From: Candidatus Caldarchaeum sp.
GTDB lineage: Archaea; Thermoproteota; Nitrososphaeria_A; Caldarchaeales; Caldarchaeaceae
Direction: 5' to 3'
NCBI GenBank assembly: GCA_038844785.1
Contig: JAWBRA010000001.1
Coordinates: forward strand, 39,931 to 103,930
DNA: 64,000 bases
Position 1 is the first letter of the stretch, and the number at the start of each line of letters is the position of its first letter. The notes under the pieces were generated by a model. It did not search any database, was not told the DNA's origin, and worked only from the letters and a program-made list of their open reading frames with translations. Shown here piece after piece: positions 1 to 64,000 of the stretch. Position numbers and translations under genes: made by a program.

Positions 1-2
1 CT

Positions 3-1109
3 ATAACCGTAAACAAGTTGAGAAGAAGTCTCCAACCCCAAATACTAATACACTCATACTTGCCTGAGCTACTTGTCAAGCACGGCTCCGACCAGGTTTT
101 GAGGCTTTTGGATTTCTGGCAGGCTGAAGTGAAGCAGGCCGGCCACTTGGAGTTTTACCTAATACCCAAGAAAACGTTTGTCGACTTTGAGAGAAAGCTG
201 ATGGCTGTGGTAGACGGAGCGATAGAACTCTCTGTGGAAAGAATGCGGAACGGTTTAGAACATTACTTCACACCGATAAGGACAGCCAAAGACGAATACC
301 ACCTGAAGCCGATAAAATACGTTCTCGAGGATGGTGACATAATCATCAAACAGCTCGGCGAAATACACAGAGACTTGGGAAGGTTGAGGTTTATTGCTCA
401 AAGGATAACACTCGACCAGGAAGTTGTTTTAAGTTTTTCTCAGGAGACCTTTCCCGTAGATTCGGCAGCCGACTACTTTTTGCTGAAAGAGTTAGACGGA
501 TGGAAGGTTTCCTGGATAAAGCAGGTCTTCCCCGATGATTTCGAGAGGGTTTTGATAAAGTTGGCGGCGTTAGTCAACGATGGGTTGGTTAGGCTGGATA
601 AAAAGCATGAGGAGGTTGAGCCAACAATCAATTTCGTTGGCTTAGCGGACAGATACGTTAAACGGCTTAAGCTGTTATCTTCTCATGAAGCCGTCAACAT
701 TTTAAACAGCTTGGCTGAGCTTTGCATGCAAAGAGTTTCCCCGTTTGGTGATTTGAAGGGGTTTGTGGGAAGCCTTCAAGAGCTTTACGGTAGGCTGTAT
801 GGCTTCAGCCTTCAGACGGAGAAGGTTAAACGTGGGTGGGAGAGGACGCTGGAGCATGCTTTGAAAACTATCGCCAACCTGAAGGCGAAGGTCAGGAAGC
901 TCGGGCAGAACGCTTACGCAGTAGAGATAAGCGACTGCCATCTCTGCCGAGACCTTAGTGCAATAGGCTCCGTATGTGAAAACTTATTAGCAAACATTTT
1001 AAAAGGGTTGTCTACCGTTTTGCTTGGTTATGGTTTGGTGTGTTCAGAAGCGGAGTGCTGTGCCGCAGGCGGGAAAAAATGCATCTTCCAGCTTAGAGCC
1101 GTCAGCTGA
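3..1109 (+). CDS. RecA/KaiC-like domain plus C-terminal V4R-like domain protein (probably 5'-truncated by window edge)
   Basis: Frame is open to the window start. N-part resembles the end of RAD55/KaiC folds (LMAVVDGAIEL). C-terminal ISDCHLC...CENLLANILKG...ECCAAGGKKCIFQL is V4R-like. Confidence 0.5.
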   Translation: MTVNKLRRSLQPQILIHSYLPELLVKHGSDQVLRLLDFWQAEVKQAGHLEFYLIPKKTFVDFERKLMAVVDGAIELSVERMRNGLEHYFTPIRTAKDEYHLKPIKYVLEDGDIIIKQLGEIHRDLGRLRFIAQRITLDQEVVLSFSQETFPVDSAADYFLLKELDGWKVSWIKQVFPDDFERVLIKLAALVNDGLVRLDKKHEEVEPTINFVGLADRYVKRLKLLSSHEAVNILNSLAELCMQRVSPFGDLKGFVGSLQELYGRLYGFSLQTEKVKRGWERTLEHALKTIANLKAKVRKLGQNAYAVEISDCHLCRDLSAIGSVCENLLANILKGLSTVLLGYGLVCSEAECCAAGGKKCIFQLRAVS

Positions 1110-3015
1110 GACCGAACAAAAACCTGAGGAACAAAATTATGAGCAGCGCGAGCCCTATTATCAGGCCGCTGATGTTGATGTTGCTCTCACCCGTCTGGAT
1201 GTTTCGGAAGAACTGGACGAAAGAGACAGTTGCCCGTGACAGAGCATAGTTAAACCCGTCGATCACTCTGAGCTCGACAAACTTCAGAAGCGCCGAACCA
1301 GCCCTGTCCAGCCCGTCGACAAAAACCCTGTAGTAGAAAGCGTCGATATAGTATCTGTTGACCAGCAGCTTATGCAGCGCGGCTCCTACTCCAGCCCTCC
1401 TAACCTCTTCAGGGCTTTTGACCCCCCCAAAGTAGAAGATGTACCAGAGCCCGGCCCCCGATGCTAGAATCGCTGCTGAAGTAGCGTAGGTCAAGATGCT
1501 TGTCGAGACCTCGGCGTGCACGCCTAGGTAGCCGTGGAACATTTCTTCAAAGAACGGGCCAGTCACGCCTACTGCGACTGACATGGCCGCAAGTATCATG
1601 AGCGGAACCGTCATAACGTAAGGTGCTTCGTGGGCGTGTTCAACGTGGTGTGTTGGTGGTGCGAGAAAGACTTTGTAAAGCCATCTTAGACTGTATGTCA
1701 CCGTCAGCACGGAGGCTCCGACCATAAACAGGAAAACTACTAGGTTTCCGGCGTCCAGCGCGGACTCGATGACGATGTCCTTGCTCCAAAACCCGCTGAA
1801 CAACGGGACTCCTGACAGCGAAAGCACGCCGACGGTCGAGGTCCAGAAAGTTATGGGCATTTTTGCCCGCAAGCCCCCCATTTCATCGAGGTTGTTCGTG
1901 TGGACGGCGTGTATCACAGCCCCCGCTGCAAGGAAAAGCAAGGCTTTGAAAATGCTGTGGCTTAAAACGTGGAAGACCCCTCCAAAGAAACCTATCTCAG
2001 ACGCCATTCCCAGAGCCGCAAGCATCAACGCCAGCTGGCTTATGGTCGAGTAGGCGATAACCCTCTTGATGTCAGGCGAGACAAGCCCCATAGTTGCGGC
2101 TAAGAAGCTTGTGAAACCAGCGACCAAGCCGATGACCATGTACCAGTCGGCCAGCAGTGCGGGTGGAAAGGCTTCAAAAGGAATGACCGTGAAGATCATC
2201 CTCGCAACGATGTACACCCCCGCTTTAACCATGGTGGCTGCGTGGATTAGGGCCGAGACGGGAGTGGGCCCTTCCATGGCGTCGGGGAGCCAGACATGTA
2301 GGGGAAACTGCGCGGACTTGCCTACAGCGCCGCCGAATATAAGAAGCAACAGGATTGTCAGAAAAGCCGTGGAGACTATTCCAGCACTTACAGCCTCGTG
2401 CATGGCCTTCTCAAGGCCTGTGAAGCTAAAGGTGCCGAAGGTGATGAAGAGAATAACTATGCCGACAAGCATCGAGGCGTCTCCAATCCTCGTAGTCACG
2501 AATGCTTTGATGCCGGCGTGGTTCGCCTCAGGCCTTTTGTTGTAAAACCCGATCAACGCGTAGCTGCAGAGCCCTACTATCTCCCAACCTATGTAAAGCA
2601 TTAGAAAGTTCTCCGACATGACAAGCAGCGTCATCCCGCCTATGAAGAAGAGCATGAAAAAGTAGTATCTCGGAAGCCCCTCTTCATGGGCCATGTAGCC
2701 TACGCTGTAGAGAATTATCAGTGCGCCTATGCCTGTGGCGATAGAGGCCATCAAAACGCTGAGAGGATCAACCAGTAAGCTTGCTTCAACAAATCTATCT
2801 TCTCCCAGAGGAATCCAAGGCACTTTGATAACAATGCCATGCGGGCCGACGCCGTAAACGTCAGGTATCATGGATAGGCTGAAAACGGCCGCCGTAAAGG
2901 TAACGACCACGGCGAAAACCTCTCCCACACGTTTCCCAGCTCTGAAGAAAACTGGCACGAGAATGCTGCCGACGAGCGGGATAACCCAAGCCAGCCAGGG
3001 AGCGTAAGGCAACAT
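1102..3015 (-). CDS. nuoL: NADH-quinone oxidoreductase subunit L (antiporter-like)
   Basis: GKSAQFPLHVWLPDAMEGPTPVSALIHAATMVKAGVY, WEIVGLCSYALIGF and SGFWSKD motifs. ATG at 3015 is the likely start. Confidence 0.93.
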   Translation of the reverse strand: MLPYAPWLAWVIPLVGSILVPVFFRAGKRVGEVFAVVVTFTAAVFSLSMIPDVYGVGPHGIVIKVPWIPLGEDRFVEASLLVDPLSVLMASIATGIGALIILYSVGYMAHEEGLPRYYFFMLFFIGGMTLLVMSENFLMLYIGWEIVGLCSYALIGFYNKRPEANHAGIKAFVTTRIGDASMLVGIVILFITFGTFSFTGLEKAMHEAVSAGIVSTAFLTILLLLIFGGAVGKSAQFPLHVWLPDAMEGPTPVSALIHAATMVKAGVYIVARMIFTVIPFEAFPPALLADWYMVIGLVAGFTSFLAATMGLVSPDIKRVIAYSTISQLALMLAALGMASEIGFFGGVFHVLSHSIFKALLFLAAGAVIHAVHTNNLDEMGGLRAKMPITFWTSTVGVLSLSGVPLFSGFWSKDIVIESALDAGNLVVFLFMVGASVLTVTYSLRWLYKVFLAPPTHHVEHAHEAPYVMTVPLMILAAMSVAVGVTGPFFEEMFHGYLGVHAEVSTSILTYATSAAILASGAGLWYIFYFGGVKSPEEVRRAGVGAALHKLLVNRYYIDAFYYRVFVDGLDRAGSALLKFVELRVIDGFNYALSRATVSFVQFFRNIQTGESNINISGLIIGLALLIILFLRFLFGLS

Positions 3016-3168
3016 GCTGTCTCTCAAGTTTTTTCGCACAACAAGAATTTAAAGGCGACGAGCTCATTTGGATCACGGTCCGAAGCAACCCTCCCCACAT
3101 TCCAAGCTGGTATGGATGCAGCCATTTCTTCAAAAATTTTAATCCGGCTACAGAATTTGTTTGACGTT

Positions 3169-3480
3169 ATGATGGCTGTTCTGCTTGTCACATACCCGCG
3201 TGACAAGGATTACGCTGGATGGTGTAGAAGCCTTGTCGAACGGCGGCTGGCCGCCTGCATAAACCTTGTTGGAGTTAACTCGGTTTACCGGTGGGACAAC
3301 AGCGTCGTCGAGGACGGTGAGGTGTTGCTTTTGATTAAGACGAGCGAGGAAAAGGTTCAACAGCTGAAAGAGACAATAGCGCTTGAGCATCCCTACAAAA
3401 TACCTGAGATCGTTGAGCTAAAGCCAGCGGACGTAAACAAGCCATACCTACGGTGGGTTTTGGACAGCACACGGAGTTGA
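3169..3480 (+). CDS. cutA: Divalent-cation tolerance protein CutA
   Basis: LVERRLAACINL..VNSVYRW, HPYKIPEI; start reassigned to ATG 3169. Confidence 0.9.
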   Translation: MMAVLLVTYPRDKDYAGWCRSLVERRLAACINLVGVNSVYRWDNSVVEDGEVLLLIKTSEEKVQQLKETIALEHPYKIPEIVELKPADVNKPYLRWVLDSTRS

Positions 3481-4016
3481 AGAGATACATAATCATCGTG
3501 GAAAACACTGGGCTTAAGCCTTTGGACAGACCATTGTTGATGGAGAAGCTGAGGCATGCTGGGTTCAACGTCGTAGACGTACGGGTTGCGACAAATCACA
3601 TAGAGATAGACCTTCTCTCCGACAAAGCTCCAGTAATCGATGGGTTTAGGATAGTTGAGACGGTTGAGGTTGCTGGAACGACAGCCCTAGACCCCTACAC
3701 GGTTTTCAGGGAAGCTGTTGAGCTTTTCGACTCTGAGCGTTTCTGGGAAGCGCATGAAAGGCTGGAACCCCTTTGGAGAGTTTCGGAGGGCCGGTTGAGA
3801 AAAACGCTCCACGGGCTGATACTCGCTGCCGCAGCGTTTGTCCACCTCCAGAAAGGTGACGAGAATGGGTTTGTGTCTATAGCAAGCAGGGCTGCGAAAG
3901 AGCTTGCAGAAGGCGAGCCTTCTCTATGGAGGCTGGACACGCGAAAAGTTTTGCAGCACTTGAACGAGGCGTCTAAGAAAAGACAGATTTTCAAGCTATC
4001 CCCTTTGTTTGAATGA
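3477..4016 (+). CDS. DUF309-domain protein
   Basis: FWEAHERLEPLW...GLILAAAAFVH signature. The TTG at 3477 overlaps the cutA stop. Confidence 0.75.
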   Translation: MKRYIIIVENTGLKPLDRPLLMEKLRHAGFNVVDVRVATNHIEIDLLSDKAPVIDGFRIVETVEVAGTTALDPYTVFREAVELFDSERFWEAHERLEPLWRVSEGRLRKTLHGLILAAAAFVHLQKGDENGFVSIASRAAKELAEGEPSLWRLDTRKVLQHLNEASKKRQIFKLSPLFE

Positions 4017-4051
4017 AAGGTTTATCAAAAAGACCACAAACCTAAGAAAAC

Positions 4052-4783
4052 GTGAAAACATCCACAACAGCCATGGTGGTTGTCTTCACAGCGTTGGTTA
4101 CCGCTGCGACCATGGTACTGAGCGTTTACTTCCCCTTGACACGTGGATACTTTAACTTGGGGGAGACTATGGTTTATCTTTCGGCGCTGTTGGGAGGACC
4201 TTTTGTAGGCGCCTTCGCCGGCGGTGTGGGCTCGGCTTTAGCGGACATACTTCTCGGATATACCGTCTTCGCCCCAGGCACTTTAGTCATCAAGGCCGCT
4301 GAAGGCGCTGCTGCAGCTCTTCTCTACCGAAGGCTAAGAAAGCTTACGGTGCCTAGGGCTGTTGCCCTGTCAGCAAGCGTCGTAGGACTCTATTTCATAA
4401 TACTTGTGCTCGTCGGTGTTTACCTGATGAGCGGAGCCGTTGAAGTTTTTTTATACACTGGACAGAGCTTCCAGCTGCTTGTTTATCCAACTACATGGGT
4501 TTTCCTCGCGTTGCTAGGCTCGGCCGTCCCAGCCTACTATGTTTTCAAAAAGAAGGAGACAGAGGCTTGGCTTGTTCTATCCCTGCTTGCAGCAGGGTTG
4601 GTGATGGTTATGGGATACTTTCTCTATGAATCTCTGGCGGTTGTCCTCGGAGTTTTACCCGACATTATACCTATTGCTGAGGTGCCGTTGAACATAGGGC
4701 AGGTCGTTGTTGGCTCGGCTGTCGCAATCCCGGTCTACAAGGCGGTAAGGGCTCGTTTAACCGTGCAGCCGCTCAGCCGTTGA
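4052..4783 (+). CDS. ECF transporter S component (solitary)
   Basis: GYFNLGETMVYLSALLGGP..GGVGSALADILLGY; polytopic membrane protein. Confidence 0.85.
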   Translation: MKTSTTAMVVVFTALVTAATMVLSVYFPLTRGYFNLGETMVYLSALLGGPFVGAFAGGVGSALADILLGYTVFAPGTLVIKAAEGAAAALLYRRLRKLTVPRAVALSASVVGLYFIILVLVGVYLMSGAVEVFLYTGQSFQLLVYPTTWVFLALLGSAVPAYYVFKKKETEAWLVLSLLAAGLVMVMGYFLYESLAVVLGVLPDIIPIAEVPLNIGQVVVGSAVAIPVYKAVRARLTVQPLSR

Positions 4784-5552
4784 CAGGCCCGTATTTTTGC
4801 TCTATGACGCTGTAGCCCTTCTCCTCCAGTAGCTGTGCCAGCTCGTATCCCCCACTCTCTACCACACGTCCGCCATACATCACGTGAACTACATCTGGCT
4901 TAAGATAGTTGAGTATCCGCAGGTAATGCGTTATGATTAAAGCACCCATACCTGTTTCCTGAGAAATCTTTCTGACACCCTCGGCAACTATTTTCACACC
5001 ATCGATGTCAAGTCCAGAGTCTGTCTCATCCAGAACAGCTATGCGTGGAGAGAGTATAGCCATCTGGAGTATCTCGCATCTCTTCTTCTCCCCGCCTGAG
5101 AAACCCTCGTTCAGATAGCGTCGAGCTATGGAGGGGTCGAGCTTCAGCAACTCTATCTTCTCCGTCAAAAGCTTCTGGAACTCAGCCACGCCGATCTTCT
5201 CCTTCGACTTGTCGCCGTCGCCGCCGTACTTCAGGTTTATGTAGGCTCTTCGCAGGAAGTTTGCCAGCGTGACGCCGGAGATCTCGACGGGGTATTGGAA
5301 AGCTAGAAAAAGCCCTCGCCTAGCTCTTTGGTCGGGGGTTAAGTTGACAATGGATTCGCCGTCAAGCAGTATGTCTCCGCTGTCGACGGTGTATTTCGGA
5401 TGGCCCATTATCACGGAGGCAAGGGTGCTTTTGCCGGAGCCGTTGGGTCCCATGAGGCTGTGTATCTCCCCTTCCCTGACGGTCAGGTTGACGCCTTTGA
5501 GTATCTGCCTGCCCTCAACGCTTGCGTAGAGGTCGACTACTTTTAGCTCCAT
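4773..5552 (-). CDS. sufC: Fe-S cluster assembly ATPase SufC
   Basis: MGPNGSGKSTLA, FLAFQYPVEI, NEGFSGGEKKR, DETDSGLDID. Confidence 0.95.
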   Translation of the reverse strand: MELKVVDLYASVEGRQILKGVNLTVREGEIHSLMGPNGSGKSTLASVIMGHPKYTVDSGDILLDGESIVNLTPDQRARRGLFLAFQYPVEISGVTLANFLRRAYINLKYGGDGDKSKEKIGVAEFQKLLTEKIELLKLDPSIARRYLNEGFSGGEKKRCEILQMAILSPRIAVLDETDSGLDIDGVKIVAEGVRKISQETGMGALIITHYLRILNYLKPDVVHVMYGGRVVESGGYELAQLLEEKGYSVIEQKYGPVNG

Positions 5553-5590
5553 TCCAAGCCTGTGGATATAACGCCGTTATTTAAAGCCGA

Positions 5591-6352
5591 TCAAACAACC
5601 CCCGGAGGCGTACGCCTAAACTGTCTCATAACCCTTGAAACTTCCTCCGTAAACAGCATCTGAGCCTTTATTTTCTCCGCAGCCTCCTCCAAGGCTGTCA
5701 TGTCAAGGTTTTCAAGCCCTACCATCTTGGACAGCACTCTAAGTACGTTGCGTGAGGCGAGAGGCTGAGGTATCTCGGGGTTGTCGATCTCGCCCAGCAG
5801 GCAGACCCCCTCCAGCCCTGCATCATGGCCTATGCCGAGAACAAGGCCGTTAAAGCCGGTTATGTAACCCTCATCGGATAAAGGCTCCGCTCCAGCCTCC
5901 TCCGCAAGCTTTGAAAGCTCATGGGCCGTGGCGGCGTAAAAGACCCTGCCCTGAGACACAGACCCCCTGTGAGCGGCTCCTACAGAGATTATTCTCTCTA
6001 CACCAAGCCTCTTCGCAAAAGAGACAACAGCTTCAGCTAGATCGTATAGAGAAGCAACCTCCTGCGGCTGGTATTCACCTGTCATGACGATGAAAACTCT
6101 TTGCTCAACAGTCCTGTAAAACCTGAAGCTTGAACGACGGAACACAACCTCACCTCTCCGGTGCATGACGTAGGGCGGCCAAAAACCATGAATCACTCCG
6201 AAAACCTTCATTCCAAGAGTTTTCACCAAATGCTCCATGGCTATACCGGCTACGTTGCCCATGTCGGGTAGACCAGTCACTAAGTAGATGGGTTTTACAG
6301 GAGGCTCGTCAACTATGACCGGGTTTAGCACGCTAGACTTTATGTCTCGCAT
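5591..6352 (-). CDS. PAC2-family proteasome assembly chaperone
   Basis: VTGLPDMGNVA..., ITGFNGLVLG, CLLGE. Confidence 0.8.
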   Translation of the reverse strand: MRDIKSSVLNPVIVDEPPVKPIYLVTGLPDMGNVAGIAMEHLVKTLGMKVFGVIHGFWPPYVMHRRGEVVFRRSSFRFYRTVEQRVFIVMTGEYQPQEVASLYDLAEAVVSFAKRLGVERIISVGAAHRGSVSQGRVFYAATAHELSKLAEEAGAEPLSDEGYITGFNGLVLGIGHDAGLEGVCLLGEIDNPEIPQPLASRNVLRVLSKMVGLENLDMTALEEAAEKIKAQMLFTEEVSRVMRQFRRTPPGVV

Positions 6353-6414
6353 CTTTTAAGATTGTAGGAGGATGGGAATAAACGTTTTCAACACCCGTTT
6401 TATCATCTAAAGCG

Positions 6415-7806
6415 TTGAAGGTCACGGTTTACGGCGGCGCTGGGAAGATAGGTGGCAACAAAATCCTGCTTGAGGAAGAGGTGGGAAAAGTTTTCCTCGA
6501 CTTTGGCTTAGACTTCAACGCAAAAAACATGTTCTTCAGCACTTTTCTCCAGCCAAGAAGGTTTGCGTTGATATCCGACTACGTTTTAACAGGAGTTGTT
6601 CCACCGCTCAAAGGATTGTATAGGCGGGACTTAGCGCCCGAGAACCTAAACTCTGAAAAACCCTTCGTGGACGCTGTTTTGGTCTCCCACGGACATTTAG
6701 ACCATTACGGCCACGTCAGCCTAACCAGGCCGGACATACCCATCTACATGGGTGAGGGTACAAGGGTTCTCGTCAAAGCACGGGAGGAATCAAAGCCCAG
6801 GTCTGCTGAGAGCCTGTTCGTTGAAGATTTTGAACGCATCGTCCACGTTTTCAAGACTGGAGACTACATCCGGGTCGGAGGAATGGGCATACGTCCCGTT
6901 CATGTAGACCATTCGATCCCAGCGGCCTACGGTTTCATAGTCGAGGGCGACGGAGGAGTGCTTGCATACACCGGAGATATTCGAGTTCATGGACCTCGCA
7001 AAGACATGACCATTGATTTTGTCAACGAATGCAGTAAGGCTGGCGTTGACACCCTAGTTATTGAAGGAACTAGACTGCTTGAGGAAGTAAACAACTCTGA
7101 AGAGGATGTAAGGGTGATGATGGAGAAAACTGTTTCGGAGGCCGAAAAGCATTTGGTGGCGGTTGTTGTTGGGATGATGGATTTTGACAGGCTTAAGACG
7201 ATTCTGCAGGTTTCAGAGTTGACGGACCGTCTCCCAGCCATATCGCTGCACCATGCCCATGTCCTAAACTCTCTGGCGGGAAAAGGCTTGAGGATGGATG
7301 TTCCACAGATGGCTGAGGACAGTCTTGTCGCGTACTTGGAGCGGCGGAGGTCTGGCACGTATGCAAAATCCGATTACCCGAAATGGATGGCTAACCTAAT
7401 GGAGTCGGTTCCCACCCTCAAGGAAGACGAGATCAGACAAAACCCTGAAAAATTCATCCTGGTTTTGAGCAGGGCTGAAGAAGTTATAGAGCTGGCAAGC
7501 ATGAAACCCCCAATTGGCTCGCCCTTCATCTTGTCTACCAGCGAGCCACATTCTGAGGAGCAGGTTCTTGAAATGGACAAGATAAACCACTGGATAGAAT
7601 TGCTTGGACTAAAAATGTATCACATTCACGCTTCTGGGCACGCCTCAGGGCCGGACCTGTTAAACATCATCCGGGAGATAGCCCCCGAAAAAGTAGTCCC
7701 AGTCCATACAACGGCTCCGGAGCTTTTCGCCAGCCTTCTCCAAAGGGAGAAAATAGAGGCCGAGGTTGTGGTGCCGCATAGCGGAAAATGTTTTGAAGTC
7801 TTCTAG
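6415..7806 (+). CDS. MBL-fold beta-CASP hydrolase (RNase J-like)
   Basis: SHGHLDHYG, VDHSIP, YTGD, HASGHA, PVH motifs. Confidence 0.85.
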   Translation: MKVTVYGGAGKIGGNKILLEEEVGKVFLDFGLDFNAKNMFFSTFLQPRRFALISDYVLTGVVPPLKGLYRRDLAPENLNSEKPFVDAVLVSHGHLDHYGHVSLTRPDIPIYMGEGTRVLVKAREESKPRSAESLFVEDFERIVHVFKTGDYIRVGGMGIRPVHVDHSIPAAYGFIVEGDGGVLAYTGDIRVHGPRKDMTIDFVNECSKAGVDTLVIEGTRLLEEVNNSEEDVRVMMEKTVSEAEKHLVAVVVGMMDFDRLKTILQVSELTDRLPAISLHHAHVLNSLAGKGLRMDVPQMAEDSLVAYLERRRSGTYAKSDYPKWMANLMESVPTLKEDEIRQNPEKFILVLSRAEEVIELASMKPPIGSPFILSTSEPHSEEQVLEMDKINHWIELLGLKMYHIHASGHASGPDLLNIIREIAPEKVVPVHTTAPELFASLLQREKIEAEVVVPHSGKCFEVF

Positions 7807-7807
7807 G

Positions 7808-8503
7808 CTAACGTGCTCTTGACCTTACGTATGGTTCAAGAAGGCTCCAGAGCCACTCAGCAAACTCGGCTGGGTTTTTAGTCTGTACGTAAACCTCGCC
7901 AGGCCCTCTCACGGCGACGACAAGGCCTTCGCCGCCGAGTAGTGTTGACTTGAGGCCTCCAAACCTTCTAACCTCGTAGCTGCAGCTATCCGAAAAAGCT
8001 GCCAAGTGGAAGTTATCCACTATTATTTCTTCGCCGGGTTGTAGGGAAATTTTTTCCAACGCCCCGAAAGTGTTTATGAAAAGATCGCCCTCACCCGTGA
8101 CTTTAATCATGAATAGGCCCTGCCCAAACAACCCTTTTGTAAAACCCTGCCACTTGATGTCAAGGTCTACGGATGGGCTTGATGCAACGTAGGAAGATTT
8201 CTGTATGATATAGCCCGAGTTTCTAGATACTTTCAGGTTAGCGATGTCGCCCAAGGGTGCTGAGACCAGCGCAACCTTCCCAACACCGTCAACCGCCCTG
8301 TATTCGTTGACGAAAAAGGATTGGCCGCCCAATATCTTCAGCCCAAGAGTTGAGAGAAAGCTTGCCTCCCTCATCCGAGTCGTGACCTGAATATTTGGGG
8401 TCATGTATGTCATGGCGCCTGCCTCAGCCTCAATGGCTTCGCCGGGCATTAGCTCAACCTCCAGCAAAGCGTATGCGGGCCTATTTCTTATCTCGAAACG
8501 CAT
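7808..8503 (-). CDS. AIM24/TIGR00266 family protein
   Basis: AEAGAM, GGQSFFVNEY, GGEGLV..GPGEVYVQT. Confidence 0.85.
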   Translation of the reverse strand: MRFEIRNRPAYALLEVELMPGEAIEAEAGAMTYMTPNIQVTTRMREASFLSTLGLKILGGQSFFVNEYRAVDGVGKVALVSAPLGDIANLKVSRNSGYIIQKSSYVASSPSVDLDIKWQGFTKGLFGQGLFMIKVTGEGDLFINTFGALEKISLQPGEEIIVDNFHLAAFSDSCSYEVRRFGGLKSTLLGGEGLVVAVRGPGEVYVQTKNPAEFAEWLWSLLEPYVRSRAR

Positions 8504-8554
8504 AGCTATGAGCGTTTATGGTATCTATAAATAGTTTGACGCGGCGAAAAAATC

Positions 8555-9058
8555 ATGCTTTCAGCTTTACTCCATGCCGCGCATGTTTTCGCTGTGGTGT
8601 TGTGGATAGGCGGCGTTGGCTACAGTTTACTAGTTTTGCTTCCAAGCCTTCCCACACTCTCCCTTCGCGATAGGGCAAGGCTCGTTCCGAAAGTTCTCAA
8701 GCGGTTTTTGACCGTTGTCTGGATTAGCATAGGTGTCATCAGCTTTTCAGGCCTGTACAGAATGATTGCCGTCATGAAGATTACCACATTATCTCAGCTT
8801 TCGTCTAGCTTCTACGGTCAGGTTCTCTCGGCAAAGCTGGTGTTTGTCGCCATGCTTTTGGCGGTAGCTTTGTCGGTCACTTTGAAAGTTTATCCAAAGG
8901 TTACGGATCATGTTAAGCAGCATCTCAACGACCCACCCGACGCATACCGGTGTCCTATGTGCGGTGAAATCTCAGGGCTTGTTAGGGTTCGTCTGGCAGC
9001 TGGTTTAGCCATAGGTGCTGTGGTGATTTTGCTAGCCGCTGTCTTAAGAGGCGCATAG
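8555..9058 (+). CDS. CopD-like/DUF4149 membrane protein
   Basis: HVFAVVLWIGG, YGQVLSAKL; four hydrophobic segments; CPMC in a loop. Confidence 0.6.
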   Translation: MLSALLHAAHVFAVVLWIGGVGYSLLVLLPSLPTLSLRDRARLVPKVLKRFLTVVWISIGVISFSGLYRMIAVMKITTLSQLSSSFYGQVLSAKLVFVAMLLAVALSVTLKVYPKVTDHVKQHLNDPPDAYRCPMCGEISGLVRVRLAAGLAIGAVVILLAAVLRGA

Positions 9059-10933
9059 CTACATCTCATCTAGTAGAGGCAGTCCAGCCACCCATGAGGC
9101 TGATGACAAAGCCGCCCTAAAGCCTTCGACAACGGCCAACCTAAACGCTTTCACATGCTCTTCCGCTGTCAGAACAGGGCAGCGTTCGTAAAACTCGTTG
9201 AATGCGACAGCAAGCTCCCTCAAGTATGTCACAACCCTTTTGACCGAAAGCAGTTTAACTGCCTCTTCAAAAACTAAAGGAAGAACTCCAATTGTTTTTA
9301 GAAGCTGTTTTTCCCCGTTCATAAGCTGGGAGCTGTAGGGCTTGGGAACAGGCTTGACATCGGCCTTTTCCATGATACGGGTTGCCCTTGCGTAAGCATA
9401 CTGTATGTAAGGACCTGTGTCGCCTTCGATGTCGGAGGCCTCCTCGCTGTCAAAGACTATCATCTTCTCAGGGTCGGACTTTAACATGAAGTATCTGAAG
9501 GCTGCAATGGCGATTTTTTCACCGACCTCATCAAGCTTGTCACGGTTCCACTCGGGATGCCGTTTTGAAGCACCTGCAACCGCTTTCTCTTTTATGTAGT
9601 CGAGCAGCGGGTCTACGTTAATGTATATGCCTGCCCGCCCGCTCATGTGGACGAATGACTGCCCTTCTAAAGCTATGTTTAGCTTTTCAGCGTCAGAGCG
9701 GCTCAACGACACAACTTCATAGGCATAGTGTATGTAGCGTGCGGGGTCTGAGCCCAGCTTTCTCAGAGCATGTCTTACTATTTCCTGCGGCCTCTTTTGA
9801 CGGACGTCAACTACGTTGACTGTCAGCGTGGCATTGCCAAATTTTGGGTTTTCGACGCCGTCGAAGTCGGTTATATACAATGGTGTGCCGTCAGGGTTGT
9901 CACACCATCTACGGTAGGTGAAGTCGCGTGAAAGCAAGCCCAGCTTCCACGCTGCATAGGCTATGTCTCTTGCGACGTAGGTGGTCACCCCGTCGCTTTT
10001 CACCAACACTTCATCTCCTTCCTTGCTGAGCGTTGGATGGTCATCCAGCTTTATCATCCAGCAGCCTTTCTTAGCCCCTTCATCCGAAAGATAAACTGAA
10101 TCACTTTTGCGGAGCTTTTCGAAAACCTCTTTCCAAAGGTCGAAAAGTATTATATCGCTCTCTCTGTTGAGTATGTCATAGCGTGCTCCAAGCCTCCAGC
10201 ATGTTCGAAGCTGTTCCTTCAACACCTTCTCAACTATAACCCTGTTTAGAGCGTAAACTTCTGGGGAACGATCCTCCAGAGCAGCTGATATTTTCCTTCT
10301 CTCAGCATTGAGCAAGGGGTCTGATTCGATTTTTCTGCTAACCTCCGAGTATATTCTACCGCAGTAGTCGTCAAACCTGACCCCCGGCGGCGGAGTCATG
10401 CTGTAGCCGAGCTTTTGAAATGCGAGAAGAACCTCAGCCATCTGGGCTCCGCTGTCGTCGATGTAGTTTGCTACCGCGACCCTGTAGCCTGTTTTGACAA
10501 GTAACCTTGCAATACTGTCTCCTAAACACGTGTTTCTCGCATGCCCTATGTGCAGCGCTTTATTGGGGTTAACGCTTGTATGCTCAACCAGAACATACCG
10601 ACCCTTTCCGATGTCCACTTCTCCAAAACGGCCGCCCATCGAAATCGCTTCGCCTAGAATGTCTTTAGCCAGTTCATCCCATTTTGCGTAGAAGTTCAGA
10701 TAACCCGGGGGCACCGCCTCAACAGCGGCCACAAGCCTAGAATTTGAAAGGTCTATTCTGCTGGCAACGTCCTTGGCAGTCTGATAAGGGTTCTGACCCA
10801 TTTTTTTGCCAAGCTCGAAGGCCGCGGATGTTGAGACATCGCCGTAAGCAGGCTGCTTGGGTATTTCCAGCCTCGCCTCCTCTATACCAGCGTTCTTCAA
10901 AAGCTCCCTGACTTCGTTGACTAAGTTTTTCAA
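9059..10933 (-). CDS. argS: Arginine--tRNA ligase
   Basis: EHTSVNPNKALHIGHARN, MSGRAG, GDTGPYIQYAYAR, C-terminal LLDEM. Confidence 0.96.
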   Translation of the reverse strand: MKNLVNEVRELLKNAGIEEARLEIPKQPAYGDVSTSAAFELGKKMGQNPYQTAKDVASRIDLSNSRLVAAVEAVPPGYLNFYAKWDELAKDILGEAISMGGRFGEVDIGKGRYVLVEHTSVNPNKALHIGHARNTCLGDSIARLLVKTGYRVAVANYIDDSGAQMAEVLLAFQKLGYSMTPPPGVRFDDYCGRIYSEVSRKIESDPLLNAERRKISAALEDRSPEVYALNRVIVEKVLKEQLRTCWRLGARYDILNRESDIILFDLWKEVFEKLRKSDSVYLSDEGAKKGCWMIKLDDHPTLSKEGDEVLVKSDGVTTYVARDIAYAAWKLGLLSRDFTYRRWCDNPDGTPLYITDFDGVENPKFGNATLTVNVVDVRQKRPQEIVRHALRKLGSDPARYIHYAYEVVSLSRSDAEKLNIALEGQSFVHMSGRAGIYINVDPLLDYIKEKAVAGASKRHPEWNRDKLDEVGEKIAIAAFRYFMLKSDPEKMIVFDSEEASDIEGDTGPYIQYAYARATRIMEKADVKPVPKPYSSQLMNGEKQLLKTIGVLPLVFEEAVKLLSVKRVVTYLRELAVAFNEFYERCPVLTAEEHVKAFRLAVVEGFRAALSSASWVAGLPLLDEM

Positions 10934-10966
10934 CCCATGATAAGATTATATGGCGAGAATTAAATT

Positions 10967-11524
10967 GTGAGCATGCGTAGCCCGTGTATGCGTGAAGGGT
11001 GGCTTACTCTGCTAACCCTGGTAATAACGGCTGCGGCCTACATGGCGTTAGGCTATTTACTTCTTGCGCCAAGACAGCCTGCCTCGAACCCAGTTTTGGT
11101 GGCTACGCTGCCCCACGCGATAGCCGCCGTCAACACGCTGACGATATTCGTGCTGCTAGGCGGTTATGCTGCTGTAAAGAGGAAAAAGGTGAAAAGCCAC
11201 AAGTATTTGATGCTCACAGCCTTTGGGCTGATAACCGCTTTCCTGATAATGTACCTAGCCCGGCTTTATCTAGGGGGTGTTAAACAATTCACGGGGCCTG
11301 CTTTTCTAAGAGACTTTGTATACCTACCTGCGTTAACAGTCCATCTCGGGTTATCCATTTTGTCGATCCCGCTTGTCCTCTACAACATTCTGACAGGTGG
11401 TTTTCTACCCGTGGCGGAAGTAGGTTCAACGAAACATAGAAAAGTCGGTCGATGGGCTGTGAGGCTTTGGACTTTGAGCCTAGCCCTAGGCGTCCTTGTC
11501 TACTTTCTTCTCAACTATGTTTAA
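10967..11524 (+). CDS. DUF420 (CtaM-like) membrane protein
   Basis: LPHAIAAVN, HKYLMLTAF, HRKVGRW..LW..S..LGVLVY. True start may be slightly downstream. Confidence 0.8.
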   Translation: MSMRSPCMREGWLTLLTLVITAAAYMALGYLLLAPRQPASNPVLVATLPHAIAAVNTLTIFVLLGGYAAVKRKKVKSHKYLMLTAFGLITAFLIMYLARLYLGGVKQFTGPAFLRDFVYLPALTVHLGLSILSIPLVLYNILTGGFLPVAEVGSTKHRKVGRWAVRLWTLSLALGVLVYFLLNYV

Positions 11525-11560
11525 AAATTTATCCCTTCGCCGGAAGTTATTAATGCGGGC

Positions 11561-12718
11561 ATGCCCACCAACCTGCCGGCCGAAGCGCAGGCGAAGCTGG
11601 CCAAATACCAGGAGGCTAGGACGATAAAGGAGAAGATAAAAGCCCTCGAGGAAGCCCTGCCCCTCATACCAGACCATAAGGGCACTGAGAAAATGAGGGC
11701 CCAGCTGAAAACGACGCTGGCGAGGCTGCGAAGAGAGTTGGAGAGAAAAAAAGCTGTCAAAACATCCCGTCAAGATGCTTTTGCTGTAAAGAAAGAAGGA
11801 GCCGCAACAATAGTTTTGCTTGGTGTCGCTAACTCAGGCAAGTCGACCATGTTACGTAGTTTGACTAACGCGAGGCCTGAGGTAAGCAGCTACGAGCTTA
11901 CAACAACCAAGCCCATCCCTGCCATGATGTATGTGGAGGAGGTTGGTATTCAATTGGTTGAGCTGCCTGCAGTGCTTACGTCAAGTCTCGAGGAAACCCC
12001 GTTTGCCTCCCGCAGCATAGCTTTGGCGAGAAACGCCGACCTACTCGCCCTGGCTCTGGACTGTTTCGGAGACCCTGTCGAGCAGTTTGACAAACTCGTC
12101 GCAATGCTCGACGACGCAGGAATTGTGTTGGGCAGCAAAAACTTCGACGTTGTCGTGGAGAAAAAAGACAGCGGCGGTATAAGGCTCGTCGTTTTCGGAC
12201 GGTTTAGAGGAACATCCGAAGAGCTTCGGCAGGCTCTACAGCAGATAGGTGTGAAAAACGCCGTGGTAAAGATATACGGCGAGGCAGGTGTGGAGGAAGT
12301 GGTTGACCATGTTCTGCGTCAATCCGTTTTCAAGAAAGCCATCGTTGTAGCCGGGAGATGCGACCTCTGCCCCAAACCCGAGCTGGAAAAGCTGCGGGAT
12401 AAAGCCAGAAAACTTGGCATAGGGTTTGTAAGCGTCACCTACAAAAACCCCTCAACATACATGGATTTCAAAAGGACGGCCTATAGCCTTCTAGACCTGG
12501 TCAGAGTTTATACGCAGAAGGACGGTGTCGTTGACAGAAAGCCTATCGTGGTCAGCCGGGGCACTAAAATCGCTGAGCTTGCGTTCATAATCCATAAAGA
12601 AATAGCTAAAAACCTAAAGTACGCCAGGGTCTGGGGGCCTTCGGTCAAGATACAGGGTCAGCAGGTTGGGCCAGAGCATGTCCTACAGGACGGCGACGTC
12701 GTAGAGCTTTTCGTATAA
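11561..12718 (+). CDS. DRG/OBG-family GTP-binding protein with TGS domain
   Basis: MPTNLP, PDHKGTEK, GVANSGKST, C-terminal ARVWGPSVK..GQQVG.EHVLQDGD. Confidence 0.88.
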   Translation: MPTNLPAEAQAKLAKYQEARTIKEKIKALEEALPLIPDHKGTEKMRAQLKTTLARLRRELERKKAVKTSRQDAFAVKKEGAATIVLLGVANSGKSTMLRSLTNARPEVSSYELTTTKPIPAMMYVEEVGIQLVELPAVLTSSLEETPFASRSIALARNADLLALALDCFGDPVEQFDKLVAMLDDAGIVLGSKNFDVVVEKKDSGGIRLVVFGRFRGTSEELRQALQQIGVKNAVVKIYGEAGVEEVVDHVLRQSVFKKAIVVAGRCDLCPKPELEKLRDKARKLGIGFVSVTYKNPSTYMDFKRTAYSLLDLVRVYTQKDGVVDRKPIVVSRGTKIAELAFIIHKEIAKNLKYARVWGPSVKIQGQQVGPEHVLQDGDVVELFV

Positions 12719-12757
12719 CGTTAAAACATGGGATGAAAGTCTTGTGGAGGGTCGGGT

Positions 12758-13054
12758 TTGAGGGTTGTGGCTGTAGGCGGCCCAATGTTCGTCAACGGTT
12801 TCAAGCTTGCAGGGGCTGAGGGAATGGTCGTTAAGTCGGCTGAGGAAGCATTTCAACTTATAAAAGACCTGATGCAGAGACAGGATGTTGGGCTGATAAT
12901 AGTGTCTGAGGATTTCTCCGAGAAGTTTAGAGCAGAGTTAAACGAACTCCGTTCCAGAAAGCCGACACCCCTGGTTTACGAGTTACCGCCTCCCGTAGGG
13001 CAGCCGAAAAAGATAGACTACCGCGCCATTTTGCGGAGCGTTCTAGGGGTCTAG
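12758..13054 (+). CDS. atpF: A/V-type ATP synthase subunit F
   Basis: GFKLAG, DVGLIIVSE, P.VYELP; 98 aa. Confidence 0.85.
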   Translation: MRVVAVGGPMFVNGFKLAGAEGMVVKSAEEAFQLIKDLMQRQDVGLIIVSEDFSEKFRAELNELRSRKPTPLVYELPPPVGQPKKIDYRAILRSVLGV

Positions 13055-13095
13055 CACATTTTTTAGGCGGTCTTTCAAACATGTGGTGAGCCTGG

Positions 13096-13698
13096 TTGTC
13101 GACGGCAACGGTGGATAAAGTGGTTAGCGAGGTTGTGCAAGAGGCCTTGGACAACATGAGAAAAAGCTTAGACGAATCTGAGGCTGAAGCTTACAGGATA
13201 ATAGAACGCGTTGAGGAAGAGCTGAGGCGAGAGTTGGCTGCAATACGTGAAGCCGGCAAGGCTGAACGGGAAGCCGCTAGACAACGCATTCTAAGCACGG
13301 CTGAGATACAGGCGAAAAACATGGCTATAGCGGCTGTCGAGGAGGAGATTTCAAAAATCTTCGAGGCTGTTGAGAGAAAGCTGAGCCAGATAGCTTCAGA
13401 GGATTCTTTCGAGATGGATTTGAAAAGGCTTCTCGACGAGGCGGTTCAGCTGATAGGCAGAGATGTCGTAGTGGAGTCAAACGAGAAGGGAATACAGCTT
13501 CTCAAAAGAATCGTGGAGAAAAACAGCTACAGTGTAAGGGTGAGCATATCGGAAAAGCCAATAAACACTGTAGGGGGGTTGAGAGCGCGGTCCGCAGACG
13601 GCAGCGTGAGGTTTGACAACACTTTCGAAGCACGTCTCGAAAGACTTAAACCAACGCTCCGGAATGAGATTGCTAAAATGTTACTTAGAAAGGACTAG
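13096..13698 (+). CDS. atpE: A/V-type ATP synthase subunit E
   Basis: Coiled-coil N-terminus; GGLRARSADGSVRFDNTFEARL. Confidence 0.85.
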   Translation: MSTATVDKVVSEVVQEALDNMRKSLDESEAEAYRIIERVEEELRRELAAIREAGKAEREAARQRILSTAEIQAKNMAIAAVEEEISKIFEAVERKLSQIASEDSFEMDLKRLLDEAVQLIGRDVVVESNEKGIQLLKRIVEKNSYSVRVSISEKPINTVGGLRARSADGSVRFDNTFEARLERLKPTLRNEIAKMLLRKD

Positions 13699-13701
13699 CT
13701 T

Positions 13702-14508
13702 TTGAAGCAAATACTTCTAACAAACGATGACGGTGCTAGGAGGCCAGGTCTATGGAGGCTGTACGAGGTGCTGAAGGAGTTAGGAAACATATGCGTGGTT
13801 GCTCCCGAGTCGGCCCGAAGCTCTACGGGAATGAGCATTACCTTACACAAGCCTCTCAGGCTCAGGAGAACTATAATCCACGGGGCGAAGGCCTTCACAT
13901 GCTCTGGAACACCGTCGGACTGTGTCATCATAGCCCTGAAAAAAGTTCTTGGAGGAAAAGCCCCTGACCTGGTGGTTTCAGGTATAAACGAGGGTAACAA
14001 CGTGTCGCTTCAAGCAATATATGGAAGCGGCACGGTAGCGGCCGCCGTCAGGGCTGCGTTGATGGGCATCCCTGCAGCGGCTTTCTCACTCGCCTTTACG
14101 GAGGAAACAAACGTCAGCCCAGCTTGGGTCAAAAGAAAAATGCGTCAGGCAGCTGAGCGGGCAAGACCAATAGTTGAATGGTTGCTGGCTAACGGACTTC
14201 CTGCTGGAGTAGATTATCTGAACGTAAACTTCCCACCCAACATAGATGCCCACACCCCTGTGAAGATAACTCGCACAGCTGTTGCAAGGTATTTGGAGAT
14301 GGTTGAAGAAAGACGCGACCCACGCGGCCAGCCATACTACTGGCTGCACGGAAAACTTCTCGAAGAAAGCTTGATGGAGCCAGATACAGATGTACACGCC
14401 GTCTTCGTTGAAGGCGTCATATCGATAACTCCTATGAGGGTTGACGCCTCCGTGGTTGACGGGAGGGTGTTGGACGGGCTCCTGAGATACTTGGGCGGCG
14501 ACGTATGA
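13702..14508 (+). CDS. surE: 5'/3'-nucleotidase SurE
   Basis: ILLTNDDG, GTPSDCV, PDLVVSGINEGNN, SGTVAAA, ISITPM. Confidence 0.95.
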   Translation: MKQILLTNDDGARRPGLWRLYEVLKELGNICVVAPESARSSTGMSITLHKPLRLRRTIIHGAKAFTCSGTPSDCVIIALKKVLGGKAPDLVVSGINEGNNVSLQAIYGSGTVAAAVRAALMGIPAAAFSLAFTEETNVSPAWVKRKMRQAAERARPIVEWLLANGLPAGVDYLNVNFPPNIDAHTPVKITRTAVARYLEMVEERRDPRGQPYYWLHGKLLEESLMEPDTDVHAVFVEGVISITPMRVDASVVDGRVLDGLLRYLGGDV

Positions 14509-14536
14509 GGATTTAAACAGGCTTTAACCGGTTTAA

Positions 14537-15055
14537 GTGGCTGACGTTGGTTGGAAAACCTCTCAGCCCGGGGGTTGCAAGCAGGTGTTAACGCTTAAGG
14601 AAAAAATCGAGCTCATGCGCCAGGGGATAATACACCGGTACGTAATTCCAATGCTCGAGTCACGCGGGTTTATGGTTTCAGCCTGGAAAAGGCCTGTATC
14701 GCTGGAGGATAAAACGCTGCGTGACGAGGGTTGGATGCCCCTGTACACCTCTTTCACGACATGGGAAACGTATTCCCGCAATGCACCGCTTCACGTATAC
14801 TTCAACACTTTTTACGGAGACATTCACGAGAAAGCCTACAGAGTCTGCTTCGTGGAGTTCATACTCAACAAGCACAATTACAGGCTTCCTCCAGCAATTA
14901 CAGGGGTCTTTACCAGACTCAACACCGAGAACGGCTATTACTGGAAGCACAGAATTCCAGTCAACCTTGACATCCCCGACTCCGCGGTCAACGACGTCGA
15001 CAGCAAGTATGACGAGCTTTTGCTTCTCCTCATACGGTCTAAAGTGATAGATTAG
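14537..15055 (+). CDS. Hypothetical protein
   Basis: 172-aa ORF filling the gap between surE and lysM; no recognised motif. Confidence 0.55.
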   Translation: MADVGWKTSQPGGCKQVLTLKEKIELMRQGIIHRYVIPMLESRGFMVSAWKRPVSLEDKTLRDEGWMPLYTSFTTWETYSRNAPLHVYFNTFYGDIHEKAYRVCFVEFILNKHNYRLPPAITGVFTRLNTENGYYWKHRIPVNLDIPDSAVNDVDSKYDELLLLLIRSKVID

Positions 15056-15485
15056 GTTTTTTTATTACACGGAGGACGATGGAGGTGTTTGTTTCGTTAA
15101 CTCCTTGAATGTTCCTTATCTCCTCTATCACCTTATTCAAATGAGTCATTGATGGAACCGATATCACCGCCATAACATCGTTGGCTCCTGTTATCTCATA
15201 AACCTCGTCCACTCCGTTTATTTTCACAAGTTTGTCAGCCACTTCGGGTGTTGGAACTGAGGGGGTGACGGAGATGAAAGTCAATGCTTTTACAGCGTAG
15301 TCTTTAGCCAACTCTATCGTGAAGGATTTTATCACCCCCTTATCCACTAGGTTTTTCACCCTCCGCCTCACAGCGCCCTCGGAGAGTTTGAGCTGTTTAG
15401 CTATCTCGGTAAAGCTCTTCCTAGCATCCTTCTTCAGAATCTCGATTATGGCTCTGTCGGCTTCATCAACCTCTGCCGGGGTCAA
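15039..15485 (-). CDS. lysM: Lrp/AsnC regulator, LysM-like
   Basis: Lrp HTH (DARKSFTEIAKQLKLSEGAVRRRV) plus RAM domain (VYEITGANDV); divergent from lysY. Confidence 0.8.
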   Translation of the reverse strand: MTPAEVDEADRAIIEILKKDARKSFTEIAKQLKLSEGAVRRRVKNLVDKGVIKSFTIELAKDYAVKALTFISVTPSVPTPEVADKLVKINGVDEVYEITGANDVMAVISVPSMTHLNKVIEEIRNIQGVNETNTSIVLRVIKKPNLSL

Positions 15486-15552
15486 CGTCTTTACTAAAAC
15501 ATATGGTTTGTAATAGGCTTTACATAATGGTTAAAAAACAGGCTTCAAAACC

Positions 15553-16620
15553 ATGGAACAAATGACGGTTCGGGTAGGGGTTGTAGGAGGCTCCGGATAC
15601 ACCGGCGGCGAGATTCTGAGAATTCTGGCTTCTCACCCGCGTGTGGAACTAACTTACGTAACCTCCCGTGAATACGCTGGTAAACCCTTGACGGTAATAC
15701 ATCCGCATTTGAGAGGGTTTTTCCCAACTTTAAAGTTCTCAGAGGTTTCCGTCGAAGCGCTTGCGGAAAAATGCGATACCGTGTTTGTTAACACACCCCA
15801 CGGCGTATCTTCAACACTCACACCGAAGCTCCTTGAAAGAGGTTTGAAAGTAATAGACCTAAGCGCAGACTTCAGGCTAAAAGATTTGGAGGAATATAAA
15901 AGATGGTATCATACGGAGCATTCTCACCCCGACCTTGTCGAGTTAGCTGTTTACGGGCTGCCGGAAATAAACCGAGATAGGCTGCGGGGGTCAAGGCTTG
16001 TAGCCTGTCCTGGATGCAATGCGACAGCCGCGCTAATCTCCCTGATACCGGCGGTCGAGTCGCGTCTGATTGACTTAGAACACATAGTGGTTGATGTAAA
16101 AGTCGGAAGCAGTGAGGCTGGGATAAAGCCTTCGCTGGGAACTCACCATCCTGAAAGGGCTAATGTCATACGGCCTTACGAAGCCGACGGACATCGACAT
16201 GTGGCGGAGGTAGAGCAGGAGCTGTCGAGAATAGCCGGTAGACGCATAAGGGTTGCGTTGGTCCCTCATGCTGTGGGTAGCATACGAGGGGCCATGGCCA
16301 CATCCCATGTATGGCTCTCCAACGTTGATGTCGACGAGTCAAAGATTTGGAGAACATACGCCCATAGATACGGGAAGGAGCCTTTCATCAGGATTGTGAG
16401 AGGCGCGCCATTCCGATACCCAGACCCAAAATACGTCATCGGAAGCAATTTCGCCGACGTAGGGTTTGCTGTCGAGACCAGAATACACAGAGCAGCCCTG
16501 TTCACGGCAATAGACAATCTGATGAAGGGCGCGGCTGGACAGGCCGTCCAATGCATGAACATAATGCACGGGTTTGACGAGGTTGAGGGGCTTAGGTATC
16601 TACCTCTAAGGCCTGCTTAA
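15553..16620 (+). CDS. lysY: [LysW]-aminoadipate/glutamate-phosphate reductase (ArgC family)
   Basis: GGSGYTGGE, IDLSADFRL, ACPGCNAT, IDNLMKGAAGQAVQ. Confidence 0.93.
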   Translation: MEQMTVRVGVVGGSGYTGGEILRILASHPRVELTYVTSREYAGKPLTVIHPHLRGFFPTLKFSEVSVEALAEKCDTVFVNTPHGVSSTLTPKLLERGLKVIDLSADFRLKDLEEYKRWYHTEHSHPDLVELAVYGLPEINRDRLRGSRLVACPGCNATAALISLIPAVESRLIDLEHIVVDVKVGSSEAGIKPSLGTHHPERANVIRPYEADGHRHVAEVEQELSRIAGRRIRVALVPHAVGSIRGAMATSHVWLSNVDVDESKIWRTYAHRYGKEPFIRIVRGAPFRYPDPKYVIGSNFADVGFAVETRIHRAALFTAIDNLMKGAAGQAVQCMNIMHGFDEVEGLRYLPLRPA

Positions 16621-16652
16621 GCTTTTTAGGCGATTGGCTGAAAAACCTCGAC

Positions 16653-17447
16653 GTGATAGTGGTTAAGGCTGGGGGGAGAGCGCTGGCGTCGAACATGGTC
16701 AACATTCTAAACTCCATCTCAGCCCGAGCCAGGGCAGGCGTAGTTTTTGTACACGGAGGAGGGGACATAGTCTCCGAGTATGAGAAAAGATTAGGCATGC
16801 AGCCGAGGATTGTGACCTCGCCGTCGGGAATACGGAGCAGGCTGACCGACGAAGCCGAGCTTGAAGTCTACGCCATGGTGATGGCCGGAAAGCTGGGTAA
16901 AAAAATGTCAGCATTCTTAAACAGCAAAGGAGTTAAAGCGATCAACATGGCCGGCGTCGACTCCGGGTTGATAAGGGCACAGCGGAAGAAAAAAATCATA
17001 ATACTCGACGAGCGAGGAAGAAAAAGAATTGTTGACGGCGGATATACTGGAACAATAACCACGGTTGACGCCGACGCTATCAAAAAGTTCATTGAAATGG
17101 GTTACCTGCTGGTGATAACCCCGCTGGCGTTGGGAGAGGAGGGTGAGATGCTTAACATCGACGGCGACTCCGCAGCCTCGGCTATCGCATCAGCTGTGAA
17201 AGCTGACGCACTGTACATTCTTACAGACGTTGAAGGTTTGATGCTTGACGGAAAATTAGTCCCACGCCTGACGTTGGCCGAGGCTAGAGCAATCCTCGAC
17301 AGAATAGGGCCGGGCATGAACAGAAAGGTCTTGATGGCGGCTAACGCTGTAGAAGCCGGGGTGAAAAAAGCCATCATATCCTCAGGCCTTAAAGCTGACC
17401 CGTTGCTCGAGGCGGACAGTGGCTGCGGGACGGTTATTGAGGCTTGA
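16653..17447 (+). CDS. lysZ: [LysW]-aminoadipate/glutamate kinase (ArgB family)
   Basis: MIVVKAGG, VHGGG, SPSGIRSR, LNIDGD, GMNRKV. Confidence 0.92.
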   Translation: MIVVKAGGRALASNMVNILNSISARARAGVVFVHGGGDIVSEYEKRLGMQPRIVTSPSGIRSRLTDEAELEVYAMVMAGKLGKKMSAFLNSKGVKAINMAGVDSGLIRAQRKKKIIILDERGRKRIVDGGYTGTITTVDADAIKKFIEMGYLLVITPLALGEEGEMLNIDGDSAASAIASAVKADALYILTDVEGLMLDGKLVPRLTLAEARAILDRIGPGMNRKVLMAANAVEAGVKKAIISSGLKADPLLEADSGCGTVIEA

Positions 17448-17478
17448 GGAAGGGTTTTTCGACAAAACATTAAAAATT

Positions 17479-17493
17479 GTTCGTCAATCGTAC
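17479..17493. promoter_or_regulatory. Putative LysM operator upstream of lysW
   Basis: Semi-palindrome GTTCG-TCAAT-CGTAC about 45 bp upstream of a TTTATATT box (17537-17544). Resembles the Sulfolobus LysM site at lysW as recalled. Confidence 0.5.
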
Positions 17494-17577
17494 TTTAATT
17501 AACTTAAACGTAAACAACCATGCCCAAAAGCAACGATTTATATTGAACTAATACGAAAAAAGCGCAGGTGCATTGGA

Positions 17578-17754
17578 GTGGTCAGCATACCCTGCCCTGT
17601 GTGCGGAGGGGCTCTGGAGGTTCCGGCGGACTCTCTGCCCGGCGAGCTGTTCGAGTGCGGCGAGTGCGGAGCACAGCTTGAGTTTTTCACAGACGATAAG
17701 GGAACGCAGTCGTTGAGGGTTGCCGAGGAAGTGGCCGAGGATTGGGGACAGTAG
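17578..17754 (+). CDS. lysW: Amino-group carrier protein LysW (58 aa, missed by the ORF track)
   Basis: Hand translation MVSIPCPVCGGALEVPADSLPGELFECGECGAQLEFFTDDKGTQSLRVAEEVAEDWGQ: two CxxC motifs, acidic, EDWG tail, directly before lysX. Confidence 0.93.
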   Translation: MVSIPCPVCGGALEVPADSLPGELFECGECGAQLEFFTDDKGTQSLRVAEEVAEDWGQ

Positions 17755-17757
17755 CCG

Positions 17758-18603
17758 ATGAGGATAGGGTTAGCTTATGACGTGGTAAGGTTCGAGGAAA
17801 AGTCTCTGATACAAGCGGCAAACAACCTAGGATATACAGTAAAACCGATTCACGTAGTGGACCGTGAGTTCTGGCTTAACGAACCCAACGGATACGACAC
17901 GGACTTTATTGTCCAGAGATGCGTCAGCCTCAGCAGAGCCCTTGCCACAACCTCAATATTCGAAAGAGCCGGCTGCTTTGTAGTAAATAACTTGGACGTT
18001 TTACGTAACTCGGCCGATAAACTGGTAACCTCATGTCTTCTGGCCAAAAACGGAATACCCACGCCGGTTACAGCTGTTGCGTTCAAAAAGGAGACAGCCC
18101 TGTCTATAGCTAGGAAGATCGGCTTCCCCGTCGTTGTCAAACCCATTTCAGGCAGCTGGGGTAGGATGATCGCCAGAGCTTTCGACGAGCAATCGCTAGC
18201 CGACATTTTAGAGCTGCGTGAGAATATGCCCAACCCTCAGATGAAAATCCACTATCTGCAGGAGCATGTAGACAAGCCTGAGAGGGACATAAGGGCTTTC
18301 TACGTCTGGGGTGACGTGCCTGTAGCCATCTACAGGGTCAGCAAAAACTGGAAGACTAACACTGCGTTGGGCGGGAAGGCGCAGCCATGCACGGTTACCG
18401 ACGGGCTAAGGGAGCTAGTGGTGAAAGCTGGTGATGCTTTAGGGGGCGGGGTCCTCGGCATAGACATACTAGAATCGCCTGAGAAAGGTATGCTTGTAAA
18501 CGAGGTAAACGGCGTTGTGGAGTTCAGGAACACTGTTCTCGTCACAGGATATGATTTAGCGTCAAAGATAATAGCTGATACGGTAAAGGTAGTTCGTAGA
18601 TGA
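17758..18603 (+). CDS. lysX: Aminoadipate/glutamate--LysW ligase (RimK ATP-grasp)
   Basis: VRFEEK, KPISGSWGR, NWKTNTALGG, EVNGVVEFRNT. Confidence 0.92.
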   Translation: MRIGLAYDVVRFEEKSLIQAANNLGYTVKPIHVVDREFWLNEPNGYDTDFIVQRCVSLSRALATTSIFERAGCFVVNNLDVLRNSADKLVTSCLLAKNGIPTPVTAVAFKKETALSIARKIGFPVVVKPISGSWGRMIARAFDEQSLADILELRENMPNPQMKIHYLQEHVDKPERDIRAFYVWGDVPVAIYRVSKNWKTNTALGGKAQPCTVTDGLRELVVKAGDALGGGVLGIDILESPEKGMLVNEVNGVVEFRNTVLVTGYDLASKIIADTVKVVRR

Positions 18604-19796
18604 CTGTTAAGCTTTTACGGTTCTCTTCACCGCGGGGAATCAGGGTTGTAAAAGCCGAAGGGCAATACGTTTGGGATGAAACGGGCAGAAGATATCTTGA
18701 CTTCTACATGGGCTACGGCGCCGCCTTCCTAGGCTACAGGCATCCAAAGATAGTGGAGGCGTTAAAGGAGCAGATGACCAGATACATGACGATAACTCCG
18801 GCGTTCGACACAGACATTATGGACAGTTGCTTGGACAGGCTTGGGCGAATACTCCCCGCTCATCTCGAAAGAGTTTTCTTCCTCAACAGCGGGTCGGAAG
18901 CATGCGAGCTTGCTTTGAAGATAGCTAGAAAGGTTACTGGCAGGAAGAAGGTCCTAGCCTTCGTGAACAGTTTTCACGGGAGAACGATGGGCTCGCTTTC
19001 AGCCACGTGGAACCCGAAGTATCGTGAAGGGTTTGAACCATTTCCGTTTGAAACTATTTTCACACCATACAATAACGCTGAAGCCGTTGAGGAGAAACTT
19101 GGCGAAGATTTTGCTGCAGTCATATTCGAGCCTGTTCAGGGTGAAGGTGGAATAGTGCCGGCAACGGATGATTTCCTCAAAAGAGTTGAGAGAAAGTGTA
19201 GAGATGTCGGGGCTTTACTGATAGCCGACGAGGTTCAGTCAGGCTTCGGAAGGACCGGCCTTGTCTGGGCCCATCAAAAGGCGGGAATAAAGCCTGACAT
19301 GCTGACTGCCGCCAAGGCCATAGCAGGAGGTTTTCCAGCGAGCATAATCGCGGTTACTGAGGAAATCGCCTCTAAGCTTAAAGAAACAGACCATGGTTCA
19401 ACCTATGGAGGCAGCCCGCTGGCTTTGGCGGCTATAAAAGCGGCTGTCGAAGTGCTAATAGAAGAGGACGTTCCTTCCCAAGCCCATGAGAAGGGTGCAG
19501 CGATTGGAGAAATGATGTCCAAAGTCGTCGAAGAAAACCGAGAGCTCTTCAGAGGTCTCCGAAGGAGTGGCCTGATGATAGGTGTTGACATGCGGTCTCA
19601 ACCAGGTGATTTTATAAGGATGCTTCAGAAGAACGGGCTGATAGGCTTTAAAGCAGGTTTGACCGTCCTGAGGTTTCTTCCACCCTACCTCATAACGGAA
19701 GGGGATATGAAAACCGCGGTCGAAGCCATGGTTAAAACAATAGAAGACTATAGGGCTTTACACGGGAAAGCTGAACATTCTCAGAGCCTCGCGTAA
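18600..19796 (+). CDS. lysJ: [LysW]-semialdehyde transaminase (class III)
   Basis: NSGSEA, SFHGRTMG, EPVQGEGG, DEVQSGFGRTG, HGSTYGGSPL. Confidence 0.92.
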   Translation: MTVKLLRFSSPRGIRVVKAEGQYVWDETGRRYLDFYMGYGAAFLGYRHPKIVEALKEQMTRYMTITPAFDTDIMDSCLDRLGRILPAHLERVFFLNSGSEACELALKIARKVTGRKKVLAFVNSFHGRTMGSLSATWNPKYREGFEPFPFETIFTPYNNAEAVEEKLGEDFAAVIFEPVQGEGGIVPATDDFLKRVERKCRDVGALLIADEVQSGFGRTGLVWAHQKAGIKPDMLTAAKAIAGGFPASIIAVTEEIASKLKETDHGSTYGGSPLALAAIKAAVEVLIEEDVPSQAHEKGAAIGEMMSKVVEENRELFRGLRRSGLMIGVDMRSQPGDFIRMLQKNGLIGFKAGLTVLRFLPPYLITEGDMKTAVEAMVKTIEDYRALHGKAEHSQSLA

Positions 19797-21107
19797 CAAG
19801 GGTCTCCCAGCCTCACATGCTTCAAACCAAACCCTGTAAAACGGTTTACCTACTTTGATGAGCTTTGAAAGGTCTGTCGGGCTTGAGCTCAGGATTGCGT
19901 CGCAATCGACATAGGCCAAGGTTTTCTCCAAATCTTTAAGCTGTTCAGAAGTATATCCCATCGCCGGCACTACAGGACCTATGTGAGGATACTGGACATA
20001 GATGTCTCTTATTATTCCAGTTGAGTATGGTTTTGGGTCTACGACCACGGCTCCAGCTGAGACGGCCGCTTCATAGGCTGCTCCGTAAGCCATTCCTCCG
20101 TGAGTCAGCGAAGGCGCGTCCTCCACAACGCAGACCCTCAAACCTTTAAGCTCTTGCATTTTTTCAACATGTATCCTAGACGCGATTTTAGCGATGATAG
20201 CCTTCGGGTTTATGGTGGATAGCTTGGATACGAGCTTGTCCACGTTTTCAGGCGCTGCTCTGTCGGTCTTGTTAACAACCATCACGTCTGCCAAAAGAAG
20301 GTTTATCTCACCCGGATAAGTGCTTGTCTCAAGCCCAGGACGCGTAGCGTCTACAACGGTAATGTGTAGGTCTGGTTTGAAGAAGGGCAGATCGTTGTTT
20401 CCACCGTCCCATAGAATTACGTCCGCTTCCTGTTCCGCCGCCTTTAAAACAGCTTCATAGTCAACCCCTGCGTATACCACAGTCCCCTCACGAAGATGCG
20501 GCTCAAACTCCTCCCTCTCCTCAACGGTGCAGTCGTACCTGTCCATGTCCTCAAGCCTCTCAAACCTTTGAACAACCTGTCTTTCCAAAACGCCGTAAGG
20601 CATGGGATGGCGTACTACAACCGTGTTGACACCTGCTTGACGCAAGAGCCTCACAACATATCTTGATACTGTGCTTTTTCCCGCGCCCGTTTTTGTGGCC
20701 GTAACCGCGACAACTTTCTTGGAGCTGGTCAGCATAGTTGACTGCGGCCCCAGCAGCATGAAGTCAGCGCCCAAGGACATGGCCAGCGAGGCTTTGTGCA
20801 TCACTTCCTCATGGGTTACGTCGCTATAGGCGAAAACCACAAGCTGTATCTTCTTCTCCTTAATCAGCCTAGGCAGCTCCGCCTCGTCGTAAATGGGTAT
20901 GCCTTCTGGATAGAGGGGGCCGGCCAAGCTGGGAGGGTAAACCCTCCCCGCAATCCCGGGTATTTGGGCGGCTGTGAAAGCCACCACCTCATACTCGCTC
21001 CTTCCCCTGAAAAAGACGTTAAAGTTGTGGAACTCGTGGAGCTCCTTTTACTCCGGAGCCCAGTCACGTCCCGCCGCTCCCATGATAAGCGTCCTAACCC
21101 TCTTCAT
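19758..21107 (-). CDS. Arginine synthetase ArcE-like / cDPGS-like P-loop protein, two exons (21107-21063 joined to 21032-19758; 439 aa spliced)
   Basis: Exon 1 is MKRVRTLIMGAAGRD and exon 2 begins FHNFNVFFRGRSEYEVVAFTAAQIP. Further motifs: TKTGAGKST, VRHPMPYG, EEREEFEPH, WDGGNND, EDAPSLTHGG, PAMGY. Confidence 0.85.
21033..21062 (-). other. 30-nt bulge-helix-bulge (BHB) intron in a protein-coding gene
   Basis: Minus-strand RNA GGA-CGUG-AC^U-GGGCUCC-GGAGUAAAA-GGAGCUC-CACG-AG^U-UCC has a 4-bp central helix, two 3-nt bulges and flanking helices. It contains an in-frame UAA, and removal restores GRDFHNFN. Confidence 0.88.
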
Positions 21108-21187
21108 GCTTGTAGAGGGTTAGCGGATGGGTAAAAACCTTGTCCAAAGACTTATAATCCAACAAAGTGGACGGATGACGAAAGCAG

Positions 21188-22270
21188 TTGGGCGAGCTAA
21201 AGGCCATTGAGGTTTACAGGGAGCCAGCCGTCTCGACATTGGTCCAGCTCCTCGAAGTCTACACACCGCCCGGAGAGGAAAGAAGGCTTGAAAGAACGTG
21301 GTTTAGAATCTGCGCAGACCTTCGGTATCATAGGGTTTGGCGCGACGAGCTTGGAAACTACTTTGCCTCCGTTGGGGATGGAGATAAAACGGTGATGCTC
21401 GTGAGCCACGTGGACACGGTTCCCGGCGAGCTGAGGGTTAGAGTTTCCGGCGGTAGAGTGTATGGCAGAGGAGCGGTTGACGCAAAAGGACCTTTATCGG
21501 CCATGCTTTTAGCAGGCAGTATTGTCGCAGATAGGCTGAAGAACTCGAGGCTTGTCGTGGCAGGGCTGGTGGACGAGGAGGGGATGGGCAGGGGCGCGAA
21601 AAAACTTGTCGAGGATGGAATATACGCTGACTCGATAGTGATAGGCGAGCCCACGGGCACGTATGGAATAGCTGTATCATACAGAGGAAGCATAAGCGTG
21701 AAAGTTATGGCGACCGCTAAGGGCGGCCACGCTTCAGCCCCATACATTGCCGAATCAGCTGTTGAGAAGCTGCTAAACCTCTGGAGGATGGTGAGCCAAG
21801 AGTTTGGCGGAACTAGGTATGAAGATATAACATCGGCTTTGACGACCATTCACGCAGGAGACTGGATAAGCCGGATACCTGACAGAGCCGAGGGAAGCAT
21901 TAACATAAGGTTTCCACACCCTTACACTTCCAAGCATATACTAGCAAAACTTGAGACGTTTGTAAAAAACAGCGGATGTTCAATGGAGATAGTTGACATA
22001 ACCGAACCTGTTGTCACAAGCGTCAACAACAGAACTGCGCGTGCAATGCAACGGGCTATGCTGAAGCTGAACTACAAACCACGAATAGTTAAGAAAACCG
22101 GAACAAGCGACATGAACACCTTAGCGTCTGTGACGAGAGACATAATTGCGTGCGGGCCCGGTGACTCTACTCTTGCACACACAGACTCCGAATACATAGA
22201 TATAAACGACATAATAACGGCTACAAGAATATACTCCGAGTTCGTCAAGGAGATTGACCTATTGCAGTAG
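21188..22270 (+). CDS. lysK: [LysW]-lysine/ornithine hydrolase (M20)
   Basis: SHVDTVPG, GRGAVDAKGPL, DEEG, IGEP, KTGTSDMN, GPGDSTLAHT. Confidence 0.92.
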   Translation: MGELKAIEVYREPAVSTLVQLLEVYTPPGEERRLERTWFRICADLRYHRVWRDELGNYFASVGDGDKTVMLVSHVDTVPGELRVRVSGGRVYGRGAVDAKGPLSAMLLAGSIVADRLKNSRLVVAGLVDEEGMGRGAKKLVEDGIYADSIVIGEPTGTYGIAVSYRGSISVKVMATAKGGHASAPYIAESAVEKLLNLWRMVSQEFGGTRYEDITSALTTIHAGDWISRIPDRAEGSINIRFPHPYTSKHILAKLETFVKNSGCSMEIVDITEPVVTSVNNRTARAMQRAMLKLNYKPRIVKKTGTSDMNTLASVTRDIIACGPGDSTLAHTDSEYIDINDIITATRIYSEFVKEIDLLQ

Positions 22271-23698
22271 CCTGCTCAAGCCTTTTTGAAAGTTTTCTCG
22301 CTCGCTGACAATAATCTCCCTTAATGTCTTTATATCTTCCAGCATTTTGCTGGATAACCTTGCAACATGACTGGGGTTGGCTGAGCCTTCAACGGCGTAT
22401 CTCTCCACCGTTTGGCCTGCATCCATGAGAGATAAAACATCCTCGACCCCGACACGGGCTTGAATGGATTCTTCTTCGAATATTCTTTGAAGAGAGAGCT
22501 CGTTAAGCTGATGAGATGCAACAAGTCTGCTAATCCTGCCAGCCACAGCATGGGCTTTTCTGAAACTTACACCGTGCCTTAAACTCAGATAGTTTGCCAC
22601 CTCTACGGCTGCCGTTGGCGGAGCGCATGAATACAGAGCCTTTTCACGGTTCACCTCTAATAGCTTCACCATTTTGTTGAGAAGGTTAAGGCTTGACTCA
22701 ACCTGATCTAATGCAGACCAAAGCTTAGGTGTTGTTTGCTGTAGGTCGAGGTTGTATCCGCTAGGCTGCCTTGAAAGGATTCCAGCCAATGAAGTAACTA
22801 ATCCAAGGACTTCCGCAGCCTTGGTCCTCATTATCTCGGCTACAACAGGGTTGCGTTTTTGAGGCATTATGCTGCTCGTAGCAGAGTATTCCTCCGGCAT
22901 CTTCAACAAGCCGAACTCCTCAGACGAATAGAGCACCATTTCTTCGGCGAATGAGGACAGGATGACCGCTATGATGAGAAGCTGCATCAAACAGTGGAGG
23001 AGAAAGTCACGTGAAGCCGTAGCTTCTAAAGCATTTCTGCTAATATCGCGAAAGCCTAGGAGCCGAGCCAAATAAACTCTGTCAAGAGGGACTGAAGTGC
23101 CTGCAACAGCCGCAGAACCTAGGGGACATTCTTCACAAGCCTCGATAACGTCTTTCAGCCTTGGAACAGTCTTGTAAAGCCTTATCGCATATGCTTGAAG
23201 TATGAATCCGAAGGTTGCCGGCGCAGCTCTCTGCAGATGCGTGTAGACGGGGAACAGGGTTGCCGACTCCTCAACGCTTCTCTTGAAGAGGGATTCGACG
23301 GTGTCCAGAAGCAGGATTATAAGGTTGTAGAGCCTCTGCTTAAGCTTAAGCTTAACCGCCGCCACAACAGCGTCGTTTCTGCTTTTACCCAACGCCAGCA
23401 TCTCGCCCACCTCCGGAACCTTCTGCGACAGCATGGACTCTATGTATATGTGGATGTCCTCAACATCTTCAGGGATTGTGACACCCGATTTTATGATTGA
23501 CGAGAGGAAGGCAACGGCCTTTTCGGCTGACTCCTTGTCCACCACACCCAGTTTCTCAAGAGCTCTGACATGGGCTATGTTCACGTAAACCGTTTCGTCT
23601 AGTATGGCGTGGTCGAAGGATGAGGAGGAAGTGTAGGCAGCCGCATCAACGTCCATCTTCTTTTTAAGAATCCCCTTACGATGTGGAGCTGTCTCCAT
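22259..23698 (-). CDS. argH: Argininosuccinate lyase
   Basis: KSRND, YTHLQRA, PLGSAAVAGTS, TSSIMPQKRNP, GYNLDLQ. Confidence 0.93.
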   Translation of the reverse strand: METAPHRKGILKKKMDVDAAAYTSSSSFDHAILDETVYVNIAHVRALEKLGVVDKESAEKAVAFLSSIIKSGVTIPEDVEDIHIYIESMLSQKVPEVGEMLALGKSRNDAVVAAVKLKLKQRLYNLIILLLDTVESLFKRSVEESATLFPVYTHLQRAAPATFGFILQAYAIRLYKTVPRLKDVIEACEECPLGSAAVAGTSVPLDRVYLARLLGFRDISRNALEATASRDFLLHCLMQLLIIAVILSSFAEEMVLYSSEEFGLLKMPEEYSATSSIMPQKRNPVVAEIMRTKAAEVLGLVTSLAGILSRQPSGYNLDLQQTTPKLWSALDQVESSLNLLNKMVKLLEVNREKALYSCAPPTAAVEVANYLSLRHGVSFRKAHAVAGRISRLVASHQLNELSLQRIFEEESIQARVGVEDVLSLMDAGQTVERYAVEGSANPSHVARLSSKMLEDIKTLREIIVSERENFQKGLSRLLQ

Positions 23699-23699
23699 G

Positions 23700-24905
23700 T
23701 TATTCCTGCTCTCTTAAAGCGCTGAGCCTTGTCTCCAAGCTCCAAAGCTTCGAAAACCCTTCGCCGGCCTTCTGGTCGAACACGCTTTCACGTGCGTAGG
23801 TTATATACTTAATTGAATAGAGAGGCTTTTCACCTCTTCTGCCCACAATCCTGGCCGAGCCTTTAAACAATCTCACCCGTACCTCGCCAGTAACACCTTG
23901 CTGCGAAACATCTATGAAAGCGTCAAGCGCCTTTCTCAACGGGTCCGCCCACAAACCGCTGTAAACCATTTCAGCCCATGCCGCGTCCACGTACTGCTTG
24001 AAAGCTTGCATACGCCTCCCTAGAAACATTTTTTCAAGGTCAGCGTGGGCGTTTATCAGCAGAAGCGCGGCTGGAAGCTCATAAACCTCACGTGACTTCA
24101 ATCCGACAACCCTGTCCTCGACATGGTCTACGATCCCGAAGCCGTGCTTGCCGCCTAAAACGTTCAACTCTTTTATTATTTCCATCAGATGCTTTCTTTG
24201 CCCGTTGAGCGAGACAGGAACCCCGTTTTCAAAACCTATCACAATCTCTTCAGCCTCGTCCGGAGTAAGCTCCAAGGGTTTCACAAGCTTAAACGCTTCG
24301 GCTGGTGGTTCTGTCCAGGGATCTTCCAGCTCAGCAGCCTCAATGGACCTGCCCCAAAGGTTTTCGTCTACGCTAAACCTGCTCTTCACAGGGTTTATGG
24401 GCAGGTTATGTTCAAGGGCATACTCTATCTCCTCATCTCTGCTCATGTTCCATTCTCTAACGGGTGCGATTATCTTGAGCTGTGGAGCTAGGTAGGAAAA
24501 CGTTGCGTCGAACCTGAGCTGGTCGTTTCCCTTCCCTGTACAGCCGTGCGCAACAGCATTGCATCTCTCCCTCAACGCAACTTTGACAACCTCCTCAGCA
24601 ATAAGAGGCCTGCTTATGGCAGAGGACAGCGGATAGCTTTTCTCATACAGCGCGTTTGCCTTGATAACCCGTGAGACAAACTCTTCCACGAACCTTTTCT
24701 TTGCGTCAATGTTGACATGTAGAACGGCGCCGCTTCTGTAGGCTTTTTCCTCAATCTCTTTGAAGTCCTCATCCTGGCCTACGTCAACAGTGACGGTCAC
24801 AACCTCGGCGTTGTATTTTTGGCTTATCCACTTTATCATAACCGTGGTGTCCAGGCCGCCGCTGTAGGCAAGAGCTACTTTCATTGGTACTGAAGTGTTT
24901 AACAC
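23700..24905 (-). CDS. argG: Argininosuccinate synthase
   Basis: LAYSGGLDTT, AHGCTGKGNDQLRF, SVDENLWGRS, GLKSREVYE. Real start may be ATG 24884. Confidence 0.96.
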   Translation of the reverse strand: MLNTSVPMKVALAYSGGLDTTVMIKWISQKYNAEVVTVTVDVGQDEDFKEIEEKAYRSGAVLHVNIDAKKRFVEEFVSRVIKANALYEKSYPLSSAISRPLIAEEVVKVALRERCNAVAHGCTGKGNDQLRFDATFSYLAPQLKIIAPVREWNMSRDEEIEYALEHNLPINPVKSRFSVDENLWGRSIEAAELEDPWTEPPAEAFKLVKPLELTPDEAEEIVIGFENGVPVSLNGQRKHLMEIIKELNVLGGKHGFGIVDHVEDRVVGLKSREVYELPAALLLINAHADLEKMFLGRRMQAFKQYVDAAWAEMVYSGLWADPLRKALDAFIDVSQQGVTGEVRVRLFKGSARIVGRRGEKPLYSIKYITYARESVFDQKAGEGFSKLWSLETRLSALREQE

Positions 24906-24923
24906 CTACTCTTAAGCATATGG

Positions 24924-25334
24924 TTATTCGGCTTCACCCTGTTCTTTCAGAGAGATTTCCTCCAGCTTCTTCTTTATGAAATCTTTTCTTATGACACCGG
25001 CTTCCAGAAGATTGACCAAAGAATTTAGCGACGCCTCGCCTGTCACTCTTCCGAAGACTCCCTTAATCTGCCGCCACTTCAAGTTTGTGTTGCCGCTTTT
25101 AGACCTGTAAATAACGCCGAGCACATCCGCCACCTTCACAAACCTAACATCCCGCATCTCCTTCAAAGGGATTTTCGAAACCGCTTCAACGTAGATCGTG
25201 CCCTGAGAAGAATCTCTCTCGGGGAAAACAGATGTGTCGTGAAGGTATGCCTGCGGTATGTAAGAGGCGCATGTGTTGAGTATCACAAACTGTCTAAACT
25301 TTTCTAAATGGGTTTTCTCGTCTATCAATACCAT
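24924..25334 (-). CDS. Hypothetical protein
   Basis: 136-aa ORF co-oriented and tightly packed between the PDCD5-like gene and argG. Confidence 0.65.
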   Translation of the reverse strand: MVLIDEKTHLEKFRQFVILNTCASYIPQAYLHDTSVFPERDSSQGTIYVEAVSKIPLKEMRDVRFVKVADVLGVIYRSKSGNTNLKWRQIKGVFGRVTGEASLNSLVNLLEAGVIRKDFIKKKLEEISLKEQGEAE

Positions 25335-25337
25335 AGC

Positions 25338-25679
25338 TCACCACCCGACGTTTCTCGAACGCCATTCAATCTTAGTCTCCTTTTTCTTCGGCATTATCCT
25401 GTCGAGTATGAGCTTAAGGCCTTCGTCGTCTATTGGAAGCTTAACGTTTCCAGCCTGAGAAACCTGAATCAAGTACGTCTCAACTTTCTCAGCTATCTCC
25501 GGCTTGATAAGCTTAAGGTTGTTAAGCCTCTGCCTGGCCTCGGGTGTTAGAATCGTACGTAAAGCAGCCGCCCGCTCCAGTTCTCTCTGACGCCTAGCCT
25601 GCTCCTCTGCAGCCCTTGCCTGAAGCTCAGCCAGCCTCTGTTGTCTCAGCCTTTCAAGCTCTTCGTCCTCGCCCGACAT
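25338..25679 (-). CDS. PDCD5-like DNA-binding protein
   Basis: DEELERLRQQRLAELQ, ILTPEARQRLNNLKL. Confidence 0.9.
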   Translation of the reverse strand: MSGEDEELERLRQQRLAELQARAAEEQARRQRELERAAALRTILTPEARQRLNNLKLIKPEIAEKVETYLIQVSQAGNVKLPIDDEGLKLILDRIMPKKKETKIEWRSRNVGW

Positions 25680-25734
25680 CCACCTAAAAAGAGAAAAACA
25701 CTGGGATATATTTAAACACTCTATAAGTTTTTAA

Positions 25735-26351
25735 GGGACTGTCAACTTAAGGTCATCCATGCCCTTATCCACTTCTCCGATACCTTCGGCCTGTATGTTG
25801 GGAAGCATGTGTTGAACTGTTTTATCCTCCTCTTGAGCTTGCTGAACCAAGACTCTATAGCGTTTCTCCTGCCGAACGTCTCCACCCTCCTCCTAAAGCC
25901 CAGAACCTTCATAGGCCATCCATACCATGGAGCCCTATCCGTGTAGACTGTAGGGTTATTAGCCCACCTATCCCTAACCACCTCAAGGAACCTTATACAC
26001 TCGGCTATTCCAGCCCATACATAGGCTCTCCTGACGAGATTACGGATTACTGTCCACGCCTACGCCTATCTACAAGTGAGAAGGCCTCACCAGCCCTATG
26101 GAACCAATCCCTAACAGACTCATGGCTTACCTGGAATCCTAGCTCGCATAATATCCCCGCTACCCTCCTGAGGCTAAGCCCCTCCACATACAGCCTAACG
26201 CCGAGAGCCCTCACCCACGGAGGCATCCTGAGACGGGGAAAGACATTCCTATCACCGAAGAAACCTATAAGACGGCCTAGGCCGACCCCAACTCTGCATC
26301 ACCCACAACTGATGGGAAGGCCCAGGCCATAGACCTTAAGTTGACAGTCCC
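25735..26351 (-). mobile_element. IS6-family element, degenerate copy
   Basis: Perfect 20-bp TIRs GGGACTGTCAACTTAAGGTC. The transposase frame is broken by internal deletions relative to the 48438-49130 copy. Confidence 0.88.
25742..26228 (-). pseudogene. IS6 transposase pseudogene
   Basis: N-part MPPWVRALGVRLYVEGLSLRRV... stops after RRRGQ and the first catalytic VDET segment is lost. C-part YTDRAPWY...RNAIESWFSKLKRR remains. Confidence 0.8.
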
Positions 26352-26373
26352 AAGGTTTTAACCTGATACCTTT

Positions 26374-27081
26374 TTAAAAAGACTCCAGCTCCATAAGGCT
26401 GAGCATGTAAGATTTTGAAAGCTCTTCCGCCGACGGTATCTTCAACTTTAGTCCGAGCAGTTTCACGACAGCTTCTATGGCTCGTCTGGCGGCGAAGAAG
26501 TCAGGGGCCATTTCAGCCGTTTCAACAAGCATTGAGAAATTGTTCAGCCCGGCTTCTGACGCAAGGACGGTCAACAACCCGGCAGCCCCGACTATCTGAC
26601 CGGTGTATTTGACTCCTTCGACAGCCTTCATCCATGTGTTCAGAAGGTTTTGATCTGTGGATGAACAGTATATTTCCCTTCTTTCTGAGACGCTTTCTTT
26701 ACCGTACCCGCCTATCGTCAATATGGTTTTACATCCCATGTTCTTTGCCACCGTGATTATTTTCTCGCATAGGTCGTACTGGCCGTAGCTTGTCGACGGC
26801 TGTGCGTTCCCGTAAAGCATTAGCAGGGGAGGGCTGTGCTCGGCCAAGTATATGTCGGCGAAGCTGAAAACAAGCTTCCCCTCAGTAATGTATCCTATGG
26901 CCGGGAAGAAAGGTGAGAAAAACCTACAAACCCTGCGGGACTTGAGGTTTCTCAGTAAATATGCAACCGTCACCTTCGCCACAAGACCTATGCCCGGAAG
27001 GCCCTCTATGAGCACCCCGTCAAAAAGCCTGATTTTATCCGCTCCATCCTCGTATCTTATCTCCGCCTCAAGCATAACCAT
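26374..27081 (-). CDS. PAC2-family proteasome assembly chaperone
   Basis: IEGLPGIGLVAK, GNAQP, TIGGY, IVGAAGLL. Confidence 0.82.
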   Translation of the reverse strand: MVMLEAEIRYEDGADKIRLFDGVLIEGLPGIGLVAKVTVAYLLRNLKSRRVCRFFSPFFPAIGYITEGKLVFSFADIYLAEHSPPLLMLYGNAQPSTSYGQYDLCEKIITVAKNMGCKTILTIGGYGKESVSERREIYCSSTDQNLLNTWMKAVEGVKYTGQIVGAAGLLTVLASEAGLNNFSMLVETAEMAPDFFAARRAIEAVVKLLGLKLKIPSAEELSKSYMLSLMELESF

Positions 27082-27141
27082 ATTTGAGGCGGGGATGTTA
27101 TTAGGGATTTTTCGGCGTCTTTAAAGCAAGGCTTTAATGAA

Positions 27142-28707
27142 ATGCGATGGATGGAGGCAGAGTTCGAGGTTAAGCATAAGGATTTACTGGGTCGTGTGGG
27201 TGTTTTGAAGGTGGCTGGAAAAAGGGTTGTGACCCCCGCCTTCGTCCCCGTGATAAACCCCCTAAACCAAGTAATACCTCCGACAGACATGAAGAAAGAA
27301 TTCGGATGCGACATAGTGATAACAAACTCTTACATAATCTTTAAAAGGCTTAGTGCGAGGTCTTCCGAGGGAGTTCACAAGATTATAGATTTTGATGGCG
27401 TTGTGATGACGGATTCCGGCGGCTACCAAGTTCTTCAATATGGTGAGGTCGATGTCCCGCCCGTGGAGATAGCCCGTTTTCAGGAGATGATCGGCTCTGA
27501 CATAGCCGTACCGCTGGACAAGCCTACTGGTCTTGTTGGCAGAAGCGAAGCGGAGAAAACCGTCGAAGAAACGATTCAGAACGTTCGCACGACTATGAAC
27601 GAGGTGGGGACCGGCAGCCGTTGTGTCTGGATGGCGCCTATCCAAGGAGGCGTTTACACCGACCTAGTTGAAAGATGTGTAGACGAGTACAGGGAGATGG
27701 GGTTCAGCCTATACAGTCTAGGAAGCCCAACACCTTTGATGACAGCCTACAGGTACGAGCCCCTCGTCACCATGATAGCGGCCGCTAGGCTGAGGTTAGG
27801 GTTTGGAAAACCTCTGCATCTTTTCGGCGCTGGCCATCCAATGCTGTTCTCTTTTGCTGTTGCTCTGGGGTGTGACCTCTTCGACTCAGCTTCTTACGCG
27901 TTGTTCGCCCTCGAAGACCGCTACATGCTGGCCGACGGAACAGTAAGGCTTGAACAACTTTCAACTCTTCCATGCAGCTGTAAAGTATGTCAGACGATAA
28001 GCGTCAAAGAGCTGCAGAACATGCCTAAGAATGAGCGGTTCAAGCATCTGGCATGGCACAACCTCAGCATGTGTTTTCAAGAGCTGAAGCTAGTCAGGCA
28101 GGCTGTGTGGGAGGGTAGGCTTTTTGAGCTTTTGGAGAAAAGAGCCCGATCACATCCTTCTTTGTACGAAGCATTCAAACAGTTTATTACAGATGAAAGG
28201 TTGGCGGAAGCCTTAACTAGGCTGACACCGATCTCGAAAAAGAGAGGTCTTTTCCTCTTCGACCAGCTAAGCCTGCAGAGACCTGAGGTGAGAAGAGCAA
28301 CGTCGGCTTTGGAGAAATTCGAGACAAAAACCGTGTCAGACAAAGCGGTCTTGATAAACTTCCGGCTGACAACCGTGAAAAACCAGTCGAAGCTTCTGGA
28401 GAAACTCTCCGGCTTTGTTGGTGGTGAAGACTTTGAAATCTACACCTACGGCACGCCTTACGGCTTGGTTCCATACGCCTTAGCCAACGTGTACCCTTAC
28501 TCGCAGACAACCTTCTCCACCGGCCTTGTAAAAGACATGGAGAGAGAGCTCTTCGAGAAAGCCCTTCAAACGCTGCGGAAGAAAATGTTCAAACGAGTTC
28601 TGGTTGTAGAGTGGGGGAAGGATGTCTACCCCGGGTTTACCAAGGGTTTCGTTAGATTTCTCTCTGAAAAGCTTGATGCAGAGGTTTTACATGCCAGACC
28701 CCGATAA
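27142..28707 (+). CDS. tgtA: Archaeosine tRNA-guanine(15) transglycosylase
   Basis: TPAFVPVINP, MTDSGGYQVLQYG, PIQGG, HLFGAGHPM, DLFDSASY, Zn site CSCKVC..H. No obvious C-terminal PUA domain. Confidence 0.93.
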   Translation: MRWMEAEFEVKHKDLLGRVGVLKVAGKRVVTPAFVPVINPLNQVIPPTDMKKEFGCDIVITNSYIIFKRLSARSSEGVHKIIDFDGVVMTDSGGYQVLQYGEVDVPPVEIARFQEMIGSDIAVPLDKPTGLVGRSEAEKTVEETIQNVRTTMNEVGTGSRCVWMAPIQGGVYTDLVERCVDEYREMGFSLYSLGSPTPLMTAYRYEPLVTMIAAARLRLGFGKPLHLFGAGHPMLFSFAVALGCDLFDSASYALFALEDRYMLADGTVRLEQLSTLPCSCKVCQTISVKELQNMPKNERFKHLAWHNLSMCFQELKLVRQAVWEGRLFELLEKRARSHPSLYEAFKQFITDERLAEALTRLTPISKKRGLFLFDQLSLQRPEVRRATSALEKFETKTVSDKAVLINFRLTTVKNQSKLLEKLSGFVGGEDFEIYTYGTPYGLVPYALANVYPYSQTTFSTGLVKDMERELFEKALQTLRKKMFKRVLVVEWGKDVYPGFTKGFVRFLSEKLDAEVLHARPR

Positions 28708-28741
28708 CGTCTAAATACATGGTTCATTACTGTTGTGAGGT

Positions 28742-28815
28742 GGGCCGGTGGTCTAGCCTGGTATGACGCCACCCTGACGCGGTGGAGGTCGGCGGTTCAA
28801 GTCCGCCCCGGCCCA
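28742..28815 (+). tRNA. tRNA-Val(GAC)
   Basis: Acceptor GGGCCGG/CCGGCCC, anticodon arm CCACC-CTGACGC-GGTGG, T-loop GGTTCAAGTCC; no intron, no CCA. Confidence 0.95.
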
Positions 28816-28880
28816 GTTGACAGCTCTATCGGTGTGCCGCGCAGTAAACTGGATTGCCGTCAGCCGTACCGGTTGACAAC

Positions 28881-29366
28881 TTATTGAATGCTTACATCGA
28901 ACTTGTACACACGTGTCCAGGTTCCCGACTCGCCTGACATCCCGGCTTCTTGCCGGACCTTGACGTCTCTGCCCAGCCTGTGGCTTAAAAGCCCTGCGAA
29001 AAATCCTTCATGGAAGCTGCATTCGAAGAGCTTGCCCAGCTCAGGGATTTGGCCACATACCGTGCAGTCTGATATCCTGATCATGAGCGGGTCTTCGCTG
29101 ACTACTTCAAGCTTTCCCAGAACAAGCTTCCGCCATATCTCTGAAAGATGGGTAAAAACAGCTCTCAGGTCAGGTGCTTTGATTGATTCCGAGGCTTTCC
29201 GTCCCATCGTCTCTCCCAGCTTCCTCATCAACTCTTTCGAGCTTATGGAAAACTGTCTCTGGAGAGGGTTTACGGCAGGTGAGAAGAAGGCAACCGAGCT
29301 TACTATGTCACGCCAAAACCTTTCCTCCTCAACCCCGACAACGGACATTCTCAAATATAATCGCAT
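28881..29366 (-). CDS. V4R-like small protein
   Basis: LGKLEV...IRISDCTVC...CSFHEGFFAGLL pattern. Confidence 0.6.
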   Translation of the reverse strand: MRLYLRMSVVGVEEERFWRDIVSSVAFFSPAVNPLQRQFSISSKELMRKLGETMGRKASESIKAPDLRAVFTHLSEIWRKLVLGKLEVVSEDPLMIRISDCTVCGQIPELGKLFECSFHEGFFAGLLSHRLGRDVKVRQEAGMSGESGTWTRVYKFDVSIQ

Positions 29367-29409
29367 TCGCGTAGGATAAAAACCGTTGTGTTAAAGCGTA
29401 CACATTTTC

Positions 29410-30360
29410 CTATGGTTTTATCAACACCTTTAAGGTCTCGCTTGAGGAAGCCTGTTTGAAGGCGTTTTCATAGCTGTCCAGCCTGTATACATCGTCAACT
29501 AGCTTCTCAACCTTGACAACGTTTCTGGCAAGAGCGTTCAACGCTGGCTTGAAAGGCCCGCATCTTGAGCCGACGATTCTGACTTCGTTGACCACCACTG
29601 CTGAAAGATCCAGCTGGTATGTCTGGGCTATGGTGGACTTTAGGATTACGGTACCCCTCGGCTTGACAAGTTCGACCGCTTGGCCGAAGCCTTTCTCCCT
29701 CCCCGTGGCTTCGACTACAAGGTCATAAGAATGAGATGCGGTGTTGCTTGCTTCTTTTAAAGCGTTTATGCCCAATTCTCTGAGGATGTCCAGTTTCCGG
29801 TCATGGCGGCCGTATACGTCAAGCTGCGCCACCAGCGGTGCGAGAACTTGGGCGATCAAGATTCCCAGCCTGCCGTCGCCGAGGACGGCAACTTTCCAGC
29901 TGGGCTCTACTTGAACCTGTTCTAAAACCTCATAGGCCGCTGCCAATGGTTCTGTGAAGACCGCCTGCGTATCGTTTACGTTGTCAGGTACGATGTGAAG
30001 GTTTTGTTCGGGCAGGGTAAGATATTCTGCGAAGGAGCCGTCCCTCCCTCTTATTCCTAGGACTGTCCTCGTAGGACAGTGTCGCATAAGCCCCTTTCTA
30101 CAAAACTCGCAAGTGTTGCAGCCGACGTTTATCTCCCCTACGACCCTCTCTCCTATTAAGGCGGGGTTAGAAGACTCTTCTACTATACCGACAAACTCGT
30201 GGCCAAGCACTCCTCTAAACCCCCCGTAACCCTTCAAAATCTCAAGGTCTGTTCCGCATATTCCGGCGAGAGAAACCTTGATTAAGGCCTCACCCCTCCT
30301 CGTCAGACTGTATTCGTCGACAAGCTTCAATTCTCTACCGTCGAAGTAAAGGGCTCTCAT
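29410..30360 (-). CDS. Zn-dependent medium-chain dehydrogenase
   Basis: GICGTD, GHEFVG, CNTCEFC..C, GDGRLG, GSRCGPF. Confidence 0.9.
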   Translation of the reverse strand: MRALYFDGRELKLVDEYSLTRRGEALIKVSLAGICGTDLEILKGYGGFRGVLGHEFVGIVEESSNPALIGERVVGEINVGCNTCEFCRKGLMRHCPTRTVLGIRGRDGSFAEYLTLPEQNLHIVPDNVNDTQAVFTEPLAAAYEVLEQVQVEPSWKVAVLGDGRLGILIAQVLAPLVAQLDVYGRHDRKLDILRELGINALKEASNTASHSYDLVVEATGREKGFGQAVELVKPRGTVILKSTIAQTYQLDLSAVVVNEVRIVGSRCGPFKPALNALARNVVKVEKLVDDVYRLDSYENAFKQASSSETLKVLIKP

Positions 30361-31154
30361 ATCACGTCGGGGAAAACCACGCCGTAGCCGTTAAGCCTTA
30401 GGTATACCGAGAAAGCAGCCAAAAACGCCAGCAGCAAAACTACCGCATAGTCTAAAGGCCTCATTTTTATCGACAGGTAGTAGGAACGCTTAGCCATCGG
30501 TACAAACCCTCTGGACTCTATCGCCATCGGAAGGTCGCCGAACCTTCTCATCGTTGTTATGAAGAGGGGAGCTATTATAGCGGCTGAGTTTTTCAATCTT
30601 GAAAATATGTTGCCCCCTGCTACGTTCACCCCACGCGCCTGCTGCGCTGCAAGAATCGTAAGCCCATCCCCTACCATAGTAGGGATGAATCTGAAGACAG
30701 CTGAAAACCCGAAGGCTATCGGATACGGGATGCCGAGCCGTGTCATAGCGAGCTCAAGCTCTTCAATCCGCGTCGTCGTGAGCAGAACAAGCCCGGAGAG
30801 GACCATTGCGACCAGTCTGAAGGCCACCGCGACGCCGTACATGACCGACTCTAGCGTGAAGGAGACTCCAAAGAACGTAGCTATGAAAGTTGTTCCACCA
30901 CGTCTGAACAAAGGCCATAGAACCATGCTCATCAGCGCGAGGGAAAGCAGCCCAAACCAAAACAGCTTCAGCTGGCTGAAAGTCCGTGAGGCAAAAACAA
31001 GGGATAACACCGACAACAAAACCAAGCCTGTGTAGAGGGGGTGGTTGAAAACAGACGACCAGATGAAAACGCAGACAACTAGGAATATTTTTGCTCGTGG
31101 GTCAAGCCTGTGCAGGAAAGTGTTTTTGTCTACGTAGAGAATGTATTGAGGCAC
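30357..31154 (-). CDS. ECF transporter T component
   Basis: LHRLDPRAK, RFIP, AQQARG, AIESRGF. Confidence 0.92.
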   Translation of the reverse strand: MPQYILYVDKNTFLHRLDPRAKIFLVVCVFIWSSVFNHPLYTGLVLLSVLSLVFASRTFSQLKLFWFGLLSLALMSMVLWPLFRRGGTTFIATFFGVSFTLESVMYGVAVAFRLVAMVLSGLVLLTTTRIEELELAMTRLGIPYPIAFGFSAVFRFIPTMVGDGLTILAAQQARGVNVAGGNIFSRLKNSAAIIAPLFITTMRRFGDLPMAIESRGFVPMAKRSYYLSIKMRPLDYAVVLLLAFLAAFSVYLRLNGYGVVFPDVI

Positions 31155-31191
31155 GGCCTCCCGCGGAATCGACTAAGCGCCGCCATATAAA

Positions 31192-32865
31192 TTAACCAAT
31201 ACCCGTGTAGTGGAGAAATTCGTCAACCGTAAGATAGGTTTGGCCAAAAAGCTTGTTGGAAAGCTTCACAACAGTGGGAACTTCGATGTCATATTTCTCC
31301 AAGAAATCTATCTGTGAAAAAACCCTGCGCGTAGGGCCGTCCATTATTATTCTTCCTTCCGACATCAACACTGTTCTGTGACAGTATTTTGCCACAACCC
31401 ACATGTCGTGTGTTATTGTTATTATCGTTGTACCTTCTTTACTGAGCTGGGCAACCAAATCCATTAAGGCGGTTGTTTCGCCTGGAGACAGCCCAGTCGT
31501 GGGCTCGTCGAGTATGATTATCCGGGGGTTTAACGCCAGTACCGAGGCTACGGCTACGCGTTGTCTGTCAGCTTTTGGCAGGAAGAAGGGGTCTTCATCG
31601 AGCAAGCCTGATATGCCCAGCATTTCTGAAACCATCTTCACACGCTGCTCGATTTCCTGCAGAGGCATTCCAGCTGCTTTCAAGCCGTACGAAATTTCAT
31701 CCTTCACAGTGCTTGAGAAGATTTGGTAGTCTGGGTTTTGGAAGATGTATCCAACGTCTCTCCCTCTTATCATTACGCCGAATTTCGTCATATCTCTGCC
31801 AAATATCTCAATCCTGCCTTTTGCAGGCTTTAAGATACCGGCTATAAGCTGGGCAAGTGTCGTTTTTCCGCTGCCGTTCTGTCCAATGAGCCCGACAATC
31901 TCAGCCTTGTTCACCGTCAGGTTGACACCGCTGATCACCCACTCTCCCTTCTGGTAGCAAAACCAAATATCTTCAAGCTTTACAGCCGGCTCCTCCGTGT
32001 TTTTATTATGCTCTAACGTCTGTCGTGCCGAAAAGCCTTTTGGAAAAGTATTTAAAGCTTCGGCTAAATCAAGAGGGTAGAGTTTTCTGTCCGGAAATAT
32101 CCGGCTGAATAAAACCGCCGTGTCGGGAGGATGCAGTCCAAGTTCCGACAACAGTTGAACATTGCTCAAAACATTTCTCGTCGGACCCTCTAATATTATT
32201 CTGCCATCGTGCATGACATAGACTTTATCGGCGAAAGCAGCGACTTTTTCTAGGTGATGGTCTACTAGCAAGAGGGATTTTATTACTTTCTGTTCGAGAA
32301 GTCTTCTCGCAACTTCGTATATTTCTCGTTTTCCAGCGGGGTCGAGGTCGCTTGTAGCTTCGTCGAAGATTAATAGTTGGGGTTGGAGGGAGAGGAGCGA
32401 TGCTATGGCGAGTCTCTGTTTCTGACCGCCGCTTAAAGCAAAACTGTACCGTTTCTCCAGTCCTTCGAGGCCGGTGTCACGTATTGCTTTAAAGCATCTC
32501 TCCCGGATTTCTTGAGGTGGAAGCATTAAGTTCTCGGGCCCGAAGGCAACTTCGAGCTCAACGGTCGTTCTGAATAGCTGGGACTCATAGTCTTGAAAAA
32601 CCATGGCGCATTTCCTGCTTATCTCACCCACCCTCTTTCCTTGGGTTGGTTCGCCGTCGACCAAGACTTCGCCCCTGAAGTCGTCGTAGGCTCCCATGTT
32701 AGGTATTATTCCCGCGATGGTTTTGCACAGTGTTGTTTTACCTGCTCCTGTAGGGCCGATGATCGCTGCAACCCCCTCTGATATTTTCAGGCTAACCCCT
32801 TTCAGAGCATAGTCTTTGGCCCCCCTGTACTTTACCCAAACATCCTTAACCTCAACTAAGCTCAT
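31192..32865 (-). CDS. ECF transporter duplicated ATPase
   Basis: Two Walker A motifs (GPTGAGKTT, GQNGSGKTT), LSGGQKQR, FQNPDYQIF. Confidence 0.92.
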   Translation of the reverse strand: MSLVEVKDVWVKYRGAKDYALKGVSLKISEGVAAIIGPTGAGKTTLCKTIAGIIPNMGAYDDFRGEVLVDGEPTQGKRVGEISRKCAMVFQDYESQLFRTTVELEVAFGPENLMLPPQEIRERCFKAIRDTGLEGLEKRYSFALSGGQKQRLAIASLLSLQPQLLIFDEATSDLDPAGKREIYEVARRLLEQKVIKSLLLVDHHLEKVAAFADKVYVMHDGRIILEGPTRNVLSNVQLLSELGLHPPDTAVLFSRIFPDRKLYPLDLAEALNTFPKGFSARQTLEHNKNTEEPAVKLEDIWFCYQKGEWVISGVNLTVNKAEIVGLIGQNGSGKTTLAQLIAGILKPAKGRIEIFGRDMTKFGVMIRGRDVGYIFQNPDYQIFSSTVKDEISYGLKAAGMPLQEIEQRVKMVSEMLGISGLLDEDPFFLPKADRQRVAVASVLALNPRIIILDEPTTGLSPGETTALMDLVAQLSKEGTTIITITHDMWVVAKYCHRTVLMSEGRIIMDGPTRRVFSQIDFLEKYDIEVPTVVKLSNKLFGQTYLTVDEFLHYTGIG

Positions 32866-32884
32866 AAAAAATGGGGTTGTTTGG

Positions 32885-33691
32885 TTAATCCTTAGCTAAG
32901 AGAGCCATTCCCACGGCGAAGATCAAGATGAAGACACCGCCGGTAGCAAGGAGCGACGCGCCGCCGAACCCTACCGTTGGCCCGAAGAACAAAGACTGAC
33001 CCACGCCCAGACCTACAAGAATAGTTATCCAGAGACCTATCACTCCGCTGAAAAACACCAAGGCCGCTCCCAGTCTGTGATAGCTCTTTACCTCCGTTGG
33101 CGTGTACAGGTATCCTTTCATCACGTCGGTCCACAACCATCCAGCCTTCTTAGCCCGAGGATACACAAGGGCCATCAAGATGGGAGCTATTATCGCCGCT
33201 GAGATGAGTTCGTTGAAGAAGATGATGAAAGCCAGCGGCGTGAACGGTACGAAGCCGACAAGCTCCGTCCAATAAGGTATGATGAGGGCTACGACGCCTG
33301 AATGAGTTAACACGACGAACTCGTATTTCGTCAGGCTCGAAGCCGTCCTGCAGTGTGGTTCCTCCTTGAAAAGCCTGTGCCAAAGCTTGTACGGAACAAG
33401 CCCTAGGAAGAAGTTTCCGATGAATCCCCCTATGCTTCCTATGGTCAGGGCGCCGCCTAGGATGTCGAAGCCGATGAGGTTTCCCACGGCGGAGCCCCAA
33501 GCCGCGGCTGGGCCGAACAAGAGGCTTGTGAACGGAGGTATGGCGTTGCCTGGACGCACAGCCGTCACTCCGGGGATTATCCATATCGGAAGAGTTGCGA
33601 AGACAAACAGGAGAGCTGCGTAGAGCCCTGCAGAAACGATGAAGGCCGTGATCATTTGCGTATGCGACCACATTCTAAATAGCTCTTTCAC
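32885..33691 (-). CDS. ECF S component, QueT/QrtT-like
   Basis: MKELFRMW..., IIPGVTAVRPGN, LLFGPAAAWGSAVGNLIG, GFIGNFFLG resemble QrtT-type S components. Confidence 0.7.
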   Translation of the reverse strand: MKELFRMWSHTQMITAFIVSAGLYAALLFVFATLPIWIIPGVTAVRPGNAIPPFTSLLFGPAAAWGSAVGNLIGFDILGGALTIGSIGGFIGNFFLGLVPYKLWHRLFKEEPHCRTASSLTKYEFVVLTHSGVVALIIPYWTELVGFVPFTPLAFIIFFNELISAAIIAPILMALVYPRAKKAGWLWTDVMKGYLYTPTEVKSYHRLGAALVFFSGVIGLWITILVGLGVGQSLFFGPTVGFGGASLLATGGVFILIFAVGMALLAKD

Positions 33692-33777
33692 GGTTCAGAG
33701 ACATCCACAGCTCTAGATAAGCTTTTCAACCATCTTTTGCAACAGTTTTATTCTCGTATCATCGGACGTGTGGTGAA

Positions 33778-34218
33778 TTGTTTGGAAAGGTTTTGGTCGC
33801 GGTCGACGGGTCTGAGTACAGCAGAAGAGCTGTGGCAACAGCTGTCGAGCTGTGTCGAAGGCTTGGGTCCGAGCTTGTCGTGCTTCATGTAGTTCAGCAG
33901 CCTCCCTACCTGTTTGCAGCGGCAGGCGTACCTCCGACAGCGCTTCAGCAGTATTTTCAGGACGCGAGGAAAGAAGGTTGGAAATATGTTGAAGAAGCTG
34001 TTCAGAAAGCTGCTGAAGCCGGTGTCAAAGCTCGTGGAGAAGTTCTTGAAAGACAGCCGTCAGTGGTTGAGGCGATAGCAAGCTTCGCTGCTGATGAAAA
34101 AGTTGATTTGGTTGTAACCGGGACCAGGGGTTTGAGCGGTTTTAAAAAGATTGTTCTGGGAAGCGTTGCTAGCGGCGTTGTTGCCCACGCTCCCTGCTCT
34201 GTGCTGGTTGTCAAATAG
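33778..34218 (+). CDS. Universal stress protein (UspA family)
   Basis: VLVAVDGSEYS, GTRGLSG..LGSVA..V..APCSVLVVK. Confidence 0.93.
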   Translation: MFGKVLVAVDGSEYSRRAVATAVELCRRLGSELVVLHVVQQPPYLFAAAGVPPTALQQYFQDARKEGWKYVEEAVQKAAEAGVKARGEVLERQPSVVEAIASFAADEKVDLVVTGTRGLSGFKKIVLGSVASGVVAHAPCSVLVVK

Positions 34219-34657
34219 AGGGCTTTTGCAGCCCAAATCCCTCAAGCCGACGCAGCACCTCTTCAATAACTTGATCGACTCTCATGCTTTGAACGCCGTG
34301 TTTTGAAACCATCTCCTTGATTATGGCTTCAACTTTTCTGTAGCTTTTGTAGCGTTCGTTAAGGCTGCGCCACTTGACGCCGGCTAAAGGCTTGGCCAAG
34401 GACTCGTCGTATGGGAGGAGGTTTTTCGCCATGAGGAACGCTATTATGGGGTAGCCGACATAGTTTCTGTAAACAGTCCCGTTGTCATCGCAGTTGGCCA
34501 CATGGTTTTCGAGGTCAACGTAAACCTTGTATGTCCTGCTACCCTCCGAAGCGTCGACCTCGGCCTCTTTGTCCGAAATAATCCTCACACGCCCTCCTGC
34601 AACCGCGCCCAACGCTTCCAAAACCTTGATGCGAGGAGGGGTAGCCAGTTTGAGCAT
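34211..34657 (-). CDS. Conserved hypothetical protein
   Basis: PPRIKVLEALGA...DDNGT..YVGYPIIAFLM; ATG 34657 is the likely start. Confidence 0.65.
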   Translation of the reverse strand: MLKLATPPRIKVLEALGAVAGGRVRIISDKEAEVDASEGSRTYKVYVDLENHVANCDDNGTVYRNYVGYPIIAFLMAKNLLPYDESLAKPLAGVKWRSLNERYKSYRKVEAIIKEMVSKHGVQSMRVDQVIEEVLRRLEGFGLQKPSI

Positions 34658-34688
34658 GATTCTCCACAAAACCTGCCGATGTTTCAGC

Positions 34689-35504
34689 CTATATCTTTAT
34701 CCCCTTCTTCATCAGCGCACCTGACATGGCGAAGATCGCAAGCAGTATGTAAACCGTCGAAGCCCCAGGCGCCATACCTGTATAGTATGATGATACTATT
34801 CCTGCAAATATGCAGGACTCACCTATGGCTATGGAGAGGGTGATGGCCTTTTTCATAGATGTGGCGACCAAGGATATTGAGACAGCCGGTAGGACCAGCA
34901 AAGCGGTCACGAGTAGGATTCCCGCTATCTTTACACCGGCCACGATGGAAAGCCCTGAAACAGCGGCCAACAGAAGCTCGTAAAGCTTCACGGGAACCCC
35001 TCTAACTCTTGCCAGCTCCTCGTTGACGGTGAAAATTACTATCTCGCGAAACTTTTTGATTACGAAGAAACCTGTTAGAGAGGCTATCGCCACTCCCGCC
35101 AGCAGGTCGTCTAGCTCGACTAGGAAGACGCTTCCGAACAGGACAGCGTTAAGATTGATCCTAGAACCAGAGGATATTGCTAGAGAGGCTGTTGCACCTC
35201 CTAGGGCTAGGAAAACGGCCAAAGCCTGGTCGCCTGCCATCTTCAAACCTTTCACCATTTGAAGCATTCCGAAAACGGCTACTACTGCCATCGGATACGA
35301 TAAGACTCCGCTGCTCAAACCGACCAGCGCTGAAACGGCTAGGGATGCGAAGACAAAGTGGGAGGAGGCGTCACCTAGGAGCGAAAGTTTCTTGGGGATG
35401 AGGAAGTTGCCGAGCAGGGGTAGTAGAAAGCCTGCTATGGCTCCTGCGGCGAGGGCCCTCACCATAAATGGTTGCTGGAAAAAGTCAATCATTCTCTCGA
35501 CCAT
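34689..35504 (-). CDS. Zn/Mn ABC permease (ZnuB-like)
   Basis: LGDASSH, LFGS, GILLVTALLVLPA. Confidence 0.88.
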   Translation of the reverse strand: MVERMIDFFQQPFMVRALAAGAIAGFLLPLLGNFLIPKKLSLLGDASSHFVFASLAVSALVGLSSGVLSYPMAVVAVFGMLQMVKGLKMAGDQALAVFLALGGATASLAISSGSRINLNAVLFGSVFLVELDDLLAGVAIASLTGFFVIKKFREIVIFTVNEELARVRGVPVKLYELLLAAVSGLSIVAGVKIAGILLVTALLVLPAVSISLVATSMKKAITLSIAIGESCIFAGIVSSYYTGMAPGASTVYILLAIFAMSGALMKKGIKI

Positions 35505-36241
35505 GCATGGCCGTGTCTAAGAGTGTATACGTGAAAGCCGTATATGTTGCAGAGCTGTTCGGACGTGGTTAGCTCGTCGAGCGTGCCATCGTACAATGCT
35601 TCTCTGTTAATACATATAACCCGTGAAGCCAATGTTGATATAGCAGTTACGTCATGGGTTGCGATGACGATTGTTAGTTCACGTTCACTGTGGAGTTTGG
35701 TGAGCAACCGCATAAAAGCTCCAACCCCCATCTGGTCCACGTAAACAGTAGGTTCGTCGAGAAGAAGGAGCTTGGGATTGTTGATTAAAGCTAATGCCAG
35801 CATGGTCTTTTGAAGCATACCGCCCGAAAGGTCGGTCACCCTCTTGTTCAACAATGACGTGGGGTCTTCAACGCCAACCAGCTCGACGGCTTCGGCTGGC
35901 TCCATCCCTTTCCGGCGAATAGCTGCGGCTGTGAGAAGTTCGGAGACATTTAAAGGCGTTTTTTCAAACAATGTTGCTGCGTTCTGCGGCAGGTACCCAA
36001 CCATCCACCAATCTCTGAACCTGCTCACGTCCACTCCAAACAGCTTGACCCTACCCTGCTCAGGCCTTAAGCTGCCGACGATTGTTTTCAACAATGTCGA
36101 CTTACCGCCACCGTTTGGCCCTATGATGAATATCATCTCACCCTCAAACACTTTGAAAGATACGTCTTTCAGGACAGGGGTTTTCCTATCATATGAGACT
36201 GTCACTCTCTCAAACTCAACCACAGGTTTATTTGCTTTCAA
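35489..36241 (-). CDS. Zn/Mn ABC ATPase (ZnuC-like)
   Basis: GPNGGGKST, GYLPQ, LSGG, LLDEP, His-rich tail. Confidence 0.88.
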   Translation of the reverse strand: MKANKPVVEFERVTVSYDRKTPVLKDVSFKVFEGEMIFIIGPNGGGKSTLLKTIVGSLRPEQGRVKLFGVDVSRFRDWWMVGYLPQNAATLFEKTPLNVSELLTAAAIRRKGMEPAEAVELVGVEDPTSLLNKRVTDLSGGMLQKTMLALALINNPKLLLLDEPTVYVDQMGVGAFMRLLTKLHSERELTIVIATHDVTAISTLASRVICINREALYDGTLDELTTSEQLCNIYGFHVYTLRHGHAWSRE

Positions 36242-37139
36242 AGCCCTCCACCAACATGTTTACATTCCATCTCATTATATCAAGGTATGAGCGTCCTTGC
36301 CTCACTTCGTCTAGAGTTAGCGTCTCGCATGTGTAAAGCATTTTTATGGTTAAACCCAGGTCGTTGGCAATGCTGCGGAGTATGGGATGTATATGGCCGT
36401 CCTCCGCGTAAACCACCTTTATTCCGTTTTCTTTTACCAACTTGTATATTTCAGCTAAATGTGCTGCAGACGGCTCCTCTTCCTCGACAGTCAGCAATGC
36501 TCTATAACTTAAACCGTATGATTCTGCGAAGTATTTGAAAGCTTCGTGCTGTGTTATGAAAAGCCTGCCACGGTAAGGGTTCAGCCTCTCGGCGGCTTCC
36601 TTGTCAAGCTGCTCAAGTGAATCCAGGAGCTTGACGGTGTTTTCCTGGATTTTCGGCTTTTTCATGGGAAAGTTCTTCTCCAAAATCTCAGCCGTGTTCT
36701 TCACAATTTTCGCCATGTTTTTCAAGGAAAGCCATACGTGTACGTCGTAACCTGCGTGACTATGCTGTGTATCTATGGGAAGAAGGTCTACCCCCTCGGA
36801 CACTTTGTAGGCTCTGACACCAGCGGCCTTGGCGAGAGAGACAGCCCAGTCATCCAACCCCTCAATAGTCCAAAGTAACACTCTCGACTTCGCAGCTTCC
36901 TTGACCACATCCGGCGAAGGCTCCCAGTAATGTATCTCGACGCCAGGTGGGAGAATTTGGTGAACCGTTATCTCGCCGTCTGAAAGACGGTAGACTATTT
37001 CGGCTAAGAGACCCCATGTTACTGAGACTTGCTCAGGAGGTGTTTGAACAGCTGTCTGCAGCGTGGTTAAAAAAATCAAAGCCCCTGCAACAAGTATGGC
37101 GAAGGCGAGTACGGCTGCGGCTACAATCTTCTTCTGCAT
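36228..37139 (-). CDS. Zn/Mn ABC substrate-binding protein (ZnuA/TroA-like)
   Basis: EIHYWEPSP, DVHVWLS, QHEAFKYF, EPSAAHL; N-terminal membrane anchor. Confidence 0.88.
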   Translation of the reverse strand: MQKKIVAAAVLAFAILVAGALIFLTTLQTAVQTPPEQVSVTWGLLAEIVYRLSDGEITVHQILPPGVEIHYWEPSPDVVKEAAKSRVLLWTIEGLDDWAVSLAKAAGVRAYKVSEGVDLLPIDTQHSHAGYDVHVWLSLKNMAKIVKNTAEILEKNFPMKKPKIQENTVKLLDSLEQLDKEAAERLNPYRGRLFITQHEAFKYFAESYGLSYRALLTVEEEEPSAAHLAEIYKLVKENGIKVVYAEDGHIHPILRSIANDLGLTIKMLYTCETLTLDEVRQGRSYLDIMRWNVNMLVEGFESK

Positions 37140-37552
37140 ATCTCATGGCTCACCTCAAATCCGTGAATGCACTGTTCTGGAAAGCTAAGCTTTTCACACA
37201 GCCGGCGCATAACCTCATCGCCTATCAGGTAGTCTATCTTGGCCGCCTCATTGCATGAGTCTTCAACCTCCAATCCAAGACCTCGGCTGAAATATGTTTC
37301 AAGCACACGATGGTTGTGGATTATGCGTGCCGCCAATGACAGACCTTTTTTGCTCAAAGCGATTTTCCCCCAGCCTTGTTTTTCAACGAGCTTTTTCCTG
37401 GCAAGCCTGTGCATTACGTCTACTACTGAGGCGGGTCTGACGTTGAATATTTTGGCTAAATGTCCTGTGCTGATTTCGAGGGAGTTTTCACCTGCTCTGT
37501 ACATCTCTCTTAGGTAGCTTGCTTCCACAGGGTTGAGCGTGATTTTAGGCAT
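37121..37552 (-). CDS. DtxR/MntR-family metal-dependent repressor
   Basis: SYLREMY, PASV, HRVLETYF, PEQCIHG. Confidence 0.88.
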   Translation of the reverse strand: MPKITLNPVEASYLREMYRAGENSLEISTGHLAKIFNVRPASVVDVMHRLARKKLVEKQGWGKIALSKKGLSLAARIIHNHRVLETYFSRGLGLEVEDSCNEAAKIDYLIGDEVMRRLCEKLSFPEQCIHGFEVSHEICRRRL

Positions 37553-37576
37553 AGCCTAAATTAGGTTTAGCCTAAA
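37544..37576. promoter_or_regulatory. Tandem DtxR-type operator palindromes
   Basis: TTTAGGC-ATA-GCCTAAA (covers the regulator start codon) immediately followed by TTAGG-TTTAG-CCTAA. Confidence 0.75.
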
Positions 37577-37614
37577 TTTAAACATATAACCAAACAAAAT
37601 AAAAAACAGACGGA

Positions 37615-38139
37615 ATGTTTAGAAAAATCAAGTCTGAAACATTTTTCACGGGGCGTGTCTTCTCGGTTCGGAGGGACCTAGTAGAATACGGAGGCAGGAG
37701 GTTTTACAAAGATGTTGTCGTGCATCCAGGGGCTGTGGCCATCATACCGTTGGACAATGACAACAACATATACTTGTTAAAACAGTACAGGTATGCGGTT
37801 GACTCCGAGTTGTTCGAATTTCCCGCGGGAACTATAGAGGATGAGACTCCAGAATCATGTGCGTCGCGTGAGCTGGTTGAGGAGACCGGGCTTGAGGCAG
37901 ACAGCTTTGAAAAACTGGCCGAGTTTTACCTAGCTCCCGGCTACAGCACTGAGTTGCTGCACGTTTACGTTGCAAAAGGCCTCAAGAAGACAAAGCCGTC
38001 GCCAGCGGTTGACGAACGAATGAGCCTAATGAAAACCTCTGTGAAAAACGCTGTCGAAATGGTTTTACGGGGAGAGATACGTGATGCGAAGACAATTGCA
38101 TCCCTTTTTATATTCAGAGAGGTTTACGGGACCTGTTAA
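37615..38139 (+). CDS. NUDIX hydrolase (ADP-ribose pyrophosphatase-like)
   Basis: HPGAVAI, KQYRY, EFPAG...ASRELVEETG, DAKT. Confidence 0.9.
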   Translation: MFRKIKSETFFTGRVFSVRRDLVEYGGRRFYKDVVVHPGAVAIIPLDNDNNIYLLKQYRYAVDSELFEFPAGTIEDETPESCASRELVEETGLEADSFEKLAEFYLAPGYSTELLHVYVAKGLKKTKPSPAVDERMSLMKTSVKNAVEMVLRGEIRDAKTIASLFIFREVYGTC

Positions 38140-39094
38140 AATGCTGCCATCCACGTCTTTCAATGTTTCTTTCTCCCCCATCTTCGACAAATTTCACGGC
38201 ACGCTGCTCCACCGCCCGCCCGATTATGTAAAGCCTTCTACCGATTTTCTCAAGCGTACGGCTAACAACATTTCCCCAGCCTTTCTTCACAGTAAAGACA
38301 AGCTCGTACTCTTCACCGCCGTAGAAAACAGCCTCATGAGGGTTTAGATTGTTCTTCCTGCAGTATTTCTCAGCTGAGGTGTCTAATGGAAGTTTTTCAA
38401 CAACAAATCCTACACCGCTGGATTCGGAGAGGAGGTATATAGATTCGGCTAGGCCGTCGCTGGAATCTATGCATGCTGAGACGCCGCCGGACATGGCTAG
38501 GGCTACTCCCTCCTCTACTCTAGCTTCTGGTCTGTACAGGCTTTGGAGAATTTCTTCATCTGCTGGAAGATTATGGGTGATTGCATGGAGCGCTGCATAA
38601 GTTTTTCCAAACAGGCCTGTTGTCGCAAGCAGGTCTCCGGGCTTTGCCCCGTTTCTGCTAACGACTCTTTCAGCCTCAGCCAGAACTGTGACCGACGCTG
38701 TGTTCAACGAATGTTCGTTTAGGTCTCCTCCTATTATGCGGGCGTTGTACCTATCTGCAGCCTCCCTAACCCCCAGCAATAACTGTTTGAAGTCTTCGAA
38801 ATCTGTTGAAGGGTTGAGGGCGAGGGAGAGCAGCAGGTATTTGGGCCGAGCGCCTTTTGCCGCCGCATCGCTCACAGCTGAAACCACCGCTTTCCATCCC
38901 GCCTGCCGCCAGCTCATGGTGCTAGGTACATCCGTCTCCCAGACAAGCGTGTCGACGCAAGCGACCATAAGGCCGTTAAACCAGAAGGCAGCAGCGTCAT
39001 CCCCGTGAGGTAGGATGAGTTCTTCACAACCTCCAGCTTGTTCGATTATGTGTTTTATTAGAAAACGTTCACCAAGCTCGTAAAGCTTAGGCAT
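38114..39094 (-). CDS. thiL: Thiamine-monophosphate kinase
   Basis: GDDAA, SDAAAKGARP, GGD, IDSSDGL, GGEEYELVFT, GWQHF. Confidence 0.93.
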   Translation of the reverse strand: MPKLYELGERFLIKHIIEQAGGCEELILPHGDDAAAFWFNGLMVACVDTLVWETDVPSTMSWRQAGWKAVVSAVSDAAAKGARPKYLLLSLALNPSTDFEDFKQLLLGVREAADRYNARIIGGDLNEHSLNTASVTVLAEAERVVSRNGAKPGDLLATTGLFGKTYAALHAITHNLPADEEILQSLYRPEARVEEGVALAMSGGVSACIDSSDGLAESIYLLSESSGVGFVVEKLPLDTSAEKYCRKNNLNPHEAVFYGGEEYELVFTVKKGWGNVVSRTLEKIGRRLYIIGRAVEQRAVKFVEDGGERNIERRGWQHFNRSRKPL

Positions 39095-39098
39095 CGTC

Positions 39099-39815
39099 TC
39101 ACCTGCCTACCAACCTAGACAGCAACACTTTAAAACACCATGCCCCAAACCGTACAACCTCCCTTACTGAGAGCTTGGATTTGCCTGAGATTCTTTTTTG
39201 GAAGAAAAAAGGTATTTCAACGATCTTGAATCCCTTACGGCTAAGCCTGTAAATAACTTCGGCTTGGAAAACATATCCTTTTTCAAAATCTTTTGTGAGT
39301 AGGTTTTTTAGGGATTTGGCGCTGTATGCTCTGAAGCCTGAGGTCATGTCCCTTATTTTTACGCCTGTGCATAGTTTAGCAATAAAGTTAGCTCCCCTGC
39401 TGACCATCATTCTTCCAAACCCCGCAGACCATTTCCCGCCTTTAACGTATCTTGAAGCTACGGCGACGTCGGCGCCCCGCTCTACCGCTTTCACCAGCTC
39501 AGGTATAAGCTCAGCGGGATGCGAGCCGTCAGCATCCATCGACACCACTACATCCGCTTCGTTCTCAAGAGCATTTTTAAACCCGTCCTGATAGGCTGAG
39601 CCAAGCCCCATCTTCCTACCTCTATTGATCAAAAGCACCCTACTATCCTTTTGCGATATTTCCTGTACAATCCTAGATGTTCCGTCTGGGCTGCCGTCGT
39701 CGACGACGATGACCCTCAAATCTTGAATTGAGAGAATTTTTTCCAACAGCGTCTGAATATTTTCAGCCTCATTATAGGTGGGTATAACAACGAATACCCT
39801 GGCTTTTCCACGCAT
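39099..39815 (-). CDS. Polyprenol-phosphate mannosyltransferase-like GT2
   Basis: IPTYNEAEN, VDDGSPDGT, MDADGSH, DMTSGFR. Confidence 0.88.
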   Translation of the reverse strand: MRGKARVFVVIPTYNEAENIQTLLEKILSIQDLRVIVVDDGSPDGTSRIVQEISQKDSRVLLINRGRKMGLGSAYQDGFKNALENEADVVVSMDADGSHPAELIPELVKAVERGADVAVASRYVKGGKWSAGFGRMMVSRGANFIAKLCTGVKIRDMTSGFRAYSAKSLKNLLTKDFEKGYVFQAEVIYRLSRKGFKIVEIPFFFQKRISGKSKLSVREVVRFGAWCFKVLLSRLVGR

Positions 39816-39821
39816 CCCTTC

Positions 39822-40490
39822 TCAACTGTATCTTTGACGTATTTTTAGGTAAACGCCGTTTACCCGTCGCACAGCCGTCAACGCATCCTTGACTGTTACG
39901 CCCTTCTTCTCAGCCAAGCCCTTGGTTTTCCTCACCTCCACCAATGTGTTGAACTCATCAAGTGTTATCAAATCGTTGATCATCAACTCGGTTAATAGGT
40001 CATAGAAGTGCTCACTTTTGGCGAACAGGCCTGCGGCACGGTAAACGGCGTGCACTAGAGCCTCAGCAGTACTAAAGGCGAGATTAACAATATCGTTTGG
40101 TGTTGCACCGTTGCGTAAAGCTGTCTCCGCCTGACTGATTATCTGCTCGACATTTGAAAAATCTTCCTCCGTCAGTTTTATGCTCGGAGAGGCATTGTCG
40201 TAAAGGGTTAAAATAGTTCTATATGCGTTGTTCAGCTGTATCATCCGCTCCTCGAACATCTTCTTCAACGTCGGTGGACTGTTTAAAGGTAAGCGGTCTG
40301 GATGATATTTTTTCACCATTTCCCTGTATGCTTTCCTCACCTCTTCTAGGGAAGCGCCCGGAGACACTCCCAGCACTGAATAAGGCCATCCGGTTGCAGA
40401 TGGCTCTGCCGAAATGCTTTTGAAGGCATATAAAACGACCGCTGCCGTGATTGTCGTAAACAGCAACACACCGGCTTCTAAAGGAGTCAT
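39822..40490 (-). CDS. Membrane-anchored J-domain protein
   Basis: N-terminal TM; PYSVLGV...[15 protein letters not shown]...LNNAY; helical C-terminal domain. Confidence 0.8.
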
Positions 40491-40529
40491 GTGAGTGTGG
40501 ACACTACCGTTGTTGGCTATATTACGTTT

Positions 40530-40961
40530 TCACATTCGACCTCGTTCAAATATCTCTGCAAGCGTTCTGGGGAGTTCGGTTGAGCGGCCGTTCTCTAAGC
40601 TAACGCAGACGTATTTTATCCATCCTGTTGCAAGCTGTTCGCCGTTACCGGCATCCCTTAGAACAAAATCTGCGGTTACAACTTTGTCCTTTAACTCTTT
40701 TATCGTCACATGAGCTTCAATCATATCATCGTATTTTGAAGGTTTTGTAATACGGCAACCATACTCCCCTATCACTAATGTTCTGTCAAGTCTTTGTCCT
40801 TTAACGACAAGACAGCCCGTGCTGTCGAACACAACTCCGTTTCTCCGCAGATATTCTATGAAGGCTATGTCGAACCAGCGGACGTATGAGGGAAAATAAA
40901 CTCTTGTAGTGGAGTCTGTGTCCTGGAAACCCACTCTAAACCTCTCGACATGCACCTTCAT
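40530..40961 (-). CDS. Acyl-CoA thioesterase (4HBT/hotdog)
   Basis: DTDSTTRVYFPSYVRWFD, P.KYDD. Confidence 0.8.
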   Translation of the reverse strand: MKVHVERFRVGFQDTDSTTRVYFPSYVRWFDIAFIEYLRRNGVVFDSTGCLVVKGQRLDRTLVIGEYGCRITKPSKYDDMIEAHVTIKELKDKVVTADFVLRDAGNGEQLATGWIKYVCVSLENGRSTELPRTLAEIFERGRM

Positions 40962-41374
40962 TTCAATGGCTGGAACTTATACAGGCTTATATCTGGTGTT
41001 ACTGGGTCGAAAGACAACTTTACTCTCATGCCTGTTCTTACTTCCTCAGGTTTTACGCCTTCAACTCTGGCGTAAACCCTAACACCCTCATCCAAGTCAA
41101 CTTCAGCAATCACGAACGGAATGTCTCTCTGGAAGTCCGGAGAGTTGGCAACCACCCTTCTTATAACAGTGTATGAGTAGATTGTTCCCTCACCCTTCGA
41201 CGGCACCCATTCAAGCTCCAGCGAACCGCACTTGACGCACGAAGGCCTCGGATACCATTGATATCCTCCGCAGGATTTACAATGCTGGAGCATGAAAACA
41301 CCTTTTCTGCAGCCATCCCAGAAAGCCTTCGTATGTTCGAATAGCTGGGGCAACGGTCTTTTGTACTCGGCCAC
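40958..41374 (-). CDS. DUF35 Zn-ribbon/OB-fold protein
   Basis: FWDG, CKSCG..PRPSCVKCG, GTIYSYT, VDLDEG. Confidence 0.9.
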   Translation of the reverse strand: MAEYKRPLPQLFEHTKAFWDGCRKGVFMLQHCKSCGGYQWYPRPSCVKCGSLELEWVPSKGEGTIYSYTVIRRVVANSPDFQRDIPFVIAEVDLDEGVRVYARVEGVKPEEVRTGMRVKLSFDPVTPDISLYKFQPLK

Positions 41375-41377
41375 GGG

Positions 41378-42574
41378 TCACACCCCTTCGAGGATTAATG
41401 CATAGCTGTTGATAAAGCTGCCGCCGTGTGCTAACGCGCCTAACGCGGTTACCATTGCATAACGTGCGCCTCCGACCTGTCTCTCTCCCGCCTCGCCCCT
41501 CAGCTGTCTGACTGCTTCCACTATATGGTGTAGGCCGCCCGCCATGCCTGCCTGCCCGTAGGAGAGCAGTCCGCCGCCTGTGTTCACGGGAAAGTTTCCA
41601 CAGAAAGTTATGTCGTTTTCTTCCACGAACCTGCCTGCCTTGCCTTTTTCGCAGAAGCCTGCATCCTCCAGCTGCATCAAGACTACTGGCGTGTAGTCGT
41701 CATAAGCGTTTAACAGGTTTATCTTCGACGGCTTGAGCCCGCTCATTTCGTAGGCGTGTTTCGAAGCAATCTTTAAGCCGGTTGAAGTTATGTCGGGTAG
41801 CGGGTTTTCCGCATCCAAGTTATGCCACTCGCCAAAGCCCAGCAGCTTTACAGGCTTTTCAGAAACTTTACCGGCCACGCTTGTCTTCGAAAGTAACAGC
41901 GCAAAACCTCCGTTCACGAATGGACATATGTCGAGCATTCTGAGAGGGTCTGATATCATCGGAGAAGAGAGATACTCCTCGATTTTCAAAGGAGTCCTGA
42001 AATAGGCTAGAGGGTTTTTAGAAGCATTCTCCCTCTGTGAGATGGATATTTTGCCATATTGTTCTGGCTTGTAACCATACACATCCATCTGCCGTCTCAT
42101 TATCATAGCGGCCATGCTGTTGGGCCCCATCATACCTACAGGCATCAGATAATCCAGCTCATAACGCCACGTCAGCGAGCCCTCGCCGGTTATGTTCATT
42201 GGAGTGTCTGCGCCTAGGATCAGGAAATGGTCTATGTAGCCGGCGTGAATGGCCAGGGCGCCAGCGACCACTAGTGCTGCTCCGTTGGCTCCACCGTGAT
42301 CGGCTCTGAGCAAGAGCTTTGGCTCAAGGCCAAGGTTTTGCACAACCTCGGCCGACCAAATCTCTGCCCTGGGAAACGCGGACCCTGTTACGCCCACTCC
42401 CTGGCCTTTCAAATCCTTCAGAGAAAGCCCTGTCTGCTTCAACAAAAGGCTCAAAGCCCATGCGTAGTATTCTTCGATTGTGAGCCTCTTTTCACCCTTA
42501 TCCACCCTGGCACGGCTTACAGGAGTTTCTGCATATCCTGTTACAGAAACAGAGGCTGAAAACATATCAACCAC
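41378..42574 (-). CDS. Thiolase-family protein (SCP-x/aldolase-like)
   Basis: DPLRMLDICP, YDDYT, PVNTGGGLLSYG, EAVRQLRG; the usual N-terminal catalytic Cys is replaced (HGGANG). Confidence 0.85.
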   Translation of the reverse strand: MVDMFSASVSVTGYAETPVSRARVDKGEKRLTIEEYYAWALSLLLKQTGLSLKDLKGQGVGVTGSAFPRAEIWSAEVVQNLGLEPKLLLRADHGGANGAALVVAGALAIHAGYIDHFLILGADTPMNITGEGSLTWRYELDYLMPVGMMGPNSMAAMIMRRQMDVYGYKPEQYGKISISQRENASKNPLAYFRTPLKIEEYLSSPMISDPLRMLDICPFVNGGFALLLSKTSVAGKVSEKPVKLLGFGEWHNLDAENPLPDITSTGLKIASKHAYEMSGLKPSKINLLNAYDDYTPVVLMQLEDAGFCEKGKAGRFVEENDITFCGNFPVNTGGGLLSYGQAGMAGGLHHIVEAVRQLRGEAGERQVGGARYAMVTALGALAHGGSFINSYALILEGV

Positions 42575-42593
42575 TTCTGCAGTTGTGTGAAAT

Positions 42594-44981
42594 TTATTGA
42601 TTACGGCTGGGCCTATGTATCAGACGATATATATCTTCGGGTTTTACATGGGATGATGTTATCTCTCCTCCGAACGGCTTCACCGCATCCTCGACCGCCG
42701 CCACGAGGGCCGGGATAGGTGCTCCACACCCCTCGCCCACCCCTTTAGCCCCTAACGGGGTGAAGGGCGATGGAATGGATATCCGGTCCGTTTTGAAATA
42801 CGGGACCTCTACAGCTGTTGGGGCTAGGTAGTCCGTGAAAGAGGTTGTAAGGAGTAAACCGTCATCGTCGTATTCGAACTTCTCGTAGAGAACAGCCGCC
42901 AAGCCATGGTAGGCAGCACCGTGCACTTGGCCATCCACTATAGCCGGGTTGATGACTCGTCCGCAATCATCTACTATTGCGTAGTCGAGAACTTTCACCG
43001 TCCCGCTTTCAGGGTCTACTTCAACAACCACGGCATGTGCTTGGTAGGAGTAGGTGAGCGTGAGGTTGCCGATTTTCTTCTCGTTTGGAGGCTTGAAGTC
43101 TGGGCTGAAGACGGCTGTGGCGGTCAAACCAGGCTCCATGCCTTTAGGAAGCTCGAATGGGTTTGCGTAAGCGGTCCTTGCTATCCTCTTAAAAGAAACT
43201 TTTTTCTCCGGAGTGTCGCGCACGTAAGCTGCACCCCCTTCAACGACTATGTCTTCCTTCCTAGCCTCCAGAATGTTTGCCGCCACCGAGGCTATCATGT
43301 CCCTGAGCCTGAGCGCAGCGTTGTAGACCGCCACCATGCCCGTGCCTGCAAACCTGCTGGCATAGGTTCCGGAGTGAAGCGTGTATGGATGCGATCCAGA
43401 GTCAAAGCCTGGGGCAACTGTCACATCCTCGTAATCTATCTTCAGCACGTCCGCCACCATCTGTGAAGCAATTGTTTCATGAGCTTGGCCCTGCGGAACG
43501 GTTCCAAGTTTAACAAGTATTTTGCCGTCGGGCGTCATCTGGACGCTCGCAGCCTCGCTCGTTCCAACGTTCGGCAGCTGAGGGTTGAGCATTCGCACCT
43601 GCCCGAAGTTGGCGGCTCCAGAATCTATCGTGACGCTCAATCCGACGCCGATAAGCCGGCCTTGAGACCTAAGCTCACTCTGTCTCCGGCGCCAGTCCCA
43701 GTAGTTTATCATTGACGCAGCTTTCTCGAGGGCTCCGTAATAGTCACCTCCGTCGTAGACACATCCGTTGAGCGTGGTGTAGGGTTGCTCGTCACGTGGT
43801 ACGTAGTTTATCCGCCTTATCTCAAGAGGGTCTTTACCGAGCTCGCGGGCAATTTTGTCCAGAATCCTCTCGATCATGAACTGATGCGGTGCTCTTGAAA
43901 ACCCTCTGTTTGGGCCTGCAGGACATTTGTTTGTGAAGACTGCATACATTCTTTGGCGTAAATGTTTGAATTTGCAGCATCCTGAAGCGACCTGAGCCCA
44001 GACAGTAAGGCCGGCAGGCTCATGTCTCGCGTAAGCACCAATGTCGTCTACTGTTGTCGTCCTGAGCCCGAGAAGCGTGCCATCATTTTTCACCGCCGCC
44101 TCCACTTCGAAATGCCTGTCAGCACCGTGGGAGCTGGCCATCATATGTTCCGTCCTAGTCTCTATCCATTTTACAGGCCTCCCCACAAGCTTCGACAAGG
44201 CTGCAACCAAAACCATGTAGGTGTAGTTGATGATTTTGACGCCGAAGCCTCCGCCGATGTCTGGCGTCACGATCCTCACCCTAGTCATATCCGTGTCCAA
44301 GGCCCTAAGGATGGAGGGAGAGAGAAACATCGGCATTTGGTTGTTGCAGTAAATGGTGTAGCCTATTTGCTCATCATAGCTCGCTAACACTGCGTTGGGC
44401 TCGAGCGGCGTTGAGCTGAATCGGTGGAAGACAAGCTTAGCCGTAACCACTTTGTCAGCGTTTCTTAGAGCTTCGTCGTAGTCGCCATAGTCGTATTCGA
44501 CTGTTGCGGCGATGTTTGTTCCAGCTTCTTCATGAATTAATGGACCCTCGCCGTTCAGTACCTCGATGGGGTTTGTCACAGGCTTTAACGGCTCATATTC
44601 TACTTCTATACAGTCTATCGCGTCTCTTGCATGGTAGGGTGTGTCTGCGACAACAGCGGCGACAGGTTCGCCCACAAACCTCACTTTTTTCACAGCCATG
44701 GAGTAGTCGATTACTTTGGAGGCTGGGGGGACGGTGAGCTGTGGGAACGGTTTGGTTACGGCCGCTATGTCAGATCCTGTGAAAACACCGTAGACACCCT
44801 CGGCGGTAGAAGCCTTGGAGACATCGATAGATTTTATGAGGGCGTGGGGGTAGGGAGAGCGTAAAAAGGCCGCATAAGCTGTTCCGGGAAGGCTTATGTC
44901 GTCCACGAATCTACCACGACCTTTAACGTGGCGCAAGGCTTCCTTTATTTTAACAGGGGCACCGATATAGCTAAACGTCAT
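42594..44981 (-). CDS. Xanthine dehydrogenase-family molybdopterin-binding large subunit
   Basis: LRSPYPHA, DIGGGFGVK, GPNRGF, QGQAHET, GTYASR, GQVHG, GAKGVGE. Confidence 0.9.
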   Translation of the reverse strand: MTFSYIGAPVKIKEALRHVKGRGRFVDDISLPGTAYAAFLRSPYPHALIKSIDVSKASTAEGVYGVFTGSDIAAVTKPFPQLTVPPASKVIDYSMAVKKVRFVGEPVAAVVADTPYHARDAIDCIEVEYEPLKPVTNPIEVLNGEGPLIHEEAGTNIAATVEYDYGDYDEALRNADKVVTAKLVFHRFSSTPLEPNAVLASYDEQIGYTIYCNNQMPMFLSPSILRALDTDMTRVRIVTPDIGGGFGVKIINYTYMVLVAALSKLVGRPVKWIETRTEHMMASSHGADRHFEVEAAVKNDGTLLGLRTTTVDDIGAYARHEPAGLTVWAQVASGCCKFKHLRQRMYAVFTNKCPAGPNRGFSRAPHQFMIERILDKIARELGKDPLEIRRINYVPRDEQPYTTLNGCVYDGGDYYGALEKAASMINYWDWRRRQSELRSQGRLIGVGLSVTIDSGAANFGQVRMLNPQLPNVGTSEAASVQMTPDGKILVKLGTVPQGQAHETIASQMVADVLKIDYEDVTVAPGFDSGSHPYTLHSGTYASRFAGTGMVAVYNAALRLRDMIASVAANILEARKEDIVVEGGAAYVRDTPEKKVSFKRIARTAYANPFELPKGMEPGLTATAVFSPDFKPPNEKKIGNLTLTYSYQAHAVVVEVDPESGTVKVLDYAIVDDCGRVINPAIVDGQVHGAAYHGLAAVLYEKFEYDDDGLLLTTSFTDYLAPTAVEVPYFKTDRISIPSPFTPLGAKGVGEGCGAPIPALVAAVEDAVKPFGGEITSSHVKPEDIYRLIHRPSRNQ

Positions 44982-45025
44982 ACAGAAACACCTGCAACTC
45001 GATTAATAAATATGCAACACTGATT

Positions 45026-46195
45026 TTAGAAAGATCTCGGCATGTTCAGAACTCTTGTGCCTATGAAGTTGAGCACCATTTCTTCCGGGACGGGGGCTGT
45101 CCGGAAAACCCTAGCGTCTCTGAAGAACCTTTCTACGTCGTATTCTTCAGCGAACCCCATTCCTCCGAATGTTTGAACGGCTCTGTCAGCTGCTTTGAAA
45201 GCAGCTCTGGCGGCTGTGAAAGCGGCGACGTTTGCTTCGAAGGCACAGTCTCTGCCTTTGTCGAAAAGCCATGCAGCCTTCTGCGTCATCAGCCTAGCGG
45301 TTTCGAGCTCAGCCTTCGCCTCGGCGAGTGGGAACTGGATTGCTTGGTTGCTGCCTATCGGCCTTCCGAAAACATTTCTGCTCGACGCGTAGTCGACCGC
45401 TCTCTGCAGAACATAGTCCCCGCAGCCTATGGAAATGGATGCGGTTGAGATCCTCTCTGCGTTAAGCAGGGTTGACAGGGCGTACCATCCCTTGTCAAGT
45501 TCTCCTAAGAGATTTGTCTCCGGAACCCATGTGTCCTCAAAGTAGACTAGGTTGCTTGTTAGAGGACGTAGAGACATCCCCGGGATCTTCGAGGTTTTGA
45601 CAGCGTTTTCTTTCACGTCTACAACGAACAGGCTGAGCCCTTCTGATTTTCTCCGAACCTTTTCTTTCGGCGTCGTCCTTGCGACAACTATCATGATGTC
45701 AGCCATGTGGGCCAAAGTTATCCATATTTTCTGGCCGTTGATACAAAACCCGCCGTCTTTTCTCGTTGCATAGGTCTGGATGTCAAACGTGTTAACGCCT
45801 GCGTTGGGTTCGGTGTGGGCGAAAGAACAGATAAGCTTTCCCGATGCAAGAAGAGGAAGGTATTTTTCCTTTGCTTCGTCCCTACCGAACCTGTCGATCA
45901 TAACTCCTCCGAAGACCATTGTCCGCATTAGAAGGTCTCCTGCAGGCAGGCCTCCGCCGGAAGCTGCAACACTCATCATAGCCAGCGACGCTTCCGACAA
46001 ACCCATTCCAAGACCTCCATATTTTTCGGGAATGTTTATCCCAAGCAAGCCCTGCTCAGCTACAGCCCTCCAATATTCTTCTGGAAACCTTCTTTCACTG
46101 TCTACTCTCCGCCAGTACTCGGGCGGAAACTTTTTCATAAACTCTGAAACAGACTTCCTAATCACAGCCATGTTTTCCGTCTCGTCGAAATTCAT
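45026..46195 (-). CDS. Acyl-CoA dehydrogenase
   Basis: FAHTEPNAG, NGQKIWIT, LNAER, FGRPIGSNQAIQF, QTFGGMGF..EYDVERFFRD. Confidence 0.92.
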   Translation of the reverse strand: MNFDETENMAVIRKSVSEFMKKFPPEYWRRVDSERRFPEEYWRAVAEQGLLGINIPEKYGGLGMGLSEASLAMMSVAASGGGLPAGDLLMRTMVFGGVMIDRFGRDEAKEKYLPLLASGKLICSFAHTEPNAGVNTFDIQTYATRKDGGFCINGQKIWITLAHMADIMIVVARTTPKEKVRRKSEGLSLFVVDVKENAVKTSKIPGMSLRPLTSNLVYFEDTWVPETNLLGELDKGWYALSTLLNAERISTASISIGCGDYVLQRAVDYASSRNVFGRPIGSNQAIQFPLAEAKAELETARLMTQKAAWLFDKGRDCAFEANVAAFTAARAAFKAADRAVQTFGGMGFAEEYDVERFFRDARVFRTAPVPEEMVLNFIGTRVLNMPRSF

Positions 46196-46271
46196 GTAAT
46201 TCCTACGGAGTCTCTCAAAAAATACTTTATCATCAGTCGTTTACCGCTTCAAAAGTTTATATTCGCCTTAT

Positions 46272-47687
46272 TTGACTTACTATGGCGTGCATCACAAAAT
46301 AGTTTTGGATGAAAACAGCTTGCCGAAAAACTGGTACAACATCTTGCCAGACCTTCCGAAACCGCTTCCACCACCCATCGACCCCGCTACGAGAGCGCCC
46401 ATAGACCCTCGTAAGCTGGAGAGGGTCTTCGCCAAGGAATTGATAAGGCAGGAGCTGAGCCCAGAGCGCTGGATACCGATACCCGAGGAAGTCAGGGACG
46501 TGCTGAGACTGTGGAGGCCTACACCACTTTACAGGGCGGTTGGTCTTGAGAAGGCGCTTAAGACACCCGCTAGGATATACTACAAGAATGAAGGGGTTTC
46601 GCCTCCCGGCTCCCACAAGCCCAACACCGCTGTCGCACAGGCATACTACAACATGAAGGAAGGTATTGAAAGGCTGACGACGGAGACAGGTGCAGGCCAG
46701 TGGGGGAGTGCGCTGGCTTTTGCTACAAACATGTTCGGCATGAAGTGCACGGTTTACATGGTGCGTGCAAGCTATCATCAGAAGCCTGCTAGAAAGATGC
46801 TGATGCATTCATGGGGTGCTGAGGTTTATCCCAGCCCAAGCGACAGGACAAACTTTGGAAGAACTATGTTGAGCCAGAACCCCAACCATCCGGGCAGCTT
46901 AGGTATAGCCATAAGCGAAGCTCTCGAAGACTGTGTTACGCACGACAACACAAGATACAGCTTGGGGAGCGTGTTAAACCATGTCCTCATGCATCAAACA
47001 GTCCAAGGCCTTGAAGCGCTGGAGCAGCTGAAGCAGGTTGGCGAATATCCTGACATTGTGGCTGGATGTGTTGGAGGAGGAAGCAGCTTCTCTGGTCTCT
47101 TCTGGCCTTTCTACTACGAGGTTGTTTCGAAGAAGGCTCCTAAGAAGGTTAAGTTCGTGGCAACCGAGCCTACGGCATGCCCAACTATGACGAAAGGCAT
47201 CTATACATACGACTTCGGCGACACGGCAAAGATGACGCCACTACTGCCCATGTACACGCTCGGTTCAGACTTTATTCCGCCGCCAATACACGCCGGAGGA
47301 CTGCGTTACCACGGAGACGCTCCCACGCTCTGCCTCCTGCTTCACGAGGGATGGATAGAGCCACACGCATACGACCAGGTATCGGTCTTCCAGGCAGCTG
47401 TCCAGTTCGCGAGAGCTGAAGGCTTCCTACCAGGTCCAGAGCCGGCACACACCATCAGATACGTGATAGACGAGGCCTTGAGGTGCAAACAGACCGGTGA
47501 GGAGAAGGTCATCCTCTTTAACCTCTGCGGCCACGGTGCCTTCGACCTGCACGCCTACGAGGAGTTCTTCGAGGGCAAGCTGCCTCCATGGTACTATCCT
47601 GAGGATGAGATAAAGAAGTCCATCCAAAGGCTGAAAGAAGAGCTTAAATGGCTGCCTGAAGTCGAGAAACAGTTCCTAGGGACTTAA
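46272..47687 (+). CDS. trpB2: TrpB2-type tryptophan synthase beta (PLP enzyme)
   Basis: [41 protein letters not shown]. Confidence 0.93.
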
Positions 47688-48388
47688 CCATCAGAATCTT
47701 TCTTTAAATCCATTTTTTGAAACTCTATGTTAGCTACTGTAAGAATCTTCTTCAAAGTATTCTCCGGAATCCGTTTCCCGCCTACCTTTATTTTGCGCAA
47801 CTCCTCAACTGCGGTTGGGACGGCTGGGTCTAGTGCTGCAAAAACGTTGCGCAGCGTCCTGAAATGCGTAAGGAGCGATTTGGCTGTTTCATGTCCACAT
47901 AACCCTTCCAGAACATAGAGAGCCTGTTCTTCGGGCTTCATGTCCTTACGTTTCAGCCTCAGCGGATACTCTCTAAACTCAGCAACCTCTCCAAGAGACT
48001 TATTCTTCCAAACCAAATAGGTCATCGTCCCTCTGATGTCGGGCGTAGGAATTATAGGAACACCCCAATTGTTAACAATCCTATCCATCAACGCCAAGAT
48101 TGAGACTTCTTTCCAACCCCTCTTCCTGTAAAGACCAAGATAGCCCTCCAGGATAATCATCTTCTCACCCTCGAACTCTTTTAACAGAGAAAGCTGTTCC
48201 CACAGCCTCCCCTTCAGACTGCTGAGAAAATCCATGATTGTTTTTCTTTCGATGAGTGCGTTTGTTTCACGGCCTATTATTAGGTAGTCTCCTGCTGGTA
48301 AAGGTCTGACGGCGGTCTCCACAATCTTCTCAAGGGATTTGACAAGCTTACTATTTTCCGCAGCCTCGTTGCTGTCTACCACTATCAT
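47684..48388 (-). CDS. ERCC4/XPF-family structure-specific nuclease
   Basis: [14 protein letters not shown]...[15 protein letters not shown]-terminal HhH-like region. The track's longer start lies inside the IS. Confidence 0.85.
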
Positions 48389-48437
48389 GCTTCCACATAC
48401 AAGGCTGGCGCGAATTATTATTTGTTGGGCATCGATT

Positions 48438-49130
48438 GGGACTGTCAACTTAAGGCTATCCATGACTTTATCCACTTCTCTGATACCTTAGGCCTGTATG
48501 TTGGGAAGCATGTGTTGAACTGTTTTATCCTCCTCTTGAGCTTGCTGAACCAAGACTCTATCGTGTTCCTCCTACCGAACCTCTCTACCCTCCTCCTAAA
48601 GCCCAGAATCTTCACGGGCCAGCTGTACCATGGAGCCCTATCCGTGTAGACTGTAGGGTTGTTAGTGCATGCCTTCTTTACATTCTCCATGAACCTTGTG
48701 CATTCCCCTATTCCACGACCCCTCGATACCTGTATGGCGAATACCTCTCCTCTCCCAACCTCCCTAGCAGCCCATAGATAGGCTCTCCTGACGAGATTAC
48801 GGATTACTGTCTCATCTACGGCTATCGGTCCACGCCTACGCCTAGGTATAGATGAGAAGGCCTCACCAGCCCTAAGGAACCACCTCCTAACAGACTCATG
48901 GCTCACCCTGAATCCTAGCTCTCCTAAGACCTCTGCAACCCCTCTAAGACTGAGCCCCTCCACATACATCCTGACAGCAAGCCCCCAAACCCATGAAGGA
49001 TAACGCATACGAGGAAAGACATTTCTACCACCAAAGAAACCTATAAGACGGCCGAGGCCTACCCCAACTCTGCATCACCCAGGGATTTGAGGGTAAGGCT
49101 CTCGGCCATAGACCTTAAGTTGACAGTCCC
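48438..49130 (-). mobile_element. IS6-family insertion sequence (693 bp)
   Basis: 18-bp TIRs GGGACTGTCAACTTAAGG; single DDE transposase whose stop lies inside the TIR. Confidence 0.9.
48445..49008 (-). CDS. IS6-family DDE transposase
   Basis: GLSLRGV, VSHESVRRW, IAVDET, YLWAA, YTDRAPWY, RNTIESWF. Confidence 0.88.
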   Translation of the reverse strand: MRYPSWVWGLAVRMYVEGLSLRGVAEVLGELGFRVSHESVRRWFLRAGEAFSSIPRRRRGPIAVDETVIRNLVRRAYLWAAREVGRGEVFAIQVSRGRGIGECTRFMENVKKACTNNPTVYTDRAPWYSWPVKILGFRRRVERFGRRNTIESWFSKLKRRIKQFNTCFPTYRPKVSEKWIKSWIALS

Positions 49131-49225
49131 GTTTTTTCTTTGTTAATGGGGGGCGCTGTGTTGGATGGGTTTCAGAATCCGTAATCCGTATGTTTAAAAA
49201 CTGTATCGAAATCATCACGGTGGAT

Positions 49226-49299
49226 AGCCCCGTCGTCTAGGTGGTTAAGGATGCAGGGCTCTGGACCCTGAGACGCCGGTTCAAATCCGGCCGGGGCTA
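49226..49299 (+). tRNA. tRNA-Gln(CTG)
   Basis: AGCCCCG/CGGGGCT acceptor, CAGGG-CTCTGGA-CCCTG anticodon arm, GGTTCAAATCC; TTTAAAAA box at 49193. Confidence 0.95.
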
Positions 49300-49513
49300 A
49301 TATCGCCAAAATACTAGGACTTCCATGAGGCTGGACAGGGCTTAGTGGTGGCGAGGGGGTGTGGCTCGATACCTCTTCATCTCCGATGTGTCTTCATTCC
49401 CATACACCTATAAACCCTTCTTCTAATGGATGTCCTAAGTAATACATTTATAAGCTTTCTATTTAACTGCCCAAGTTTTCCGACAGGCCTATGAGAGTGA
49501 GGATGGACGAGGA

Positions 49514-50287
49514 TTAGGCGGTACGTCCTATAGGCGGGAGGACAGGCAGCTTGTAGGACATCCGGATGATAACCACGTACTTGAAGAGGCTGGAGCTTAG
49601 GAGAAGCATGATGCCTGCTAGAAACATGGACGTGAAAGACGTTGTAACAGCAACAGCCGATGCAGCCATCGAAAACAACAGGTAAACCCAGTTGCCTTCA
49701 GCCTTCAGCGAAAGTTTGAAGTGTTTCGTGGCTCCAGGCCACGCCACGTAAGAGGCGCCCAGAACTATCGTCGACAAGCCGAGCAGGATAGATGATGTGG
49801 GGCTTTGGATTTTGCTAAGAACTATGACTATTCCCAAGCCGGCTGAGAGGCTTAGGACGATGAACAGCGGAGGTGTGAGAGGCGTGTTCCAGCTGGGTAT
49901 CTTCTTGGCTGCAGCAAGCATGAAGCCTTGGCTGACGACGTATGCGGCTGCGCAGAACCAAGCCAGCCACTTGAGCAAGATGCTGGGCCACATAAAGTCG
50001 AGGCCAGCGAGCAAGACGAAGCCCGTGGCGAAAACAGCCTCCCTCGACATCCAAGACTGCCTGAAGTTGCGGAAGACGTGATATGCTTTCGCTGGGTTTC
50101 CCGCCTCAAGCCCAACGAATCCAAGCCCAGCTATGACAAGCCCAGCAGCCGCTAAAGTCAGAAAACCATCGGCCAAATTTGTCAGCACAGCAACGACGTA
50201 TAGGCCGCCACCTGCTCCGCCGAGGAGAAAGTTACATAAAGCAAGCCACTCCCACACATGCTGTCTTTCAAGCCAGTACGCGGCCAT
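49514..50287 (-). CDS. DmsC/NrfD-like membrane anchor (PadD-like)
   Basis: NFLLGGAGGG, EAGNP, SWMSREA, IPSW; polytopic. Confidence 0.78.
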   Translation of the reverse strand: MAAYWLERQHVWEWLALCNFLLGGAGGGLYVVAVLTNLADGFLTLAAAGLVIAGLGFVGLEAGNPAKAYHVFRNFRQSWMSREAVFATGFVLLAGLDFMWPSILLKWLAWFCAAAYVVSQGFMLAAAKKIPSWNTPLTPPLFIVLSLSAGLGIVIVLSKIQSPTSSILLGLSTIVLGASYVAWPGATKHFKLSLKAEGNWVYLLFSMAASAVAVTTSFTSMFLAGIMLLLSSSLFKYVVIIRMSYKLPVLPPIGRTA

Positions 50288-50293
50288 GTGTTT

Positions 50294-50935
50294 TCACCAA
50301 ACGTAGTAGACAGATGGCTCGGTGTCCATGGCTGTCAGAAGCCTGAAAGCTCTCTTTTGCCGTATCATGTACGAAACCTCATTCTCCGGGTCGTCTAGGT
50401 CACCGAAGAACAAAGCCCTCGCGATGCAGGAGTTGACGCATACAGGTGTTGCGTCAGGGTCTCTGCCTGGGACAAGGTTGTTTGCAAGCCCGTAGTCTAT
50501 CCTATCCATGCAGAAATCGCATTTTGTGCAAACACCTACTTTGTCAGCTAAGGGGCTCAGCTTCTCAGGCTGAGTTAGCCCGTCGTTAAAAAATCCTTTC
50601 TTACCTTTTAACAACCACCTCGCCTCATACGGACATGCCAGTATGCAGTATCCGCAGCCGATGCATTTGTCATAGTCTATGTAGACTATTCCGTCGCCAC
50701 GTCTTTGGGTTGCTGTTGTCGGACATACGGTTAAGCATGGTGGCTTCTCGCAGTGCATGCAGTGGAGTGGTAGGAAAAACCTTGTGACGTTGGGATATGC
50801 TCCAACCTCAACGTCTTTCACAAACCTCCAGAAGATGTCGGGCGGGGTTCCGTTGTCGAGCTTGCAGGCGACGGTGCATGTCTGGCAGCCGACGCATTTG
50901 CTCAAGTCTATGACCATACCCCATCTGACCATCAA
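50294..50935 (-). CDS. 4Fe-4S subunit (DmsB/PadC-like)
   Basis: WGMVIDLSKCVGCQTC, CMHCEKPPC..VCP, CIGCGYC..ACPY, KCDFC, PVCVNSC. Confidence 0.9.
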   Translation of the reverse strand: MMVRWGMVIDLSKCVGCQTCTVACKLDNGTPPDIFWRFVKDVEVGAYPNVTRFFLPLHCMHCEKPPCLTVCPTTATQRRGDGIVYIDYDKCIGCGYCILACPYEARWLLKGKKGFFNDGLTQPEKLSPLADKVGVCTKCDFCMDRIDYGLANNLVPGRDPDATPVCVNSCIARALFFGDLDDPENEVSYMIRQKRAFRLLTAMDTEPSVYYVW

Positions 50936-53655
50936 CGCCTCACCTTCTCGATCCTCACCTTCACAAGGTCGGCTCCGCTACCCGTGCCGTCGGTCGTCTC
51001 CAAAGTTATAGGTACAAGCCTGTTCATGTTGGGTGCGTCAATGTTCTTCGGGACGGGTGTTACCCAGTGTCCGAATTGCTGCAGGGCAACTACTGTGTCA
51101 GGCCTTACACCGTTCCTGAGTAAAACCCTGCCCCTAACCCTGCCTATCGGCGACTCTATGAAAACCTCGTCTCCCGTCTTCAGCCCAAGCCTTCTGCCAA
51201 CCTCCTCATTCATCATAACAGCATCATGGCCCATGACGTGTTTTGAGACATCGGCGAGAACTGGTATCGCTACGTTAGCGCCCCAAGAATACTGCATGCT
51301 CCTGCTTGTCACAAGCCAGAACGGATAATCCTCAGGCTTTTTGCCGTAAAGCTTCGGCAACTCCTCAAAGATTTTCGGAAAGTCCTCCCATTCGGGCATG
51401 GCCTTATATTCCTCCAGCTGCTTGTCCCACCATCTTATCTGATGCTCGTGAAGACGTCTCTTGAGCTCCTGCCCAACCCGCATAACTCTTTCCTGGTAGG
51501 GAAGCTCGTAGCGAAGCTTCTTTGCCACGATGATTGGATGAAGGTACCAGTTGATGCGTTTGAAGGGTATTAGGTATGCGCCGTGTTTCCTAAACCATTC
51601 AAGTCCGTACTCGTGGCGGCCGTTGCTCAAAGTCATTGTAGCTGCCTTGCACAACCTGTCCCATATCTCGTACGACTTGTATTTCCTCCCAGGGTCTAGG
51701 CTGTAGTCGTATAAAGGTGTCTTAAGCCTGAAGCCCAGCACACCGTTGTTTATCGCCTCATTATACTCTCTAAGCAGGCCTGTTCTGTCAGCAAGCTCCG
51801 TCGCAATGTCGGTGAGGTCCATCGTGTTATATGGTGGTTCAGCTACCGGCTGTCTTATGGCAACGCCCATATATTCCCAGAACTGCTCTTGATAGCTTGT
51901 CCCCCCCACCCTGAAGAGCTGATAGCTTTCGAGGTCTACGTTGTCGGGGAGAAGAACGTCCGCAAACCAGTTTGTCTCGTCATACGTGTAGGCAAAGGCT
52001 GCTATGAACGGAAACTCCTCTAAACACCTAGCCACGAGCTCCGGCTCCCAGCTGGATATGAGAGGGTTCGTCCTATATATCATCCAAACATCGGGAGGTG
52101 TGGGTGCAGGCCAGTTCTCGGGAGCCTTCTTCATGAAAAGCCAAGGTAGATGTGCTGGGCCCAACGCCTGGCTCCAGCTCGAGTCGAGCACCAAAGGGCT
52201 TAGGGTTTTGTAGGCGTTCCTGACACGCGGGGTTGCCTCCCAGTGCTCACTGTCTGTTGGGTTCAGGCTCTGGGCCATAAAACCGTCCTCACCTATTCTC
52301 ACGCTCTCAAGCCTGTCGAACATTGGCCTGTTGAGCCTTATGGTGACGCCTAAGATGGAGCCAGGCACCTCGACGGCTCCGACCAGAGACTGCAAAACCG
52401 TCCTCGCCCACACCGCTTGGTAGGCTCCCCAGCCGTTTGAGACGGTTTTTCCAAGCAGAATTGCCACAGGCCTTAAAGGCATCTTCAAACCGTCTATCGT
52501 CACTGTCGCGCCGACCAAGGCGTTGTCTACAAACTCTTTCGCAAGCCTCCGTATGGTTGACGGGTTTACGTCGCATATTGCGCCAGCCCATTCGGGCGTG
52601 TAGTTCTTCACGTGCTCAACAAGCTTCGTGAAAGCTGTTTTGCCAACTACGTCCGTATGCTCTATAACCTCCTTGTCAGGCCCTATTTCAACGGCTTTCT
52701 TGACTGTGAACTCGCCGTAAACTGCTGGGCTGTGGATTGTTTTGTCATCGAAGGTTTTTGCAGTCCCGCTCACCGAATCCCATATGAGAGGCTTATGTGT
52801 AGTTGGGTCGCGTAAGTAGTACCCGTCAGGACCTATAAGATATGGGCTGTTTGTCCTGTTCTTGAGAAAGTCTAGGTCGCATACCTTCTCCCATCCCAGC
52901 TCATGCAGAACTGTGTAGAGCATGGCGTAGAGGAATGCTGCATCCGTCTTCGGCTTTATCGGAATCCACTCATCCGCCGTGGCTCCTGTCACTGAGAGAT
53001 GCGGTTCAACCTGAATCCACTTCATGCCAGCAGCCCTAGCCTCAGCGTTGCGCCAAACACCTGTGACGCCTCCTGCAGCGTTGTCGTTGTGGCCGAAGGA
53101 GATGACAAGCTTGGTGTAAGGCGTGTCATGCGCGACGATGAACGCCCTATGCCAGTATTCGCCGAAAAGATGTTCTGTATGGTAGCATTTGACTCCCTGG
53201 CCGCTTCCGAGGCTGAAGTCTATCGGCCCCCATGCGGCGAAGAAGGCGTTGAGCGTGCCGAAGTAGGCTTGTGGGGTGCCGGCGCCGCCGAGCGTTACCG
53301 CGAACCTTGGATAGCCAACATCGTCCACCAACCCCTTTCTCCTTATTTCGGAAAGCTTCCCGGCGACGATATCGAGGGCCTCATCCCATGAAATTGGCGT
53401 CCAGTTAGGGTTTTCGCTTAAACCTTTCCGCCTGTTCCCCCTCACCATAGGCTGCTTGATGCGTTTGGGGTTGTACATCTTCTGAACAAGCCCATAGGCT
53501 TTAACGCAGACCCTACCCCCCGCGGGATGTTTGTCGGCAAAGTCGAAGTTAGGCTCCACCCCCACCGGAACCCCGTCTTTGACAACAACTTTTAGAAGGT
53601 CTGGGCCGCATACACACTGGTAGCAGTATGTAGGCACTTTGGTAATAGTAGCCAT
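50932..53655 (-). CDS. DMSO-reductase-family molybdoenzyme, phenylacetyl-CoA:acceptor oxidoreductase PadB-like
   Basis: KVPTYCYQCVCGPDLL...EPNF...HPAGGRVCVKAYGLVQK, GQGVKCYHTEH, SRSMQYSWGAN; no Tat signal; near a phenylacetate-CoA ligase. Confidence 0.78.
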   Translation of the reverse strand: MATITKVPTYCYQCVCGPDLLKVVVKDGVPVGVEPNFDFADKHPAGGRVCVKAYGLVQKMYNPKRIKQPMVRGNRRKGLSENPNWTPISWDEALDIVAGKLSEIRRKGLVDDVGYPRFAVTLGGAGTPQAYFGTLNAFFAAWGPIDFSLGSGQGVKCYHTEHLFGEYWHRAFIVAHDTPYTKLVISFGHNDNAAGGVTGVWRNAEARAAGMKWIQVEPHLSVTGATADEWIPIKPKTDAAFLYAMLYTVLHELGWEKVCDLDFLKNRTNSPYLIGPDGYYLRDPTTHKPLIWDSVSGTAKTFDDKTIHSPAVYGEFTVKKAVEIGPDKEVIEHTDVVGKTAFTKLVEHVKNYTPEWAGAICDVNPSTIRRLAKEFVDNALVGATVTIDGLKMPLRPVAILLGKTVSNGWGAYQAVWARTVLQSLVGAVEVPGSILGVTIRLNRPMFDRLESVRIGEDGFMAQSLNPTDSEHWEATPRVRNAYKTLSPLVLDSSWSQALGPAHLPWLFMKKAPENWPAPTPPDVWMIYRTNPLISSWEPELVARCLEEFPFIAAFAYTYDETNWFADVLLPDNVDLESYQLFRVGGTSYQEQFWEYMGVAIRQPVAEPPYNTMDLTDIATELADRTGLLREYNEAINNGVLGFRLKTPLYDYSLDPGRKYKSYEIWDRLCKAATMTLSNGRHEYGLEWFRKHGAYLIPFKRINWYLHPIIVAKKLRYELPYQERVMRVGQELKRRLHEHQIRWWDKQLEEYKAMPEWEDFPKIFEELPKLYGKKPEDYPFWLVTSRSMQYSWGANVAIPVLADVSKHVMGHDAVMMNEEVGRRLGLKTGDEVFIESPIGRVRGRVLLRNGVRPDTVVALQQFGHWVTPVPKNIDAPNMNRLVPITLETTDGTGSGADLVKVRIEKVRR

Positions 53656-53702
53656 GTCAAACTTTATTCGCTTGACGACCACTTATATTATTTAAAATCT
53701 AT

Positions 53703-54776
53703 TTATATAGATTCTAGGCTTAGAACCGTTGCCGTGGGCTGGGTCCTTAAAGGGCTCAGTATTCTGTTGGCCGCCGCGTCAGCTATGGCGACGCTGTAGC
53801 CAGCTATCCTTCTTATGTCTCTGAGTATGAACAGAAGGGTCATCGCCTGCTCTATGTCTTTAACACTGTGTATTATGTCGAGGCTGAGCCTCTCCTCGTA
53901 GGATTTCACGTCCTGTATGAGGTTGCTGACCCTCAGGACGCTGTGAAAGTCTTTGTCTATGAAGGCCTCAATCGCAAGCTGCTGCATGAACTGAACCATC
54001 TCAGACAAGGAGACTATCTGAGGAAGAATCTCAAAAACCGTTATCCTACGACCAAGCCGAATGAGGTTCTTCGATATGTAGAGGGCGTGGTAGAATATCC
54101 TGTGCAGGTCTCTGGACAGCAGCACATACGTTATAAGCTCGTTGCTGTCCCTAATCCCACAATAGTAAGCTATCTCGGGGTCCATGCTGCTCAACGACAG
54201 ATGCCTGATGAGCTTACGGTAGATCCTCAGCATGTCCGGCTCACGGCTCGTAACCTCCAGAGCAAGCCTTAGGTTGTTTTCAGTAAGAGCACGGATAGAA
54301 TCCCTGTGGGTGTAGAGCGCAATGTCATGTATGGTTAGCACAACGTCGTCGATTTTCTCCTTCACAGCATCCGTGATGATGCTGTAAACAACTTTGTTGG
54401 AGTCTTCATGGCTTATCTCAACACCTGGCATCTCAAGCCTCACCTCCCTTAGCTTCTTCTTCTTTTCCGACGACATCGGGCGAGACGACTTCACGATGAG
54501 CGTGTAGGCGCCCTGCATGTAATACGTTAGGAGACAGTATCTAACCGACCTCATGTCGTCAAACCTGTCCAAATCTATTTCAACAGTCTTCTTCATCTTA
54601 GGCGAGTCTTTGAAAGAGAGACGGAGGGAGTAGCCGTCCTCCACCGTAAACAGCCTCGCACCTTTTTCAACCTCATACTTGTCCACCCACCACTTGGGCA
54701 AAGTAACCGTATAACTGCCACCCCTGATCAGCTGTAGAACGCGGATGCCTGGTTTGTGGGGAACAACCCTGCCCAT
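53703..54776 (-). CDS. AbrB-PhoU domain regulator
   Basis: RVLQLIRGGSYTVTLPKWWV (AbrB-like) followed by two PhoU-like helical repeats. Confidence 0.8.
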   Translation of the reverse strand: MGRVVPHKPGIRVLQLIRGGSYTVTLPKWWVDKYEVEKGARLFTVEDGYSLRLSFKDSPKMKKTVEIDLDRFDDMRSVRYCLLTYYMQGAYTLIVKSSRPMSSEKKKKLREVRLEMPGVEISHEDSNKVVYSIITDAVKEKIDDVVLTIHDIALYTHRDSIRALTENNLRLALEVTSREPDMLRIYRKLIRHLSLSSMDPEIAYYCGIRDSNELITYVLLSRDLHRIFYHALYISKNLIRLGRRITVFEILPQIVSLSEMVQFMQQLAIEAFIDKDFHSVLRVSNLIQDVKSYEERLSLDIIHSVKDIEQAMTLLFILRDIRRIAGYSVAIADAAANRILSPLRTQPTATVLSLESI

Positions 54777-54964
54777 CCTGTATTGTTCTCTCCGACAACA
54801 TTATTATAATTTGCGGATTTTTTCCAATTTTTGCCGAACTAATGCGGGAAAAAACACACATTTATAGAAAAAAGTGAAAAGTTATGTAAAAGTGTTGCGG
54901 CAATTATATTATTTGATTTAATTGTTTAAAATGTAGGGACAAACTTCAGTGTTTACGCAGCAAA

Positions 54965-56287
54965 ATGGCGGGGAGAACACAGTACTGGGAGCCTAACATA
55001 GAGACCGCCGGGCGGAAAGAAATACAGGAGCTTCAGCTGAAACGCCTGAAGTTCATACTACGATATGTTTACGATCGCAGCCCGTTCTACAGACGGAGGT
55101 TTAACGAGGCAGGTGTGGTGCCGGACGATGTGAAAAAGCTTGACGACGTCAGGAAACTCCCATTCACAACGAAGGACGACCTGCGACTCTACAGCTACCC
55201 CTACGGCGGCGATTTTCTATGCGTGCCGAGGGAGGAGCTCGTCTGCTGGCACATGACTTCGGGGACTACAGGCAAGCCGACCGTAGGCCCCTACACATTC
55301 AAGGACTACGAGACGTGGATGAACCTTATGGCAAGGTGTTTGGTGACGTGTGGTGTGCGAAAAGGGGACATAATGCTGAACATTTACGGCTACGGCCTTT
55401 TTACTGGCGGGCTTGGCTTCCATCAATCAGCACATCTTGTGGGGGCATCTGTCATCCCATGGAGCGTTGGAAGAACAGAGGCATTGATACAGGCGTTGAA
55501 GGATTTCCAGCCGACAGTCATGACAGGCACACCGTCATACAACCTCTACATAGCGGAGCAGATGCGTAAGCAAGGCTTGAAGCCGAACGACATATCGCTG
55601 AGGATAACCATCAACGGAGCCGAGATATGGACGGAGGAGGCTAGGAAGAGAATAGAAGAAGGGTTTGGACTCAAAGAAAGAGGCGGAGGGGCGATGAACA
55701 TTTACGGCGCAACAGAGCTTTTCGGCCCAGGCAGCGGAGTGGAATGCGAACAGCAGCTAGGCTTTCACTTCTGGATAGACCATTTCTACTTGGAGCTTAT
55801 AGACCCTGAGACACTTGAGCCTGTTCAGCCCGGCGAGAGAGGGGAGATGGTTGTGACTACGCTGACAAAAGAAGGGATGCCGTTAATCAGATACAGGATG
55901 AGGGACATAACTGTTTTAGACGACAGCGGATGCGAATGCGGCAGGGATGCCTTCCCCAGATGTAAATGGATTACGGGCAGGGTTGACGACGTAATCCACT
56001 ACAAGGGGGCTAAAATATGGCCAAGCACCATCCAGGAAACCCTGCTAAAGTTTCCGGAAGTGTTGGAGTACCAGGTCTTAATTGATAAATCGTCTGCCGG
56101 AGGACAGTTCATCATACGTATTGAGTTGGACAAGGAGAAAGATGGTATGGAAAAGAGAGAGACATTAGTTTCCGAGCTGCGTAAAAACCTGCTCTTCGTA
56201 ACGCCGCATGTAGAGTTCGTGCCCGAGGGAACACTTCCACGCTATGAGGGAAAGTCTAAGAGGATAATTGTAAAAGAGATGATGTAG
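54965..56287 (+). CDS. paaK: Phenylacetate--CoA ligase
   Basis: LPFTTKDDLR, TSGTTGKPT, YGYGLFTGGLGFH, YGATELFGPG, PLIRYR, GRVDD, LPRYEGKSKR. Confidence 0.88.
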   Translation: MAGRTQYWEPNIETAGRKEIQELQLKRLKFILRYVYDRSPFYRRRFNEAGVVPDDVKKLDDVRKLPFTTKDDLRLYSYPYGGDFLCVPREELVCWHMTSGTTGKPTVGPYTFKDYETWMNLMARCLVTCGVRKGDIMLNIYGYGLFTGGLGFHQSAHLVGASVIPWSVGRTEALIQALKDFQPTVMTGTPSYNLYIAEQMRKQGLKPNDISLRITINGAEIWTEEARKRIEEGFGLKERGGGAMNIYGATELFGPGSGVECEQQLGFHFWIDHFYLELIDPETLEPVQPGERGEMVVTTLTKEGMPLIRYRMRDITVLDDSGCECGRDAFPRCKWITGRVDDVIHYKGAKIWPSTIQETLLKFPEVLEYQVLIDKSSAGGQFIIRIELDKEKDGMEKRETLVSELRKNLLFVTPHVEFVPEGTLPRYEGKSKRIIVKEMM

Positions 56288-56288
56288 C

Positions 56289-56471
56289 ATGTCTTCGTAC
56301 GATGCTTTAAGCGAGAAACTGGAACGGATTCTGAAGGAGTTCAAGGAAATGAAGACGCTAGCAAAAACTTCAGGAATTCTCAGCGTAGAAAGAAACGTTG
56401 AACACATAATAAGCCACATCCAAACCATGCTGGAGTCTCTTAAAAAAACGGAAGCAGGGTACTCGCTGTAA
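56289..56471 (+). CDS. Small hypothetical protein
   Basis: 60-aa helical ORF starting 1 nt after the paaK stop. Confidence 0.55.
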   Translation: MSSYDALSEKLERILKEFKEMKTLAKTSGILSVERNVEHIISHIQTMLESLKKTEAGYSL

Positions 56472-56566
56472 ACCATTGGACGTTGAATCATTGCGCTATA
56501 CTCCGCTGTAGCAAAAAATATAAATTTCCTAAAAAGCTTATCAAATTTTAGGCGGAAAAACCGCAC

Positions 56567-58048
56567 GTGACTGAGAAAGAAAAAACCAGTGTTGACAGAC
56601 GTTCCTTCATCAAGTACGCTGCCACAGCTGGTATCGCCGCCGTCATCGCAGGAGCTGCAGGATACTTCTCCGCACCCACGCGAACCGAGATAATAACCAG
56701 GACAATCCCAGCTGGAGAGGTGACGAGAACCGTAACCGTCGGCGGACAGACGGTGACGGTAGGCGGCCCAACAGTCACGCAGACCCGTACAGTGACTATT
56801 ACTACAACGCCATCGCCGCCGCCTCCGAGACCGCCGCCTGGAAAGACCGAGGTTAGGATAGGGGTTCTGGCGCCGTTGGCAGCCCGCGAGGGAAAGGTTC
56901 AGGAGAACGCCGCCCGCCTCGCGATCGAGGAGATAAACGCTAAAGGGGGTATACTCGGACTTCCCGTAAAGCTCGTAGTGGCTGACGACAAGCTTAGCGC
57001 TGACACAGCTGTAGCGGAGTTTAGACGCTTAGTTACAGCTGAGAAAGTCGACGTGATGATAGGTGGCTACTCAAGCGGCGTGATGACAGCCACAATGGAG
57101 CCCATGGCGGAGTTGAAGACAATATTTCTAGCAGACGCTTCATCACCGGCCCACGCCAGAAAAGTTGGAGCCAACTACGACAAATACAAGTATTGGTTTA
57201 GGATAACCCAGAACAACGGCATAACCTTCGCGCTCGACGGAGTAGAGCAGATAGACTACCTTGCCGCAAACGGCGTTAAGATCGACAAGCTTTACATAAT
57301 CAGAGACGAGCACATATGGGTTGATGAATGGGAGCCTCTGTTCACGGAGCTTCTGAAGCGGAAAAACATACAGGTGGTGAAGAGTGTTAAGATACCGAGG
57401 GGATACACGGAGTATGAACCGCTTCTTATAGAGGCGAACAGGCTCGGAGCTCAAGCAGTGTTCAACATGCTGGCTATTTCCGGGACAGGCGACGTGCTGG
57501 CAAGGCAGTGGGCCACACTCAAGCTTCCTCTGATTCTGATGGGCCATGACTTGGCCGCCATAGACCTAGGGTTCTGGGAAAAGACGGGAGGTGCTTGCGA
57601 ATACGAGATTTTCATGGCTGACGGAGGAGTTGTCCAGACAGCACCCCCAACCCCGATGTGCAAAAGCTTCATAGAGAACTATACCAAAAAGTATGGGTAT
57701 CCGCCTGAGGCTCATCAAGGCTACGGAGCATATGATGCAGTCTACCTGTACAAGAAGGTTGTTGAGGAAGCGGCTGCTGCGGGTGAGAGCAACCCGTTCG
57801 ATTCGGAGACGCTGGTCAAATACTTGGAGAGATACACACTTGGAAACGCTATCAAGCTGACGAGAAAGGTGGCCTTCTATCCGAAAGGTGCATGGGGCGC
57901 AGACGGGACGAGGTGGGACCACGACCTAGTTTGGGGGGATGAATACGTCAAGAACTGGGTGGCGCAATGGCAAGCTGGAAAACAGTATGTGCTTGCACCG
58001 TCTTGGCTCAAAAACGCAGACCTAAAACTGCCGCCGTGGCTCAAATAA
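56567..58048 (+). CDS. Liv-type ABC substrate-binding protein with Tat signal
   Basis: DRRSFIK twin-arginine motif, Thr/Pro-rich linker, RIGVLAPL, AIEEINAKGGILG, AYDAVY. Confidence 0.88.
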   Translation: MTEKEKTSVDRRSFIKYAATAGIAAVIAGAAGYFSAPTRTEIITRTIPAGEVTRTVTVGGQTVTVGGPTVTQTRTVTITTTPSPPPPRPPPGKTEVRIGVLAPLAAREGKVQENAARLAIEEINAKGGILGLPVKLVVADDKLSADTAVAEFRRLVTAEKVDVMIGGYSSGVMTATMEPMAELKTIFLADASSPAHARKVGANYDKYKYWFRITQNNGITFALDGVEQIDYLAANGVKIDKLYIIRDEHIWVDEWEPLFTELLKRKNIQVVKSVKIPRGYTEYEPLLIEANRLGAQAVFNMLAISGTGDVLARQWATLKLPLILMGHDLAAIDLGFWEKTGGACEYEIFMADGGVVQTAPPTPMCKSFIENYTKKYGYPPEAHQGYGAYDAVYLYKKVVEEAAAAGESNPFDSETLVKYLERYTLGNAIKLTRKVAFYPKGAWGADGTRWDHDLVWGDEYVKNWVAQWQAGKQYVLAPSWLKNADLKLPPWLK

Positions 58049-58073
58049 GCCTTTATTTTTTCAACACACGCTG

Positions 58074-58955
58074 TTGACGGTGCGGCTGATGATAGGGTTG
58101 GAAAACCTCATCGTCCTGCTTGTTTACGGCGCTACCCTGAGCGGCGTATGGGCCCTAATATCGTCTGGGTTTACGTTGATTTTCGGAGTCTGCAGGCTTC
58201 TCAACCTAGCCCACGGAGGCCTGTTCATAGCAGGCGCCTACATCGGCCTATCGCTTATCAGAAGCTTGGGACTCGACCCACTGAGCTCAACGGTTTTGAG
58301 CATGCTGGCTGTAGGTGTTGTTGGAGCATGTGTTTACATAGGCTTGCTTGCAAAAGTTAAAGAGCATGAGGTAACAGTTGTTATCATAACTCTTGCTTTA
58401 GCCCTCATAATAGAGCAGGTTATCCTGCTGATGTTTGGGGAGCATGGGATAAGCTTCCCACCCGTATTGACTGGCGTGATTTACTTGGGTGATATACCGC
58501 TTCCAGCCATCAGGGTTTTCGGGCTGGCTGTAGCTTTAGCTGCCCTTCTTCTTCTAGGGCTGTTTGTCTCCAGAACGAGAATTGGGAAAGAGATTACGGC
58601 TGCCTCACAGGACATAGAAGCAGCTACCTACATCGGGCTAGACGTGCATAGACTTTTCATCGTAACGATGTTCGTATCATCTCTTCTAGCAGGTTTGGGA
58701 GGTGTTCTATACTCTCAGATATATGCGGCTAACCCGTTTCTTGTTGTGAAAGCGTTGATATTCGCGTTCGCCATTGTGATTTTGGGAGGTCTTGGAAGCG
58801 TCAAAGGAAGCATCGTAGCCTCATTTATCGTAGGATACATAATGACGGCTGTTATCATGTTTCTTGGAGCTAGATGGTCGGAGCTTTTCGCGCTGCTGAT
58901 AATCATAGCCGTTTTGATAATACGGCCTTCAGGGCTTTTCGGTGTGAAAGAATGA
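58074..58955 (+). CDS. Liv-type ABC permease (LivH-like)
   Basis: GFTLIFGV..LLNLAHG, ILGGLGSVKG, RPSGLFG. Confidence 0.9.
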   Translation: MTVRLMIGLENLIVLLVYGATLSGVWALISSGFTLIFGVCRLLNLAHGGLFIAGAYIGLSLIRSLGLDPLSSTVLSMLAVGVVGACVYIGLLAKVKEHEVTVVIITLALALIIEQVILLMFGEHGISFPPVLTGVIYLGDIPLPAIRVFGLAVALAALLLLGLFVSRTRIGKEITAASQDIEAATYIGLDVHRLFIVTMFVSSLLAGLGGVLYSQIYAANPFLVVKALIFAFAIVILGGLGSVKGSIVASFIVGYIMTAVIMFLGARWSELFALLIIIAVLIIRPSGLFGVKE

Positions 58956-59959
58956 TGAGAAGCAGGTTTGTTGGAGATGCTGTTGGCGTAGCTGCCTTGG
59001 CCGGAGTGTTGGCGTCAGCACCGCTATACATCCCAGAAGCCCTTACCTGGATACTGGGTATGTCGTTTCTCTTTATAGTTATAGCGCTGAGCTGGGACTT
59101 GGTGACAGGCTACGCTGGTCAGATTAACCTTGGGTTAACCAGCTTCGTCGGTTTAGGGGCTTATACCTCAGCACTGCTTCAAGCAACAAGCAGGCTTAGG
59201 GGAACACCCTTCGAATTTCTAGCAGGTCTTCAGGCCATTCCCGTGGAGTTGACCCTGCCAGCCGGCGGCATAGCTTCTGCAGCGGTCGGCGCTGCTATAG
59301 GAGGTGTAACACTCAGGCTTAAAGGATGGTACCTAGCTTTGGTCACCGCCATCCTCCCAATAGCTTTCGTCCAAAGCACGTATGTTTGGAAGGATGTTTT
59401 CGGGGGTGAGGAGGGATTCACACTGCAAGCCGGCCTCGCTCCAACACCCATAGGCAAATACTACACAGCTCTAATCATCATGCTGCTGTCGCTGGCCACA
59501 ATGCTATTGATAACGAGGAGCAGGCTTTCTCTGAGGCTGAGGGCCTTGAGGGATGAACCTGAGCTAGCGGAATCCATAGGGCTGGACACGGTGAAGCTGA
59601 AGGTCCTCACCTTCACATTAAGCTCTTTCTTCGCAGGCATAGCTGGAGCAGCCATAGTCAACTACAGACAGGTGGCCAACAACGACCTGTATGACGTGCC
59701 TTTGATGCTTCTGGTAATACTAGCGGTTGTCATAGGCGGTGCCGGGACGATATGGGGCCCGGTCGTCGGCGGATTCCTCGTCTACACGATGAAGTTCTGG
59801 TGGCTGAAGGGTGTTGTATTCGAGCTTGCTAGCTCCACAGGGCTGCCGATCAACGACGACGTAATACTATACACAGTCCTCATAGTATTGGCGATACTGG
59901 CGCCAAAAGGCTTATGGAATGTGCTTGGCGAAAAAATTTCAAAGAAGCTGAGACGTTAG
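58952..59959 (+). CDS. Liv-type ABC permease (LivM-like)
   Basis: GYAGQINLG, LRLKGWYLALVT, GGEEG, GGAGTIWGP; start overlaps the livH stop. Confidence 0.9.
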   Translation: MMRSRFVGDAVGVAALAGVLASAPLYIPEALTWILGMSFLFIVIALSWDLVTGYAGQINLGLTSFVGLGAYTSALLQATSRLRGTPFEFLAGLQAIPVELTLPAGGIASAAVGAAIGGVTLRLKGWYLALVTAILPIAFVQSTYVWKDVFGGEEGFTLQAGLAPTPIGKYYTALIIMLLSLATMLLITRSRLSLRLRALRDEPELAESIGLDTVKLKVLTFTLSSFFAGIAGAAIVNYRQVANNDLYDVPLMLLVILAVVIGGAGTIWGPVVGGFLVYTMKFWWLKGVVFELASSTGLPINDDVILYTVLIVLAILAPKGLWNVLGEKISKKLRR

Positions 59960-59960
59960 G

Positions 59961-60662
59961 TCATATTTTTTCGAGATAATAGTTCTCCAAGCCTCTGATG
60001 TTGGAGGCGGGTCCGCTCTCAACAATCTCGCCCTTGATCAGAAGGTTCACTTCATCAGCCAGCTCCAAAGCCAGTCGGATGTTCTGTTCAACAAGCAGTA
60101 TTGATGTGTCTGAGGTGTTTTGGATTGTTTTTATGGCCTCCCTTATCCTCATGAGCACTATAGGTGCTATGCCTTGCGAGGGCTCGTCCAACAGCAGGAG
60201 CTTAGGCCTGCTCATCAAAGCCCTGCCTATAGCTGTCATCTGCTGCTCGCCGCCGCTAGTCAGCCTTGACAGGCTGTTCCTCCGTCTTTTGATCTCGGGA
60301 AACAAGCTGTATACAAACTCAAGCTGGTCGTCGCAGTCTTTAGAAACCGCTCCCAGCTTAAGGTTTTCTTCAACAGTCATGTATGGGAAAAGCTTACGCC
60401 CCTCAGGGCATATCGAGATACCCATACGTATTCTTTGGTGGGGCTTATACTTCGCTAGGTCCTCGTTTTTAAAGAATATTCTCCCCGTCGTGTAAACTGT
60501 TCCTACCACTGCTTTCAGCAGAGTTGTTTTCCCAGCTCCGTTTGGCCCGAGAACCGCGACGGTTTCGCCGTTTCCCACCCTCATGTTGATGTTTCTTAGA
60601 ACCACCGCTTTGTCGTAGTATGCCTTTAGGTTGACTATCTCAAGAACCGTCATAGCCAACAC
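59961..60662 (-). CDS. Liv-type ABC ATPase (LivF-like)
   Basis: GPNGAGKTT, PEGRKLF, SGGEQQM, LDEPSQG, VEQN. Confidence 0.9.
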   Translation of the reverse strand: MLAMTVLEIVNLKAYYDKAVVLRNINMRVGNGETVAVLGPNGAGKTTLLKAVVGTVYTTGRIFFKNEDLAKYKPHQRIRMGISICPEGRKLFPYMTVEENLKLGAVSKDCDDQLEFVYSLFPEIKRRRNSLSRLTSGGEQQMTAIGRALMSRPKLLLLDEPSQGIAPIVLMRIREAIKTIQNTSDTSILLVEQNIRLALELADEVNLLIKGEIVESGPASNIRGLENYYLEKI

Positions 60663-61326
60663 CTAGATACGCTTCAACAACCTTTCTGTCTTCAACAACC
60701 TCTTGGGGCTTGCCCTCGCAGATAAGCCGACCGTAGTTAAGCACCAGAACACGGTTCACATGGGTGAAAAGCTCCCTCAGCTTGTGTTCAACGATCACCA
60801 TCGTAAGCCCGTTCTTCCTCAGCTTTTCTATGACTAAACCCAGCTCACTCCCCTCTCTTGGGCTCAACCCTGAGAAAGGCTCATCCAGCAAAAGAAGCCT
60901 TGGGCTCGCCGCCAAAGCCATTGCTATGCTCAGCCTCCTGAGGTCTCCTTGCGGCAGATCTCTCACGGGAAGGTTTTCCTTACCCGACAACCCTATCTCC
61001 TCGACAAGCCAGTCTACGTTATCGTTCACAATCGACAAGCTTTCCAACACAGTCATGGTTTTAAAAGTCTTTATGACTTGGAATGTCCTTACTACGCCAC
61101 GTTTGACCAGCTCGTGTGGAGGCTTCCCCGTCACATCCACACCCATAAACTCCACCTTTCCCGAGCTAGGCTTCATAAAACCTGATATGATGTTGAACAG
61201 TGTTGTTTTCCCAGCGCCGTTAGGCCCTATTATGCCCACGCACTCCCCCTGCCTAACTTCAAAGCTGACGCCGCATAACGCTTCCAGCTCGCCGAACTTT
61301 TTTGTGACGTTAATAACCCGCAGCAT
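60640..61326 (-). CDS. Liv-type ABC ATPase (LivG-like)
   Basis: GPNGAGKTTLFN, RTFQ, LDEPFSG, VEH, V.EAYLG. Confidence 0.9.
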   Translation of the reverse strand: MLRVINVTKKFGELEALCGVSFEVRQGECVGIIGPNGAGKTTLFNIISGFMKPSSGKVEFMGVDVTGKPPHELVKRGVVRTFQVIKTFKTMTVLESLSIVNDNVDWLVEEIGLSGKENLPVRDLPQGDLRRLSIAMALAASPRLLLLDEPFSGLSPREGSELGLVIEKLRKNGLTMVIVEHKLRELFTHVNRVLVLNYGRLICEGKPQEVVEDRKVVEAYLGVGYDGS

Positions 61327-61396
61327 ACAGCAACCTACTTCTGTACGTCGGCAGCACGATTTAATATGTTACCGTTAATTTATAGAGAAAAACTAA

Positions 61397-62479
61397 CTAT
61401 CGCTCGTCTTCAAACGATGTCTTAGGGCCTAGAGCCCGGTTTGCCGCTATGTCAGCCATCGCAACAGCGTACCCAGCCACTCTCCTAAGCTCCCTACCAA
61501 CCATCATTGTTATGACCGCTTTGTCGGCCTCCTTCACAGTTTGAAGAACCCGCATGTTTAACTCTTCATCCAGCTGTCTAACCTTCTCCATACTCTCAAC
61601 AACGGAGAAAACCTTTTTCATATCCTTCTCCAGGAAAGCGTCAACAGCCAGCCTGCTCATCTGATGAGCTACGTCCGACATCTGCTGGATGATTTCCAAC
61701 AGCTGCCTGTCACCCAATGGCCTACCGTATCGCGTGAAATGTCTCGCGACGTACAGGCTGTGGTAAACAGACCTGTTCAAATCTCTCGCCAAAACAGCGT
61801 AAGTTATCAGCTCTCTGCTGTTGCTTATCCCGCTCTTGTAGGCGGTTTCAGGGTTCATGCTGCATATAGCTATCTGCCTTATGACACGGCGGTAAATCCT
61901 CAGAAGCTCCGGCTCACGCCCAACCACCTCAGAGGCCATCTCAACATCGCCGTTCAAAACAGATTTGACAGCGTCTTGCTGGATGGCTAACGCCATGTTA
62001 TGCATCGACCTTATGACCGAGTCGAGCGGGACGTCGTCAAACTCTCCCGCCACAACATACGTTATGGAGCGTTCATCCTCTTTCGCTACGTCTATTCCCT
62101 GCAAATCCATCCTAAGCTCACGGAGTCTGCGTTTTTTCTCCAAAGTTATAGGGCTGGAGGATTTCACTACAATCTCGTCAGCTCCCTGCATGTAGTATGT
62201 CCAGATCATGTAGATTGCGTGCTGGAGCTCCTCTATCTGGTCAAGGTCTATCTCCACGGTCCTCTTAGAACGCACGGCCGCCGTCGATATTATCTTCAGC
62301 GATTGGCCGTCCTCGGCTAGGATGAGCTTGGAGCCTTTTTTTAAGCGTTGTTTGTCAACCCACCATTTAGGTATGGTGAGCGTGAAGCTGCCGCCTTTAA
62401 TAAGCTGCAGGCTCCTTACATTCAGCTTCCTCGAATCATATTTCAACATACGGCCAGCAATAAGACGAAACACGGACAT
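61397..62479 (-). CDS. AbrB-PhoU domain regulator (paralog of 53703-54776)
   Basis: RSLQLIKGGSFTLTIPKWWV; shares TYYMQGA, REP..LRIYR, ELITY, RR.AGY.VA.AD.AANR with the paralog. Confidence 0.8.
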   Translation of the reverse strand: MSVFRLIAGRMLKYDSRKLNVRSLQLIKGGSFTLTIPKWWVDKQRLKKGSKLILAEDGQSLKIISTAAVRSKRTVEIDLDQIEELQHAIYMIWTYYMQGADEIVVKSSSPITLEKKRRLRELRMDLQGIDVAKEDERSITYVVAGEFDDVPLDSVIRSMHNMALAIQQDAVKSVLNGDVEMASEVVGREPELLRIYRRVIRQIAICSMNPETAYKSGISNSRELITYAVLARDLNRSVYHSLYVARHFTRYGRPLGDRQLLEIIQQMSDVAHQMSRLAVDAFLEKDMKKVFSVVESMEKVRQLDEELNMRVLQTVKEADKAVITMMVGRELRRVAGYAVAMADIAANRALGPKTSFEDER

Positions 62480-62637
62480 CTAAACCTTTTTATAAAGCCC
62501 GCAGACGACGCTCTCTTTAAAATAGACCAAAAAGAATAAACCATTCCCCAACATTTTTCAAACGTGGTCTCCAGCCTTTCTAACAGCCGCTCAAGTCGTG
62601 GGCTGTTGAAGGGGCCTGCGGTAGAGGTTGGTCTGCG

Positions 62638-63276
62638 ATGCTGGAAGCAGTTTTAGAGCTTCGCATTCCCTACTACTGTTTCATGGCCGCTTCAAAGGAT
62701 ATCGACGGTGAAATAACGGTCGACGCGATACTCTACAGGGATGGACGTGTTCAACATCTTCTGACTTTGAGGGGTAGAAAGGTTTTAAGTAAAAAATCGG
62801 CCATGATGAACATTCTTAGGAAATATCCTGCCAGCTTGTCCCATCTCACTAAAGTCAGCAGCAACAGCTTCATAGCGGTTGCTGAAACCCATGCCTGCAT
62901 GCTATGTGCCTGCGCGATCGAGAACGGCTGCTTCATAGAGAGGGAGCAAAGCAGTAGAAACAATTCATGCATGATATGGCGTGTCCTCACACCTTCCCGT
63001 AGAAACCTCAACAACCTTGTGAAAGACCTTAAGACCTACGGAGCATATCCCCGCATACTTTACGTCGGCAAGCCGAGGCAGGGTGAGAAAACGTTGACAG
63101 CTAAGCAGGCACATGTTCTCGAGACTGCTGCCAGACACGGCTTTTTTGAAACTCCCAGACGTGTCTCAACCAGAACGCTGGCAGAATTGTTGAAAGTATC
63201 GCCGTCAACGTTCTCCGAAACGCTGAGAAGGGCCCTCAACAAAATAATCAACAACTACATCAACACAACACACTGA
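62638..63276 (+). CDS. HTH-10 (bacterio-opsin activator-like) regulator
   Basis: LTAKQAHVLETAARHGFFETPRRVS...LA..L.VS.STFSETLRRA. Confidence 0.85.
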   Translation: MLEAVLELRIPYYCFMAASKDIDGEITVDAILYRDGRVQHLLTLRGRKVLSKKSAMMNILRKYPASLSHLTKVSSNSFIAVAETHACMLCACAIENGCFIEREQSSRNNSCMIWRVLTPSRRNLNNLVKDLKTYGAYPRILYVGKPRQGEKTLTAKQAHVLETAARHGFFETPRRVSTRTLAELLKVSPSTFSETLRRALNKIINNYINTTH

Positions 63277-63340
63277 CGTATAGCAACGCTTTTGGAACAG
63301 CGGAGTATGAACCTCGAGGACAACCGACTTATGTATTGTG

Positions 63341-63387
63341 TGGACCGGCTGGGATTTGAACCCAGGACCTTCCGCGTGCGAGGCGGA
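63341..63387 (-). other. 3' fragment of tRNA-Ala(CGC), probable att remnant
   Basis: Minus strand TCCGC-CTCGCAC-GCGGA-AGGTC-CTGGG-TTCAAAT-CCCAG-CCGGTCC-A; no D-arm or 5' acceptor strand upstream. Confidence 0.8.
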
Positions 63388-63571
63388 AATAAAGAAGGTA
63401 TCTAACCTTAGGGTACTGCCGTGTCTAGGTGATGATGGTATTTAAAAGCTGGACTGTTTTCGACTCTCCGGGATGTCTTTCGGACGATATTCAGGAGTAT
63501 TAAGGCGTTATCCGAAAACCACCCTTGTTACGGCAAGAAGATTTTTATATAATTAGAGAATATCGTTTTTG

Positions 63572-63645
63572 GGGCCGGTAGTTCAGCCTGGAAGAACAAC
63601 CGTTTTGCACACGGTAGGTCGAGGGTTCAAATCCCTCCCGGTCCA
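63572..63645 (+). tRNA. tRNA-Ala(TGC)
   Basis: GGGCCGG/CCGGTCC acceptor with G3:U70, ACCGT-TTTGCAC-ACGGT, GAGGG-TTCAAAT-CCCTC; TTTATATAA box at about 63544. Confidence 0.92.
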
Positions 63646-63692
63646 TATGCTATATAAAGTCATAATATATTAGGAAAGAATAGGGGAGTGTT

Positions 63693-63836
63693 TGGCTGGA
63701 GGCCCGTCATCCGACAGCGTCTGAGAAGCCGGATGAAAACCGTGCATTGCCTTGCACATCGCCTATATGGCGTTGGTCGTTCTATTGCCCGGCCTTCATC
63801 CGGCTTTTCCCCGCCGTCAGGCCGGGCCTCCAGCCA
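63693..63836 (-). ncRNA. Putative structured RNA with K-turn/C-D-like motif at the 3' end of an IS110-like gene
   Basis: 14-bp and 12-bp nested inverted repeats; hairpin GCCCGGCC-UGA-CGGC..GCCG-GAUGAA-GGCCGGGC. Confidence 0.45.
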
Positions 63837-63999
63837 TGATTTGTTTGATTTTCTTCAGCAGTTGTCTGACCTTCTTGGCTTTGACCCGTTGTCTTCTGTA
63901 GTAGCTTATGGCGAGTGAGTGTGCGGCTGTCTTCAGCCTATGGTTGCATTTGCCGTTGTTGGGGTTGTATAGGCCCACGTAGCAGATGATTTTTCTCAG
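63817..63999 (-). CDS. C-terminus of a basic protein, possibly IS110-family transposase (partial)
   Basis: Hand translation LRKIICYVGLYNPNNGKCNHRLKTAAHSLAISYYRRQRVKAKKVRQLLKKIKQIMAGGPA*; Y.GL and N.RLK.A resemble the IS110 C-terminal domain. Confidence 0.45.
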   Translation of the reverse strand: MRKIICYVGLYNPNNGKCNHRLKTAAHSLAISYYRRQRVKAKKVRQLLKKIKQIMAGGPA

Positions 64000-64000
64000 A

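Follow-up and report, generated by a model that had tools for sequence, protein, structure and literature searches.

How can a gene be read when the invariant motif of its protein is divided by a stop codon close to its 5' end? This question is raised by an arcE-like gene of a Candidatus Caldarchaeum archaeon, encoded on the minus strand of the 64,000-nt stretch of DNA analysed here (the window). Translation of the window places the gene from ATG 21107-21105 to the stop codon at 19760-19758. The frame opened by this ATG reads M K R V R T L I M G A A G R D; after the Asp codon come ten codons, among them an in-frame TAA, and then F H N F N and the rest of the protein down to the stop. Translation from this ATG without splicing ends after 19 codons, and excision of the 30 nt from 21062 to 21033 leaves 439 codons (449 residues minus 10). 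The most probable answer, to which a probability of roughly 90% is given, is that these 30 nt are a real and obligatory mRNA intron of the canonical bulge-helix-bulge (BHB) type, lying within coding sequence and predicted to be spliced out. A preliminary description of the locus had given the same coordinates and frame, the late start of the gene-finder ORF, and a motif GAAGRD|FHNFN split by exactly 30 nt; all of these were found to be correct when the ATG, TAA, and stop codons were re-read in the sequence. The features are collected in Table 1.

Table 1. Features of the arcE-like gene and of its predicted intron (window positions)
Feature	Position	Strand	Remarks
Exon 1	21063..21107	-	15 codons, M..GAAGRD; last codon Asp GAC
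Intron	21033..21062	-	30 nt, in-frame TAA 21050-21048; predicted by the BHB rule
Exon 2	19758..21032	-	FHNFN... to stop, 424 codons + TAA
Gene-finder ORF	19758..20987	-	409 aa from GTG 20987, N-terminally truncated call
TATA-like box TTTTTA	21132..21137	-	centre about 27 nt 5' of exon-1 ATG; putative function
Outer helix, 5' strand GGA	21069..21071	-	Gly codon
Central 4-bp helix, 5' strand CGUG	21065..21068	-	exonic; Arg codon + G of Asp codon
Bulge 1 ACU	21062..21064	-	predicted 5' cut between 21063 and 21062
Inner helix	21061-21055 with 21045-21039	-	7 bp, one G-U pair
Loop	21054-21046	-	9 nt
Central helix, 3' strand CACG	21035..21038	-	intronic
Bulge 2 AGU	21032..21034	-	predicted 3' cut between 21033 and 21032
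Outer helix, 3' strand UCC	21029..21031	-	last two bases of Phe TTC + C of His codon

The host gene and its product

The host gene likely encodes an ArcE-like P-loop enzyme of a Caldarchaeum-type archaeon, i.e., a putative arginine synthetase that also answers to the descriptions "GTPase" and cDPGS-like. ArcE has been described as an arginine synthetase of the TK2200 family, annotated as a hypothetical protein or putative GTPase, weakly similar to cDPGS, and with a P-loop kinase fold; Desulfosarcina is named among the genera with an arcE homologue (PMC11032458). The public names of the orthologues of the window's gene are GTPase, GTP-binding protein, or cDPGS, and a homologue in a Desulfosarcina genome is 54% identical. 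In sequence searches of the PDB, every match was to cDPGS, one chain at E 2.6e-10 along some 110 residues (query 220-333) and two other chains at E 2e-4. Foldseek searches with the model of an uninterrupted relative gave cDPGS (E 3e-18, 16% identity) and LpxK (E 2e-8) as best matches. Pfam returned only a partial cobW match, and the NCBIfam search found no family for the gene. Close homology over the full length to the solved cyclic 2,3-diphosphoglycerate synthetase was not found, the match being local only and the identity in structural alignment 14-16%. The flanking genes encode a LysX/ArgX-type ATP-grasp protein, a class-III aminotransferase, an M20 peptidase, argininosuccinate lyase, and argininosuccinate synthase. 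The earlier label "ArcE-like" thus fits the annotation history, the fold, and the gene neighbourhood.

The divided motif, G-A-A-G-R-D-F-H-x-F-N, is invariant in all 36 aligned full-length homologues, and 90 of 93 full-length database homologues retrieved with a query lacking the motif contain it. In the AlphaFold model of the uninterrupted relative (pLDDT 91.6), the junction lies at the start of helix 1, just past strand 1. An ORF beginning after the intron is without strand 1, the Gly-rich loop, and helix 1. Such ORFs are nevertheless what the databases hold, as public gene calls for the orthologues give proteins of 403-430 aa that start downstream of or within the intron. The region 5' of the ATG was scanned in the window and in 14 orthologue loci, and 7 of these 15 sequences have a T/A-rich box that begins at -28 to -30. 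The position of the TATA-like box suggests a leaderless or near-leaderless transcript beginning at exon 1. Further T/A-rich boxes were spotted by eye.

Structure and distribution of the insert

The RNA predicted for the junction has the architecture of the archaeal BHB class, with two 3-nt bulges on opposite strands around a 4-bp helix, and in the window it takes the strict hBHBh' form, with flanking helices on both sides (the GGA/UCC outer helix and the 7-bp inner helix). Cleavage of BHB motifs falls between the second and third bulge residues (PMC2738675). Excision in silico at these canonical positions restores the invariant motif and the 439-codon frame. Folded alone, the 43-nt motif has exactly the BHB as its minimum free energy structure (-16.2 kcal/mol). 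In a 66-nt context, a slipped register is favoured by the energy model (-24.2 vs -17.6 kcal/mol for the BHB, a difference of 6.6 kcal/mol); the folding z-score is -2.66, an equally good fold being reached by 3 of 200 shuffles. It is the comparison across loci, rather than energy, that takes the BHB beyond chance.

Within the family of the window, an insert at the same site was found in 15 of 15 orthologues from two genera (g1 and g3), and ten uninterrupted relatives of the same order are without it. The insert pattern was matched by 14 of 76 genomes of the order, all in these two genera, and one genus carries the insert in all 13 sampled species. Ortholog alignment had been put forward in the preliminary description as a check on presence, absence, and compensatory changes; conservation and covariation among the loci strengthened its structural reading. 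The scope given there, that of a feature of the lineage, proved too narrow. Two scans of a collection of 185,579 species genomes, with a strict and a relaxed insert pattern, yielded 44 and 8 genuine loci; with the window added and one duplicate dropped, 53 loci were retained. All are archaeal, under 12 phylum labels that include DPANN, Thermoplasmatota, Methanosarcinales, and Asgard, and they hold 51 distinct insert sequences. Matches to the strict insert pattern were archaeal without exception (44/44), whereas the same motif without interruption was mostly bacterial (97 of 120 matches).

Several candidates from the scans were discarded. An apparent bacterial carrier (L197) was an artefact of the regular expression, and its gene is uninterrupted. 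The five matches L236, L237, L238, L246, and L247, the only bacterial ones to the relaxed pattern, have no BHB, as just one to three of the four central pairs form; they were uninterrupted homologues or unrelated ORFs. One pair of loci, L037 and L040, with 94% protein identity and the intron in only one of them, was considered as a recent gain or loss and set aside as not a clean event. The two loci share no related DNA on the 5' side of about position +60 of exon 2, and the case is one of a recombination breakpoint or a bin chimera.

The insert lies between the same two codons in all 53 loci and splits the motif exactly. Insert lengths range from 14 to 37 nt; 41 of the 53 are not multiples of three, and the remaining 12 all hold an in-frame stop. 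The obligatory splicing inferred in the preliminary description is thus borne out in silico, because every one of the 53 inserts is disruptive, by frameshift or by stop codon, and because the product of the ORF following the intron would be without the opening elements of the fold, from strand 1 to helix 1. With the same intron site in more than 50 species of many phyla, the gene apparently must be spliced for the protein to be made. Presence and absence are patchy, requiring 12-13 changes on protein trees, and intron sequences differ between clades without being conserved. At least 53 archaeal species genomes share the putative intron site, and by these trees the intron was gained and/or lost many times.

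Decay of the gene, or an error of assembly that introduced the 30 nt, would explain why the frame is closed by a stop so close to the 5' end, and every one of the 53 loci comes from a metagenome bin, so that there is no cultured carrier. Against this, the inserts come from independent assemblies of 53 genomes and have 51 different sequences. Exon 2 holds no further lesion over its 424 codons, and the gene is the only copy in its genome (one match) and is transcribed. Its orthologues, 64-95% identical, keep open frames. As judged from these comparisons, the pseudogene or artefact reading is effectively refuted.

Ribosomes might instead cross the insert by programmed bypassing, as in T4 gene 60, or by frameshifting. 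Many inserts have a stop soon after the Asp codon and a stem-loop within the gap, and the last insert codon often starts with GA, all of which speaks for bypassing. However, take-off and landing codons match in only 2 of 53 loci, the landing codon is GAY in 5 of 53, and gaps of 14-37 nt that cover all three residues modulo three exclude any single frameshift rule. The features that are conserved are those of an EndA substrate, and the insert is confined to Archaea though bacterial homologues outnumber the archaeal ones. Bypassing is accordingly given very little credence.

Pairing, covariation, and codon constraint

The central helix is paired at all four positions in 53 of 53 loci, with the 3-nt bulges in register (3-4-3 geometry), and 100% of the central-helix cells pair in alignment A1. 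The outer helix has at least 3 bp in 52 of 53. In the inner helix, 91.2% of cells pair across the 53 carriers, with changes on both sides at all six pairs counted; a few very short introns have only 0-2 contiguous inner-helix pairs beside the bulge. In an alignment of 46 sequences, 95.9% of cells pair vs 74.8% in shuffles, and the covariation score is 0.523 vs 0.133 (neither value reached by any of 500 shuffles). When the 3' partners were slid by 1-3 columns as a control, 31-59% of cells paired and the score fell to 0.069-0.132.

Half of the BHB motif consists of codons, and constraints on protein and on RNA structure therefore overlap. The third central pair is U-A in 16 cases, G-C in 13, C-G in 11, A-U in 2, and U-G in 2, and the intron strand tracks the Arg codon, be it CGU, CGC, CGG, AGG, or AGA. 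The Gly codon is GGA in 43 of 44 intron-bearing genes vs 8 of 22 uninterrupted archaeal and 23 of 97 bacterial ones; TTC is used for Phe in 44 of 44 vs 13 of 22 and 60 of 97, respectively. By these codon counts, synonymous sites of the exons are fixed, and only where the intron is present, to keep the predicted outer helix. The helices, bulges, and 9-nt loop outlined in the preliminary description were all found at their places in the window, and its account of a canonical hBHBh' motif, cut after the second bulge nucleotide to join Asp to Phe in a protein of 439 aa, is strongly backed by conservation, covariation, and synonymous-site constraint.

The same evidence bears on the possibility that the hairpin is never excised and acts as a regulatory or terminator-like element behind a short leader peptide, with translation of the enzyme beginning at an internal codon further downstream. 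The shorter proteins that this would require are indeed what gene finders and public annotations call. Yet the supposed leader is exactly the first half of the invariant motif, with the insert between the two halves in every locus, and the internal-start product would miss strand 1, the Gly-rich loop, and helix 1. The starts of the called ORFs are not conserved, being GTG, TTG, or ATG at differing places, some of them within the intron. Neither the precise 3-4-3 geometry nor the covariation between exon and intron would be needed by a terminator or attenuator. An unexcised hairpin is therefore improbable, if somewhat less so than bypassing.

Transcripts carry one further point in its favour, as no spliced read was seen in the metatranscriptome run X3. 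In about 5% of this run, 88 reads fell on the window, 81 of them at 99% identity or more, and minus-strand transcription of the gene body shows at a depth of 0.5-2.5. Within the same 5%, the interval 21046-21179 is without coverage, so that the junction lies beyond the reach of these reads, and there are no joints among them; the runs X1, X2, and X4 of the same study gave 0 reads on the window. A circular intron or a junction peptide was not seen either.

Predicted splicing of the message and its possible meaning

Archaeal splicing by EndA and RtcB is established, and the mechanism proposed here for the BHB intron draws on that knowledge. The genome encodes two EndA paralogues (PF01974 in two ORFs, at 99 and 56 bits) and RtcB (PF01139 at 569 bits). 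A congener genome has been described with a heterotetrameric endonuclease and 13 intron-bearing tRNAs (PMC3082918). The pre-mRNA would probably begin at or just before the exon-1 ATG. Exonic GGA-CGUG on the 5' side and UCC on the 3' side would form pairs between themselves and also with the last part of the intron, leaving the two 3-nt bulges with the 4-bp helix between them. EndA, here of the two-subunit type, would then cut after the second nucleotide of each bulge, and RtcB would ligate the exons and probably circularise the intron, restoring the Asp-Phe junction of GAAGRD|FHNFN and the 439-codon frame.

The preliminary description had also suggested that other truncated genes of the lineage may hide introns of this kind and had proposed a genome-wide scan for frame-repairing BHBs. 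The scan of the window's genome, made for strict motifs with spacings of up to 120 nt, found 1119; for spacings of 11-120 nt, 15 strict motifs equal the arcE one in helix quality. A first ORF filter was too loose (148 matches, mostly by chance) and a stricter one left 30, among which the arcE site alone is convincing as a canonical frame-repairing case; the remainder fall where two genes meet or would encode implausible peptides. No second canonical case thus came from the strict scan, and what stands of the suggestion is a 25-nt relaxed BHB-like element that this genome holds in a gene family of several copies. No copy of the arcE intron was found elsewhere in the genome (best other blastn-short match 18 nt, E 0.16), and Rfam recognised only three tRNAs in the window.

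To our knowledge, no archaeal coding sequence other than cbf5, which has been known since 2002 and from two crenarchaeal orders, is known to depend on splicing. In a review of 2023, the mRNAs spliced by EndA number two altogether, and further ones are anticipated (PMC10485636). Full-text searches of the literature found no prior report of a BHB intron in the arcE coding sequence; cbf5 and the 5' UTR of HVO_1309 are the cases on record. As described for cbf5, the intron is short, of BHB type, and within coding sequence, its cuts are predicted between the second and third bulge residues, its removal is needed for a functional protein, it was gained and lost by lineage, and it misleads gene finders (PMC2738675). 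All of this resembles the arcE case. However, cbf5 encodes an RNA pseudouridine synthase and not a metabolic P-loop enzyme, and its splicing has been demonstrated experimentally, whereas that of arcE is predicted from sequence. Most cbf5 motifs are unconventional (relaxed) and need a two-subunit endonuclease, and they occur in two crenarchaeal orders, Desulfurococcales and Sulfolobales; the arcE motif is a strict 3-4-3 one with both flanking helices, under 12 archaeal phylum labels (PMC2738675 for cbf5). The HVO_1309 intron of Haloferax volcanii is likewise short (46 nt) and part of an mRNA that is a substrate of the tRNA-splicing endonuclease, but it lies in an untranslated leader, leaves the frame uninterrupted, and is described from haloarchaea only, where it was cut in vitro and found as circular RNA (PMC7714728, PMC10485636). 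The introns of tRNA and rRNA share the identical geometry and presumably the same enzymes, EndA and RtcB; the arcE host RNA differs in being a translated message in which half of the motif is codons.

Outside Archaea, HAC1/XBP1 mRNA undergoes unconventional, stress-regulated cytoplasmic splicing by IRE1 and a tRNA ligase. There, too, an endonuclease and a ligase remove a very short intron flanked by stem-loops and thereby change the encoded protein; the endonuclease, IRE1, and its recognition motif are different, and regulation, which is linked to stress in HAC1/XBP1, is hypothetical for arcE. The pair is named as a case of spliceosome-independent splicing (PMC13149111).

Exon 1 is no more than 15 codons long and the mRNA is probably leaderless, so that ribosomes could compete with folding of the BHB, which counts against the intron reading. 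Whether the arcE intron does anything beyond being removed is a separate matter, and the regulatory "gating" role suggested in the preliminary description is speculative. A more far-reaching proposal, considered unlikely, is that a site-specific BHB intron repeatedly re-enters, or is transferred into, this one junction and forms a splicing-dependent switch, full-length ArcE, an ATP-yielding enzyme of arginine catabolism, being made only if EndA/RtcB capacity allows, as a counterpart of HAC1/XBP1. Taken together with the 25-nt element, endonuclease/ligase splicing of mRNA would then be a general and overlooked layer of gene expression in Archaea, Asgard included. The gating reading has a rival that is somewhat favoured, namely that a real intron is spliced from the message but is neutral or selfish and without a regulatory role, persisting because the exon happens to supply half a BHB. 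Its patchy presence, with 12-13 changes on the trees, the lack of sequence conservation between clades, and its single occurrence in the genome, which has no other element like it, are in keeping with neutrality. Retention for long enough to fix exon synonymous sites, and in all 13 sampled species of a genus, would sooner suggest a function, but is compatible with neutrality as well.

If the main reading is true, this would be the first BHB intron in the gene of a metabolic enzyme, the first strict canonical one, and by far the most widely distributed. Gene callers truncate or mis-start arcE in every carrier examined, and metabolic reconstructions of these lineages therefore hold a damaged or misnamed arcE. 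With 51 different intron sequences at one site and 12-13 events of gain or loss, the locus would lend itself as a natural system to the study of gain, loss, and retention of BHB introns. It would also provide a concrete substrate, easy to assay, on which to examine if archaeal mRNA splicing is regulated.

Reading frame, product and transcript

On the minus strand, ATG 21107 opens 15 codons running to G-A-A-G-R-D, followed by ten codons that contain a TAA (21050-21048), then by F-H-N-F-N and 419 more codons to the stop at 19758. The preliminary description had drawn a bulge-helix-bulge (BHB) at this insert, and both helices, the bulges, the inner helix and the loop were all found as named. The parts follow one another as they do in tRNA introns at position 37/38: outer helix, exonic central strand, bulge, inner helix, loop, inner helix, intronic central strand, bulge, outer helix. 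The available text of the cbf5 paper places the cuts between bulge residues two and three (PMC2738675), and this rule applied to the motif joins GAC to TTC. The isolated 43-nt motif folds into the exact BHB structure at -16.2 kcal/mol. In a 66-nt context (z -2.66) the energy model favours a slipped register, -24.2 versus -17.6, so that folding energy alone is insufficient to decide the BHB.

Coordinates of the motif, the neighbouring genes and the other elements (window positions unless a contig is named)
Feature	Position	Strand	Remark
BHB outer helix GGA/UCC, central helix CGUG/CACG	around 21062-21033	-	
BHB bulges, inner helix and loop	around 21062-21033	-	two opposite-strand 3-nt bulges; 7-bp inner helix; 9-nt loop
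LysX/ArgX-type ATP-grasp gene	17758-18603	+	neighbour on one side
Class-III aminotransferase	18600-19796	+	same side as ATP-grasp gene
M20 peptidase	21188-22270	+	neighbour on other side
Argininosuccinate lyase	22259-23698	-	same side as M20 peptidase
Argininosuccinate synthase	23700-24905	-	same side as M20 peptidase
tRNA-Val-GAC	28741-28816		
tRNA-Gln-CTG	49225-49300		
tRNA-Ala-TGC	63572-63645		
25-nt element	contig C12 40630-40654 = locus L248 1631-1655	-	
Further 25-nt element copies	contigs C1, C3, C6, C9, C11, C14, C24, C44, C46, C53, C56		none within window

The split motif belongs to the core of the protein. G-A-A-G-R-D-F-H-x-F-N is unchanged in all 36 aligned full-length homologues, and a query lacking it retrieved 93 database homologues of 432 aa or longer, 90 of which contain it. 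In the AlphaFold model of an uninterrupted relative of the same family (437 aa, pLDDT 91.6), it covers strand 1 (residues 3-9) and a Gly-rich loop and runs into helix 1 (13-22), with the exon junction between residues 14 and 15. A mechanical ORF list begins the gene at GTG 20987 (409 aa), which corresponds to residue 31 onward and would therefore be without all three of these elements. Public calls for Caldarchaeum orthologues (P0002-P0022) measure 403-430 aa, leave the intron unannotated and start downstream of it or inside it (e.g., P0008-P0010, P0012, P0022).

The genome encodes RtcB ligase and two ORFs with a domain of the splicing endonuclease EndA (184 and 202 codons), in agreement with the heterotetrameric endonuclease reported, along with 13 intron-bearing tRNAs, for a congener in the accessible part of PMC3082918. 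Geometry, conservation and the presence of the enzymes are shown by the sequences; cutting, ligation and circularisation of the intron are predicted. The exon-1 ATG is preceded at a distance of 25-30 nt by a TTTTTA box, and an automatic scan detected a comparable one at -28 to -30 in 7 of 15 sequences (the window and 14 orthologue loci), with more recognised by eye. The box position suggests that the mRNA may be leaderless or nearly so, starting with exon 1.

Four metatranscriptomes from the same study were mapped to 18500-22500. Reads came only from run X3 (88 in all, 81 of them with at least 99% identity). Their mate orientation indicates minus-strand RNA over 19974-21045 at a depth of 0.5-2.5, with 3-11 over the neighbouring plus-strand genes, and the ArcE-like gene is therefore expressed. 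Depth is zero over 21046-21179, with no joints listed, which places the junction outside the sampled region. At 22045, four of five X3 reads carry G where the window has A, probably a strain difference.

For the window protein, Pfam yielded no more than a partial match of the cobW/HypB/UreG nucleotide-binding type, and NCBIfam no family match. Cyclic 2,3-diphosphoglycerate synthetase (cDPGS) was the sole match in a PDB sequence search, local and with E 2.6e-10, and cDPGS and LpxK were the best structural matches of the relative's model. Orthologues are publicly named GTPase, GTP-binding protein, cDPGS or "hypothetical, partial". The same annotation and similarity profile is given for the arginine synthetase ArcE (TK2200) in the available text of PMC11032458, where it is said to be annotated as hypothetical or putative GTPase, to resemble cDPGS weakly and to be widespread in archaea and bacteria, Desulfosarcina included. 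A Desulfosarcina homologue shares 54% identity with the window protein, and the gene is likely ArcE-like. It sits inside an arginine/lysine-type biosynthesis cluster (17758-24905), and its 3' end overlaps that of the convergent aminotransferase gene by 39 nt.

Distribution of the insert

Comparison of orthologues, proposed in the preliminary description, revealed both presence and absence of the insert. The protein was searched in 41 related genomes including the window's own, which has exactly one match, and was found in 27. The identical codon junction is interrupted in all 13 genomes of the genus, window included, and in both genomes of another genus in this family, by inserts of 23, 24, 25, 26, 27 or 30 nt whose internal stops vary (TAA, TGA, TAG). 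In 10 relatives, which belong to a third genus of this family or to different families of the order, GAAGRDFHNFN is unbroken. A pattern scan of 76 genomes of the order found the insert in 14, every one from those two genera; the fifteenth carrier escapes the pattern, with Leu replacing Met before the motif.

Across 185,579 prokaryotic species, one genome each, a scan for the family motif interrupted by 11-41 nt gave 44 loci, all archaeal by title. A relaxed pattern added eight genuine loci, seven labelled Micrarchaeota and one duplicating an earlier locus. Five further matches (four bacterial, one archaeal) were false, with only one to three of four central pairs, and were uninterrupted homologues or unrelated ORFs. 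The total is 53 loci, with the window counted and the duplicate removed, all in metagenome bins and undercounted by scans that demand the exact protein motif. Their inserts amount to 51 distinct sequences, and the carriers fall under 12 NCBI phylum labels (Nitrososphaerota, Thermoproteota, Bathyarchaeota, Thermoplasmatota, Methanobacteriota, Aenigmatarchaeota, Nanobdellota, Nanohalarchaeota, Micrarchaeota and three Asgard labels). The gapless motif occurs at 120 loci or more, and among the matches listed 97 are bacterial, 22 archaeal and one unassigned. Thus the family is mostly bacterial among these matches while the insert is restricted to Archaea, counts that carry no significance test because related genomes are not independent samples.

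No earlier report of an arcE intron was found in the full-text literature searched, subscription journals lying outside its coverage. The text available contained only cbf5, as a coding-sequence BHB intron, and the 5' UTR intron of HVO_1309; a 2020 paper states that cbf5 was the sole case published apart from its own (PMC7714728). The word "intron" is absent from the available text of the two ArcE papers, of which PMC11032458 is one.

Other candidate elements in the genome

The genome-wide BHB scan covered strict motifs only. A multi-copy gene family without Pfam match, probably mobile, has 25 translated matches in the window's genome and recurs several times in each relative's genome, frequently near the ends of contigs. 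In 12 copies, a near-invariant 25-nt element directly precedes the conserved ORF body and can be drawn as a relaxed BHB, with a 4-bp helix, two 3-nt bulges, a 5-bp inner helix and a weak outer helix. Its excision shifts the frame by one, and in eight copies this brings an upstream start into frame with a long ORF, which reaches as many as 288 codons where the contig is long enough. Three copies start at an ATG preceded by a Shine-Dalgarno sequence, giving a mini-exon of five or six codons (e.g., M-T-D-I-P-K); the remaining four have no in-frame start. A +1 ribosomal frameshift on an A-run at the same spot is a rival explanation. The matched part of the cbf5/TruB_N homologue (contig C3, 29072-29368; L055/L056) shows no trace of a crenarchaeal cbf5 intron, the family match lying in one 285-codon open frame without stops. 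Neither ARAGORN nor Rfam placed an intron in the three tRNA genes of the window.

Covariation and evolutionary history of the probable intron

The central helix is completely paired in all 53 loci, and the outer helix has at least 3 bp in 52. Insert length ranges from 14 to 37 nt; 41 are not multiples of three and the other 12 all contain an in-frame stop, so no insert can be read through. Compensatory changes, which the preliminary description had suggested looking for, are present. In an alignment of 46 sequences (44 distinct rows, 559 cells), paired cells reach 95.9% versus 74.8% in shuffles and the covariation score 0.523 versus 0.133, values attained by none of 500 shuffles. When the 3' partners were slid by 1-3 columns, pairing fell to 31-59% and scores to 0.07-0.13. 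The third base of the Arg codon pairs as U-A (16), G-C (13), C-G (11), A-U (2) or U-G (2), and at its first base C-G becomes A-U in five AGR cases, so that the intron follows whichever synonymous Arg codon the exon uses. The Gly codon is GGA in 43 of 44 carriers, against 8 of 22 uninterrupted archaeal and 23 of 97 bacterial sequences among the matches listed, and the Phe codon is TTC in all 44, against 13 of 22 and 60 of 97 among the same matches. The fixed bases of both codons are outer-helix bases. In carriers, synonymous sites of the exons are held fixed.

An unspliced hairpin with translation from an internal start is contradicted by these data, since an invariant motif is split exactly, core fold elements would be lost, internal starts are not conserved and the covariation is specific to the BHB. 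Ribosome hopping across the insert is contradicted as well, the take-off codon equalling the landing codon in only 2 of 53 loci and gap lengths being variable. The concern raised at the outset, a pseudogene or an assembly artefact, is excluded because the locus was assembled independently 53 times and exon 2 is intact.

Splicing of the insert is the preferred reading. The history of the intron was traced on protein trees. Duplicates and loci lacking a 300-codon exon 2 were set aside, and FastTree was run on 105 exon-2 proteins, of which 42 came from carriers, 33 from uninterrupted archaeal genes and 30 from a random draw among 88 bacterial rows. On the resulting tree the intron label takes 13 changes, at least five forced by well-supported branches; in a quick IQ-TREE tree of 61 hand-picked rows it takes 12, at least eight forced. 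Forcing all carriers together, a group defined after the first tree had been seen, was 566 log-likelihood units worse (p-AU 0.002). These 12-13 changes imply that the intron was gained and/or lost many times. Some carrier clades lie among bacterial sequences, a weakly supported placement that might reflect gene acquisition followed by intron gain at the same site. Two DPANN-type archaeal bins (L037 and L040) have arcE proteins 94% identical, one with an 18-nt intron and the other without; beyond roughly +60 nt of exon 2 the two DNAs share about 95% identity, and upstream of it, exon 1 and flank included, they are unrelated. The pair represents a recombination breakpoint adjoining the intron site or a bin chimera. 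The intron is single-copy in the window's genome, and a neutral persistent intron without regulatory role is more likely than a switch.
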